From Octopus sinensis (Eukaryota): a stretch of 64,000 bases of DNA. Shown one piece after another: positions 1 to 64,000 of this stretch. The DNA is taken from positions 16,430,001 through 16,494,000 of the forward strand of contig NC_043004.1 in assembly GCF_006345805.1 (NCBI RefSeq), written 5' to 3'. Every line of letters starts with the position of its first letter. Position 1 is the stretch's first letter. The notes beneath the pieces were generated by a model. The model was not told the origin of the DNA. It saw nothing but the letters and a program-made list of their open reading frames with translations, and did not search any database. A program made the position numbers and the translations under genes.

Positions 1-380
1 ACTGGTTTTCAATTACAGTTCAACATGTATCACAAAACAGTGACTGATGTAATTGAAATTGAAGTCAAAAGAGTGATATCACAGAATAAGAGATATTTGC
101 TATGGTATTTGAATTAATAAACTAGACAACCGGAGATCACTAGAACAGACGTTGTTATAACTGGAAAAGTTTCCGCCAGAGAATGCTGTTGGTTAGAAAT
201 CATAGTGTGACAAATTTTAGAATGTGGAAGTCATTGACGCGAATGATGTCCAGAATAGGAGTGGCACCATGGATGATATTCTCAAAATCGATATCAATGC
301 AGTGAAGTGCTAAATAATAATGTTTGATATGTTTGTACTGGGGACATGAAATACAAGGCAGGTGATATATAAACTGTTCT
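1..380 (+). mobile_element. Highly decayed 3' end of an R4/Dong-type non-LTR retrotransposon (restriction-like endonuclease region)
   Basis: Interrupted translation YLLW..TRQPEITRTDVVI..K..RECCWLEIIV / RMWK / VLGT..RQVI resembles the RLE pattern LLWDF..TD...RPDIVI.DK..C.IIDI...RMW...LLGTA.ILR. Many stops; by-eye match only. Confidence 0.3.
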
Positions 381-2869
381 TCTATATTCTGACTCAGTAA
401 ATGTACAATGACACAACTATGAACTTGGTTAGATTTGACCTTTGAAAACAAATATAGCAACAAAATATCTTTACTCTTTTATAACTAAGCGGAAAATGTT
501 TTGTCTTGTAGTTTGAGTTATAATAAACGTAGTTATTATTAAAACATTGATGGAGTTTTAACTGGAAACGTTTGAGGGTGTATTCAACAAGATTGCAAGT
601 CTTACTGGTAACTAATTATTTGTACGTATATGGTTATGTATGTTAATGTGTGCTTCTATGATCGGTCGATAATTTGCTGAATGCTATACGTAGCCGAAGA
701 TAGACGAATGAATACGTTGAAGCAACCGCTTCTATATTCGTTAAAGGACATCAATATACAACGAAAATGGCTTTATATGACATTGAGAGTTCGAAGTATA
801 ATCCATGAATGAGGAAAATAAAAAATGGACACCATTTTGACCATTTATTAAACACTCTTTACAGTCAACAACAATTGCCCAAACAACTTACCTTTGCTAA
901 TAGAAAAAACAAAAGTGATTTATGCCAGACTAGTACTTCTATGTATGACACACTTCATTCGAACAGCATTACTAATACATACAACACAATTTCCAAACCC
1001 AGCAACCAGTAAAAAAGCATGGAAGCAAAGAAGCATGCTACTTTTTAAGTTAGAGAGACTGCTTGTATCACCTCACTGTGATCTTCTCATTTGGCCTTAA
1101 GGATCACAAAAATGAAATTCTTTTCTGAAGTTAAGTGCAAAGTTATTAAAAGTTCTAGAGGTGTGATGGGCCAAGTAATAATAGGAATCCGAGAGCCTAT
1201 CAATTCTGATATCGTTATGAATTAGTTAATATTTCTCAAGCATACAAGTATCTTACAATTTTTTAAACAGAAGTTTTCAATAAGTTGCACTTACAAGATC
1301 ATACTGCATCGTACGTTTTAAGGGAAGTAGGTACAAGAGTCCAAAATCGTTCACTAAATACCTGCTTACACTTGTCGAATTCACACTAGTAATCAAGTGA
1401 GAGGCTTCTACCTATTTAAAGTAGAGATCTAGAGAGCGCTTCCACTACTCATAATAGTGCCCGAGGTAATACGTGGGATACACAGCCAACAACACCAACG
1501 ACTATCGCGAGAAAGAAAACGAAGGCAAAGGAAACGGCAAATTTTATAAAATATATGTAAGTAGGCTATGTATGCCATAATTTCCGATAGCAAAAATGTA
1601 CTTCCAAGGTTACCCGTCATAGAACGGGTAGCACTTTATTACCGTACACAATGTATAGTGGTTGTTAAACTACTACCATCTGAAAAAACGGAAAATCAAA
1701 GGAAGAAACATATTCAACTAAGCATATATGCGAATCCATATATAAATGTATGTCTGTATGTGTGTAGAGATGGGTTTACTCTGCGAGTGGGCGAATATAA
1801 GTAATATATATCCACATGGATGTTTGTATATTGGTGTATCTAATCATACAAACACAAACACATACACACATACGAACACGATCATATATACATATGTTCT
1901 CCATGGATTTACTTGAAAATCAGTTTCAACTAGAGTATAATAAGAATGCTTCTCATTTTTTTTTAACAACTGTATGTATCAAAACGTGTATGATGGAGCT
2001 TAAAAGTAAAATAGTACGAATGTAGATGCATTAGTAGAAGTCATCATTTATTCATTCATAAGAAGCAATAGATGTTATCTCTTCTGAATGTTATATTCTC
2101 AAATGAATATTTACTGCTACTAACATAGAATTTAAAACTGCCCTAAATTTCATATCAAAATCAAACTAAACTCCGATGGAACATTATTGTGTTAAAATGC
2201 ATCTTTAATTAAATACAGCACATTAAAATTTGAAATCCACGAAAATATACTTAAAATTCTTATCGATCGTCTTAAAATTCAAATCGATAGTAAATAGTGT
2301 GCAGCATACAGACCCATAAATATGTGAGAATATATCACAAAATAAATACTTATACTAAACGTCTTCTTGGCGTTTCCAAGGAACAACATAGACACAATTT
2401 TGGGATTTAGTCATACAATAAAATTATTTTCGCTTCTACAAATGCCGAACATTTTAATATTCAGTTTGAGCTAATGCCAGAAAATACTTCGCCAACAAAG
2501 AAGGGATTTCGAATTTTTTGCCAATTAAAATGATATTGCAGTTGTAAAATTATATGTCCTTCATAAAATGTACGGTTTTATTTACGCGCGCGCGCGTAAG
2601 TGTGTGTGTGACTGTGTGTCTGTGGTAGCGTGTTGAGAACGCACGCGAAAAAAATACCGATTAACTGCTCGGAAAAAGCCATGTGGAAATTATAAAAGCA
2701 GGAATGCTTCCGAGGAAAACTTTGCCAGTCATCCCGCCTCAATCGATAAAATATATGCCATTCCAGCACTGAAATGTATGTAATCGACCAGCCCCTCCCT
2801 ATACATTTCAGCCTCGTGCCTATATTGGAAATGGATATAACAAGAGGAAAAACAAGTGATAGATAGGTA

Positions 2870-3008
2870 GAGAGAGAGAGAGAGAGAGAAACAGCCAGAC
2901 ACACACACACACACAGGCAGGCAAACAGACGCATAGACACATAGACAAACAGACAGGCAGACAGAAAGACAAACAGAAAGATAGACAAACAGACAGATAG
3001 ATAGAGAA

Positions 3009-3070
<62 letters not shown>
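2870..3070. repeat. Compound microsatellite (GA)n/(CA)n/(GACA)n/(GATA)n
   Basis: Seen directly; explains the SIYL-repeat ORFs. Confidence 0.95.
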
Positions 3071-3071
<1 letters not shown>

Positions 3072-3899
3072 ACCATTCATATATTCATGTAAGCAAGAAT
3101 ACGTACAGTATTAAATACATATGCCCTCAGTTGAGACGATTTAAAAGTATATATATATATATATATTATATATATATATATATATAATATTTACAACCTT
3201 ATTGAACCCTACTCTTAGGCCAAGCTTATACTAAAAGATCTGAAGCCATTTAATTTGATTTATTTGGCTTCATTAATACCATACATCTACGATGCGCTCG
3301 AAAAGTTAAGACCTTACAGTATTTTCATATTTGCAGACGATATTTGCCGCCGAAATCACAACTCTATACGTAGAGCAGACGATATAACTATATAACAATG
3401 ATAGCAAAAATATTTCAGGTTTTAACTGAAACAGTTCCATATATTATTTCAAGAATAATATTCTTGACAATATATTTCTTGTTAGAAAATATATTATTCT
3501 CTGAAAATATGGAAACAACGTTTCTAATAGAATTTACCTATTCGCATTTCAAATGTCTACGTACTTGCATATCACTGGCTCTACATGGAATCACTGAACA
3601 ATTGCATTTTCCCGATAACTCATCAATTATTCGTGGTGTAATTTGGGTTGATATATAATGCATTTTAACACAAAACGTGTTCAGGATACTAATACGATAA
3701 TATATACGACATGCTGTCTCTACTAATTTTTCCCATCTTCAAAATAAAAATGAACGGGTTTGGATATTTCGAAAGTGTGTCTACCTACATACAAAATATT
3801 TTGTAGCACTATCACACTCACATATACATATGTGTATATAAATACATGCAAAAGCACTCATTTATATGTAAGTATATATGTATCTGTACGTGTGTGTAT

Positions 3900-3970
<71 letters not shown>

Positions 3971-4060
3971 TAGATAGGTAAATAGATATTCATATGGGTA
4001 TTCGTGTATTCTCTTATATGTTTCAGCCCTAAGGCTGTGGCCATACTGGGACACCGGTAA

Positions 4061-4103
<43 letters not shown>

Positions 4104-5002
4104 CATACATATATTTACTTATGTATATGTACATATATATATATGTGTGTGTGTAGGTGTGTGTGTATTATTATATATGTATGACTTCATTCAGGTGAAT
4201 TACGATGTGCTTCTTGAAATACATGCAAGAATGACATACGAGTATGTTTCTGCGATATATGCATCTCTTTCTACTTGCGGGTGTGCTTATATTAGTACAT
4301 GTATACGCATGTACGAAACTAGCAACACTTCCTTTCCATATGCGTCTACGCCATGCAGTTTGCTCATAAAGAACGTTGGAATTTGCCTCACTCTGCTACG
4401 TATAGCTAAGTATGCAACAATAAATTTATTGTAATCAACGACGTGTCACAACGAATTATTTTAGCTCATGGTAATAGGAAGAACTTGGAAAGTACCTGAG
4501 GCGAATATAATCTATTCTGGTCATTGCCAAACGTTCTAATGTCTATTTTCTCAACGGTTATTTAATGGGAAATGTTTCCTACTTAAAGATTTATTTACTA
4601 TTTGGCTAAATTCCCAGTATTGTATACTATTTAGTGATGTAAAGAACAATTTAGGAAACTGTCAGATAAAAAGATTAGAGTAAATACGGCTTTGTGGATT
4701 TCTTTGTCTTTACTTAGATGACTTGTTTCTTAAAGAAATTAGATGGAACACTCTGTCAAATATTTGAGACCGAAGCTGATTTACTTGCTTCACGCTATAT
4801 AAAATCATACGTCGTTAAAGATTAGCCTTAAAAGTGTATTACTCTCATTTTTTTCTACCCAGGCCCTCTCTGTGTGTCTCTCTCTTTCTTTCTTTCTTTC
4901 TTACCTCCATACGCGTTTGTGTGTATGTGCGAGTGTGTTATGTGTGTGTGTGCATTTATATACACCACATACATACAAACGCATACAAAATAAATATATA
5001 TA

Positions 5003-5331
5003 CTCTTTACTCTTTACTCTTTTACTTGTTTCAGTCATTTGACTGTGGTCATGCTGGAGCACTACTTTTCGTCGAGCAAATCGATCTCAGGACTTATTCT
5101 TTGTAAGCCTAGTACTTATTCTATTGGTCTCTTTTGCCGAATCGCTAAGTTACGGGGATCTAGACACACCAGCATCGGTTGTCAATGTTGGGGGGGGGGC
5201 TAACTCATACACACAAACACACGCATATATATATACATATATACGACGGGCTTCTTTCCGTTTCTGTCAACCAAATCCGCTCACAAGGTTTTGGTCAGCC
5301 CGAGGCTATAGTAGAAAACACTTGCCAAGGT
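5003..5331 (-). mobile_element. tRNA-derived SINE (family A), 5'-truncated, with internal microsatellite
   Basis: Shares its head-proximal part with 30063-30229 and its 3' part (..CCAGCATG.CC.CAGTCAAATGACTGAAACAAGTAAAAGAG) with 25960-26130, 56265-56625 and 59240-59445. Confidence 0.8.
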
Positions 5332-5364
5332 TCTATATATATATGCATACAAATCTATGTAGAA

Positions 5365-5395
<31 letters not shown>

Positions 5396-5419
5396 ATATA
5401 TATATATATATACAAATAC

Positions 5420-5473
<54 letters not shown>

Positions 5474-6489
5474 ACACATACATACTTATATAAATATATA
5501 TGTATATATATATACTCATATTGAAGCATGTATACGCACACGTATGTACACACAGGGATGCATGCGTATTTGTGTGTGAATAGTTGTTGTCACTTAATTG
5601 TTGCTGTTGTGCTTACTCAGAAATAAGTTGAGATTGACTGAGTAGACCTTTGGAAAAAGACATTCCAAATGTGACCGCCACAAATTTCCAAAACTGTTAG
5701 AATGTGAATTTCCAAAACTGTTAGAATGTGTAGCCGTGTAGAGTGATTCGTGGTCGATGGAAACTATTGATTTTTGTTCGTTTCACGTACAATACAAACA
5801 ACTGGAATCTCTGCAAACGTCTTTATTATGTAACCGAGCCAATTTATTTACTGTTGCTTATGTCCAAAAGCTGAAACAATTCAAATTATTTGGGAGATCA
5901 CTTGCGGAAAATTCGAACTTAATTTTACATAATTCCTTTACCAGTTCTGGAAGACTTTATTTGAATTAGATAGGTATAAACAAATTATAACTGCTCATTC
6001 AGATGTAAAATCTAAGTATACCATAGACTGGCCACGTTTCGCTACTAAATTAACCGCAACCATAGTCTTTGCCAATTGAATATTGTCTGTGTTTATCAAA
6101 GCGTACTCGCATATACACACATGCATAATCATATACATAGACACCTACATTCATACATATATGTATGCGTGTGCCTGTCAGTTGAATGTTTGGGTGTGTA
6201 TACATGTGAATAAATGCTTGTGTAACTTTGCATATATTTTGTTATTATTGATGTTACATCTCTTCTGCTAATTTGTCAATATATGTAGCTCTAGTATCAA
6301 TATTAGCCAATGAAATGATGCAGAACAGTTTCCTTCTCTACTGAATGCTATCTTTAGATTGGACGCCGCGATACAATATGTGTTCTAAACAATGATACCA
6401 CAACTATAAATACCAATCTTTGTTACTTTATAATATTTAGTTCTATTCGCATTTATACCCATGGTATATATATATATATATATATATGC

Positions 6490-6559
<70 letters not shown>

Positions 6560-6815
6560 TATATACTTACATACATACATACATAATTAGATACATACAT
6601 ATGAGTGTGTGTGTGTGTTACGTATTTGTATGTAAGGCGCAATTTTCCCTCTGACTCCTATGACAGCGTCAGTGAGTATATTACATGATTTAATGGACTA
6701 AAACAAATTAAAAGTTTTTTTCCTGAATATGTACTGTTAAATTTCGGGGTGCATCGTATATGCCCGTGCGTCTTTTGTGGCATAAAAAAATTTACATATA
6801 ATCCGGAGATATATA

Positions 6816-8026
6816 CGGACGTTGGACAAAATACTGGAAACACCTTAAAATTTCAAACAAATTTATTTTAACATGGGATAGGACTGCCTTTGGCCTTAAT
6901 CACAGGTTGAATTCTATGAGTTATGGAATTGTGCAAAGTTTGAATTTTTTTCCAAAGGAATTTTTGTCCATTCTTCATCTAAAACAGTCTCCAGTTCTTG
7001 TAGTGATGATGGTGGAGGATATCGACCCCTTACTTGTATTTCTGAAATGCACCATCAATGTTTAATAATATTGTGATCTGCAGATTGTGGAGGCCATATA
7101 AAGTGTTCAACTTCACTAGAATGTTCCTCATGCCATTCAGTAACAACTTTAGTAGTGCATTATCATCCTGAATGTTTGTGTTTCCCTCCGGAACAGTACC
7201 ACAACCATAGGATGAATTTGATCAGATAAAATGCTAAAATAGTCTTAACTATTAATTCTGCCATGAAGGGGAACCACTGAACCAGCAGATTCCCAAGATA
7301 TAGCTCCCTCACCTAGATCATCACCGATCCTCCTCCATGTTTAACAGTTAGAAGGTAGTCTGGGTCAAATGTTTCTTTTGGCTGTCTCCACATGTATACT
7401 TGGCTGGTGGTCAGAAATAAGGTAAAGGATGATTCGTCCGAAAACATAACATTCTTCCACTGCTCTACGGACCAATTCTGTAGGTTCTTACTCCATTCTA
7501 AATGCTTTGCAATGTTTGTTTTTTGAAAGTAGTGGTTCTCTGATTGCAGCCCTTCTATGAAATCCGGATTTATGCAGCTCTCATTGAACAGCTTTTGTGG
7601 AAACTGAGTTCTCGAGGTGGTCATTAATCTCTGCAGCAATTTTGAGGGCTGTACGTTTTTGATCCTTTCTAACAATTTGCGTAAGAGTCCGACGGTCCAT
7701 ATCTGAAAATTTTGGTATTCTACCGGAGCTTTGTTTCGACGCGGAGATTTTTCCCTCTTTCTCAAAGGCTGTCCTTACTTTCGAGACATTTCGGCTGTTT
7801 TCGTTACGATAGCGCCTGTTATACAAGCACCAGCAACTTGATCTCTTTAAAAGTCCGATAGATCTGTCATTTTAATAATTTTCTATTACCTTTTCCTTAT
7901 TATATCTGAAAAGAAACATCAAATTTAGTAAAACATGTTAAGCAACACAAATAATAAATCAAATAATATAAAATAAACAAGCTTTTGACAGTTTTATAGA
8001 TATTTCAAACTTATTATTTTGTCCAA
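6816..8026 (-). mobile_element. Tc1-family DNA transposon with frameshifted transposase
   Basis: Left TIR TA|CGGACGTTGGACAAAATACTGGAAACACC; partial right TIR ATTATTTTGTCCAA. Motifs SGRIPK, WKNVMFSDESSF, TVKHGGGSVMI, QDDNA and WPPQSAD.NII are spread over shifted frames. Confidence 0.92.
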
Positions 8027-8521
8027 AAGTACGACATCAAAATTGCTCAAAATTATTATTTTGTATATGACATAATTTTCCTAATATTCATCGTTCATAT
8101 GAATATGACATAATTCTTCTAAAATTCCTCATTCGTATCTTGTGTGAATTGCAACGAAACATTATTATTGTAAATCTCTCATAGAAAAATAATATCCCAT
8201 ATTGGTTGCCGTTCTTTAGCTTCATTTTCACAAGTGTTCTGGGGCACTAATAGACTGTGCTCTAACATGTAGAAGGAATTTGGTGAATTTGGAGAAGGTC
8301 ATCAGTCAGAGAAAAGTGGTATCAATGTAAACTATAGTGAATCATTTTTATTATAAATTTGCTGCGTGTATATTCTCCTTGCTTTCCTACACTAAACAAT
8401 ACAGATTACTTAATGATATTCATGCATTCGCTCCGGAGATATTTGTAAATACCACCTGTTGTGCATGTCTTAGTTCCTTGCGCTCTCAAGAATTTTGAGC
8501 AATTTTGATGTCGTACTTTTG
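8024..8521. repeat. ~500 bp segment bounded by perfect 31 bp inverted repeats (MITE-like or fold-back)
   Basis: 8024-8054 CAAAAGTACGACATCAAAATTGCTCAAAATT is the exact reverse complement of 8491-8521. Confidence 0.8.
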
Positions 8522-8599
8522 CGTTTGCTCCTCTTTATTATTATGTTTTTTCAATACAGACACATCGCTATACTTAATGTACCGTTTCTTTTGTTGACT

Positions 8600-9563
8600 A
8601 ATGCATTGACTGAAAGCATGGTTACGGAAAGAAATATGTGATATATTAAGTGTGAAGTCATTTGGTAAAATGCTTAATATATAGGGATAATTTGACATTG
8701 ACGGATAATAATCTTAAATGAGCCAAGCTACTTTACAGAACCAGTTCCGTCGCCAGCATTTTAAACTGCAACTTTACTGTGAGATCGATGTCGTAGCAGT
8801 TGCAATCAATATGTTTCTTGATCTAAGATATAAATTCTCCTGTTTCGGTGAATTAAAGGTTAACTTTCTAGAAGTTGAAACTTGTCAAATGTTATGAAGT
8901 ATGTTGTGCTACGGTTTATACTGCGTATTGATTATCAATTATATGATGTTATATATTGCTGAGAATATATTTGTGTAGAGAGTATGGAATGAGAGTGAAA
9001 CTAAGCACTCTGTTTATTACGCAGTCGTCGTCTCAAATTTAATGTAGAGTCTAAATCGTGGATACCATTTAGAAAGTATCTCACACAACGAGATGCATTT
9101 CAATACGAGATGTCTAAGAAATATCCGTGGCTTCATATGGAGCAGTGATATCTCTAATGAAGATTCGTTTCATAAACCTCATATAGAAAACGCAGGCCTC
9201 CTCGATACAGGCTCTGGATGAACCTGCCATGTTGATAGGATGTATGGTGAAAGACTGCGGAAAATTCTCACTTATGGAGAACTCTAGGCGGGAGTGAGAT
9301 GTAAGATGACATCTTAGGTACAAGTGATCTAAGAATGATATCAAACACATTGGAATAATAGGGTAAGGATTTTCAGGAATGTCTTGCTGACTGTAATATG
9401 TAGAAGAAAATCCTGTCAAAATAGCATCAGGATTGAACACCTAGGTGGACTTAGACAAGGGCGAAAGAATGCAGTTGCCTTTAAGCGTTTTATATGTGAG
9501 GAATGCGGTGTAAAGAGCAAAAACAAAGCAGGTCTTGTGTCTCACAGAAGACACAAACACTAG
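8600..9563 (+). mobile_element. Decayed RTE-clade LINE, 3' portion
   Basis: Fragments VYYAVVVS, DAF..RCLRNI, HVDRMYGERLRKILTYGEL, LRYK and a terminal C2H2 finger ICEECGVKSKNKAGLVSHRRHKH*. Confidence 0.75.
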
Positions 9564-9700
9564 TATATGAAGTAAAAAAGGAAGCAAAATTCCGTTTGCT
9601 CTCATGTGACATACATACACATACACGCACGCACACTCACACACATACGCACACGCACACACACACACGCATACACAGATACACACACATACACATACAC

Positions 9701-9760
<60 letters not shown>

Positions 9761-9766
9761 TATATG

Positions 9767-9958
9767 TAGGTCCCGGGTTGAGTCGGGGTTAACCACAGTA
9801 AATAAGGTACTCAATACATAGCAGAGTAAATTAACTTATTTTATAGAAGGAGCTTCTACAGGACTAGAACTGTTTCATTCAAATGAAATCATCAGAAGCT
9901 TCCTGATGATTTCATTTGAATGAAACAGTTCTAGTCCTGTAGAAGCTCCTTCTATAAA

Positions 9959-9963
<5 letters not shown>
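9767..9963. mobile_element. Small (TA)n-embedded fold-back element (probable PLE pseudo-LTR remnant) with HHR-like core
   Basis: Perfect 60 bp arms 9836-9895 / 9903-9962. Each arm carries CTGATGA-TTTCATTTGAAT-GAAAC-AGTTCTA-GTC. Flanked by (TA)n on both sides. Confidence 0.7.
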
Positions 9964-10041
<78 letters not shown>

Positions 10042-10042
<1 letters not shown>

Positions 10043-10923
10043 GAGGGGTTACCCAAAAGAAACTGAAAAGTTCTCTGTGGGACAAGCCCGTTGTAGTTCA
10101 GGCTTCAGCCGCTCGAAACAATTTGATGCGACACATAGGCGTCATTCTGCTGACAGTCATTGCCCAATGGGGTCATACTGCCACGTGATGCCTCTGTGCT
10201 TTGTGCCCTTGTTCGTCGATTCAGCAATGGCTGAAATGTAGGAACAACGTGTTTCCGTGAAATTCAGTTTTCTGCTTGGGTGAACGCGCGTTGAAACAGT
10301 GGTCAGGCTCCAAACAGCTTACAAGGACGCTACTATGAGCAAAACATTACGATTGTTTTTTTGGTTTTTTTCACGCTTTAGAAACGGTCACTTGACCACT
10401 TGAGGATCAACGCTCCTTGAAGGCGACCGTTGATCCCCTGAACGAATGAAAACATCATGAAAATTCCTAAACTGATCTTGGAGGACCGTCACCGAACAAA
10501 TGACGAAATTGTTGGTATGACTGACGAATTTTGAGCGAGGAATTGCGAATGAAAAAAGTTGCAACAAAATTTATACCTCTTTTGCTCACGGAAAATCAAA
10601 AGCAGTCATGATTGAATGCATATCGTGAACTGAAAGAACTGTTGGAAGTCGATACGGACCTTTTTTCGAATGTCATCATTGGTGACGAAAGATGGTGCTA
10701 CGGAATTTGTAGATGTGGAAGAGATTAGTAAAAAAAAAACGACGGACGCGTTAAAAGGCATCACTTAGCAAGAGTTCCATCACTGCTTCCAAAATTTGAA
10801 AGCTCGTCTGGACCGATGCATTGTTTAAATGGCGAATAATTTAAAGTCAATAAAAGAGGAAACACGTAAAGCTAAGTGAATAAAATAATATTTTTAAATT
10901 TCGGTTTCTTTTGGGTACCCCTC

Positions 10924-10924
<1 letters not shown>
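10042..10924 (+). mobile_element. Internally deleted mariner transposon
   Basis: TIRs CGAGGGGTTACCCAAAAGAAACTGAAA / TTTCGGTTTCTTTTGGGTACCCCTCG with TA on both sides. Decayed transposase EQRVSVKF, MKKVATKFIPLLLT, VIIGDERWCYG, CFQNLKARLDRCI; middle of the catalytic domain is missing. Confidence 0.92.
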
Positions 10925-11006
<82 letters not shown>

Positions 11007-11108
11007 ATATTTCGGAATGGTTTAGCCAATAAAAACACACGCACTATATATTTGGTGTTATTTTGCTTCAGTGTTATTTATTTTTTACATTAATCTTAAT
11101 CTTATTTC

Positions 11109-11153
11109 GGCCAGAGTTCTTTCGTCACACTCCTGTGACCGCATCAGTGGTCC
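11109..11153 (-). ncRNA. Minimal hammerhead-ribozyme-like motif in the 3' pseudo-LTR
   Basis: GGACCA-CTGATGC-G-GTCACA(GGAG)TGTGAC-GAAA-G-AA-C-TC-TGGCC: 6 bp stem II, short stem I, A9 replaced by C. Same sense as the ORF. Confidence 0.55.
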
Positions 11154-11552
11154 TTTGTTTTCTGCTTTCTTATTTGTGTCTCTCCTTACGAACCGTCAGC
11201 CATTTTGTATTTCTATTGTATGTCTTCATTTACGCATGCGTATATCTCTATGTGCGTCTATGTTTATTTAGTGTGTGTATGTGGGGGGATGCCTGTAATA
11301 TTTGTATCTTCTGTTTATATACGTTCATGTAATTTGTATTTTGTTTTTGTTGTTTTTGTTTATTCTTATTTTGTTCATGTGTTTACATCCACTTATTATT
11401 ATCATTACATATGCTTGTATGTATGTATATATAACAACAATACTAGTAATAACAACAATAAATCGAATCGAAAAAAAATATATATATATAGTTATTTATT
11501 TTTATTTGTTTATTTATCTGTGTATTTATTATGTTTTCGGGATCCTCTATCG

Positions 11553-14500
11553 TCATATGTTGTGGTGTGCGCTAGTGCTCCATTCTAGTTTTCTATTCAG
11601 GCTAGGTTTATTTTCTATTATGCGTGTAGCTTCTGTAATTTGTCTAATTGTTGCATCTGTTCTATGTGTGGACAATATTTTAATTTCTATGTTATTGATT
11701 GATCCCCCGTGTTCCTGTTCGGCGTGTTGGTACAGAATCGATGAGCTTTTACCTTCCTTGAGTTGTCTCCAATGCTCATTTACCCGCTCTCCTATGCTTC
11801 TTGCCGTTTCCCCTACGTATGTCGTTGTCTTGTTACTGCATCGTCCCTCTATACATCTTATACTATAGACTACATTTCTGGCTTTACAGTTTGTTTGTGG
11901 GCTAAATCTACATACATTACAGTACTTATCCGTACAGGGGGTTCTACTAAAAGGATAGGTTCTACCAATTATAGATTTGATAGGGTTGCCTGGCTTTTCA
12001 ACAACCTTAATTCTTAGCTTAAGTTTGTCTAGGGTCCTTCTAAAGCGGTATGCCAGTTCACCTCTAGGGGTGGTGTCAATGAACATGACACTCTGGTATT
12101 TATTGCGATCATACCGAGAGTTGGCCTTCCCTATTTTCTTTTTTGTCCTTTCTATAGTGTTCCATGACTTGTTCCTATAGAGTGGGCAAATCCCATTCCT
12201 ATCATTACATAATACATTATCAAATTTCTTCATGGCTCCTTTGTATACTCTGATCCTTTCTTTATGGCTGTAACCTGAGAACTGCATGCGGTGAATGAAA
12301 TATTGTATGTGTCTCTTTAACTCTGTGGACTCGCACATGCATGACACATTTCTCATTATTCTGACGCGGTCTGCCATCAAAATATTGAATTTGGCATTGT
12401 CCGTAATGGCTGAGTTCCGGTGGATCAAGTATTTTGAGGCCATAGGTTTGGCATAGTATGGATGAAGGATTTGGGTTTTATTATTCACAATTTCTAGCCA
12501 GAGTTCAGTGTCTATTACTGGTAGTCTATGGTTGGGGTGTTTATTGGAGTAGTCTATTGTGACCTTAATACTCTCGTGGATGGAGTTAGCTATTTGCTGG
12601 ATGCTCTCCATAGTATTAGTTTCTATTACTATATCAACATTACTCTCTTGTGGGGGTGCCTTTACCACTATGTTGATATCATCAACATAGCGAGAGTACA
12701 TGTTTACGAGTATGGAGTTCTGTGTTAGGCGTTCTTTAAGCCTTCTGTCTCACCATACCATGAAAAGGTTGGCCACATCACCAGCGATACTAACGCCGAT
12801 GGCTGCCCCCACCTCCTGGGCATATATTTTATTATTAAACTTAAATGTGTGGCCTTTTAGGGTAACTCTTATACTAGCTCCTAGTGCATGTGCGATCATT
12901 TTCTTTACCTGATGGACATTTGCGGGGCTCCGTATGGCTCTGGTCCATCCGCGCCATCTTTCTATATGTGTCTTCCTAGCCATAGAAGTAATTGTGGGCG
13001 GTCTACCTCTTAAAAATCTACTGGGGCAGAAACTACTAAGATTATGTTTAACTAAGTATTCATTATTACATGTCAGTCTAAGTAGGAGGCCCAGTTCTTC
13101 TGTGTTGACATTACGGAACTCCACCTGGCTCTCATTGATCATCTCCACGCACTTCTCCACCGAAAATCTACGTCGATCGATGGATATAGGGATACCACAT
13201 CCATGCTACCCACCATACATCCTGTCAGGTCACAAGTGTTGTTACAGTCATTGATCCTGCTGAGGAGATTTTCAGTGCTGTCACAAACATCAGGTGACAT
13301 CTGGATTATAGGGCGTATGATCATTGAGAGGAAGTAGGAGATTATGTAATTGCTAGCGATTTTCGCTCCACAGACTGGTCTTGTTGGTGGTCCTGCTATA
13401 TGGTCAGTAATTACTTTATGGTCCTTGCGAAGTCCATACAGTGCCGGGATATCATTGTTCCAGGCTTGGAAATTATTTGCTGTACGTTTCTGGGGTCCCA
13501 GAACAATTGTCCACATCATCATGTGGGCGTTGAGGACCTTTTCTCTCTCCTCATGCGCCTGTACAGTTGTTATTTTTGTATTGGCGATATGAGGTTGTAT
13601 TGCCTGGATGTAGTTCGGTAAGCTGTCTATTGACATCCTGCCGGACTTATCAGTGGGAAGGCATACCACCTCTCCGTTCCTCGTGCGCTGAATGAACTTA
13701 TGTAGGCCACATGCAGGTTTAATCTCGAGTTGTTGGGCCTCTGTCTTATTCCGTCTCTGTCTCTTAGTGTATAATCCTAAAATCTGTCTACGTTTGGTCC
13801 TAGCTATAGTAAACTGTGCTTCCATATGGCCATTAGTATGTCTTGGATGTAGACTCTTTTGTTGAAGGGTAATGTTGTTGGATATATCCGGCTCATGCAG
13901 TAAGTTTTGTCACATACGTTGAAGAATTGAGTGTCAAAGGGGTGGGTATACATGTCAATGGTCTTTCTAGGGTTATCTTCATTATCGTTACTGTTTCCAT
14001 CATCAGCCTCCCTATTATTATTATCACCATTACCACTACTACTATTATTACTATTACCACCACAACTATCACTACTACCATCATTACTGCTTCTACTGTT
14101 ACCACCACCACTATTACTACCACTATTATTGTTATTACCGTTATTCCTACCATTATTGCTATCATTCTGATTATCGCTAGTGATATTTTCATTGTTCCTG
14201 TTTCTGGTGTATGTGTTGTTCATATTAGTGTTGGGTTTTATGTCTGTCTGTTGGTCCCTGTCTTTCCCTCTGTTGTGGTTGTTATTTTTGTTCCTACGAG
14301 TATTGTTATATGTTTCAAGTCTACTGACTCCCTGTCCAAGGATTCTGTTGCATTCAACTTTATTTTCCATCGTGACCCCCATAACACCACTTTTATTTGT
14401 GTCTTTGTGACTATGGTTATCTGTGTGTGTGTTTGTGTGTCGGTTCTCCCTATAATTGTTGTTGTTGTTGCTGCTGTTGTATACAATTTTTTCTCTCTCT

Positions 14501-14680
14501 GTTTATGTTTTTGTATTTGTATCTATTGTTTGTATCTATGCATTCATTTTTTCTATTGTTGTTGTTGTTGCCGCTGTTAGGGTTCGTGTTGCTTTTGTTG
14601 CTACGGTTGTTATTGCTGCGGTCGTTATTGTTTGTGTTGTTGTTACTGCGGTTAGTGTTTTTCGCGTTGTTGTTGTTGTT
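11553..14680 (-). pseudogene. PLE polyprotein (Asn-rich N-terminus, reverse transcriptase, Cys-rich linker, GIY-YIG endonuclease), disrupted
   Basis: Motifs LPTDKSG, LYGLRKDHK, TRPVCG, GSMDVVSLYPSI, GAAIG..IAGDVANLFM, YSRYVDD, CX4CX2C, NVVYSIRC..C...YVGETARSIGERVNEH, HX4H. Frameshifts near 13840 and 13160 and an in-frame TGA at 12750-12752. Confidence 0.92.
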
Positions 14681-14848
14681 GTATATAAACAGAAGATACA
14701 AATATTACAGGCATCTCCCCACATACACACACTAAATAAACTAGACGCACATAGAGATATACGCATGCGCAAATGAAGACATACAATAGAAATACAAAAT
14801 GGCTGACGGTTCGTAAGGAGAGACACAAATAAGAAAGAAGAAAACAAA

Positions 14849-14893
14849 GGACCACTGATGCGGTCACAGGAGTGTGACGAAAGAACTCTGTCC
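14849..14893 (+). ncRNA. Second copy of the HHR-like motif, in the inverted 5' pseudo-LTR
   Basis: Same core as 11109-11153, opposite strand. Confidence 0.55.
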
Positions 14894-15069
14894 GAAATAA
14901 GATTAAGATTAATGTAAAAAATAAATAACACTGAAGCAAAATAACACCAAATATATAGTGCGTGTGTTTTTATTGGCTAAACTGGTAATATGACCATTCC
15001 GAAATATAACAATATCTGTTTCAACACACGACTTCACATAAAAAATCTTGCTCAACAAATATTTAAACG

Positions 15070-15122
<53 letters not shown>

Positions 15123-18100
15123 GTAATGTATATAGATAATCACACTTATTAAAATTTGTCTGTGCGTATGTGGTTCTGCTTACTTTTTTAGTGCGTGCGC
15201 CCGCACGCATGTATGTAACCATCAATGTCCTCAAATCTCACTATTTATATGCATTCATGCCAACAAAATTAAGTAGCTGGCTGTCATCATAAAAGAAACA
15301 AAATATATTCATATGCACAAACTCAAAAACTTCACATTCGTATATACATACATTCATACAAACATACATAAATAGCCTTATGTGTGTGCGTATAGATGAG
15401 CCTCTGAGACACCGGCACATAAAATTATGTGTCATTTGAAGTAGGCCAAGTATTGATATTTTGTTATGTCTGTAAAACATTTCCATGGTCAGTAGGTTGC
15501 TGAAAGTTGTCATAAGTAATTGTTGTCTGAACACCGAATTAACATTCCACACAATGCTGTTTCTATATATCTCCTAACATCCATTTCAAGAATTTATCAC
15601 TAATGCCTGCTGTGTCAGTGATAACATGCATTCATGTTCTGTTATTTTCGCTCTAAAAATAACTTTAATATGTCGGGTTTCATATAAAGAATTACCACTA
15701 TGTTCTCTAGTAACCAGAAAATGTACACAATACTAAATCATTTCTATCTTGAATCGGACCTGTAAGTTATTCTAATCATCAATTTCTAACTTAGGAACAA
15801 GGCGTCGTAATTGATAGAGTTAGAACAGCCATTTTATCGAACCTGGTATTTGATTGGCATTTCATTTATCGATCTCGGCGGGATTTAATCTCAAAACTGA
15901 AAGGAAAATTTCCAAATACCGCAAGGAATTTTATCTGCCCCTTAATCAATTATTCCAAAAAATACATTTTCTATCTCTTCATGTATAACAAAAATGTGCT
16001 GTCCATTTTCTGACATATTCTTTTCTGTCTTGTAATTTCATCATAAATATTTTTTGTTATTTTGATGTTATTGTATGGATCTTCGGTGGATAATTTATGC
16101 ACAAAGCAAATAATCTTACTAAATGGCATGCACTTTAATACCGTACCATCGGTTCCACACATCAAACTTCAGGTCTCTCTGGTAATATAAGAAATATTAC
16201 CTTAAAACACCCAGTCATGTTTCATAACCCCTAAATATCAATATGAGGTCGTTCTTAAAAACTATTTCCCACTTATACAAAGCAAATTTTCATTCTATCA
16301 CGTTTTATTATCTCAGGACATATTGGATAACGAGAGTCTAGTGCTATTCGAAATACAACAAACAGATGTTAACAACAGAATGCTTTTCAAAGTATACTTG
16401 ATCAGGAATGATCTGGTCCTACCGTATAACATCAACAGCAGAAACCACATCAGATGCAGGTGAATACTAATACACTGACTAATTGAGAGACTACAAGTTC
16501 CAGTTGTCACCCATCACCACACACGATTCGTTTACTGTAAGTCAAATTGTTAAGCGTGGGATTACTCGATTCCCATTATCTCTCACTGAATATATATTTA
16601 TCATCTATTAAGATACGAATTTTAGCATTCATTTATTTAGTATTGTATTGTGGACGGAGGATTGTCCTCATTTACTGAGATATCCAGTAGAAATATATCA
16701 AAATAATAGAGTATTCTTAGTGCAGATCATGTAGAGTTTGAACTCTTAAGATTTACAATCAAGCGAAACAAGAATTACAGAAATTACTCGAGGACAGAGG
16801 GTCAAATGAGAGTTATTGAAATACTTTAAAGATTTCTGTAACATACGAAGGTTATGCTTTTCAGATACATGCTCAAAAGCAGATGTTTTACTCGCGGTAC
16901 GAAATAAACAAATCTAATAATGCTTCCGAATATGAATTAAGGAATTTATATATAGGTATATATATATGTGTGTGTGCTGTATGTATGTATGTATGTTTGT
17001 ATATATGTAAGTATATAGTCATTCTTTTGTATATTAACTGTTTGTAGGATATCTTAGATATCTTCAAATAGACAGGGAATAAAAAATTATTTTCGATCCA
17101 CAGACATTATTTTAATCTAATTTGTTAATATAACAATTATCTTCTAATTAGACTTGGCATTGTACATATTATTCTACGGTGGGAAAATCAATAATTAATC
17201 ACCTTCTTGTCTCTCTACTTTTATCATTGAACTCAATATCATTTTAAAACTTTCATGATTATATGACTAATGATAGCATGTGTGTCTGTCTGTGTGTACA
17301 TGTGCTCATGTATATGTGTGTACGTTGGTATGTATGTGTGCGTTCTTGTGTTAGTGCGTTTCTTGAGTCATACTTCGGGAAGACAAGTTAAGAAGATGAC
17401 GATGTATATAAATATAACAACTGTTATATACTTCAAAATTATTAGGTTTTCTACCGTTGGCATGTTATGAACACTCTTATCAAGTAGATTTATGGACATG
17501 TATTATTTTCCCTTGGTTTGCTTGTTAAATATAGCTTTTGTGGAAGGGGGCCCTGTTGCTCGTTATAATACTAAGCTCCAAACACAATAGTTACATCATG
17601 TTTTCTTTTCAATCAAGTAGATTATGATGTTATCTTGTTTTATGTCTAATGTAAATTCTCCAGTTAGATGATTTAATTGTTTCCTGCGTAGAGAAGAATG
17701 CTGCTGTATAGGATATTAGTGACTAATGGCAACTGCTTGTCTCTGGTAAGTTAATTAAAGGAAATAAAAGCTATTCCAACAATACCACACATCGATGCAC
17801 CTCATGGGGCAAGACATCAAGTACTCTCATTGCAGGTATCAAATGATAGATTCTAGATATTTGTTTCGTTACTTACTAATACGAGAATAAATTCCTGTCA
17901 GTTCTTTGTATTATAACCCAGTACAGAAACAAATTTCCTGTATTGAAGACATATTAAACATATATTAGGAAATAATCTCATTTATCAAACCTGCATATAC
18001 TTGTGCATGCGAGATATGCGTGTTTGTCTCTATGTGTGTGTAGGTGTCTCTGTGTGTGTGTGCCCGAAGTGATGAAACTGTGTTTCTATCAACGAAGAAA

Positions 18101-21100
18101 CAACTTTAAAATCTTTTTTTTTTAAATGCGGAGAGTTGAAATTTTCAGAATTTTGACATTAGAATAGGTCAAAATTTACAGAATCTCCGTAACGAAATCT
18201 GTGAGAACAGTTTCAAAATAAAGATTTGATAGCGAATATATTTCGATATTTCTTAGAGACCATCAATTATACACTATTTCTTTAATGTTCTATATTTCTT
18301 CCATATCGGTTGCTATTCTCTTGGATTCGAATCCTGATTCAGTATGTCTTTGAATTTGCCGGTGTCATAAAGTTATACAAGAAGAATATAGAAAAAAAAC
18401 TAATTTTTTAAACATGTAAGCGTGTAAAAAAAATATTTTAAAATAGCACTGGAAATGAAAACAACACCTGACAACATATAGGTCGCCTGCTGTGTCAAAT
18501 ATCATTACATCTCATAGGCTATGAAAAGAAGCTGATAAAAAAACCTTCTATAATACGATATTTCTTTAAGATATATGTACTATTGTTATACCTATAATAC
18601 ATAAAACACTTTGAAATATCACTACACATACTTACTTAAAGAAAAGAAAGCTCTATCAATATTAAAAAAAAAGTCTCGATATTTTATTTCACCACTTCAA
18701 ATTGTCTACAGCAACGTCATTGATAACTTAAGACAAGACGTCAATTAATCTGTACTAAGTGAATTTAAACAATATGGTTGGACGTTTTTAATAACCTAAA
18801 TGTATTTTATTACAAAATGTATTTCTTTTGACTGATATATTTTGGAATTACGTTAGTATTCTCCTGGCATTTCTTTATAATATCAATATAAAATAATGCA
18901 CTTTACAAAATATGTAAATGAATTCATATTTCTTTTGAAACATATTTCAGAATTTATATTTTGCGGAAGAAATATATTTTGATACTAGTAAATATTCATT
19001 TATAATAACTGGCAAATATCACATCTCTATGAATGGTTATTGTAGTTTTAGCTTTTAAACACATCTAAATAAAATTGCAACACAGCTCTTTTCTCTTCAT
19101 CGAATGCTAGAATTGTTCATCTTAGAATTTTTCACTACACGCGTGGGTACACATACAGACACACATATATATATGCACATACATACATATACATACATAT
19201 GTGTGTGTTTATATATATATTTTAAAATAAATTATGTCCATATATGTGCATACAAACGTACATGCCGAAATATACATACACTTACACATACACACATTCA
19301 TACATACATATTAAAATCCATATACAGAATTCACATCATGTTACACGATTTAAATCTTTTTGTTTTTCACAGGCATCTGCGTAACATTTAAAATGGTACT
19401 TTTCACAATATATATCAATAAACATATAAAAAGATAAGACCGCTTGTGGATTACATTTGAAAATAAATATTGAAGTTTGTGGTAAGTTTATAATATAGAC
19501 CCAATCCATTGATTTTTTTGGCTTGTACTTTCAATTTCAAAAGTCTGCGACAAACAAGACTATGTGCCCCTTCCTCACCATTAGATAAAAACAATTACCA
19601 AATATTAAATAACTGACTGAATACTGCTTCTAATTTTTTTAAGTAGCTGCACTTTATTACGAATTTATCCTTGTGTTGATTTATGAAATTACTTTTTTCG
19701 TTTTATTGATTGAACCAATTTATTCACTGACTCAATTCAGATTAACCACACTACGTATTAAATAAAGCTTTATGTCTTAGATAAGTGATCACATGTCTTT
19801 TGAAAAACATTTATTTTTTAGCTCCCCAAAAATATGAATTTGTTTTGTAATTTCTCGTTTAGTTAAACGATACTTGGAAGTATGTCATAAAATATCTCCG
19901 AAGATGCTTTAAAGAATGATAAAGTTTATTAGATTTGATGAATTAAAACAATTGCTATGATACTCTTAGGAATATCAAACTATTTTACTCAATGTCCGTT
20001 TGGAGGTCGTGATCAAAAATTCTACGTACCTTCAGCTTGGTGACTATGCAACAAATTCCAGGAAATACAACTGATATCATATTTCGCCACACACACACAC
20101 ATTCAAAATCATTGATAAATACATTCAACCAGTGAACTTAACACAACAGAAATAATTTGTTATGCTGAATTGTATTACCATAATAATTATAAAATGCGTG
20201 CATTACTCCGTTTGAATATCTTATAAGTGGATTAAGACAATATCGTTGTTATATGCGTACTGGCAATTTACCAATAAGCATAGGCATAGTAGAATTTCAG
20301 AAATATTATTTAAATTATGCTATCATTTCACACAACACGAAAACCTCTCAATCTCTTGAATAGACAACAAACACAGCAGCAGAAAACAAATCTGTCATGT
20401 GGCAACTTATTTGCTGGGCAGATCTATTTATAAATTATGAAGCTGCTATTGTAATAAAATAACTGTTTGGTTTGTTTGCTGAGTACAGTCACTGGTGTGC
20501 AATTCCGTTACATCCGATGTTTTATATTATATTTTAAGGGTAGTAATATACGCCGAGACACGTGTCATTTTGTAAAAGTGCATGACCGCATCTTGTTATG
20601 AAGGTATTAGCAGTGAGACACATTATATGCTGAAGGATATTTGGCTGCATTGACCTCATATTGATATTGACTCACTATATATTTCTCCAACCTGTAAAAT
20701 CTACATGACACGAGAACAACTTTGTATTATTAGAAGTTTCGGGAGTAGTAAAGCTAGCTTTGATTTTGATAGACTTAAAGAAATTAAAGGAAGTAAAAGA
20801 CGGACGAGAATGTGTATTTAAATACAGTAAATTTATTGAATAACTGATGTCTATGATGGGGGGAGTAAGTACATTTTTTTAATTATTTTTCAGTGACGAA
20901 ATTTTGTTTTCCTTGACATACAAACTGATTGAATTATCCAATGATGAAGATATCATTGAAGTTTAAAGTTTCAATGTAACATCTATTGAGTTAAGAATGC
21001 TGCATATAAAATACAAACCAACTCTTCTAAGATGTTATTTAGAAGGAAAAATACCCAATAAGTTTGGTGGTAGGTTATAAAATTCAGTGTGGAACGAGAC

Positions 21101-21544
21101 CTGAATATCAATACCATTTTAAATTGATGCAACGTTGCTACAGCTTAGGAAAGTAAACAAGAGATGGAAATCAGGGAATTACAATTAAACTTCCGTACAA
21201 TTAGAAATAGATAAAATCTGAATACACAACCCAGATGTAAAGAAGAAATTTACAACACGAGGCATATTGAAAAAGTATCTGACTTTAGTAAACTAATACT
21301 GCGTTGGTAAAATCGTTTGGGTGAGAGGTGACACAAGCCTTGATGCGCATGCCTAAAAATATTCGGGCCAGAAGGCTACGTCGGTTACCGACTGTTACGA
21401 TGAGAATAATGACGCGCTCGTCGGATTTTCGTTTTTACCGTACGCATAGAGCAGAGATATTGCATCAACGTTTGCCAAAAGCTTGGTCATATTCAATCTC
21501 AAAACATCCAGAACGCTCGCTTGACCTTTGACGTTGATTCTCTT

Positions 21545-21835
21545 CACTCCGTCAGTTACGACGACGAGGGTCCCAGCTGATACAATCAACGGAACAGCTT
21601 GCTCGTGAAATTAACGTGCAAGTGGTGGAGCATTCCACAGACACGTGTACCTCTAACGTAGTTCTCAGGGAGATTCAGTGTGACAGAGTGTGACAAGGCC
21701 TGCCCTTTGAAATACAGGTACAACTCATTTTTTGCCAGTTGGGTGGACTGGAGAAACGTGAAATAAAGTGTCTTGTTCAAGGACACAACGCGTCGCCGGG
21801 AATTGAACTCACGAGCTTACAATCGCAAGCCGAAT
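21545..21835 (-). mobile_element. tRNA-derived SINE, CORE-like body with tail type 1
   Basis: B-box GAGTTCAATTCCC, body TTGTGTCCTTGAACAAGACACTTTATTTCAC...CCAGTCCACCCA, and a tail shared with 58408-58797. Confidence 0.85.
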
Positions 21836-22985
21836 ATATTTGGTGTACCAGCTATGATAAAGACGAACGTGTATGAAAAATTGAAAACTCTGGTAGGACA
21901 TGCTACACTACATACTGAAGAGCAACCTTTTATTTGATTTAAATAAATCACACAGTATGCACTTCTTAGCCCTGTACCAATCTTACATACCACTTACTGC
22001 ATGCATTACATAGTCGGTAAGTTAGTATACACCACGCAACAACTACTCTACAGAATTAGCATCCAGTTGTATAACAGCTCTACTCGAAATGTAGGCTTTG
22101 TAGAAAGAGACGCTACCTACTAAATATATGATTTAAGTTGCATGACACTACATACTATATATAATTAACGTTTCTATGTTCCTTGAATGGCTCTTCTAAT
22201 ACCTAAGTGAACCGTTTCCGAGCATATTTGTAATCAAATGAAGAGCTTTATTCCACCGTCATTCCACTGCTGTCACGCAGTTAATTTGCCTCGTGAGCTC
22301 CATTAATTTACTGTTAAACAAACTCAAAAGTGTTTATTTCAGTTGTTACATTTGTTGTTGTTGTTGTTGTTTATTCTTCACGTACTTGTTGTCTCGTAAT
22401 TATTGCTGTTCCTAGATCCTTACACAAATATTTAATCTGAACGATTCTCACCTCTACATGAACTTTTCTCGTTAATGTTCGCCAATAAATTAATGAATGT
22501 TAATTATTTCTCTCAAATAAATAAATCATGATTGTTCTCTGCACTTATAACTCAACTTTGACTGAGGTTGCTGCAACGTCACCAATAGTTAACTATTTTC
22601 AGTGCAGAATAATTCGCAGCGGGGCGGCATTGGTTGGAACATGTACTACTTGGGATTATTTTCGAAATGAAAAATATTCATTTGGAGTATCATCTATTTT
22701 TCCTTCTTTAGTTTGTTTAAACTCCACTCAAAAGTAAAACCTTAGATAAATACAGCGATATTATCGATTACCATTCGTACAGAGAAGTAAAGACATGAAC
22801 TGGAAAATAATAAATGAGAAATGATGTTAATGCTACTTGTTTTTAGTTATTTTGTGTCAAAGGCAACTAAAGCCAACTTGACCGCATGAACTTCTTGTAT
22901 TGATTTATATTTTTAGCAGGAAAACACGATCTAACAAATTAACAGTTAATATGATGATGTTTAAATCTTCATGTCTATATTACGT

Positions 22986-23138
<153 letters not shown>

Positions 23139-23776
23139 ATATTTCTACTGTTATTTCTACTCTTTGCGCTCAATAATGATTGATCTTTTAATCAAGAATA
23201 GCAGTTACAGTAACAATACACCTAACTTCGAAAATAATTAAAGTGTATTCTCGACTAATTTCGCCAATGACTCACATGATGAAGTACTCTATTTTGGTAT
23301 AACTTCAATCTCATTCATAAGGCACTATTAACCTATGGCCTAGAGAAAGAAATATTTGTAGGAACAGTGGCTGCAATAAATAATATATATATATATATAT
23401 ATATAGAATGGAGCACAGTGTTGGTGTAGAGAAAAGGCTTTTGTGATAACTCAAACACTGATGATGGCAGATGTAATCAGACTTTGAATGCAAGCGTCTA
23501 AAATACATAACAAATGAAGAATAAGTTGGCTAGTGGAATCTCGGTGGCTCCAAGCAAAAGTAAATCTTAGAATATAATTTTAACAAATAAATTTAGCTGA
23601 ATCATTAACCACTTCGCTTCGCAACTTCATGACTTTTGGTTGGTTCGAATTTCAAGGGAGCACCGCGCTCTCTTGCATAGCGTGACTAATGAATTTTTAT
23701 TTAATTTCTATAATATGGGCAGCCATAGATACGCAATTAAGAAGTTCGCTTTGCAGCCACGTATCTTCAGGTTTTC

Positions 23777-23820
<44 letters not shown>

Positions 23821-23825
<5 letters not shown>

Positions 23826-24832
23826 TGCTTAGAGAAGAAGAAACGAAACGAATCGAATCGAATCGACGCGAGGGCGCTCAGTCATACAATAGTGTAATAA
23901 ATAAAATATATGCATACATACATACATATATGTACGTACCTACATTTACATGTATATATACATGCATATATAAATATATATACGTGAGTACAGGACACCA
24001 CAAATAGACGTAGAACTCAACGAGAAACGAAAACGTAAAAACAAGCCTGGAACGGACCTTTTTTTTAACAACGAAAAAACAGAGTACAAGATAAACACAC
24101 AAGGAAAAATCCCCTTCGTCAGCTGTCCCTAGTTCAACTCCAGCGTGTTTCGAAGGTGAGGACAGAACACGACTCGTCGAACTAGTCCTTCCTGCGAAAG
24201 AATTAAATAAAATTCCTTTACAGAGGGGTAAAAACAAGGAAAAAAAATAGTGACAAAAACAGGACATAAAAACAATACAATTAAAAACAATTACAAAATA
24301 AAAATACAATTACAAAAAAATACAGTACAAGAATGAATAAAAACAGGACAGGAAAACAAACAATGAGAGCCTATAAGCCTAGACGAGGGAAAATTTCACG
24401 AGCGTGGAAGAAACATGTTTACTTCAAGGAGGCCGCCAGCGAAAGGAAGATAGTCGACCCTGCTGTGAGAGAAATGAGGAGGAGTGAGAAAGAGAGAGAG
24501 AGAGATAGAGAGGAAGGAAGCCAAACAGGGTGAAAGAAAGAGAGAAGAAAGAGTTATAGAGTTTCGCGTCATAATTAGATATATAAACTTGCTTAGAGAA
24601 GAAGAAACGAAACGAAACGAAACAAAGCGAATCGAATCGAATCGATGCGAGGGCGCTCATTCATACAATAGTGTAATAAATAAAATATATACATACATAC
24701 ATATATGTACGCACCTACATCTACATGTATATAAACAGGCATATATAAATATATATACGTGAGTACAGGACACCACAAATAGACGTAGAACTCAACGAGA
24801 AACGAAAACGTAAAAACAAGCATGGAACGGAC

Positions 24833-24837
<5 letters not shown>
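23821..24837 (-). mobile_element. Non-coding partial-tandem element (~1.3 copies of a ~765 bp unit) in (TA)n; non-autonomous PLE or retrozyme-like
   Basis: Direct repeats 23821-24062 and 24585-24837. HHR-like motif on the minus strand at ~24129-24186. (TA)n on both flanks; no recognisable ORF. Confidence 0.7.
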
Positions 24838-24871
<34 letters not shown>

Positions 24872-24880
<9 letters not shown>

Positions 24881-25440
24881 TAAAAGGAATTCCAACCTTG
24901 TCTGTTTTTCACGTTTTATTTACAATTTTATAATGATATAAAATAATATAATATAATAAAATAAAGTAAAATAATAGAATGTTAAATGTTCATTCTGATT
25001 GAACTAGTACTTTCATGCATTAAATTCTGCAATCTCAGGTTCATGTAGTAGTGGTGACAGTCATGTTTCACAATTTTTGACTGTAGCGAGATGATTGAAA
25101 CTGTGCCTTAAATACAGCTGTGTAGGCTCCAGATTGCTAGGTTTTGCAAACTGTATTCTGACTATTCAGTATGTAGTATCACTCAGTTACTTAAGCTGAT
25201 TGGTTGGTTGAGCTGATTGGTTTAGGCGTCACGCTTTGTTGGACATGTCAAGAGTCCTGTATCTTAACCCTGGTCGAGGCAGCAATTGTGGGGCTATTTT
25301 CAGAAATGTTGTAAATAGCCTTTGTCAGAGATTTTTATATTTTTATATTTCAATTGTCATCATCATCATTGTCACCACCTTAATTATTGTAAATAAAACA
25401 TGAAAAACAGACAAGGTTGGAATTCCTTTTATTAATATAT
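24872..25440 (-). mobile_element. PLE-type 3' fragment with inverted 55 bp ends and an HHR-like motif
   Basis: Arms 24872-24926 / 25386-25440 with one mismatch. Minus strand 25043-25000 reads TGAAC-CTGAGA-TTGCA..TGCAT-GAAA-G-TA-C-TA-GTTCA. Confidence 0.65.
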
Positions 25441-25466
25441 TCTTCAATACACAATCACACACACCC

Positions 25467-25513
<47 letters not shown>

Positions 25514-25534
25514 CACACACACACATATATATAT

Positions 25535-25632
<98 letters not shown>

Positions 25633-25654
25633 GGGTGTGTAAACAGCAAACATA

Positions 25655-25800
25655 TGTATTAGCTTAACGCTTGGGAAGTGAGAAAGTCATTTACGTTTCG
25701 AGCCTACTCTCTTCGATAGAAAGGAACACAGAAATAAACAAGGAGAGAAAATAGAAAAAGCTTTAGTGGCTAGCGATCAATCATAGTGAATGCCGACAGA
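25655..25800 (-). mobile_element. Pseudo-LTR-like fragment with degenerate HHR-like motif
   Basis: Minus strand CTATCGAAGAG-AGTAGG-CTC-GAAACGTAAA; related to motifs at ~34890-34920 (+) and ~54930-54960 (-). Confidence 0.45.
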
Positions 25801-25959
25801 GGGGTCAGACAGGAGAGCTAGGAGGAAGGGGAGCTAATAAAGTAGTGGTGATCCCAAAGCAAAGGTGCGTGTGCGTATGTATGTGAGAACGTGTATATAC
25901 GTATGGAAGGAGACTGATATGTGTATGTGTGTGAATGTGTATGTTTGTTTGTGTTTGTG

Positions 25960-26130
25960 TCTGTGTTTGTCCCCCAAACACGTCCCTTGAAATTAGCGGT
26001 TAGGCAAAAGAGAAAATAGAGTAAGTACCAGGTTTACAAAGAATAAGTCCAGGGGTCGATTTCTTCGACTACAAGGCAATCTTCAGCATGGCCAGAATCG
26101 AAATGAAACAATTAAAAGAAGCAAAAGAGT
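25960..26130 (+). mobile_element. SINE family A, 3' half
   Basis: Similar to the reverse complement of 5003-5180. Confidence 0.7.
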
Positions 26131-29100
26131 AATCTAGGCAGACGGAAGATTTTCAGTTCACTATCTTATTATATAATGGGAATGTATATATATATATATC
26201 TGTGTGTGGGGAGAGTAAGTATTTGTTTTACAGGAACTTTTCTTGATATTTTCGAAAATGTAGTACGTCTCTCGCAGACAATCTGTCGTCAGTGAATGTC
26301 TTTAACTTAGAATTATAAAGAAAAACAGCGAACCCATGTGTTTAATTTAGTTTAGTAGCCTGAACATGTCGAAGTACCACGCTAATATTATATATGTGAA
26401 ACCGTACTGTATATCTATGTAATATGCATAAATCCATGTGTGGCATTATTACTCAGGCTTACGCTTAATATTCACAATATTAACAATTTTACTGTTTATC
26501 TTACTTATCAATGCGAGCTGACTAGTATATACTTAGCTAATGAGTTCTAATCCATCTAAAACCTACCAGTTACTGCCACAATTAACTTTGAACACCATAT
26601 CCAGTGAAATATGTATTGCCTATATTTTCAAAAATGTAATCATCTGATTTTGTGGGAATTAATACCTTTGTTCGTTTGCTTTGTATGAGATTTGATTTAC
26701 ACATAAAGGCATTTATTTGTCCATTAATTACTTGAGTAATCCCAGAGGATTAAACTTTATTTGCTAATTATACGTGAAACTATCGCATTACTCAATAAAT
26801 GCTTATTAGCCACTGAGCCAACAATGTGGTCTGTACGCCGTCTATCGTTATCAAACCTCAAGCTATAATCTTAAAAGAACGCTTTGAATAATGCAGCTAT
26901 TGATAAAATGTCTGGATAAATGATGGGATGATCATAGATTTGCTTTGGCAGTACTAACCTTTGTCTAAATAACTATGCCAAGTAAATATTCACGGTCGAG
27001 CATATTGAAGTCTTTATTCAAGAAAATAGTATTTCAAATAAAAAATAAATTTATTAAATCCATTTGAATGAAAGCCAATACATGACGAAAATATATTAAA
27101 CTCTAAGAAATATGCAATAAATGTCAATACATGCGGAAATCAAAGGCATTCTTTATACAAAATGCTAATATATGTAATCATTTCACCTTGTGTAAAATTA
27201 ATAAAATTCATATCATCCAAGTTACTGACTATAAAACAATTATTTGCATTTAGAGTATCTGATATCTTAAAGATACACACACACATATATGTGTGTGTGT
27301 GTGCGTGTATATATATATATATATAAAACTTACTTGGAAGAAGAAGAAATATATATATGTATCTATGTATGTATTATATATAGAAGTTAGTATACTAAAA
27401 GTAAATTGTATTTTACTACCGAAAACATTTAATTCTATTCCGCTTCAATTTTAAACTGATTTTATGGGACATAAACAAATATTTATTCATGTTTTATCAA
27501 ACACACTTGAGTTGACAGACAGTTTATAATATAAAATATTGTTATTGGAACGTAATTCATTTAAATTTTAGCCTGGTGCATACGATACTTCTCTTGTTGA
27601 GATAAACATTATATTGAACAAATAGCATAATTCGTAGTCCGGAAATTCCTACTTCACATACCATATTTTGCATTCGTGTTTATGTATATTAAGTTAGAGG
27701 CAGTAAATCGTTTTATAATGAGGAGCCTAAGTGTACAAACTTTATAAATGAATTAAAACAATCTAAGCTTGGGAGTGGAAGCATGTGATGGCTGAGATTT
27801 TCATGAAGTATACCTGTTTTTCAACAACTATTGCCAGAGAATGAAAAGTAAAAATTCATTAATTGTATAATTTAGCTCCATATCCAACGTGGCTTCAATA
27901 TTGAAGTGTTTTTTGACCATGGCTTTTGTGTTTGGACCTTCCAAATTGAATATGAAAATACAGATGAAAATATTTACAAATTTAGATGATATGCGGCGTC
28001 AGTAATTAGTTTTTAACACATTTCCGCTGGTTATATTACAAATATAAAGCAGGTTAAAATTAGCTACATTCCATAGTAGCGTGGATTCATATACTTAGTG
28101 CAGCCATGCAATTTCGGTCCATCTTTTCAATTACCAGTAGCTCTGATGTTTGCATTTCTTAAAGAAAATATACAATATTTTAAATGACATTGAACGAACT
28201 TATTACATCAATATATGGTCACTTATTGTCAATTGTCTTTTACCAACACTAATTTGTAACGGATGTTCTTATTTTGCTTTTCAAACAAAGGTATCATGGT
28301 GTTTTTAGAGTATGAACTTTTCACTGACTTCTTTATTCGAGAGTGTTTCCTTTAGTATAAACAGTTCTAAGTATTTACAAAGGTGGTAATCTGATTGGAA
28401 GAATTTCAGGCAAATAATGATTTTCAGGCAAATAATAATGATTCGAAGTGTAATTTTCTGACGTATCTGATCGAGCGTTTTCCTTTCCTACATCAGAATT
28501 CGTCTGTCTATCTTAAATAATCTAACTGATTACGCCCTTCTTTTTTTTTTTGTCAAAATGAACAGTGTATTATACATTTAGAAACCTCAATTGCCTGATG
28601 AAGTTCTAGGGATATAGTTGTGCTCTTTAATAGTTCATGCACTTTAATAGAATCACAAAACCAATGCATTGAAGGCAAACATCACCAGGAAAAACTAGAG
28701 CATGTTAATATGAAATCTATCTAATTTATGGAAAACAAATGAATTCAGTACCTACTTTCCCTAGCTTGTATAATTACAGTTCAGATAAGTATAAACAATA
28801 TATATATATGTGTGTGTGTGTGTGTACATTTAGACATACATGCAACACTTCATTTTCACTAGCTGAATTCTAGATCTTTCATTAATTTCTCAATGTTTTT
28901 GCTCTGTCTATAACGACGGAATTGCACTGTATATACTTCATTTTAATGTCCCAGTAGTACTGTTCATCTACACTTTTCACGATTGGTATGATGGAGCATA
29001 TTTTGAGTGAGGGACAGAGAGCAATATCATGTTTGTGTAGTCATATAGTTCCGACGATATATGCTGAACTACCTATTATGGATATGTATGAAGTTATTAT

Positions 29101-30062
29101 TTGTGCGTTTATCTATATAAATAGCTTAATTTATAACTGTGTAGTATTATCTTTCAGAATATTTACATATTCCTTTTTGCTGATGAACAAATTGATAGTT
29201 CTTGCAATAAATACCGAAATCAAAGCAGGCTAAAGCTGAGACTTTGAATAGCGTGAAAGTGTGCTGATAGACATAGAAAAGTCAGTGGTGCAATAAACGC
29301 AACGGATTTTGTGATTAAAACCTTAGAAGATATCCGTTCAAGCGTTTATGCTATAAGTTCAAATATTAGAGAGGTGTTTGTATTTACTCCTTTCGGGGAA
29401 TTGATATATGTATTATCAGTCCATTGTTCACGTTGATATTTCTCTTTCATTATCTGTGGATTATATATATATAACACAGAATTACTGTTTTGCTGCACAT
29501 TGTGTCATGCAGATGGTATACTTGAGAATGTGTCAATAGTACACGCTTTTCTAAAAAAAACTAAACCTTTTGCACTATAATTTAATGAATTATTTAGTCA
29601 CAGCAAGATGGGGGCCACACATGTAAAACTATATGCGTTACATAAGTAGAAGGTTTAAATACCTATTTAGTATTTTAGTATGTCAAGTCTGTAATTATGT
29701 CACTATTTCCAGCCATAAAATTATTCAAAAGTCTTCATTCTACAATTATCAGCTTCCGACGCCTGCAATTTCTAATTAGGTGGCAATACATTAATTTGAA
29801 AATGCAGAAATAGGAAATAACCTCTTATCAAGTATTTTGTATTTCGTTGAAGAAATATTGTATAGAATATTCACCAATATATTTGTGTACTTCAGATAGC
29901 TTAAAGGGTTTCTTAGCATGTGGTACATTCGTATATTTTAGTGAAAATAATGAAGCAACTACATGAATAATTGAGAAATTGTCACCAATTATTATATATC
30001 CGTATCCAGGGAAAAAGTAATGCTGTATATTACTAGTTTTTTCTCAGCAATATTAGTCATTA

Positions 30063-30229
30063 TAGGCGCAGGAGTGGCTGTGTGGTAAGTGGGTTGCTAA
30101 CCAACCACATGGTTCCGGGTTCGGTCCCACTGCATCGTGCCTTGGGCAAGTGTCTTCAACTATAGCCTCGGGCCGACCAAAGCCTTGTGAGTGGATTTGG
30201 TAGACGGAAACTGAAAGACACCCGTCGTA
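30063..30229 (+). mobile_element. SINE family A, 5' half (tRNA-like head)
   Basis: A-box TGGCTGTGTGG, B-box GGTTCGGTCCC, then CCTTGGGCAAGTGTCTTC..CCAAAGCCTTGTGAGTGGATTTGGTAGACGGAAACTGAAAG. Confidence 0.85.
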
Positions 30230-30304
30230 TATATGTATATATATATTTATTCTTTCTAAGTCTGGTACTTATTCTGTCAGATAAATAAATATATATAAAT
30301 GCTT

Positions 30305-30432
30305 TTTTCAGTTTCCGTCTACCAAATCAACTCACAAGACTTTGGTCGGCCCGTGGCTATATAAGATACCTACCCAATGTGCCACGCAGTAGGATTGAAC
30401 ACGGAACCATGTGGTTGGGAAGCAACCATGCC
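30305..30432 (-). mobile_element. SINE family A, 5' half, inverted relative to the 30063 copy
   Basis: Diverged reverse complement of ~30090-30217. Confidence 0.85.
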
Positions 30433-30694
30433 TCACAGATTTTACTGAATATTGACTTTATGAGGAGATTCCCAACCAGCTATAATTGAAGTATTATACG
30501 TGAATTAGTATTGTCAATTCTGCTCCAGTGAAGAATGATTTTAGATTTAACAATTCAATACATGAATATATCTATACATCCCGTTCATTTCCAGTACAAA
30601 AGTAGCGAGATAACAGAAAATCCTTCGATAACAGAAAATCCTACGTGCAGTTATCTGCACTTGATTCTTAAATTATTATACGTATTTATAGACC

Positions 30695-31084
30695 TACTAG
30701 CAGTATCGCCCGGCGTTGCTCAGGTTTGTAAGGGAAATAACTATAAAACATTTTTAGAGAGTTATAGCCAAAAAATAGCAAAAAAATGGAAGAAAAATGA
30801 TGGTAAATTTTTTTTTGAGAGTAAAAAAAGGTTGAGTTGCGTCCCCTAGACAGTCTGTGGTTTGTTTTTTTTGATTCTCGACCCCATGTCGAATTTATCG
30901 ATTTTTTTCAGAACTGGGGGAACTTTTCAAAATTTTCGCTGCGTTAGTTTTGAATTATGACATTGGGCTATGTGTGTGTCAAGTTTCATCAGAATCGGTT
31001 GAAAGCCGTGGTCAGGGTGAGGGTACGAGAAAACAGACACACAGAAACACGCACAGACAAACTGCCGTTTATATAGAGAGAGAT
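30695..31084 (+). mobile_element. Non-autonomous Helentron/DINE-1-like (HINE) element
   Basis: Starts TACTAGCAGTATCGCCCGGCGTTGCTCAGG (subterminal hairpin). Contains CAAGTTTCATCAGAATCGG and an ACAGAC-type microsatellite, and ends TTTATATAGAGAGAGAT, the usual HINE layout. Confidence 0.65.
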
Positions 31085-33200
31085 GATGAATTACATGCTA
31101 GCTGTGCTCAACATGTTTTACTTTATCTAGGACTACATTATAGAAGGGTATGGTTTGAAAGAGATACGACTGCACTTTTTTGAAGCCTGAACCACTTCGT
31201 AGATGACCATATTTGGCTTCTAGATATGCATTTTCAATTCTTGGTCTTTTACTGAGAGCAGATGGCATGCACATATTATCTAGAATGAACAAAATTATAA
31301 AATCGCATGTTCATATATGAATAGTAAGATTTGTCTTGTCAAATCGTTGAAATATACCATAAGCATTTTATCGGCCACCACGGCACTTATATATTCAATA
31401 TCCAATTCTGCTTCTGTAAAGCCATAGAAGCATGTGTCGTAAAATAAGTACAGGGAGTTCTCTTTGAAATTGTATTTTGTATCCCAAACTTCTTGATATT
31501 CCTTATATGGAACTAGTGAACGTTTCTAAGAAAAAACTTTGAAACAATTAAGACTTCTGTAGCTTGATATTTTCTCGATCTACTCTAGTGCCCTTAACTA
31601 AATCAAACCGTCCTAGCCAATAAATTCGCATCACATACCAATTCTGCCTTCAACGATATGCGTAGTTGCTTTCTCTCAGACAAAATTCCATTGAATAATA
31701 TAACATCAAAATATTAACGTTAGCTCAAAAGCTGTGAGGCTAATATCTTTTTATATATTTCATGATATACAGAATGTAAAATTCCCACACACAAGAAAAC
31801 TGCACTGATTGGTAGATGCATTTTATTATGTTGTGTTGCTGAACTATAAATATATGTTTACAATGTCAATATCAGAGTTGTTATAACATATTTCTCATGG
31901 GCTGGTTTGTCTTCACACGCAACTTCAATGTTAATGACAGATTTTTCGGTTTACGCTGCAATGCATTTCTTTCCTACTTCATCATTTACATTACATTTCT
32001 ATCATATTGCCAAAGGGTTTATTGTAGGCCAGAATATTTTGGTTATTTCCTCAAATATGTGTACATATATTCTTCCATTATCGTTTACGTATCACGAATA
32101 TTTTAATATTTTTTATGAGCTAGCTCTCATTCATGTTGCAACTTATAATCATCTGGCTCTAGCGATACTGTCTATATTGTAATTGATATTTCTATAAATG
32201 TACTCGGCATCTGCCTCCAGATGTCTTATTACGTGCTACGAGAATTTTCAAGAACTGACATCCAAAATTAGCCTTTTGTATCGTTAAACTTGTCTGTCCA
32301 TAAAGGCTTTTCCGGTAATGTTTATAACTTGTGTGTGTTTGTTTTACGTATATTCTCCACCAAATTCCAAATTAGAAATACGTTTATGGTTATATCACAT
32401 TCATTGATCTTTTATAATTATGTCTTAAATTGTTTTCTTAGTCACTTCATTTAACTAACCTCATCTTTTCATTGCACTTTTATATAGTTATGTTTTATAG
32501 CTATTATTATGTATGTAATATAGTATTTTACTACAGGTTTTAATTATATTAATCCGTTTTGGCTTTCGTTAGTTTGCTGTTATATGAAGTTTTCATGGCA
32601 TTCTAAATTTTGTCCTGATATCAACATAGAATAAAATCTGCATTGCTTGAATAGTAGTATTCGTTTGATTTGTAGACTCATCGATATATCGATTCGTGGA
32701 TATTGAATAGTTGTTATAGTGAAGTACATTATGTTGTGCTAAAATCATGCGTACTTATAATATTACTGTCTTGCGAGAAAGTCAGTAACATGGTATGGTA
32801 ATATAACAATGCTTTCATTTCACTCATATTCAAAACAATTCTGTTCACAATGTACTGTAATTGCAAATGGCTACAACATTTTTGTGTTTGTTTGAAGAAC
32901 AATACAGTAGAGGAATGGTCATAATAATACACTCACGAAATATTGTCTATTATCTAAACCAAGTGACATGGATGTAATATATTTCTGCTTGGATTAACGA
33001 TGGCAATTTCAATTTTCGAATAAAATATTGGAATTAAGAAGATATTATGCTAAAGTAATGTATTTTATTGTTTTAATCCCTGCAGTAAATATTCCATCCA
33101 AAATTTGCCTTTACGCCGCTGATGTTTGCCACAGAATTTTAAATAAATAAATAACTATATGTATATATATATATATATATAATATATATATATATATTAT

Positions 33201-33265
<65 letters not shown>

Positions 33266-33491
33266 AGAGAGAGAGCGAGAGAGAGAGAAAGACAGAGAGA
33301 CAGGCAGAGTGAGTGAGTGAGATACAGAGAGAGTAATATAGATATAGATATATGTATGCATGCATATATGTATATAGATATATATACATACTTATAATAT
33401 ATATGATATATATATGATATAGACAGATTGATATATTTATATATACAAATATATATCTTAAAATTTCTTTACTCATTGTGATTAAATCAAC

Positions 33492-33538
<47 letters not shown>

Positions 33539-33565
33539 TTAATAATGGTGATGATGATGATGATG

Positions 33566-33625
<60 letters not shown>

Positions 33626-33670
33626 TTAATGATGATGATGATGATGATAATGATGATGATAATAATAATG
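33492..33670. repeat. (AAT)n/(GAT)n compound microsatellite with a duplicated higher-order unit
   Basis: Seen directly. Confidence 0.95.
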
Positions 33671-33747
33671 AAAAGTAACAACAAAAGCGACCTCGATATT
33701 AGAAATAGAAGATTATTTATACATGTTATAATTCAGAAGAAAAAGTA

Positions 33748-33833
33748 AAAGGTTGTCATTATATTTCTATGAGAATGTATCGTAGCTCTTCGCTCCGACA
33801 TTCGAAACTCCGAGTACTATAATGACAACCTTT
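33748..33833 (+). ncRNA. Degenerate type-I HHR-like fold with long closing stem
   Basis: AAAGGTTGTCATTATA / TATAATGACAACCTTT (16 bp) encloses CTATGA-GAATGT...ACATTC-GAAAC-TCCGA-GTA. The core lacks G5. Confidence 0.45.
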
Positions 33834-33915
33834 ACATGTTTTGTTCTAAATTATGATATGTGTGTGTGTGTGGAGAGAGAGAGGGAGAGAACGAGACACA
33901 GACAGTGACAGACAA

Positions 33916-33981
<66 letters not shown>

Positions 33982-34636
33982 GGATGGATAGTTAGATGGA
34001 TAGATTTACAGTGAACAAAATACTCTTCGCAATTCTCTCGACATCAAAATGGATGACGTTCCCAGCAATCCGTACACTCACAAACCCACAAACATACACA
34101 TGTAGAAACAACAGATTTAACTGATACTAACAAAAAATGTGTATCTCTCCTCCTACTGAAATTAAATCTACGACAGTCTTACACATTTGATTTGATTAAA
34201 ATCTTCAACAAAATAATTGCTCAAGTTTGGTGCGTTCTTGTATTTCAGTTTGGAAAGCTATAAAATATTTTTTCCCTTGTAGACGTGTAATTTTATTCTT
34301 ATTTATCGCATTCGTAGAATCTATGAATATTTAGTATTAAAATATTCAACATCAATTCGATAGTTTAGTGTGTTCCTGTTCTGAAAATAAGTATATGACT
34401 GTGAAAATTCAGAGATAAGTAGTAGGACAAAGAAATTCTCACTTGTTTTTTACTTTAATCATTGTTATAACCACACTTTTCAAGATGTTATTGTAATTTG
34501 TGGATATCATTTTGGAACACAAACATTCTAGTCAGTTTTGTACAAATTGGATATAGTTCTGTATTCATACGATGCGAATAGGATTTTATTCTCTGACGAA
34601 TACAATTAGAAAATAAAATATTATCCCTTTAATAGT

Positions 34637-34734
<98 letters not shown>

Positions 34735-34809
34735 ACGTATATATATATATATATTTCCTTCCGGTCATTCCATTTTACATATATATACATATATATACAT
34801 ATATATATT

Positions 34810-35020
34810 CAAAATGTGACCGCGTGTGTACTGTAGGCGATTTTTTTTCCTCTGTCTTCGCTTCACTGGATCTTTCCTTCTCCTATGTTTCCAACGAAGA
34901 GCTACGCTCGAAACGTTAAACCCTCCTTCTTTCCTTCTTTCCTGACCGTCCAATAATACTATATTTGTTCCACGTCCTCGCGTTGTTGTGGTTTTTTTTT
35001 GCTTTCATGTTTGGATTAAA
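34810..35020 (+). mobile_element. (TA)n-embedded pseudo-LTR-like fragment with degenerate HHR-like motif
   Basis: CCAACGA-AGAGC-TAC-GCTC-GAAACGTTA; (TA)n on both sides. Confidence 0.5.
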
Positions 35021-37374
35021 TTTATATATATATATATATATATATATAATTCTCAAATACCAGTCGATATTAACACTATCATTTTAGACAGATATGTGCA
35101 TATACATATAGGCGTGTACGCTACTAGCCATTTCTAAGCAGCTAGTGTCTGTAAGGTGTGTGTCTGTATGGGTGTATATAGTGAGGAAACGCAGTAATAT
35201 TAAACTACAGATTTCTGAATGCTAATAATAAGCTTTAAAACTGCCAGTGCTCTCATTATGCAATCCTGTATGATAAATGAAATGTATTATATTAGTACAG
35301 GTTTAGTTCATGATATGATTTATATATGCATAACCGCGTTGCGTGCTGTAACGTCAGAAGTAACTTTCTAAATAGACAAATTTTCAAATCATACTGACTA
35401 TTCTTTACAATCATTTTCACCTCTTATATGCAGTAATGTTGCAAAATTACTTGCTTCCCTTCACCTGTAAGTATAGCTTTAATGTATCTAACTGTATAGA
35501 TCACTTTAAATTCTTTAAATTTCGTGAATAAATCGAATAAAGAACGCCGCTCTTGAATTCAAGATGTAAAGCAACTAAATATATTACTAAGATCAGAAGT
35601 AGCATGTATCCATGCAAAGATTGTATATTTTCTAATGCTGATACAAAATAGTCTATCAAATTCGCCATTTCGTATATAGTGCTATGGAATATTGGTTAAG
35701 AACTTTGCACTCTGTCTGTAGTCATGGTTTATATTTCAGTCGTGTCATCATTTTTTATTATCTTTCTTCTAACTTTCACATTCGTACCAACATTTGTTTG
35801 TAAGTAAATTTACTTTCATCAAAGTTCAAATCGCCAAAACATGAAACATATTTTTAAATATTTAAATATTTAATCACTAAAAATTTGCACATACATTTCT
35901 GCACTCTTAATTTATTATTAAATTTTAATCGCAACTGATTTTTTTCAGAAATAAATGTTGTGTGTCTGCTTGTAATCGATTTCGTTAACCTAAGGTCTTT
36001 GCCATAAAAGTAGATTGTCATAGACTATATTGCTTTTTTTCTCTCACACTTCCACACTATGATTATATTTAGTCTGTGCACGATTTACTTTGCTGTCGGT
36101 CAAATCTTGAAAACATTCAAGACCACTTCTTCAGTAATAAATGGTTGACTCTTCTTAATTGCACTACGGCGTTACCTTCTTAACGCTCTGGGATTTCCAA
36201 AGGCTTCTCAAGTATTACTTCCTTCTACCTGCTCATTCCTCCTAATTCACCTTTACTTCTCTTAGCATAGCACCTCTCTCACCATCCTACTACGCCGCTA
36301 CCATACTAGAACACTATGATTAATCCATATCCGTTTAGTAATTCATTGTGTATTAAAAATATTAATAATTTAGGATTATTTTTCTTATGGACGGAATATC
36401 TGACGTAATTATACGTTAACGAAGATGACAATATGTGCTTTTTAAATATTTTCATTTACTTTTAGATTTTATAAGCTAAAATATATAACGCCTTCTTGAG
36501 CCAAAATGAGATGCTCTCTGAAGCCAACAGCTTTTGGTTGCCTAATGTCTACGTATGAGAAGAAAAACTATAAAAACGTCGGCATCATAGTTTAAATTGA
36601 TATGAAAGTATGATAGACACAAACAAATACACACAAAGCATTTTAGTCAGTATCGTTGTGCCTTTTACAAATGATGTGCATTCAGTGATTGCACCTCTAA
36701 ACACAATTACTTAATTTCAGATCCCAAAGAGCCTTTATGGAAATATATAAATTAGAATAAAATTGCATTGTCGATGGAGAAGTAATCATCGGTAGTTTCC
36801 TATCTGGGCCTTATTTATGTGGATATTCATTTCAAAATGATTGATCGATAAGTAATGATAAACATAATCTCTATTCATTTCGATTATGACTAATGAAGTC
36901 GATCAATACTCAGATATATTAATACTACCATGTTCATTAATAGGACATGCATTTGTGAAAGAGCAGAGGTTAATATCAAATTGTTCAAACTACATTCAAC
37001 GTATATTATTAATCACATGACTTCATTATATATGTCTCTGCTTATGTTTACTCACAGTCGTACATAATATCTACATACCAGCCGACCACTTGCCATCAAT
37101 AATGACGGCTGATGGTAGTATTTTATAAATAAATAAGATACAAAATAAGGTACGTAATAATCATACACATAAACATTCAATAATTTCCTTGTACATGCAC
37201 ATACATACACACATAGTTGAAATGCTGATTTTTGTTATCCCTTCTTTCATTATTCATCTATCACATTTCCTTTCTCTCATTGCTATTACTTTCTCTCAGT
37301 CCTTCTCAGTCAGGACTATTACTCTCACTACTTTTCCTTCACTGAACTACTACTTTCTCTCCGCTTCTACATCA

Positions 37375-37658
37375 CCAGATGCCCTACTCACCAGATTTAG
37401 CACCTGGGGACTTTCAACTCCCACCAAGAGAAATTCACTGTTTTAACACCGTTGTTGAGATCAAGAGCGAATCGCAGAAGGATCTCGACTCACTTACAGA
37501 AAACGACTTCCAGGCCAGATTCCAAAAGTGACAGGAACGCTGGAATGAGTGTACTGCTGCGCAAGGTGACTATTTTGAAGAAGGTACTGTTAAAACTTAG
37601 GTAAATAAGTTATTTTTTATCAAAATATCTAATTCGGGAACTGTTTAATACCACCTCG
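37375..37658 (+). mobile_element. Mariner 3' fragment
   Basis: PYSPDLAPGDF, then FQK*QERWNECTAAQGDYFEEG, then a terminal repeat ending ..AATACCACCTCG. Confidence 0.85.
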
Positions 37659-39442
37659 CAAACATATATGCGTACGTGTGTGTGTGTGTGTGTCTGTGTC
37701 TGTGTATGCGTGTATTGCGCCATCTCCTGTACGCTGAATTAAACACAAGAGTCATAAGAATTTACCTGAATAATACGAAATACACACCCTACCTCGATAT
37801 GTATTATATCGCATCCCTAGCACAAATAACTTCTGATTGCGTGTACCGTTTCCAAACTCAGTCGTTTAAGTTGTTGTAAGTTAACTCCTAAAAACTAAAT
37901 TAGGTGGATGCTTGCTTAGGTAATAAAAGGATAGCGTTTGACTATAAAATTGGTTGAATTTTCCGATACATCTAAAGTATTTCAGGGATTATATTTAATG
38001 GCCTTCATTTTACTGTCATTGTGGAGGAACGACATTCCAATATAACGATGGTCTTTCCTATATATCCTTGATATGAATGCCGTTTTTAGTATATTGATTT
38101 ATTGTAACATTCAATGCAAGAAATGCCAACGAAGATAGAAAAGCCGATGGGAATGAAAATGTATAAATGTCCTTGTGAAAATAGATAATACAGTTAAATA
38201 AAATATGCTGGAACGTATTTCTGGATTTCAAAGTCATTTGGTTCTTAATACGTGCAACAGTATGCCTAAACCTAGCCACAATTTGTTACACTTCAGAACA
38301 AAAATGGTCACATTCCTCTAGTAAGCAAACACTCTCTCTTTGAATAGGTGACAAGAGTCTTTGTCTGGTTTACCGACCGCTCTCTGTGAACTAATATCAG
38401 TTTCAATACAGTTTTATTACACTAGGTTGATACAAGTCTGCATAGAGAAATATATATTAGTGATGCAGCTATGTATATTGTACGCACGCCTTGAGTGTAA
38501 TGATTCTTCTACAATTATCGATGTTTTCATTATATATTGGACTATAAGTAATATTTTATAAACTGTCACCTGAAACGTCTTTCGAATTTATTACTGCTTG
38601 CGCATGTTGTCCTTTTCACCGCATTTTTATTGTGTTGCACTGATAAGAAAATTGAATTGGATAGAATTATATGTGTGAGTTTCATTCATTATTTTCTTTC
38701 AGCTGTCATACTATCACTTCATTGCATTCATGATTTGTAAATTTCCTTACGGCGTTAATTTCACCTATGACAAAAGTTTCCAGTGTTCAGCTTTTCAGAA
38801 AATCCTTAATCATAGAATGTAATGTCTAAAATGAAATGAAAGCAGCATCCATAATTAATTTATTAAAACATACCTTCATTATTGTCTTCAAAAGATGTAA
38901 ATCAATTTGGAATTAGATTTTGAGTTAACCTTCTAACATCCAACTCGACATAACTTTGGCACCGTTACATAGTCTCTAAACCTGCTAAAAACAGGAGCAA
39001 AATATACTTCAAATACGAATTTTATAGTTTAAAAGAAATGAGAGCTTATATAATGCAATCCAAGTTTACTTCATGCATTATATCTGATAAGAATTTGCTG
39101 TTGTAGGACACGGTTTCAATGTTTTACTCATACATGTATTAGACCGGGTCGGGGGTTCAAATTATGAAGATTAAAATGTTTCCATAATATTCTTGTGAAA
39201 TAATCAATAACAGCAATTTCCTTTGTAAAGTTTATAGAAGCTGAACTTAGTTCCTTCATAAGTGAAACTGAGGACAATGAAAATAAGTTTAGCAAAAAGT
39301 ATATCACTGCTAACGTTGGACATTCAGAAGTTTGATTATATTTATTTCTACAATTAGCTACGGAGAATGAGGAAACATAAATTTAAACGGGCTCTAAGAG
39401 AGAATCAAGCAGACATGTCTATTCGTATGTGTGTGTGTGTGT

Positions 39443-39493
<51 letters not shown>

Positions 39494-39494
39494 G

Positions 39495-39515
39495 ACAGAC
39501 AGATAGATAGATAGG

Positions 39516-39588
<73 letters not shown>

Positions 39589-39602
39589 GGATAGATAGAT
39601 AT

Positions 39603-39700
<98 letters not shown>
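39495..39700. repeat. (GATA)n tetranucleotide microsatellite, ~200 bp
   Basis: Seen directly; similar tract at 33917-33990. Confidence 0.97.
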
Positions 39701-42229
39701 GGGGAGTGAAAGAGCTGGCCTGGTGATTAAGATCTCGTATGCAAAATTATGGTTTCGATTTCGGGAGCGGGTGGTGCGTTCTGTTCTAGAAGAAATCACT
39801 TCATTATACGTTTCACTGCTATCACTTCAACATTCTATATGTGGCCAAACGTGCACCACCCGTACATTTAATGCCGACTTGATTGAGGGCTTGTGCAGAT
39901 TTTTCAGTAAGAAATTACTAATAGATAGAGGGGTTCAACGTATATATTTCTCAAATTTCATTTATTCAAAGAAGGGAATTATGGAAGGAAATGTTTCCCA
40001 CTTCTATCAGCAAATACACGTAACACACATGTGGCAATATTGAAATACGTGTGTAGCACGAAATATAACAAAATATAATTTTGACTCGGAATCAAAATCA
40101 TTTTATCTATAAAAAACTCCTTCATTAAGATAAAGAGAATAACTTTATCTAATCAGAGCTCTATATTTTCAAGCGGTAAATACAATTTGGTTTTGATTTA
40201 GCTGCTACCGCTGGCCTATTTCGTGAGTATAACTATCTTAATATTTTCTTTAGTGGTGTTACATCTGTACAGTGTGGGTACGTGTATGTGCCCATCAAAT
40301 TATTAAGACAGGAATAGTTTGATATTTAATGTAAACAAACTGAAATAATGTGATAAATGTAATAAAATTGTCTTCAAGATATATATTTTACAAAATATTC
40401 TTACGTTATCAGTAATTTTGCCAAAAAGAAATCTTGTGTTTCAGATATTCACCCCATATCAAAGTTTATTTGCCGTTTACAGCTCTGTCTGCACTCCAAA
40501 GTATATCGTGGCATTTACTTGAAATATGGTATAACTACAGGCGATAATATTTCTTAGTATGATTCGCGAACTTTTGAATATTTGGCAATGTAAATGAGTT
40601 TTGCAACCTCATTTATAAGTGCAAATTCACAACTGTTCTGATACAAGTTATTCATAGATTTGTGATGCAGAAGATAAAATAGTATACGATAATCTTTCTT
40701 CCGTATATTGAAATTAGACATACTGTTTGAATATGTTCGATGTATCAAAATGATATATTGGAAATATAAATAATCTGCACTCTATTACGCAATATTTTAT
40801 ACAGTAATATAAAGTATTGTAAACTACCAGCTGTTTCTTATTCAAACGTTTATACATTTTCAACATTAACCGTTGCTATAAATAAATAGGAATATATTAT
40901 CACAATTGAATGTAACAAGACAATTTGGGAACATATAAGTTTAGACTTTTTATACGAATCTAAGTATTGTTTTGATATCTATGTGGCAATTGATCTCTCA
41001 ATTTCGTAGAACCAAATTACACTGCATCTGGTGGATATTTCGACACTGAATATATCAGCCGTGGAACTAAAATATCGCAGGTGATAAAAATAATATCACT
41101 ACGTCAAATATTTGATATTATCTAAGTATTTAATCTGTTTAATGACCTCAGCTATAATATGAATGTTGACTCAGTGGCTTAAAAATGAAAGAATGCTTAT
41201 AATAATTTTACATTTCCGGTTCTTCTTGAGTTATATTTTAAATGATATTCTGACGAGCGCAAAAGACCCAGGTGTACTTCTATAGTACAAAGAGTTTCAA
41301 GACTTAAGATAAATTCTCGAAACTCGGTCCATTATTCTTTTGCAAAAAAATGTAAAGCCTTGCTCTCTTAAGATATAGAAATTATTCTTAATAGTTTCGT
41401 AACAATTATGTATGCAGTGAATATTAGATATTACCACGCAGATCATTTAGATGTATGTGTCAAGCATCTGTGCTATATGGAAATTAATTACTTGTTTTCA
41501 GACACTGATAATGAGGTTGAGGCTTCAATTATTTCATTTACTTCCCACAATTAATGTCACTTAGTACTAGTCAGATAGTGTCATGAGCGTGAACTACGCA
41601 ATTTAATACTCCGCTGTTTTAAAAATACAAACTAACACCTTTTCTTCTTATGATGGATAACTTTATAGATAGTCTAGGCAGTTTACATCCAACAGTATGC
41701 CATTCCAACCATAAAAATCATGTCTACGTTTTTGGTTGTTGTAGATTTAATATATTTATCTGCTGTTTAGAAGAAGCTGCCTTTTGATCTGGGGTTGATG
41801 TCGATGCTATTTATAAGAGTTCAATTGACCACGTAGAGCCTGCGTCGCTGGCACAAGTTCAGTAAATCTGTGCCAGTTAGTTTAAGTATGTCATTTATTG
41901 ACCAGTATTTTACATATAAATGCTCTCATAAAACATAAATCTTTTTAGAACACTTTCACAACTAAACACTGGTCGTTTTGCAACACTAAGTACAAAAGAT
42001 AACAAACCATATGTTGCTTTGATAAATTTTCACAGGTTTAAATGACACTATTAATAAATGGAGACGATACTGCATAGTAAATGTTTTGATCTGAGCTTAT
42101 TACCTAAAACTAAAGTGGTTGTAGTCTGGAAAACATAAGTAAGCCACTCAAAAACATAGAAAGATCTGCACCTTCACTTAAACATTTATTTGTAATTTGC
42201 TGTCAACATTTTTTGTCAGTAAAAGGGTC

Positions 42230-42660
42230 GCACTTACAGGTCAGGTATGGGGGCATACGTGGTTGCAGCACGTTACTGCATTCTACATCAGTCAATATAT
42301 TTTTGCGTCCACCCGGGTGATCCGTCTAGCACGAAATGCACTCAATTCCTATCTCAGCAAGAAGCCTCCTCATCTGCCGTGGCCATGTAGCATGTGGTTG
42401 ACCAACGCGAGCCGTCAAACCAACCAGGTCCTCACTGAGAAGAACACGGTAGGATCTAGTTCGCAAATCGAGAAACGTGGTCAAACAGTATGACCTGGTG
42501 CACCCGGATTATAAGACCAACAGGACTCATACCAGTTTCTGATTCGTGTCGTTGGCTGGATAAGAAATTCCACCAATGGTAACCCATAATCCTGCGACAC
42601 ATTATGGTACCAAGGCATTCAGGCGGCTCCAAAGGTCCCCGGACAGTGCCCAAGTTTCAC
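42230..42660 (-). mobile_element. RTE-clade LINE, 3' fragment
   Basis: CRRIMGYHWWNFLSSQR..SETGM...IIRVHQVILFDHVSRF matches the RTE post-RT pattern CLRRI.GY.W.DFVSN.RL..ETG...RQLRL.GHVAR; locally GC-rich. Confidence 0.75.
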
Positions 42661-43985
42661 GACTATAGAATATGACAGGGAGGACAAGAGGCTTACAAAT
42701 GAGTCCACAACTACACCAGAACATCCAAGTTTTCAGACACAAATAATACCGTTTTGAATCACACTGCTGCTATATTCTCATTACCGTAGTTTTGAGCGAC
42801 AAACATTTTAACATCATATTGCAAATGGTTGTTTAAGTGATATTGAGGAATTTCTGTGTTTTTGAATGTTTAATTTGTCTTCCACGTAGCAATTTGCATT
42901 TTTAAATATTATACATTCGAACCTTTATTAAGAAGTGTAACTATAATGTAAACTGTAGTGTAATGCTGGATTAAATGAGTCCTTCAGTGACGTTCATAAT
43001 GTAATATATATGCATTGCACTAACATTTCTCAAATATAAATTTTTGATGTTTGTTTTTCCATCAAAACAAACCATTTTTATGTTGTTCAATCTAGTGTTT
43101 AAGATATTCACATCTTTTGAGGACTACGGTCATATTTTCAAGTAGAATGTTTTCTATTCTTTATGCTTACATAAACACGTGAAAAATGCATGGGAACGCC
43201 GAGTCCCGCTTCACAGAAAAACTGCATATCAAATCAGGTGCACTAGGTGTACGATGTGTGCAATAGTATTTTAATTCTTTTAAACAACGCATTGATCTAT
43301 TCACAAGCTGATTTCTCATATTCGTTTGCCGGAAGTATGGTGGCTGTTATAAAAACATTGTGAGGAATTAACTTTTCCCAGTGTTATCATCTAATTCATG
43401 TTATATATTTCGCAAAAAACTGTAGGAGTTTTCCATATACTTCCATATTTGCACATCAAAGCTAACGTAAAATTGAGTTGATATATGCGCATATGTCCTA
43501 CCTCTGCCATTTGCTCCGTGCATTTATAACGCGTTTTCTCAACTATCTCAGTTCAGTTTCAATATTGCATGAAGATACGGTGGTAAAACGATAATATTTC
43601 AAAGAATGAATAATATTTCCATTACATGATAGAGTATATTTAACATATCCATGCGATTTTGTGCATTTATTTGTAATTTCAACAAAGGCTTAAATCAACA
43701 AAGGTTCAACACTCGACCCATTGCCACACCACTTCCATTTCATCTCGGTACGGTTTGATAGAATGAGGATTATGGGTCCCGTTCAAAGGCTTTACAGCTA
43801 AAATAATCCATACTGTAAATCCGCCATTGATTATTATTTCTACTTCGACTGAAACTCGCAATAACCGATATATTTTCCGCACTGAAAACAAATAAGAATA
43901 ATGATAAAATATTGTTGATATATGCAGTTACTGTAATATGATAATGTCATATAAGTGTTAAGCAATTCTTCTATAGCAATAACCA

Positions 43986-44032
<47 letters not shown>

Positions 44033-44034
44033 AT

Positions 44035-44066
<32 letters not shown>

Positions 44067-44346
44067 CAAGCAAAATTGAATAGTAAACTTACATAATTGC
44101 ATTGCTAGCTACGAGTATAAACGAAATATACTGTGATTAGTAATAGCAACGAATCATACAATAATCTCACTAATAACCCAGTAATATGTGGTTTTAGACT
44201 TGCCCTCTAGCAAGAGAAAGCCGGAGGCTCATCTCATATGCCTGTAAAACACATTTCCTATTTGAAATAATCATTAATTACAGAGGCTTTATCTCATATA
44301 CACACTAAGTGCAATTACAGAATGACACGGACGATATATATGTATG

Positions 44347-44434
<88 letters not shown>

Positions 44435-45340
44435 ATACAATATGTTACATTACTCGGTAGTCAAGATAAAACTCTGAGTTTCAGATGCCGAAGTGGAAAT
44501 CCACAACACCATCTCTTCGGTTATCTGGCTATTTGAAAACGTTATGAAAAAATACCGTTAAAAATGAAGGGAAATTACTCTGTTATAACTCTGCTTTGCC
44601 TGCGTACTTATACATCGCTCGCATTTTTCGTCATAAAAATTATATAAAAATACATAAAAATATATAAAAATATATAAAATCTTCTTGGGACATAACACAG
44701 AAAGCATGTTCTATCCGTTTTCTTTAGGGGACCAAAAACGTAACAGAAATTTAGTCACATGTGGGCATGATCCGAAAAGCTCTGTCCTTGTATTTAGACA
44801 TGTGGTAGGGTCTAAGCTGCTTTTCCAGATAAGCCATCTCTCCATGTCGCATAAACCGCACCTTCCGCTGCCGTTAGTATAGGGCTTACATCTGGCCAAA
44901 ATCTTCCATTGTATGTTATAATCGACACCTTTATCTCTTAAAGACCAAATATGATTGGATAATTGTGTCGCTTTTCTTTTGTTCCAGTGCCTAAAGCTCA
45001 AAGTGTGGTTATTGAACCTGGCCTTGAAATTACCCTCTGTCAGGCCCACGTATTTCTTCGTCGAAACGGTGTCTTTAGTGGTTATAGAGTTTACGGTAGC
45101 TTCATATATGATGGTCTTGGACATGCAAGCTCCATTTAGCGGGCACAATTCTTTATTCCTGCATGAACAGCTGTTTTCTTCTTGTGTTTTTTGTATGTTA
45201 TGATTGATTATGTTTTTAAAATTGGTAGTTGAACTAAAACTAATTTTTAAATTGTGTCTATTAAAGAGTTTCCTATAAGCATGGTTAACTGGAAAATGTC
45301 TATCTATCAGTGCTAGGAAATATTTACCTATATTGAAGGC

Positions 45341-45342
<2 letters not shown>
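44435..45342 (-). mobile_element. 5'-truncated Penelope-like element: GIY-YIG region plus 3' pseudo-LTR with HHR-like motif
   Basis: Bounded by (TA)n on both sides. Segment 44440-44530 is nearly identical to the arms of the hairpin at 58179-58405. Confidence 0.88.
44711..45342 (-). pseudogene. PLE C-terminal linker and GIY-YIG endonuclease (frame open, N-terminus lost)
   Basis: NIGKYFLALIDRHFP, CSCRNKELCPLNGAC, TIIYEATV..KYVGLTEGNFKARFNNH, CGLCDMER, LNTRTELFGSCPH. The ORF-track extension to 45478 is microsatellite. Confidence 0.88.
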
Positions 45343-45376
<34 letters not shown>

Positions 45377-45386
45377 CACAGACACA

Positions 45387-45449
<63 letters not shown>

Positions 45450-45454
45450 GTATA

Positions 45455-47570
45455 TATAATAAAAGAAGGAAAATGCATGGATGTGTTACTTATCTGTTTA
45501 TGTAGTGAGGTTCTCCGTCTTAGGGTCGTACGTGTCTGTCCAATATAGTTATGTCCAAAGTGTGAGGAGGGTATAACTTAAATCAGATTCTCGGAACCAC
45601 AAGTGAAGTTGATTTCAATTGTGAACCTCTCTCCTTGCTTGTAAACTATAAAGAACATAAAAGAATGAAAGATCCTGCAACCTCTATTCTTCTACATGGA
45701 AACGGCCTGACAGTAAAATAAATAGATTATATCACGAATTTTATATGCAAAAACTTGACTTTTTTACGGCGTACCTAAAATACACAAAAGCAAGAGAGTA
45801 AACGAAGCCTGCAAACAATCACCAGGCAAATACATAAATATCAAAGCGCAAGAAGACTTAAAGTTAAGACCCACTGAAACTGGCCGAGCCTGTGAAACTC
45901 ACTGCCTAAGCAATTTTGAAGACATTCTACTGAAACCCTTGCTGAAATACATCAAAAGATGATCTAGACATGCTTGAGCACCTACCAAAAACAACTAATG
46001 AAGTGATATTATTGGTTTCCTTTGATCTTAGTAGTCTTTACATCAACATCTCACATGTCTATTGAATGGAAGTAATAAAACTCTGGTTGGAAAGTATCCC
46101 GAAGTATTTTCTGAACGCATAAAGTAGGTTTTTATCATTGAAGCTTTCAAATGTATACTTCAGAACAATTATTTCCTATTTGATGGCACCTCCTGTGGTT
46201 AAAAATCCGGAATTGCGATGGGAACGAAATTAGCCCCTGTTCTTGCGAACCTAATGATGGGATATTTTGAAATCACCCTATATGAAGTATCTCAGCAAAA
46301 ATATGGATAAACGTTCACCCTTTATATAATTGAGAACTGGGACAGTTGCCTGGCACATCACTTTATCAATTGGAATGAGTCCATTGTTAAACGTTTGGAA
46401 TTTAAATCAATAAAATAAACCCTAACTTTGGATTTACAATGGAATATATCATAGAACAACTCGATTTTTGAGTATTAGGATAAAAAAAGTCAAGAACCAA
46501 ATTGTAACTGACATTTAACCAACTGACTTGAAGCAATATCTCCTTTTACCTCATACCACCCGAAAGACATCAAAAGAATTGTCCCCTTTAATGTATCAGA
46601 TTTGCAGAATAGAGACTGGTAGACATACTCGGGACCTTCACCACAACACTAAATGAAAGATAACGTCCACCCTCATTTATAGACGATGGAATTAAGCGTA
46701 CCAAGAAATTAGGCAGTAAAACATCAAGAGCAACAAAACATAACACCACACCTCATCTGAAAATACTATCATATATCAACTCATAACTCTAGGAACAAAG
46801 AGGCATGCAACACTATTGTCCAATATTTTAAAATGCTTGCCAGAAAACCAAAAATGAACAACATTCTGAAAATACCTCGATTCACCAAACAGAAAATGCA
46901 ATACAAATCGCTGAAGCCAATGGTTCAACCAGGTGGACGCCCAAACTTGGAATATGCCCCAACCTACTGGAAGGCTCGGAATTCCTATTCAAACAAGGAA
47001 AGAGCTTTCAATTAAAACCAACTTGACATGTGCTTCCGAGAATCTAATTTATGTCATAACTTTGAAAGGTTATGGATATAGCTATATAGGACAGACGAGT
47101 ATGACACTAGGACGGAGAACCACACTATATAAGTAACAGATCCGGTTCCCGCAATACAGATTCATTTAGAGAGATGTGCAGGTAATATCCAACCAAAATA
47201 CACACTTTTCTCCATCTACCAGATAAAAAATTTCTATACAAGAGCTTTCAAGTAAAGAAAATTTGTTCATTGAAAAATAAAGAACATATATAAATATGAA
47301 AGCATAACCAACTTTGGTCTCAGTACGTATATTAAATCCTGATCACATACCCTTCACTGTATATAGATCATCTCACTACTTTAGCTTTTAAATTTTTATG
47401 TATCTCCAAAAGATGAGAAATTCCCACCCCTGTCCCTAATAATAACGATCATCAATTACGTCCCCTTAGATGGTAAACCTTTCATTCACAAACTCCACAA
47501 ACAACATACGAAATTGCAATAAGTTCATGATTAGCGAAAGCGAAACCTGTCGCCAAGCACATTTTCCTTC

Positions 47571-47575
<5 letters not shown>
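45455..47575 (+). mobile_element. Decayed Neptune-type Penelope-like element (RT + GIY-YIG) with short inverted end
   Basis: FYGVPKIHK, LKLRP, LVSFDLSSLYINI, GIAMGTKLAPVLANLMMGYFE, LTCASENLIYVITL...YIGQT; many stops. Ends GAAGGAAAATG / CATTTTCCTTC lie next to (TA)n. Confidence 0.85.
47527..47551 (+). ncRNA. HHR-like motif at the 3' end of the Neptune-type PLE
   Basis: ATGATTA-GC(GAAA)GC-GAAA-C-CT-GTC; stem I is not evident. Confidence 0.4.
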
Positions 47576-47619
<44 letters not shown>

Positions 47620-47690
47620 CATATTGCATTACAACACACAGACACATACACACACATATATAGGTATATTTATATATGTATATGTATGTG

Positions 47691-47737
<47 letters not shown>

Positions 47738-48450
47738 CAGCAAAAATACTCTGAATTTCTTGACATTCTTCTAAATGGTATTTGAATCGACTTGTCATAC
47801 ATAAAAAGTTAACTTCATTGTAAATTCTACATTTATTGGTGTCTGATTGTTTGATAGTGTTAACCAAGTTCGTCTACAACTGAGTGCCTAATTGTTGTCT
47901 GCCTGGAGTTTTAATGCCTTTATAGCATCTAATATACATATAGACACAAGCACATACATACATGCATACATACATAGATTCATACATACATACTGTACCC
48001 AATAAAAGATGAGGACTATTGATAAAGAGTGTCTAAATCAACAACACACGATACACTGCCAGCTTCATAATCGTTGTTGAAGCAACACAGTATATACAAA
48101 TCCGCCTGGAGCAAAATGTGTGTGAAGTTGTGTCCTCGGGGAAGGAGAACACAAATCCTTTATTCTTATTCATAACAAATGATCAAGATATCTGGGACTA
48201 TAAATATCTGCAAGGATAATGGTTAAAAGAAAATGCTTTCCTTCACAACTATACTACTGAGTAGGTGACCGGTCAAAATTTATTCTAAATTAAAAATAGA
48301 AAGAAAATACAGATAGATATATTCATTCATACGTACATATGTGTGTGTGTGTGTGTATAGATGCTTGTATATACATTCATATATATATAGTCATATATTT
48401 TTTCATATAAATGTGTGTATATATATATATAGATGCGTGTATATACATTC

Positions 48451-48523
<73 letters not shown>

Positions 48524-48930
48524 CATACAACACAAACACACGCACATTTATGTATGTATTATGCATGTATGAGTGTCTTTTAATATGACTGCAGGCTAAT
48601 TAACGCCCATTGTATCATTCGTACGTTATAAACAAATGTTTAACAGTAAAATGCAAAAAATTCAGGTTCACAGATTATTTGCGGAATTATTTAAGTGAGA
48701 GCATAAAAGTTTTTTAACGAGAAATTCGATCAGTAGGATATTATATATATATAATAAATATTAGGGAATGAATCCAAAATTACAGGGAAAAATCAGATTT
48801 AGGGTTAAATCCAATTTTATAGTAAAATATTATATAATTATTATATAATATAATATTATATTATATTATATTATATAAAATATTATATTATATAATTGTT
48901 TGGTTTTAAAATAGTGGTTTTGTCTCGAAT

Positions 48931-49006
<76 letters not shown>

Positions 49007-50318
49007 ATAATTCTGATGTATGGTTAAATAATCCCTATCAAGATATAAGAGAGATCACTAAACATGTACACACCCTAATACATCCGTGTTGAAATTCACT
49101 TTAAAATCACAAAAGAATTAAAAGTAAAGTTAATTTCGTTTGTTTTTTGCATTATGATTGGAATTTACTACTAAAGGATTAAACAACTAGGTTCTCAGAG
49201 ATTAAACACCACGTTCTCGTGTATTCTACAATTTTTGATGCTGAATTTAGCTATGAATAGGGTCCGACATTCATTTCTTCTAAGATTTTAACTAGCCCAA
49301 GTGGAAGCTTCAATATGGTCGCTCACTTTCCAACCTTAGAAATGGTGGATCACCTTGAATAAATAGCTTTATTCAGAAAATCTTTCATCAAAGGTCAGCT
49401 CATTCCTGGATTGATCGTGGCTCAAAACAACAAAAACAACAAATAAGAGTTCTAGCTGGGTTGTTAGTGAGTTTCTATACCATACTACGACTTGTTAGAA
49501 TTAGCAGCCAACTATTATATATGTCACAATGTTATCTCTAAAAGTAATGGTATGCAAGAAAAAGCGGTCATGCAAACATTTCAAGATCGATGGTTACAGC
49601 TACAATTCCGATCAAAACTTGAAAAATGGATACAAATAAACAAACAGTTCAACACTAAAATCAATACCAACGGTGGAAAACTGTCTAATGTAATGTCTCC
49701 GAAAAATATTGCAGCCATTATGGAACGACACATTTGGAACACGGCAGCACAAAACTCATACAAATCACACAGAAGAACAAACCCACACAAACACACACAC
49801 ACACATACATACACACACACATACACACATACGTACGCACGTACATGCACAGATATTCAGATGTTGGCTCAGTGTCCAGTTATAAGTATCACAATGGACA
49901 ACACACACAGACACGTAAATAATGCAAATATCACTACAAGAGATACAAAAATCCCACAGTTAATTCTCTTATATACGAAGCAACCAATTACCAGCGCATC
50001 TATATATCTCATCAAGCTACTTACGACAATTTCTTCCAGAAATCAATTTCTCACACATTCAAATATTCACACACTTGCACATACCTAGCTCTCAATCGGG
50101 TTAACCATTCAGGTTAATGCATTCAATTACTAATCAGACCATTACCCTTTATCATTAGGTTCTCTGTACAACAATGCTTGGTAGCTGCAACATCCAAACT
50201 ACCATCGACGTAAACAGTACGCTTCACTGCATTCTATTAATGACTTATACAAAAAATATCTCAACCCGACATTTAGAATCAATAGAAAATACTGGCTAGC
50301 TAGCAAACTACAATTCAG

Positions 50319-50360
<42 letters not shown>

Positions 50361-50369
50361 ATATATATA

Positions 50370-50437
<68 letters not shown>

Positions 50438-51282
50438 AGAAGACCATTTTAAGAATTTCCCAAATGGATTATTCCAACAAGACCGCATTATGGAATGTTT
50501 TCCGACAGGATTATCACAATACTACTTGATTTACCTAGATTATTATTTAAATAATATCTCGTATAAACATTCAGGCAAACCCCGTACGAATACGACATCA
50601 ACATCCAATCCCCTCAACATCATCTTAATATAACTCCACAATTGTTTTCACGTCAAGAATCTCCAAAATATGTTGGCTCTAGATCATCAGATATAATGTA
50701 GCACTAACGAATCTCCTGTCTCCCTCTTTATCAGCAACTATGGAGAAGAACGAATATAATGAAACTGCATAAACAAAGATATCAATGTACGACGGACAAA
50801 ATATTTAATTGCGAAGTACCTAACACAACATTTCTACAGCAACGCCAGTACACGTCAATAACGGAGTAAAGAGGACAAGATCACACAAAAGATATATAAT
50901 TTCTCACCGGTACAATATTTCATCAACAGAAAGATACCATGACTTATGCAAGCTCAGTTTTAAATCCCAATGTAATCGTGCTAATCGCTAATGAAAACAA
51001 GCAATATATTTCACCATATCGCATGTATTACATATTCTTCACCCATAAGCCATTAGTTCAACGAAACAAAATGCAAAAAAAGAAATCATATGGACACGCG
51101 CTAAGCCATTACATGTATAATTAGTATGAAGATTTATTTTCAACGTTTCAAAGCTCAACTACCATACCATTATGAAAAACGGTTATATATTTTAGTTGGT
51201 ACAGGTAACACATAGTAATACGTAGACGCAAATGAAGTGATAGCATCAGCTGGATTATTAATCCTATACACTATATATTGTT

Positions 51283-51588
51283 TGCACCCTTTTCAAGCCT
51301 AGCCAGGCTCATGGGCCCAGTTTCTCGGTTTCTGTGGCGTATGTATTCCCCACCAGCTGGTCGGGACGCCAGTCCATCGCAGTGTTACTCAAGAAACAGG
51401 AAGAAAGAGTGAGAGAAAGTTGAAGCGAAAGAGTACAACAGGGGTCGCCAATACCCCCTGCCGAAGCTCCGTGGAGCTTTTAGGTGTTTTCGCTCAATAA
51501 ACACACACAACGCCCGGTCTGGGAATCTAAACCGCGATCCTCCGACCGTCAGCCCGCTGCCCTAAACATTGGGCCATTGCGCCTCCAC
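51283..51588 (-). mobile_element. tRNA-derived SINE, body type B with tail type 2
   Basis: Head GTGGAGGCGCAATGGCCCAATG; TSD ATACACTATRTAT at 51266-51278 / 51589-51601; same family as 55712-56031. Confidence 0.9.
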
Positions 51589-53169
51589 ATACACTATGTA
51601 TATGTACCAATAATAAAGTGCGTTGGTACATCACATGTACCAAGTGCACAGAGTGCGCCTCTCCTGTAGGAGTAGTCAGAATGTACAGGTGTAATGAGAC
51701 ATAAAGTAGACAGATTATATGTCCAGACTTTAACACGGTTTTCCATAAATTTAACTATTACAAGTTAGAGTACGATCCTCCTTTCAATAGACATATGGCG
51801 TTGCTGCATATAAAACTACAATTATGGACAACGGTGGAACTGTTTCAGTTTGAATACAACCTCTCAGATCCAGTTATTCGTCAAAACAATTACAGCTCTG
51901 AAATTATTCATATTCTTAATTGAATATCACTGATGATATCATTTCATATATTAATTGATTCATTACCCTTTCGTTCAACATTACTACTGACTATCACATT
52001 TCATATATAAACTTATCAAGTTAACAGATGTACTATTATATATAAAGGACAGTCGACGCTATTAAATATATATATATTTAATTTATATATTAAATATATA
52101 ATTAAGTAATTTGAGCGTAAGATATACTCTAAGAACTTCAACGATTATTAAATATAACAATTCGTGTACCGTTACGATATTAGCAGATATATAATGTATG
52201 TTCACAAATGATAAAATAGTATGAACAGAAATAACTACGAAGCAACAGGATATTACCACATAACATGATCTTTACTATAATTCATAATAACAAACGCATT
52301 GCACAAGAAGTTACAATATTCTGGGTAAAATATAATGTTAACAAATTTAATATATCCAGTACATGATGGTGTCTGACACTATAAGCCAAGATATAATACA
52401 CAACAACTTTTGTTTTAAATATTTTTTGTTGATTCGATTATTAAAGTTGCGTGAAGGCTTGTTCCTGTTGATCAGCTAATGAGAACAATCTTTACAGAAT
52501 TTCCATTTGAATTAATGAAGGTATTCATGCAAACGTTTGGTTTTTAAATCAGAATAAAACATATGTCTCGAAACTAAATAAGTGTTATTATGCTGTCAAC
52601 ACACGTCGACACAATATCAATAATATCATTTGAAAGTCAAATAAAAGAAGCTGCAAACAGTTGATTGAATGTAGTCAACTTTTCCTTGCGTTGTCTTCAA
52701 GATGTGTTGTCAATAGAAAAAGAAAAAAAGACAAGCATTCATACTGTTCTTGCAATAGACGTTATTAACTGTACTACTCTGATATTATATAAACATAACT
52801 TTAATAATACACCCAGATTTTTTTGCAAACAAATTTGCTTTGGGGAATGATTACAGATTTTGTGAGTAGCTACTATTATATATGACTAAAAATATATGAA
52901 GCAATAGTAACCTGAAGTATCAAACTAAAAGCAACCTACTAGTGTTTGCTTTAAATTCAAATCAATAATGTTTTCCCTTCAGATTTCTAGACAAATATCA
53001 ATGTCTAGCGACGATTCTATTGTGCAGATTCTTGAGTATCAATAATACCTACCTTGGTTGGAAAATCTCAGTTGCAATACTTTCTGTTTATTCTGGTGTA
53101 AAAATACACCACATTTGACGACGTGTCACCTAATGAAATTTAAATAAAGCTTTGTAGTAGTTAATAGAT

Positions 53170-53515
53170 GTAGAGGTGCGTGGCCTAGTGGTTAGGGTGT
53201 TGAACTCATGATCGTAAGGTTGGGATTTCGATTCCTGGACCGGGTGATGTGTTGTGTTCTTGAGCCAAATACTTCATTTCACGTTACTCCAGTCCACTCA
53301 GCTGCCAAAAATGAGTAACGCTGCGATGGACTGGCGCCCCGTCCAGCTGGGGAACACATACGCCATTGAAACTGGGAAACCGCTCTTATGAGCCTGGCAT
53401 CGCTCGAAAAGGAACATTTATTATTTGTGGAGGCGCGTGACTTCGTGGTTAGGGTGTCAGCATCAGGATCATAAGATTGTGGCTAGGTTTTAAAAGGGCG
53501 CATTTATTTATTATC
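53170..53515 (+). mobile_element. Dimeric tRNA-derived SINE, CORE-like body with tail type 2
   Basis: A-box TGGCCTAGTGG, B-box TTCGATTCC; a second head starts at ~53426. One TSD TAGTAGYTAATAGAT at 53155-53169 / 53516-53530. Confidence 0.88.
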
Positions 53516-54294
53516 TAGTAGCTAATAGATAGTCTTCCCAGTAATGTGTTAGACAAAAGAAGAAAGTGTTGCGACAGTGTTAGTAATTCTCAATTGATAT
53601 TGTGCGTAAACATAAATTTGTTACCAGGTCAAATACGTTTGTGGCATATTCGAACTCGTAAGACAGATGTTCACTGTATTTGCCCCACGACAAAATTCAG
53701 TGAATGGCGTCCTTGTGAGTTCAAATATGCATCAAGGGCATTTGAACTGGGAATTAAGTTTGTACGTATACACATCACTGATTAGTGATTTAATTACTGC
53801 TTAAACAATATCACATATTTATTATGCATAATATTTCAGTCTTAATTATAAATAAGTTATTATGCATTAAAATTCATATATAAAATAAGGAGAATGAAGT
53901 ATTTCAACATTCAAACTTTATATTATTTTAAATAAAGAGAAAGTTTGAAACAAATACAAAGTTTGAAGTTGAAATTGTCCATTCTCCTTATTATCAATAC
54001 TGTACTTTACACTCTAAGTTGCCAACTCGGATCGGAGTCAAAGGAAATTTACCATAAAACGCATTGTCTGAAAGAACCAGTTTGCCATTTTACATAGAGA
54101 AATTCGATATTTGCGTGGATATTATATACCTCCACTTACTATATATATATATGCGCGCGTGTGTGTGTGTGTGCGTGTGAGTGTGTGTATGTATGTAGAT
54201 ATATATATATATATAATAACATGAGGGAATATTATTCCAAACTTACAGGGAAAAATTCAACTTAGAAATACTAAATCAAATTTCACAAAATATA

Positions 54295-54341
<47 letters not shown>

Positions 54342-54701
54342 TTAGAGATATGATATTAATCTTATATTTAATCTTTCTATAAGTTGTAATTTTTCTAAAT
54401 AGTATAATTCAATTTTTTCATTATTGAATTGATAAAATGTGGTTTCTAATTGATATATATATATATATATATTATGAGATAACAAAACCGAGGCTATGAG
54501 GGGTTTTCAGGACATTTATAAGGAACAACAAAGCATTGGCTTTGTTGTCTCACTTTGATTAATATATATTACAAGAGTAAACAAGACAGACAGAGACAGA
54601 CAGAAACAAGGATAATGCCATTTGCATTTGAATACTATACAAATATTCTTTAAAAAAAAAACTTTTATCTTAACATTTCTAAATTTAATTGTTTAATTGT
54701 T

Positions 54702-54739
54702 ACAGTTGAAAAAGTCTCAATGACTGAAACCGGTACTAA
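54702..54739 (+). ncRNA. Variant minimal HHR-like motif (U3-A8) in a (TA)n-flanked repeat
   Basis: AG-TTGAAAA-AGTC(TCAAT)GACT-GAAA-C-CG-GTA-CT; related copies in both arms of 61402-61662. Confidence 0.55.
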
Positions 54740-54849
54740 AAGGTTTTTTATAAAATTATTTTAGTATTTTCTATTTTGACATTTTTTCCATATACTTCAA
54801 CTCGTGTGTTCCTTTTCATCTTTCTACATATATATATTTACAAATGATT

Positions 54850-55030
54850 TAAATGTACAAGGTACAAAGACACGTGAGGGAACAACAAGTAGGTGAATTA
54901 GCCAGACGCTCAAGAAGAATTGGAAACCCTATGACATTTCGAGCATACGCTCTTCGACGGCAAAGTATGAGAGGAAAACGATGGAGAGAGACGCAAACCA
55001 GAGAGAAAAAAAATGTGTCGGAATTAACGG

Positions 55031-55031
<1 letters not shown>
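54850..55031 (-). mobile_element. Pseudo-LTR-like fragment with degenerate HHR-like motif
   Basis: Minus strand CCGTCGA-AGAGC-GTAT-GCTC-GAAATGTC; ends in (TA)n. Confidence 0.45.
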
Positions 55032-55076
<45 letters not shown>

Positions 55077-55711
55077 TCACTTACAAAGTTCTATTCAATG
55101 AATATCAAAGTGTTACATATGATGTTTCATGTAGAACATAAATGTTAGCTTTCTTTTCATTCGTTTTATAGATTCTGAATTGTTTAACATCATCTTCATT
55201 TTCGTCGTCGTCGTCATAATCCCCGTCATAGTGTCGCCGCTGTTATTATTGATGTTGCTGTCAATGTCCTTGTTTTTGATTTTCTATAATTATTTTATTT
55301 CATTTACTATTCCCCACCTAGCCTAAGAACTCTTTCAAAAAAAAAAATGATTAGATTCTTCGTCTTTAAAAAAAATATCTTATTTTCGAATTATTTTCTC
55401 CTTTCGTTACAAGGTGAGAGGTTGATTTCAATGTGTCATCTAAACACTATTCAGATATTTACTTTGTCTTTCACAAAACAATGTCTAACATACTGGCGTT
55501 TATTTTACCGGATATTGATGATTAATCACTCTTAACTATATTAAAAATATAAACATTCTAATGAGTGGGATTGAATTAAATTTCTCTATTTTTATGAAAA
55601 TGGGAAATAATCTAAATACCAAAACCGAGAAGTTTGTGTATGTGATGGGCTTCGATATCAGTTATAATCGTTATATTAACACAAAAATTACTAATTGTCA
55701 TACTTATATCA

Positions 55712-56031
55712 GTGGAGGCGCAATGGTCCAGTGCTTAGGGCAGTGGACTCGCGATCGGAGGATCGCGGTTTCGATTTCTAGACCGGGCGTTGTGTTTGTT
55801 TATTAAGCGAAAATACCTAAAGGTCCACGATGCTCCGGCAGAGGGTGATGGTGACCCCTGTTATATCTTTCGCCCCAACTTTCTCTCACTTTTTCTTCCT
55901 ATTTCTTAGGAAACGCTGCGATGGACTGGTGTCCGGTCCAGCTGGTGGGGGGAACACTATGCCACAGAAACCGGGAAACCGGGCCCGTCAGCCTGGCTAG
56001 GCTCGAAAAGGGCGCAAGAGAAGAAGAAGAG
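55712..56031 (+). mobile_element. tRNA-derived SINE, body type B with tail type 2
   Basis: A/B boxes, (GAA)n tail, TSD ATACTTAYATCA at 55700-55711 / 56032-56043. Confidence 0.9.
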
Positions 56032-56264
56032 ATACTTACATCAACCAGCTCAAAAGGATTTCTTTTGATAGAAGGTGCAAAGAATATCATTTCTATACGA
56101 TTCTCAAACATACTACTGTGTAGGAGGCACAGATGTATGAGTATTATTTTAGAGGATTATGATGGAATAGTAGCATATGAAAGAGGAGTTTTGATGTAAA
56201 CTGTTCACGAAACCCTATCAGATTTATACAAGTTATCAAATATATAAAAACTATATAAAAAGTT

Positions 56265-56625
56265 GCAGGTATGGCTATGTGGTAAGAAGGTTGCTTCCAA
56301 AATACAAATTCGTCCCCACGACGTGATACTTGAGCAGATACCTTTTAAAACAGCCTTGGGCCAAGCGAAACTTTGTGGGTAAATTTGATAGACGATAACT
56401 GAAAGGGAGCTGTTGTATGTGTTTTTGTCGTAGTTGCGCAATCGATTGACAACCATTGTCGGTTTGTTTACATCCCTGTAATTAAGCACTTCTGCAGAAA
56501 ATAACCATGGGATATAATCGACTTCAAAACAAGTACTGGGATCGACTTGTTCAAGTAAAACTCTTTAACGTGGTGCCCTAATATGGTGGCAGTTCAATGA
56601 CTGAAAGACGTAGAAAGTAAAAGAA
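56265..56625 (+). mobile_element. Diverged full-length SINE family A
   Basis: Head GCAGGTATGGCTATGTGGTAAG and tail ..CAATGACTGAAAG..GTAAAAGA; colinear with the 30063 and 5003 copies. Confidence 0.7.
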
Positions 56626-57660
56626 AAATATATTTTTAAATTACATCCTGTAGTGGACAGACAAACATTTTTACTCACTCCATATCACCTGTCTACTGAA
56701 CAGAAAATAATGTGACCAGTCTAAATTTAGATACAAATATTATTTATACAGCAGATGAATATATGTTTCCTTTAATATTTGATGGCTATGTTTTATGAAA
56801 CGTCTGGAAGTTGTTGAAATTGCCACATCATAAGTTATCTCGTTCAATAATTAATTAGACAATTGCATGGAATGTAGTTTTCTATGTCTGTAGAACATGT
56901 CCTAAAGTAAAAAAAGATGCTTCATTCTCAACCACGATGTTCCGGTTTCGATTCATCTGTGTGGTATATTCAACGAATTTGGATTTCTCTAGCATAGATT
57001 TGATTGTAAAGGAAATTGCATTGACAATAACTGTATAAAAAGCCCGCCGATTGCTGGAACATGCAAGTCTAAGGTTCAGGTATGTTATCTCGTTCTATGT
57101 GGCAATAACCTGAATAATACATTAATACTTAGCCTATTACTTGATGATTTAATGAGCCTGTTAATTTAGGTGATTGAGCAACTGAATACTCCTGATTAGA
57201 ATTTGTGCCCATGATAATTTCAATCCTACCCTTGATAATACTTACTGTGAGAGTTGTATTATTTATGGACTCTCAGTACATGTCGCTGGTGTGGCTTTAA
57301 TTTAATCTTAATCTGTTCATATTTTTCATATTCGTGTGTTTCGTTCGTTTACTTTTTAAAGAGATTGCTACTTGCGATGACTGAGAAATAAAGTGAAACC
57401 TTTTGATGTATGCATGCTATTGGGTTTTATAGACTTTTTCTCTCGCTTCTTAAAACTAAAACCTTGAGAGTTACATCGAAACCGTCACAGCAGTCGCTGT
57501 GGTTAACAAGTTCGATTTGCAACCTCGCGTTTTCGGGTTCAGTTAACTATGTATTACTTTGAGATACTGTCTTCTGGTATAGACACCTGGCTAACCAATG
57601 CCTTGTGAATGAACTTGGCAGACAGATTACGAGTCAAAGCCTGTCCTATATACATGTATA

Positions 57661-57698
<38 letters not shown>

Positions 57699-57716
57699 CA
57701 TTTATGATTATAGTAT

Positions 57717-57830
57717 TCTACGCTGAAGAGAAAAGAAGTTTCGGTAAGATAGAATTATTTATTATTTAATATTTAATATCTAATTCTTATGCTTTCCTTA
57801 AAACTTGATTTCGAAACGTACGTCCGTGGA
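57717..57830 (+). ncRNA. Type-I minimal hammerhead ribozyme with canonical core
   Basis: Stem I TCTACG/CGTGGA; CTGAAGA at 57723-57729; long stem II (GAAA..AAGTT..AGAATTA / TAATTCT..AACTT..TTTC); GAAA at 57813-57816; C-GTAC-G; GTC triplet with predicted cut after 57824. Confidence 0.8.
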
Positions 57831-58016
57831 TAACTAAAAAAATGTATGATAGATTGCAGTCAATTCATTCTCTCTTACCTGTTTGTGTCTGCCTTCCAAA
57901 TGCTGTTTTTACTGAGATCTCCCTTTTTAGTAGAAGAAATAGCTATAACCCTTTGACTGCTATTTCTAAATTCGGTATGTGGTAAGGCAACTCGTTGCTA
58001 AACCCTTATTGCTTAG

Positions 58017-58094
<78 letters not shown>

Positions 58095-58127
58095 ATATGT
58101 ATATATATATATATATAATATATATAT

Positions 58128-58178
<51 letters not shown>

Positions 58179-58187
<9 letters not shown>

Positions 58188-58405
58188 ATATGTTACAATT
58201 ATACAATAGTCAAGATAAAACTCTGAGTTTCGGATGCCGAAGTGGCAATCCACAACACCATCTCTTCGGTTATCTGGCCATCTCTTTTTTTTATCATTGG
58301 AGATAGCCAGATAACCGAAGAGATGGTGTTGTGGATTGCCACTTCGGCATCCGAAACTCAGAGTTTTTTCTTGACTATTATATAATTGTAACATATTATT
58401 TTATA
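58179..58405. mobile_element. Palindromic dimer of the pseudo-LTR of the PLE at 44435-45342
   Basis: ~106 bp arms 58179-58284 / 58300-58405 with few mismatches. Each arm carries AGATAA-CCGAAGA-GATG..CATC-C-GAAAC-TCAGA-GTT-TTWTCT. Confidence 0.85.
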
Positions 58406-58407
58406 GA

Positions 58408-58797
58408 GGAGGCGCAATGGCCCAGTGGTTAGGGCAGCGGGCTCGCGGTCGTAGGAACGCGGTTTCGATTCCCAGACCGGGCGTTGTGAGTGTTTATTGA
58501 GCGAAAACACCTAAAGCTCCACGAGGCTCCGGCAGGGATGGTGGTGATCTCTGCTGTACTCTTTCACCACAACTTTCTCTCACTCTTACTTCCTGTTTCT
58601 GTTGTACCTGTATTTCAAAGGGCCGGTCTTGTCACTCTCTGTGTCACGCTGAATATCCCCGAGAACTACGTTAAGGGTACACGTGTCTGTGGAGTGCTCA
58701 GTCACTTACACGTTAATTTCACGAGCAGGCTGTTCCGTTGATCGGATCAACCGGAACCCTCGTCGTCGTAACCGATGGAGTGCTTCCATTCCATTCC
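58408..58797 (+). mobile_element. Full-length tRNA-derived SINE, body type B with tail type 1
   Basis: A-box TGGCCCAGTGG, B-box GGTTTCGATTCCC, (TTCCA)n tail, perfect TSD ATTTTATAGA at 58398-58407 / 58798-58807. Confidence 0.92.
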
Positions 58798-59239
58798 ATT
58801 TTATAGATAAATTTCCTCTATTTACATAATATTGAGATTTTCTTTCTTTCTATTGTTATCTTACCGTTTTTACCAATATATAACTATATACATATATAAG
58901 AGGGATGACCACTATGAACATCCATTGTGCTAGAGGTAGATCCCATATGGTCTGACCACTATGAAAAGATTATTCTCAAGAAAATTCAGCAAGTGCCAGA
59001 ACGTAAACGAGCAAGACAAATGGAAACATACAAAATATAAAGATTAATCACAAACCCGCTTTCATTGTTACCACCCACGTAATACTTATGTAAATGTCCG
59101 CAATTTATCAGAGTGATCGTCCTAGCAAAATATAATTTGCAGAACCATACACGAGACGTCCGCATTATATATCTTTCTATTATAGATAGATAGATGTGTG
59201 TGTGTATATATATATATTTGTGTGTGTATGTGTCTTTAT

Positions 59240-59445
59240 GTTTTCCCCTTCCACCTTTTAGCAACTGTTGTTGACTTATCTACATCCCTGTAACATACAG
59301 GTAGCGGTTCGGTAAATGTGATCGATAGAAGAGGCCAGGATTACAAAAGATAACTATTGGGATCGATTTCTCTATCAAAACCCCTCCAAGGCTGTACCCC
59401 ATCATGGCCGTTTTCTAATGACTGAAACATGTAAAAGTTGAAAGA
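59240..59445 (+). mobile_element. SINE family A, 3' half, diverged
   Basis: TACATCCCTGTAAC..AGCGGTTCGG..GGATCGATTT..CATGGCCG..AATGACTGAAACATGTAAAAG. Confidence 0.65.
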
Positions 59446-60499
59446 AGATTAAACCGTGATGTGACTTGTATCTTCAAAGTAACCAAATAACGTATATATT
59501 AGTTCATTGTACAGTCTCGCTGTAAGTGAATTAAAATACCGACAGGAAATAAATTAAATTCACACATATAGAATGAGGCAAAGACAATTAGTTTTGTTTT
59601 GTTCAGTACCGTAATAGCGATTGGAAAATATTTTTGTACATCACTGTAACTGTAAAACAAACAACTCTATTTAGAAGAATTTATCAAAATACAATTTTGA
59701 AGAAAACATTCAGAACTTCAGAAATAGTGAAACATTTTATGTTTTGTTATTTTGTGGGCAAATAAAAGTGATGTTTTTACATCGGAACAAAAGAACGTCT
59801 GTCCTCCATGATACTGAAATATAAAGTAGGAATAAATGTGTATTTGTTTATATATGCGTGTATGTGTCAGTGTGTGTGTGAGAGAGGGAGAGAGTGTGTG
59901 TGTCTATGTGTGTGTGTAATAGCGTGTAGTATGTTTTGCTTAAAACACAGACTAATCACGTCTGCGCTATTTGTGTTAAAATATTTTCGTTATTAGTCTT
60001 CCCATTATTGTTATTTATTTATTATTGCTTTTATTTTTGTATACGACACTGTAGATCGATAAAGTAATTAACACAAACATATCTCTAATAATTATATTGA
60101 AATAACCACAATCCGGTAAAAAAATATTGTTGTATTTACATAAAAAATTATTTTATTACTAAATATAAAATATCACACTTAAAAGATATTTGCTTCGTTC
60201 TCATCTTCCATGTCGGTCTCTAACATTTGAAGTTTTATGTATGAATGTGTGTTCGTGTGAATGTGTATTTGTGTGCGCGTCATTGAGTGTGTGTGTTTGT
60301 GTGTGCTACTGGTGTGTGCCTATATGCTTGGATATTCCTAAAATTAAATCAGCAATCACAATCACAAACATATATTGTTCGTCCTCAAGTATTTCTCCTG
60401 TTGTGTTTACTGTTACAGTTATGCTCTATGTGATATAGAAGACCTCTCTATTTAGAACTGCTTGGCATATCACGAAGCTATGTTCAATGCCGCTTCCGA

Positions 60500-61170
60500 A
60501 CATAGGTAGCTTTGAAGATGTTCGCTCTGATGCAAAAATCCGAAATAATTATCCTCAGAATGTTAACCTGTCCTCAAGGCGCATTGATTCTCGTTTCATT
60601 TCGGTAGAGATCACAGCAGGTAAATGCTGCTGAATAATATATTCTTGCATTTAGATATATATTTGACTCCACACATAACATATGTGGCTAGTACATTAGA
60701 CACATATGCTATCGCTATCTCTGACACAAAAGCGCCACCCATTTCTACACGGTTCATTTCTGTCAAACAGCTTACATTTTATACTGATGACCTATTCAAA
60801 AATGTGACACCCGTACGTTTCAACCGCCTATTTTGTCATTTTTTAAACATATCTGGACTTAAATGGGAAAGACTTCGAAATAATCTGGCCTAAATTTTTC
60901 CACGCACTGACAACTAACTGCATCGTCTTCTCCTACGGTTCTTAGAGCTGCAACCATATACAAATCTTCTATTTGCAACATTTACAGATGCAGTGCGCTT
61001 TCATTTATATCTACATGCATTCTTCACAGAAAAAAATACTCGAAAGAGACCTGGCATCTTTTTCAGACATCCAGAAGCACCGTCCACCAAAGAAACCGAG
61101 CATATCGAGTGGTCCGACCAATGTGTTTATGAAGTAACCTTCCTTATATATCTTTATGTGCAATCCCCTG
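60500..61170 (+). mobile_element. Very decayed RTE-like LINE fragment
   Basis: Scattered motifs YVAS (YLGS), ERLR..W, FSYGS*S (LLYGSES), RFHL, IEWSD (LRWSG) appear in the expected order; weak. Confidence 0.3.
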
Positions 61171-61180
61171 CTTCTAAGTA

Positions 61181-61360
61181 TCTGCAACCTGTTTCGAAAG
61201 CTGTTTGTCAAAAACAGGTTTTGTGATACACACACTATACCGCTAAGCATATTTACGGACTTAGTTCATTATTGCTCAAGGGTAGTAAATATGCTTAGCG
61301 GTATAGTGTTTGTATCACAAAACCTGTTTTTGACAAACAGCTCTCGAAACAGGTTGCAGA
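61181..61360. repeat. Near-perfect palindrome: 76 bp arms, 28 bp spacer
   Basis: 61181-61256 vs 61285-61360, two mismatches by eye. Confidence 0.9.
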
Positions 61361-61401
61361 AAATAAGACAGGTAGTCTAAAAGTATAAAAGACAGGTTGT
61401 A

Positions 61402-61662
61402 CGGAAAATAAGACAAGGTAGTATAAAATGCTAAAATGTTATCAAGGTGTACATTTCGTAACGGTTTATACCGGTTTATGCCTTTTTTTACTTTTTCAAC
61501 TAAGTGTAGCCGTAATAGCGGCTGTCCGTGAAATCTACTTTAATACCCACATTTTTTTAACCTTAGTTGCAAAAGTCAAAAAGACTGAAGCCAGTAATAA
61601 ACGTTTCAAAATGTATTTCATGATAAAATTGTTTTAGCATTTTTTACCTTGTCTTATTTTCC
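61402..61662. mobile_element. Older fold-back dimer of the repeat family seen at 54700-54795
   Basis: GGAAAATAAGACAAGGTA..AAAATGCTAAAA / TTTTAGCATTTT..TACCTTGTCTTATTTTCC. The inner arms carry TTAGTTGMAAAAGT..-type HHR-like motifs. Confidence 0.65.
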
Positions 61663-63512
61663 TTATACATATCAACATATGTGTCACTTTTCAATATTCT
61701 AACTATCTATCTATCTATTGATCGATCTAACTATCTATCTATCTATATCCATGTGTGTGTGTGTGTGTGTGTACATACATAATACATGCATACATACACT
61801 TGTGCACATATATGCTTGCATACGTACAGATTTTTCATTGTAGTTGAAATAAGAGCATATTTTGTAATAAACCAACGCGTATCATTGGCCGCATAATCAT
61901 GTGATAAATGTACATAATAACTTTTCAAATACACAGACGCTGTAATCGTTAGTTGCTGACTCGCATAAAATTCTCTTTTTCTTTTTCTTTTTCTTTTTAC
62001 GTTGAAGCAATTAATCAAAAATAATTTTTATTGCCACATACTGACATGAATTTATTCCGTTCAAACGTGTCTAGTCAAATGATTTTGAACTCATATCGTT
62101 ATGTTATACATCACATAAGATAACGATTCAACAGCTAAAATATAGCTCTCCAATATTATTGATTCGTTTTAAATAATAGATGTTCTATCTTGAACAAGTT
62201 AGGTTAGCAGTGAAAGAAACACGTTCCTTCCTACTAGACTATAGACATCAAAAGGCAACGACTTGGCAAAATGATGACCATTAATTTCATGTCTGACTTA
62301 TCTCCTCACCAGCCAGAAATATTATTCCAATCAGTATTATACATTCAACAATAATTACGTTTGAAGACGATCCTTTATTTGATGGAGAGAAGCCAATAAA
62401 TCGGTCTGCGCGAGACATAACATCGTGTCATTTCATACAGCTTTGTTCCTAATAAGCAAACATCTTCACAGAATCGACCACATTTGCCATATCTTAATAT
62501 TTTTATTTGACCTACTAAAATGCTCTCCTAATTTCGTAATCAAAGCTATTTTCTACTGAAGTGTCCATCACGAATACCATATCAAATATCGTATTTTATT
62601 TCCGCTCTCTACCAGTCTATATTTATATTTCTGTCTCTTTCGCCACTTTATTTTATCCTTCTGCTTATGTCTAACACACTCATTTTTCCTTTCTTTCTCT
62701 CCCTCCCCTCTCTCTCTCTCTCTCTTTATATATATATAATGTGTGAATGCATACACATACATAAATACAGATGCATATCTGTGAGTGTGCATATGTGTGC
62801 GCGAGTATGCGTGTGTGTGCTTGTGTGTGTGCGTGTGCGTTTATGCATGTTTGTGTGTATGTACATATGAGATTGTAATTTGTTTAAAAAATAGCGGAAT
62901 ATATAGAATATATAACAGACTTCTTTCCCTCTTATATTCACACTTCGGTAGCGTTAAGACGACAAGAGAGAACGACTTCGGTTATAAATTATATGAACTA
63001 TTTTACGCAAAGTGTGAGAACAAATCGTTTCATTCCTACTGCGTCTATAGAAGGCAGAATTGCTGTTAGACAACTAAAACCATAGCAGCGCTTTTGCGTT
63101 TCCAACATGAGTGGTAATGAAAATCTAGGGGTGTATAATTTGAGAAGAAAGGGCTCTGCTTAGTGATTAGTGCTGCATTTGGGAGTTTGGAGAATATAAG
63201 AATAAGTTTCGAAAGGATGAGTGGTGGGTGTATGATTTCAAGTAGCTCGGAAGAGCAGAGCCATTATAGTTATGATAGAATGGACAACGAGACGAATGGG
63301 CTCTCTATGAGACGAAAACTATCTCTATGTGTGTGAATGTAATATAATATGACATTAAGGATTCATCGGTTAGACTGTTACAGAATGCGGTCTAAGATGA
63401 TTAAGTACACAACAGAAACGTTCCAAGTGACCAAACAATAATACAATTTACACCACACCAGATATTTATATTGTTCCAAGAATCGTTGGCAAAAGGTACA
63501 TACTCTTGCCTG

Positions 63513-63627
<115 letters not shown>

Positions 63628-64000
63628 AATTAGAAAAAAAAAACTCACCTTTTATCAATTCAAAATGAACAATTAAAATAACACCATCTAGAAAATTACA
63701 AATAATAGATATATTAAAAATAAAATAACAATAATATACCGATGATTAAGTAAATTGCAAAATAACTGTGCCGAGTTAGAACTTCCCATCGTGACATCAA
63801 AACTGTCAGGCGTATCTTCACGGAACCATAGCTTATCTTCAAATTTAATGATGGATTATAGTGCTGTTGACACCGTCGGATTCAATGGTATAGCCCAGGT
63901 GCCGAAACCATAATGATACCTATGGGGCAGCTGATAACTGAAGTATGATGGATTGTTGGTATGGCTGTTTTTGTATATGTGGATTAGTATTATAATGCCT

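What the first reader, a model, noticed from the sequence alone, without database searches (positions are those of the whole stretch)
47527..61600. Apparent covariation of the hammerhead 3-8 tertiary pair across families (C-G, U-A, A-U)
Established: the active HHR needs a Watson-Crick pair between core positions 3 and 8, usually C3-G8, and U3-A8 occurs naturally. Seen: CTGAAGA (57723), TTGAAAA (54706, repeated on the minus arm near 61495) and ATGATTA (47527). Each is followed by a stem II hairpin, then GAAAC (TAAAC in the decayed 61495 copy) and GUH. Double changes that keep the pair suggest selection for catalysis. The A3-U8 case is a single decayed copy without a clear stem I, so it may be chance.
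Basis: partly seen in the sequence, partly recalled or inferred. Interest (0 to 1): 0.7.

Follow-up and report, generated by a model that had tools for sequence, protein, structure and literature searches.

The report
Hammerhead core pair swaps in retrotransposons
Small hammerhead-type RNA motifs in this animal genome's Penelope-like jumping genes use all four Watson-Crick versions of one core base pair in different families, which likely reflects selection to keep a self-cutting fold, although cutting is untested and one young lineage carries a U-G wobble instead.

Summary
All named sites are copies of genome-wide repeat families carrying minimal type I hammerhead motifs. Family majorities: 57723 family C3-G8 (64 of 64 counts), 54706 family U3-A8 (22 of 24), 61495/61567 family U3-A8 (27 of 32), 47527 family A3-U8 (25 of 30) with an intact stem I. 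So the A3-U8 case is not chance; only this copy has decayed. It ends a 2-kb broken Neptune-type Penelope-like element. The fourth pair, G3-C8, is also a family consensus (31 of 36, search blind to both positions), and one lineage holds both A-U and G-C with few intermediates. A descriptor blind to positions 3 and 8 gave 88 Watson-Crick pairs in the first 100 hits. An endonuclease tree needs at least three double switches. Limits: a young U3-G8 wobble lineage amplified well, an abundant family has U at position 6, and no cleavage was measured. Natural U3-A8 is published; natural A3-U8 or G3-C8 families were not found in my searches, but four key papers were not held. Verdict: new variant of a known kind, a ready-made natural allelic series.

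The parts
45497..45646 (-). Short inverted piece of the linker/endonuclease region at the 5' end of the element (5' inversion typical of Penelope-like elements)
   Evidence: tblastn with relative-derived fragments, 64% and 59% identity on the minus strand
45650..47575 (+). 5'-truncated, decayed Neptune-type Penelope-like element: RT about 46149-46439, thumb 46465-46692, linker 46667-47017, GIY-YIG endonuclease about 46940-47250, 3' repeat ending at a (TA)n tract; many stops and frameshifts
   Evidence: relatives' fragments hit RVT_1 (E 3e-4) and GIY-YIG (E 2e-3), both below Pfam cut-off; Atlas best hits 0.96, GIY-YIG on 18-40% of members
47523..47555 (+). Minimal hammerhead motif, A3-U8 core (A3 47527, U8 47532, C17 47551); this copy has lost stem I and the stem III palindrome
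   Evidence: family A-U in 25 of 30 distinct copies (window copy included), stem I GTC/GAC
54571..54790 (+). 3' stub of a Neptune-type family (2471 first-look candidates, best copies 87-91% identical)
   Evidence: endonuclease and RT upstream of the motif in L012 and L020
54703..54738 (+). Minimal hammerhead motif, U3-A8 core (U3 54706, A8 54711, A17 54735); stem I 2 bp here, 3 bp in the family
   Evidence: U-A in 22 of 24 distinct copies
57690..58019 (+). 330-bp piece of a young 607-bp unit found elsewhere in head-to-tail and inverted arrays (retrozyme-like, no long ORF)
   Evidence: 99.4% identity to array units, longest stop-free frame 58 aa; no PLE protein similarity in its loci
57717..57830 (+). 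Hammerhead motif, C3-G8 core (C3 57723, G8 57728, C17 57824), 6-bp stem I, long stem II insert
   Evidence: C-G in 64 of 64 counts over 19 loci, some of which overlap
57744..57801 (+). 58-nt intron-like stretch inside stem II (GT donor-like start; ends in AG in 3 of 19 loci, AA in the window and 15 other loci); splicing not shown
   Evidence: no joint skipping it in four contig sets
61400..61504 (-). Minus arm of an inverted pair; decayed U3-A8 motif at 61499-61469 (G12 changed, stem II broken)
61540..61690 (+). Plus arm of the inverted pair; decayed U3-A8 motif at 61567-61596 (A6 and A14 changed); sister family of 54706
   Evidence: U-A in 27 of 32 distinct copies; endonuclease upstream in L100 and L107

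Best explanation
These are minimal type I hammerhead motifs in the terminal repeats of Penelope-like retroelement families whose 3-8 core pair has switched among C-G, U-A, A-U and G-C between lineages, likely because active ancestors were selected to keep the cleavage-competent fold. Shown: the motifs, their families, their place behind RT and GIY-YIG coding sequence, and the paired switches. Inferred: two motifs on a tandem or inverted transcript would pair through the palindrome (ACCGGU or ACGUACGU) to form stem III; the 3-8 pair would position the 2'-OH of residue 8 as general acid, so geometry rather than base identity would matter; cutting after position 17 would define the RNA end. The window copies at 47527, 61499 and 61567 are decayed and probably inert.
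For: Blind descriptor, ACCGGT type: 13045 hits against 1383 reversed-pattern control; first 100 hits are U-A 71, A-U 16, G-C 1, C-U 6, U-G 4, U-C 2, 88 Watson-Crick against 58 expected from the margins; the 6 C-U hits are one family, lack stem I and lie in a different repeat. A3-U8 pattern 1390 against 96; G3-C8 119 against 38; C3-G8 135 against 30. G-C in 31 of 36 hits of a flank-anchored pattern blind to 3 and 8. One lineage with the same stem II: A-U 79, G-C 15, G-U 2, A-C 2, A-G 2 in the 100 listed of 137 (U3 and A8 were excluded by the pattern). Endonuclease tree: positions 3 and 8 need the same number of changes (6 on 53 rows; 4 on 40 rows); one clade is rejected for A-U (p-AU 2.7e-5) and U-A (0.0019). 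14 of 16 lineage units Watson-Crick, shuffle mean 4.9, 0 of 200000. Stem I also differs between families while staying paired. Papers: the C3G/G8C swap rescues activity (PMC9901934, PMC8495972, passages); natural U3-A8 (PMC3088659 passages; PMC4209133 parts 1-2 of 4).
Against: No cleavage or processed RNA end was observed here. U3-G8 is the majority in young subfamilies: K3-K8 pattern 244 against 3 control, 84 of 100 listed U-G, copies 96-97.5% identical with an endonuclease upstream and one extra U before position 3. A very abundant C3-G8 family has U instead of A at position 6. In one type III hammerhead only the G-C swap rescued; other double mutants were low (PMC9901934, passage). Metazoan minimal hammerheads cleaved weakly even as dimers (PMC4209133). 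One of the 4 tree changes rests on L192, labelled C-G by family but itself U-G, so only 3 double switches are firm; tree groups were seen before the clade tests; units are related and partly found with Watson-Crick-specific patterns. A single U-A insertion inside a C-G family (L213) shows that decay can mimic covariation in single copies.
Confidence: 0.74

Rival explanations
1. The fold, including the 3-8 pair, is selected, but for something other than fast self-cleavage, such as recognition of the RNA end by the element's reverse transcriptase, ligation, or protein-assisted cutting.
For: Wobble and U6 families amplified to hundreds or thousands of copies; low in vitro activity of metazoan minimal hammerheads (PMC4209133); function stated as unclear (PMC8557442, passage).
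Against: The 3-8 pair forms in the active conformation and was not seen in minimal ground-state structures (PMC3884650, passage); G5, G12-A14, A15.1-U16.1 and H17 are kept with it across families, though these were partly imposed by the search patterns.
Confidence: 0.15
2. The motif is a dispensable passenger; the pair states drifted and the matches reflect few founder events in an AT-rich genome.
For: Few independent switches (3 firm); Naiad elements thrive without canonical hammerheads (PMC8557442, passages); young U-G lineage.
Against: U-A to A-U needs two transversions, and no U-U or A-A family was seen; six tree-level blocks all paired has probability 4 of 720 under shuffling; intermediates are rare within the A-U/G-C lineage.
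Confidence: 0.08
3. The A3-U8 site is a chance look-alike.
For: The window copy has only one stem I pair and no palindrome.
Against: Family majority has stem I, palindrome and A-U; 1390 against 96 control genome-wide; fixed position behind the endonuclease.
Confidence: 0.02

Closest known systems
Minimal hammerheads (min-HHRs) of metazoan Penelope-like elements, including the U3-A8 variant of Schistosoma mansoni Cercyon elements (Cervera and De la Pena 2014, PMC4209133)
   Same: Type I topology, short stem I, palindromic stem III of dimer type, place in the terminal repeat, many solo and opposite-strand copies, U3-A8 families.
   Different: That paper's consensus is CUGANGAH and it names only the U3-A8 swap in the parts and supplement passages I saw; here A3-U8 and G3-C8 are family majorities, C3-G8 is about 1% of the ACCGGT type (135 of 13045), stem II is often only 2-4 bp and the extra nucleotide after A9 is absent in the four named families.
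Natural U3-A8 core variants (Perreault et al. 2011, PMC3088659)
   Same: Compensatory change at positions 3 and 8 in nature.
   Different: Only C-G to U-A is reported in the passages seen; no lineage mapping.
Engineered 3-8 swaps (PMC9901934; PMC8495972; Przybilski and Hammann 2007, recalled, not held)
   Same: G3-C8 restores activity in vitro.
   Different: Laboratory mutants of tertiary-stabilised ribozymes, not natural families of minimal dimeric motifs.
Non-LTR retrozymes (bioRxiv 10.64898/2026.07.22.740005, part 1 of 5 read)
   Same: 57723 family: non-coding tandem units, each with a type I hammerhead.
   Different: 607-bp unit with a 75-nt stem II insert that resembles an intron; no autonomous partner identified.

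Membership tests
Minimal type I hammerheads of Penelope-like elements | Core N3-UGA-N-N8-A ... GAAA ... UH with three helices | tested here: met
   Family majorities; not met by the decayed copies at 47527, 61499, 61567
Minimal type I hammerheads of Penelope-like elements | Watson-Crick pair at 3-8 | tested here: met
   Four window families; not met in the U3-G8 lineage elsewhere in the genome
Minimal type I hammerheads of Penelope-like elements | Palindromic stem III allowing dimers | tested here: met
   ACCGGT in three families, ACGTACGT in the 57723 family
Minimal type I hammerheads of Penelope-like elements | G10.1-C11.1 pair and one extra nucleotide after A9 | tested here: inconclusive
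   G-C present in 47527 and 57723 families; 54706 and 61567 families start stem II with A-U (or an extra A plus an extra U); no unpaired extra nucleotide in the 47527 family
Minimal type I hammerheads of Penelope-like elements | Located in the terminal repeat behind an RT/GIY-YIG frame | tested here: met
   47527 in the window; 54706 and 61567 families via L012, L020, L100, L107; not found for the 57723 family
Minimal type I hammerheads of Penelope-like elements | Self-cleavage after position 17, as dimer | not testable with these tools
   No raw RNA reads available; needs a bench assay
Neptune clade of Penelope-like elements | C-terminal GIY-YIG endonuclease with CX2-5CxxC motif in the RT-EN linker (PMC8557442) | tested here: met
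   CGRPNCGTC-type motif before the GIY-YIG in L040, L049, L051; degraded in the window copy
Neptune clade of Penelope-like elements | RT groups with reference Neptune elements in a tree | not tested
   No reference sequences fetched
Non-LTR retrozymes (57723 family) | Non-coding tandem units each with a type I hammerhead | tested here: met
   607-bp arrays
Non-LTR retrozymes (57723 family) | Circular RNA monomers in vivo | not testable with these tools
   Only contigs of runs guessed to be RNA were available

The most novel reading that the evidence does not exclude
One clade of Neptune-type retroelements has walked the hammerhead's 3-8 tertiary pair through all four Watson-Crick states, with a viable U-G wobble stepping stone caught in young families; the A3-U8 and G3-C8 forms are the first natural, active examples, and the pattern shows that minimal hammerheads are under catalytic selection during retrotransposition.
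Probability: 0.4. Interest if true: 0.7.

Novelty: new variant of a known kind. Interest (0 to 1): 0.55.

Why it matters
Whether the weak minimal hammerheads of animal Penelope-like elements matter to the element is open (PMC4209133, PMC8557442). Repeated compensatory change at a pair that belongs to the active fold is sequence evidence that they do, and sister families differing at just this pair are a natural allelic series for kinetics. It also means descriptors fixed on CUGANGA, or on C-G plus U-A, miss whole families (over a thousand A3-U8 pattern matches in this genome alone).

Tried and rejected
Rfam scan: no hammerhead family matched; minimal motifs fall below the models. C3-U8 'family' in the blind sample: rejected, no stem I, and its flanks read as the antisense of an RT frame of another retroelement type (the CR1-like label is recalled). 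Apparent U3-G8 hits of the ACGT type: a register artefact, they are C3-G8 with U6 and an extra A. MAFFT alignment of family representatives misaligned the cores, so pair counts were done by anchoring in scripts. Spliced-ribozyme idea for 57723: acceptor AG in only 3 of 19 loci, no intron-less junction in fetched loci, no skipping joint in four contig sets; no RNA holder listed, so expression is undecided. A second read lay, on an A3-U8 copy, returned no result, leaving expression of that family unexamined. A3-U8 pattern in viral contigs: 3 matches, none with convincing stems. Literature searches gave no paper naming natural A3-U8 or G3-C8; not held: Przybilski 2007, Lunse 2017, Hammann 2012, Seehafer 2011, Nelson 2008; supplement file 1 of PMC4209133 was not searchable. 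Rows dropped: 11 of 47 before the tree (distance or span), 6 of 59 before (1 foreign motif, 5 low score), 13 more before (long, odd, redundant, outgroup).
Full report
Context. The window lies in a 2.72-Gb, microsatellite-rich animal genome; that it is a cephalopod is my guess from recalled repeat types and comes from no call. Hammerhead numbering and the general mechanism are established knowledge, with the passages cited below.

Observation. All motifs are present. A strict short descriptor finds two Watson-Crick 3-8 hits in the window (47527, 54706) against 0.075 in 40 shuffles. 57723 needs a 75-nt stem II insert and is best read with an 8-nt palindrome and C17 at 57824. The 61495 site is one arm of an inverted pair whose other arm carries a second decayed motif at 61567. 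Rfam finds no hammerhead.

Families. Each site belongs to a repeat family (2471, 250, 1580 and 1439 first-look candidates, 30 loci fetched each). Counting with anchors that exclude positions 3 and 8: 54706 family U-A 22 of 24, 61567 family U-A 27 of 32, 47527 family A-U 25 of 30 (26 of 31 before collapsing duplicates), 57723 family C-G 64 of 64 counts in 19 partly overlapping loci. The 47527 family has stem I GTC/GAC, a 2-bp stem II with a GAAA loop and the palindrome ACCGGT; its copies are old (median 78% identity), share a sharp 3' end and variable 5' truncation. In the window the motif ends a 2-kb broken element with RT, linker and GIY-YIG endonuclease remains and a 5' inversion; relatives show the CX4CxxC linker that PMC8557442 (passages) gives for Neptune. 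Pfam hits are below cut-off; the Atlas supports GIY-YIG. The 54706 and 61567 families also have such frames upstream. The 57723 family is young, non-coding, forms 607-bp tandem and inverted arrays and resembles a retrozyme.

Genome-wide covariation. A pattern blind to 3 and 8 (ACCGGT type) has 13045 hits against 1383 for the reversed control. I fetched all of the first 100 (plus loci): U-A 71, A-U 16, G-C 1, C-U 6, U-G 4, U-C 2, C-G 0. The C-U set is one family without stem I. Pair-specific patterns: A-U 1390 against 96 (a looser stem III), G-C 119 against 38, C-G 135 against 30. G-C is a true majority: 31 of 36 in a flank-anchored blind search. One lineage with a shared stem II and flanks holds A-U 79 and G-C 15 with 6 single-change copies among 100 listed of 137 (counted by eye). 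ACGT-type families (18247 against 3139) are C3-G8 in the homologous register. Clustering 332 motifs from all loci gave 13 clusters of three or more: 11 with a Watson-Crick majority, one U-G, one the C-U non-ribozyme; 84 components were smaller. Shuffling 16 lineage units never reached the observed 14 paired, but the units are related and partly found by pair-specific patterns; six tree-level blocks give 4 of 720.

Phylogeny. Trees of the endonuclease DNA from individual copies interleave U-A, A-U and G-C groups. With family labels on three rows, positions 3 and 8 each need 6 changes on 53 rows (8 pair changes with raw labels) and 4 on 40 rows; A-U and U-A are each rejected as one clade (groups were seen earlier, bootstrap unsettled). 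One change rests on L192, whose family is probably mostly U-G, so three double switches are firm. Direction is not resolved.

Results against. A pattern for G/U at both positions found 244 hits against 3; 84 of 100 listed are U-G, mostly two young subfamilies (96-97.5% identity) nested among U-A families, with one extra U between stem I and position 3. So a wobble core did not prevent amplification: either it is a viable intermediate or the motif is not always needed in cis. An abundant C-G family has U6. L213 is a U-A insertion within a C-G family. Purine-purine and A/C-only combinations were not searched specifically, only through the blind sample.

Mechanism. Shown: anatomy, location, covariation. 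Inferred: dimer formation through the palindrome (duplex about -9 kcal/mol for the 6-mer), as proposed in PMC4209133; the 3-8 pair belongs to the active conformation (PMC3884650, passage) and the 2'-OH of residue 8 is essential (PMC8495972, passage), so base identity can vary if geometry is kept; cutting after position 17 would trim the RNA for retrotransposition. A-to-G steps (U-A to U-G, A-U to G-U) could be helped by RNA editing; untested.

Literature. PMC4209133 (parts 1-2 of 4, supplement passages) and PMC3088659 (passages) report natural U3-A8. PMC9901934 (passages) found the G-C swap the only rescuing double mutant in its ribozyme, which argues that A-U activity is context-dependent; Przybilski and Hammann 2007 is recalled as showing tolerance of all four pairs in some contexts and was not held. 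Other papers seen as passages: PMC8557442, PMC6765202, PMC3884650, PMC8495972, PMC10085705; bioRxiv 10.64898/2026.07.22.740005 part 1 of 5. Nine searches found no natural A3-U8 or G3-C8 family; Lunse 2017, Seehafer 2011 and Hammann 2012 were not held and may hold such cases. Earlier AI notes of this scan mention G3-C8 behind protist Penelope-like RTs, unchecked.

Verdict. Real covariation in a known class of motif; A3-U8 and G3-C8 as natural family consensuses appear unreported in what I could search; catalysis likely but untested. Interest 0.55, new variant of a known kind.

Noticed in passing
L372-L392 (for example L372:1496-1531 minus): Young Neptune-type subfamilies with a U3-G8 wobble core and one extra U between stem I and position 3; about 200 pattern matches genome-wide.
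   Followed up: partly
window 25680-25735 (-) and 54925-54975 (-); L319-L346: Very abundant hammerhead-like family with C3-G8, U at position 6 and an extra A after A9.
   Followed up: partly
window 57744-57801: Intron-like 58-nt stretch within stem II of the 607-bp family; removing it in silico leaves a long stem II, but the acceptor AG is a minority allele and no spliced form was seen.
   Followed up: partly
window 58305-58385 (+), 44455-44535 (-), inverted repeat 58200-58390: Another hammerhead-like motif (CCGAAGA core, long interrupted stem II) in a repeat family; the 44455 copy lies behind a Penelope/Poseidon-like GIY-YIG frame at 44711-45280 (-) (Pfam E 0.008, below cut-off).
   Followed up: no
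window 5010-5070 (-), 56575-56630, 59400-59450: The 3' tail of an abundant SINE-like repeat resembles the stem II to GUA half of the 54706 family motif but lacks the UGANNA strand; shared origin or chance is untested.
   Followed up: no
L288-L316: A second tandem family (about 355-360 bp period) with canonical C3-G8 hammerheads and 6-bp stem I, retrozyme-like.
   Followed up: partly
window 61173-61368: 84-nt inverted repeat, 94% complementary, 28-nt spacer, directly beside the inverted hammerhead pair.
   Followed up: no
L164, L168, L173, L193: U3-A8 family whose stem II is followed by two extra nucleotides before G12.
   Followed up: no

Follow-up and report, generated by a model that had tools for sequence, protein, structure and literature searches.

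The closest described counterparts of the element reported here are the non-LTR retrozymes of metazoans, among them those of Acropora, Mytilus and the axolotl. In the published accounts drawn on here (Cervera and de la Pena 2020, PMC7229834; Li, Clavereau and Pollet 2026, bioRxiv 10.64898/2026.07.22.740005, which relates retrozymes to the pLTRs of PLEs), these are non-coding, AT-rich tandem repeats present in thousands of copies in genomes that also contain Penelope-like elements (PLEs); each unit holds one type I hammerhead ribozyme in a single polarity, and the monomer RNA is highly self-paired. Their RNAs measure 170-400 nt and their repeats 150-450 bp, and both expression and circular forms have been demonstrated experimentally (PMC7229834). 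The LTR retrozymes of plants are likewise non-autonomous retroelements whose hammerheads are thought to give circular RNAs; these are described as type III hammerheads situated in LTRs, accompanied by PBS and PPT sequences, 4-bp target-site duplications and mobilisation by Ty3/Gypsy elements (PMC4918200).

The ribozymes of these systems have compact architectures in the reports that describe them. In the canonical type I hammerheads of animals, helix I measures 6 bp and helix II 4 bp, with the loops of the two in contact (PMC4209133), hammerhead stem II is frequently down to 2 bp (PMC3088659), and helix II in metazoan retrozymes is about 4 bp long. A double-hammerhead design has been described for newt and axolotl satellite ribozymes and for PLE hammerheads (PMC7229834, PMC4209133, PMC3088659). 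In newt satellite 2 and axolotl HHR_Amex1, helix III comprises a single closing pair and a palindromic tetraloop, the lone motif is predicted to be inactive and the paired one active, and a 4-bp helix II ends in a terminal loop 2 that contacts loop 1 (PMC7229834). The minimal hammerheads of PLEs, as reported by Cervera and de la Pena (2014, PMC4209133), are located in the pLTRs of coding elements and combine a palindromic 15.2-16.2 plus loop 3 with a 4-5-bp helix I, a longer-than-usual helix II of 7-8 bp and an unpaired base between A9 and 10.1. PLE insertions themselves have been characterised by Craig et al. as partial tandems with an adjacent inverted, 5'-truncated copy, one-end-only extension and a microsatellite target; Naiads favour (TA)n, which has also been proposed as the target of Neptune (PMC8557442).

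The locus considered here lies in a 64,000-nt stretch of Octopus sinensis DNA (the window, to which all coordinates refer). On direct reading, positions 57717-57830 of the plus strand contain all hammerhead core bases: C3 U4 G5 A6 N7 G8 A9 is present as CUGAAGA (57723-57729), G12 A13 A14 and A15.1 as GAAA (57813-57816), and both the A15.1-U16.1 pair and C17 are in place. The 5' strand of stem I, UCUACG (57717-57722), forms 6 bp, including one U.G, with CGUGGA (57825-57830). Stem II (57730-57812) folds as an 83-nt imperfect hairpin closed by G57730-C57812 (G10.1-C11.1). In the helix III segment (57817-57824), C57817-G57822 (C15.2-G16.2) closes GUAC and is followed by U16.1 and C17, giving a helix of 2 bp once A15.1-U16.1 is counted; GUC occupies 57822-57824, and cleavage is predicted 3' of 57824. 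The 8-mer ACGUACGU (57816-57823) is its own reverse complement. A 2x2 internal loop in the fold (57715-57716 / 57831-57832) separates stem I from a 4-bp distal extension (57711-57714 with 57833-57836) that appears in both the MFE and centroid folds; the 3' side of the whole stem, with its loop, covers 57825-57836 as judged from sequence, folds and alignment. Judged by sequence, a full type I hammerhead is present, and its helix III is that of dimer-type animal ribozymes. The first-pass annotation had therefore read the core nucleotides, the G10.1-C11.1 pair, the 6 bp stem I, the ~83 nt stem II and the C-GUAC-G stem III correctly. Its term "canonical minimal" holds in so far as the type I motif is complete; in the published PLE sense the motif is not minimal, given that G10.1-C11.1 follows A9 directly and helix III is closed.

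Taken as a single sequence, the motif is less conspicuous. Stems I and II were recovered in both the MFE and centroid ViennaRNA folds of 57705-57842, and the stability of that fold was unremarkable (z = -1.81; 10 of 200 shuffles as good). The core string with a stem II of 60-90 nt occurs twice in the window against 0.16 matches expected, a count that none of 100 shuffles reached. At gathering score, the window has no match to any Rfam family, hammerheads among them. The first-pass annotation had proposed an Infernal search, and here the Rfam hammerhead models gave no match even at E <= 10, be it for the region, the full 607-bp repeat unit described below or the 584-bp unit of its sibling family; the likely reason is a stem II of 60-83 nt. 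Considering the unremarkable fold and the lack of an Rfam match, the case for a real ribozyme rests on the family to which the motif belongs. In a two-molecule fold, the ACGUACGU segments of both copies joined as an 8-bp intermolecular helix III, and the dimer reached -62.0 kcal/mol versus 2 x -24.8 for the monomers.

The carrier of the motif is a 5'-truncated, single-arm copy of a 607-bp repeat at 57690-58019 (+), running from unit position 473 to 607 and then from 1 to 195. Comparison of the unit with the window by blastn matched 57690-57824 to unit 473-607 at 99.3% identity and 57825-58019 to unit 1-195 at 100%; this is the only copy of the repeat in the window, amounting to 0.54 unit and one ribozyme. 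On its 5' side stands a TA-rich microsatellite (57647-57697), with the junction inside the unit's own AUAUAUAA stretch (unit 466-475), and on its 3' side a (TA)n microsatellite (58018-58181) joined at unit 195 (..GCUUAGUAU); both represent the insertion target. The earlier description of a ~320 bp non-coding element bounded by (TA)n was thus sound as to coding capacity and flanks; the element is a truncated half-unit of the 607-bp repeat, and the (TA)n is where it inserted. The further hairpin placed at ~57934-57966 is real: 57935-57943 pairs with 57959-57967 in 9 bp around a 15-nt loop, corresponds to unit about 111-143, is recovered when the 607-nt unit is folded by MFE and forms part of the repeat body. 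A tRNA/SINE origin for the DNA upstream of the copy was set aside after an ARAGORN scan found no tRNA there.

The repeat is abundant in the animal's own 2.72-Gb genome. The 320-bp stretch between the (TA)n tracts returned 1598 first-look candidates, and the 40 that were scored showed 100% (16) or 99% (24) identity and were spread over many contigs; near-identical copies of the 607-bp family are dispersed on at least 13 contigs. A 25-mer across the cut site occurs 1202 times (627 + 575), compared with zero for the reversed control. At the one locus read for this feature, the 607-bp units are arranged head to tail in tandem. The unit has a longest open frame of 58 codons, a G+C content of 34% and the hammerhead core on one strand only, and folding of the 607-nt monomer predicts extensive self-pairing (-168.1 kcal/mol, z = -6.0, a stability that none of 20 shuffles attained). 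Contigs of four sequencing runs (coded organisms A, B, C and E) cover the 607-bp unit at 85-100% likeness but retain neither starts and ends nor strand. As for the window copy, it is most likely a fragment that was dead on arrival. The first-pass annotation had singled it out as the best candidate in the window for real self-cleavage; with one ribozyme and without a partner in cis, it is, among the copies, a poor candidate for cutting itself efficiently at this locus.

Among 170 distinct copies of the sampled loci, 161 retain the complete motif, 152 of them with all six stem I pairs, and CGUACG is present in 159 of the 161. CUGAAGA carries 2 substitutions in 762 site-copies, compared with 0.99% in the unit body. 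GAAA carries none in 438 site-copies, a figure with some bias, given that these bases are part of the 25-mer by which loci were located. Clustered T>C/A>G changes were also noted, for which RNA editing is a candidate cause. As the 607-bp family is young (~1% divergence), conservation within it is a mild signal with little power. A stronger test is provided by a more diverse sibling family, which accounts for most of the matches to a pattern with the same helix III and a shorter stem II (401 matches versus 1 for the control). The sibling has a 584-bp unit, which shows 85.8% identity to the 607-bp unit from end to end, and a stem II of 60 nt. The first-pass annotation had named the absence of a conserved family, together with a lack of cleavage, as grounds for giving up the ribozyme; such a family is present.

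Both families were brought together in an alignment of 45 sequences, to which the 607-bp family contributed the window copy and 12 variants found three or more times each in the sampled loci, and the sibling family 32 distinct sequences. These 32 were selected visually for diversity among the first 100 matches listed, the rows are related, and 7 loci of other families were excluded because their stem II could not be aligned. The structure evaluated was the hammerhead structure derived from the window copy, itself one of the rows. Overall, 91.2% of cells were paired, compared with 34.7-53.1% when partners were slid; six pairs vary on both sides, and 0 of 500 shuffles matched the observed covariation score. 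Stem I was paired in 99.6% of cells, with CG in 32 rows and UA in 12 at one pair and UA (30), UG (13) and CG (1) at another. Its distal extension was paired in 77.7% of cells and showed a UA/AU exchange at one pair. In stem II, the second pair is AU in 35 rows, GC in 7 and GU in 2, the third AU in 40, GC in 3 and GU in 1, and G-C occupies 10.1/11.1 in 40 of 44 rows. Because the search pattern fixed the core, its invariance here is built in, and helix III never varies and is thus uninformative on covariation. In the aligned sequences, the three-helix arrangement is borne out through compensatory changes in stems I and II.

The families also indicate how the long stem II may have arisen. In the folds, helix II consists of 4 pairs (G10.1-C11.1 plus 3 A-U), a purine 2x2 internal loop, ~25 further pairs and an AT-rich apex; helix I consists of 6 pairs, a 2x2 internal loop and then 3-4 pairs in both folds and alignment. 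The extra length of the 607-bp family is accounted for in the alignment by a ~21-nt AT-rich apical insertion (about 57761-57781) that is missing in the 584-bp family. The commonest stem II lengths in the 607-bp family are 83 nt (63 copies) and 76 nt (32 copies), both multi-copy, and part of the remaining spread is single-base assembly noise. Multi-copy subfamilies with 6-7 nt deleted from the apex show that such losses are tolerated, which gives this part of the stem the look of a neutral expansion. The best explanation for these sequences is a 60-nt hairpin inherited from the older 584-bp family, to which an AT-rich apical insertion was added. Both families retain the two internal loops, which lie 6 bp into stem I and 4 bp into stem II; the stem I loop reads U.U + A.A in the 607-bp family and U.U + G.G in the sibling. 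Lying at the canonical loop 1 and loop 2 positions, these internal loops may supply the tertiary contact.

How the repeat spread was examined at 50 of roughly 500 or more insertion loci, assembled from 30 partly overlapping loci from scored copies and 30 stretches, in genome order, from the first 100 25-mer matches listed. All 69 arm 3' ends inside the examined DNA adjoin a TA-rich microsatellite. These 3' junctions fall at UA/AU-containing sites of the unit, namely 195 (32), 196-197 (5), 201-204 (8), 290-293 (4) and 298 (8), with the others at 305 (8), 310 (2), 154 (1) and 248 (1). The 584-bp sibling family ends alike, at 205 and 306 in one locus (L125) and at 205 in another (L124). Arm 5' ends, 72 in all, are dispersed, some of them grouping in TA-rich stretches of the unit (15-32 and 465-475); five of the 72 cluster at unit 466-475, and the 5' end of the window copy (473) is among the positions of that cluster. 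Arms range from 0.1 to 14.4 units in length. Since the start sites are UA microhomologies beside (TA)n, priming seems to come from the TA end of the cut DNA, base-paired within the RNA.

The arrangement of the arms is similarly regular. Twenty-four loci are single-armed, 22 are two-armed and head-to-head with abutting 5' ends, none is tail-to-tail and 4 are complex. Where both outer ends of a two-armed locus are visible, 16 of 17 pair an end at 154-204 with an end at 287-310, leaving one arm ~100 nt longer at its outer end, while 23 of the 24 single arms terminate at unit 195-204. Divergence between units averages 0.32% within an arm versus 1.43% (median 0.84%) across arms, which fits one template per insertion, circular or otherwise; in two of the two-armed loci both arms are identical, each 0.5% off the reference. 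The predicted cut site is read straight through in every multi-unit arm. An apparent enrichment of arm 5' ends at unit 1 (3 of 72) was discarded, as two were BLAST artefacts (the arms of L074 begin near unit 582 and 591), which leaves L030 as the single one of 72 arm 5' ends at the predicted cut site. Scars at the cut/ligation junction were also set aside: 9 of 150 were non-canonical, by eye not above assembly indel noise. Since multi-unit arms read through the cut site and start internally, their template was either a religated circle or an uncut concatemer.

These loci display the hallmarks of PLE-mobilised insertions, with partial tandems, an inverted truncated neighbour, one-sided extension and a (TA)n target, and the PLE association put forward in the first-pass annotation is upheld by the insertions of the carrier repeat. 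PLEs are themselves abundant in this genome, with 5029 GIY-YIG first-look candidates, of which 147 of the 150 scored reach E <= 0.001. One open 781-aa frame contains RVT_1 at 29.1 bits (just under the Pfam cut-off of 29.6) and GIY-YIG at 27.8 bits (over the cut-off), and the element bearing this frame is itself bounded by (TA)n. Other GAAACGUACGUC-bearing matches, considered as candidate PLEs, turned out to be further non-coding tandem families.

Measured against the described systems, the 607-bp element is a metazoan non-LTR retrozyme as far as its sequence can tell: it has no LTR, PBS/PPT or ORF and a G+C content below 50%. None of the LTR, PBS/PPT, target-site duplication and Ty3/Gypsy features of plant retrozymes applies. 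With a unit of 584-607 bp, the element exceeds the sizes reported for metazoan retrozymes, a soft limit since the consensus length of vertebrate retrozymes varies widely in one account (bioRxiv 10.64898/2026.07.22.740005), and its stem II of 60-83 nt departs from their helix II. Strict (TA)n targeting, defined internal starts and frequent two-armed insertions are features for which we found no description in the metazoan retrozyme accounts cited. Expression and circles, demonstrated for those retrozymes, are predictions for the 607-bp family. The hammerhead shares the single closing pair and palindromic tetraloop of the newt and axolotl ribozymes, but the candidate contact sites are internal loops and helix II is ~25 pairs longer. 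It resembles the PLE minimal hammerheads in its PLE-style insertions, its palindrome and its lengthened helix II, and differs from them in that G10.1 directly follows A9, helix I has 6 bp plus an extension and the carrier is without an ORF. Relative to the known retrozymes as these sources present them, what is new in the architecture is the unit size, the stem II length and the regular (TA)n-primed, two-zone junctions. Our literature search, which covered octopus hammerhead papers by titles and abstract openings, found no description of the 607-bp family.

Together, these observations make it probable that the motif is carried by a truncated copy of a 607-bp family that is most likely a non-LTR retrozyme, copied into (TA)n by a Penelope-like enzyme and predicted to cut itself in dimer mode. 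Weighing against this are the missing Rfam match, the z of -1.81 for the motif fold and a unit of 584-607 nt, above the 170-400 nt range; so do the read-through of the predicted cut site in every multi-unit arm, with a single arm 5' end there, and the lack of sequence similarity between the unit and 24 sampled PLE loci. On this proposal, multi-unit arrays would be transcribed, and two hammerheads would pair via ACGUACGU, building a double hammerhead whose helix III has 8 bp. Both partners would then cut after GUC, releasing 607-nt monomers, which the host tRNA ligase may circularise by analogy with the coral, mussel and axolotl retrozymes; circularisation by RtcB is described in PMC7229834. 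Within the circle, a lone 2-bp helix III would hold the ribozyme idle. The GIY-YIG endonuclease of a PLE would cleave a (TA)n tract, and the freed TA-ended DNA would pair with UA-rich sites of the RNA, mainly unit 195-204, and prime reverse transcription. Synthesis would pass the cut/ligation site repeatedly and stop at a variable point, yielding 0.3 to 14 units. In roughly half of the events, the second DNA end would also prime, ~100 nt further on (unit 287-310), to give an inverted second arm. In its most specific form, the arrays would be fossils of rolling-circle reverse transcription of a 607-nt circle, with a telomerase-like internal start, two start zones (195-204 and 287-310) for the two DNA ends and a loop contact moved to the internal loops, freeing stem II. 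We offer this full version tentatively and think it somewhat more apt to be wrong in part than right throughout.

The alternative that fares best treats the hammerhead as a passenger, conserved although it has stopped cutting or need not cut, and has the family spread from uncleaved multimeric transcripts via a PLE enzyme and without circular RNA. Such a course would account for the read-through of the cut site in all multi-unit arms and for the near absence of arm 5' ends there, and the homogeneity within arms would equally be expected from homogeneous source arrays. PLE-type hammerheads are reported to cleave poorly in vitro (PMC4209133), and Naiad PLEs are described as thriving without a canonical hammerhead (PMC8557442). 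However, a passenger would not be expected to keep the full motif in nearly all copies with fewer substitutions in the core than in the body, to retain the perfect 8-nt palindrome almost throughout, or to maintain pairing of stems I and II through compensatory changes between families 14% apart. We therefore regard this alternative as unlikely, though deserving of attention.

It is considerably less probable that an autonomous Penelope-like element has the 607-bp unit as its pseudo-LTR, in which case the arrays would be solo or partial remnants of coding copies. PLE pLTRs do bear hammerheads and form partial tandems (PMC4209133, PMC8557442), and retrozyme consensus sequences of Xenopus have been reported to match PLE termini (bioRxiv 10.64898/2026.07.22.740005). 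Yet no ORF lies between units at any of the 50 mapped loci, the arrays being pure 607-bp repeats of up to 14 units. Moreover, blastn of the unit against 24 PLE loci (20 GIY-YIG and 4 long PLE loci, 3' flanks included), a small sample relative to the 5029 candidates, revealed no similarity.

We give marginally less credence still to a DNA-level repeat with a relic ribozyme-like string, whether a satellite propagated by unequal exchange or extrachromosomal circles or a Helitron/Helentron tandem inserting at AT. The tandem arrays and the insertion beside A/T-rich DNA are what such a repeat would show, and a small hairpin (GCAAC..GUUGC) does lie ~20 nt ahead of the commonest 3' end. Against it stand the variable 5' ends, at least six alternative 3' ends that all fall at UA microhomologies, the lack of a fixed 5'-TC or 3'-CTRR terminus, the head-to-head arrangement of 22 of 50 loci with none tail-to-tail, and the dispersal of near-identical copies over many contigs. 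That AT-rich DNA matches the hammerhead consensus here by accident, as the non-significant single-sequence fold and the missing Rfam match might suggest, can be discounted for practical purposes, being contradicted by the family conservation, the covariation and the excess of the core pattern in the window.

Animal retrozymes and PLE hammerheads are already known; the question to which this family speaks is how PLE enzymes recruit and copy such RNAs. Judged from these sequences, a hammerhead can bear a helix II of 60-83 nt and yet be maintained through compensatory changes. Long-helix-II forms of this kind escape curated covariance models, and hammerhead censuses based on these models probably undercount them. 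With ~1% divergence and more than 1200 intact cut-site 25-mers, the 607-bp repeat is a young family that preserves unusually clean insertion junctions. The regularities of these junctions provide a testable footprint of priming within a circular or concatemeric template by a telomerase-related enzyme.

With 54 tracts of (TA)8 or longer in its 64 kb (33% G+C), the window offers an extreme abundance of targets to (TA)n-specific elements. Penelope-like elements (PLEs) of the same genome include one, at 2146-6040 of the genomic stretch L051, that has (TA)n at both ends, carries an open 781-aa RT + GIY-YIG frame and contains in its 3' UTR five spaced copies of a ~100-bp repeat with TGACGTC. The same 781-aa frame is open at many loci, which suggests that this PLE family may be active. 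Within the window, at 44714-45577 (- strand) and 12 kb from the hammerhead motif, we found an open frame with the motif GHNYIGQT. Its match to GIY-YIG is weak (20.5 bits, under Pfam's cut-off), and the frame is probably the remnant of a PLE endonuclease.

Several other strings resemble hammerheads. One in a further stretch (L034 2621-2678, + strand) has 6 bp in stem I and 39 nt in stem II, with C-UCGA-G as its helix III; a GIY-YIG match lies ~1 kb away on the opposite strand. In the window itself the core pattern occurs a second time, as CUGACGA...GAAA...GUC with a 58-nt stem II, at 41250-41329 (+ strand). No canonical stem I adjoining the core was found in its flanks; 6 bp can form, but 3 nt off the core. 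This string may be the degenerate copy of a different repeat that carries a ribozyme. Two identical 34-nt strings of the form CTGATGA...GAAA...GTC, at window 9862-9895 (- strand) and 9903-9936 (+ strand), together make up a near-perfect palindrome.

Repeat copies that are otherwise identical differ by many single-base deletions, suggesting homopolymer errors in the assembly. Contigs of sequencing run X2 were compared with the reference at L006, a stretch of the same genome, and their differences proved skewed: 20 places show T>C and 9 show A>G, as opposed to 3 with C>T and 1 with G>A. These differences are clustered and share contigs, at L006 2113-2129 and 2184-2209, in the unit coordinates of the hammerhead region; in the same comparison, contigs of run X10 displayed no comparable skew. 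Considering that inverted arms would form double-stranded RNA, the skew looks like ADAR-type hyper-editing of such RNA, although it could instead reflect a genomic subfamily.

A further non-coding tandem family, with a period of ~553 bp and flanked by (TA)n, lies at L127 3855-5577 and also in L117-L121, L126 and L128. Its units carry CUGAYGA...GAAACGUACGUC with the same palindromic helix III as the 607-bp family; stem II measures just ~24 nt and the G-C at 10.1/11.1 is absent. The palindrome ACGUACGU is common to several retrozyme-like families of this genome, so that ribozymes on RNAs from separate families could conceivably dimerise with each other.
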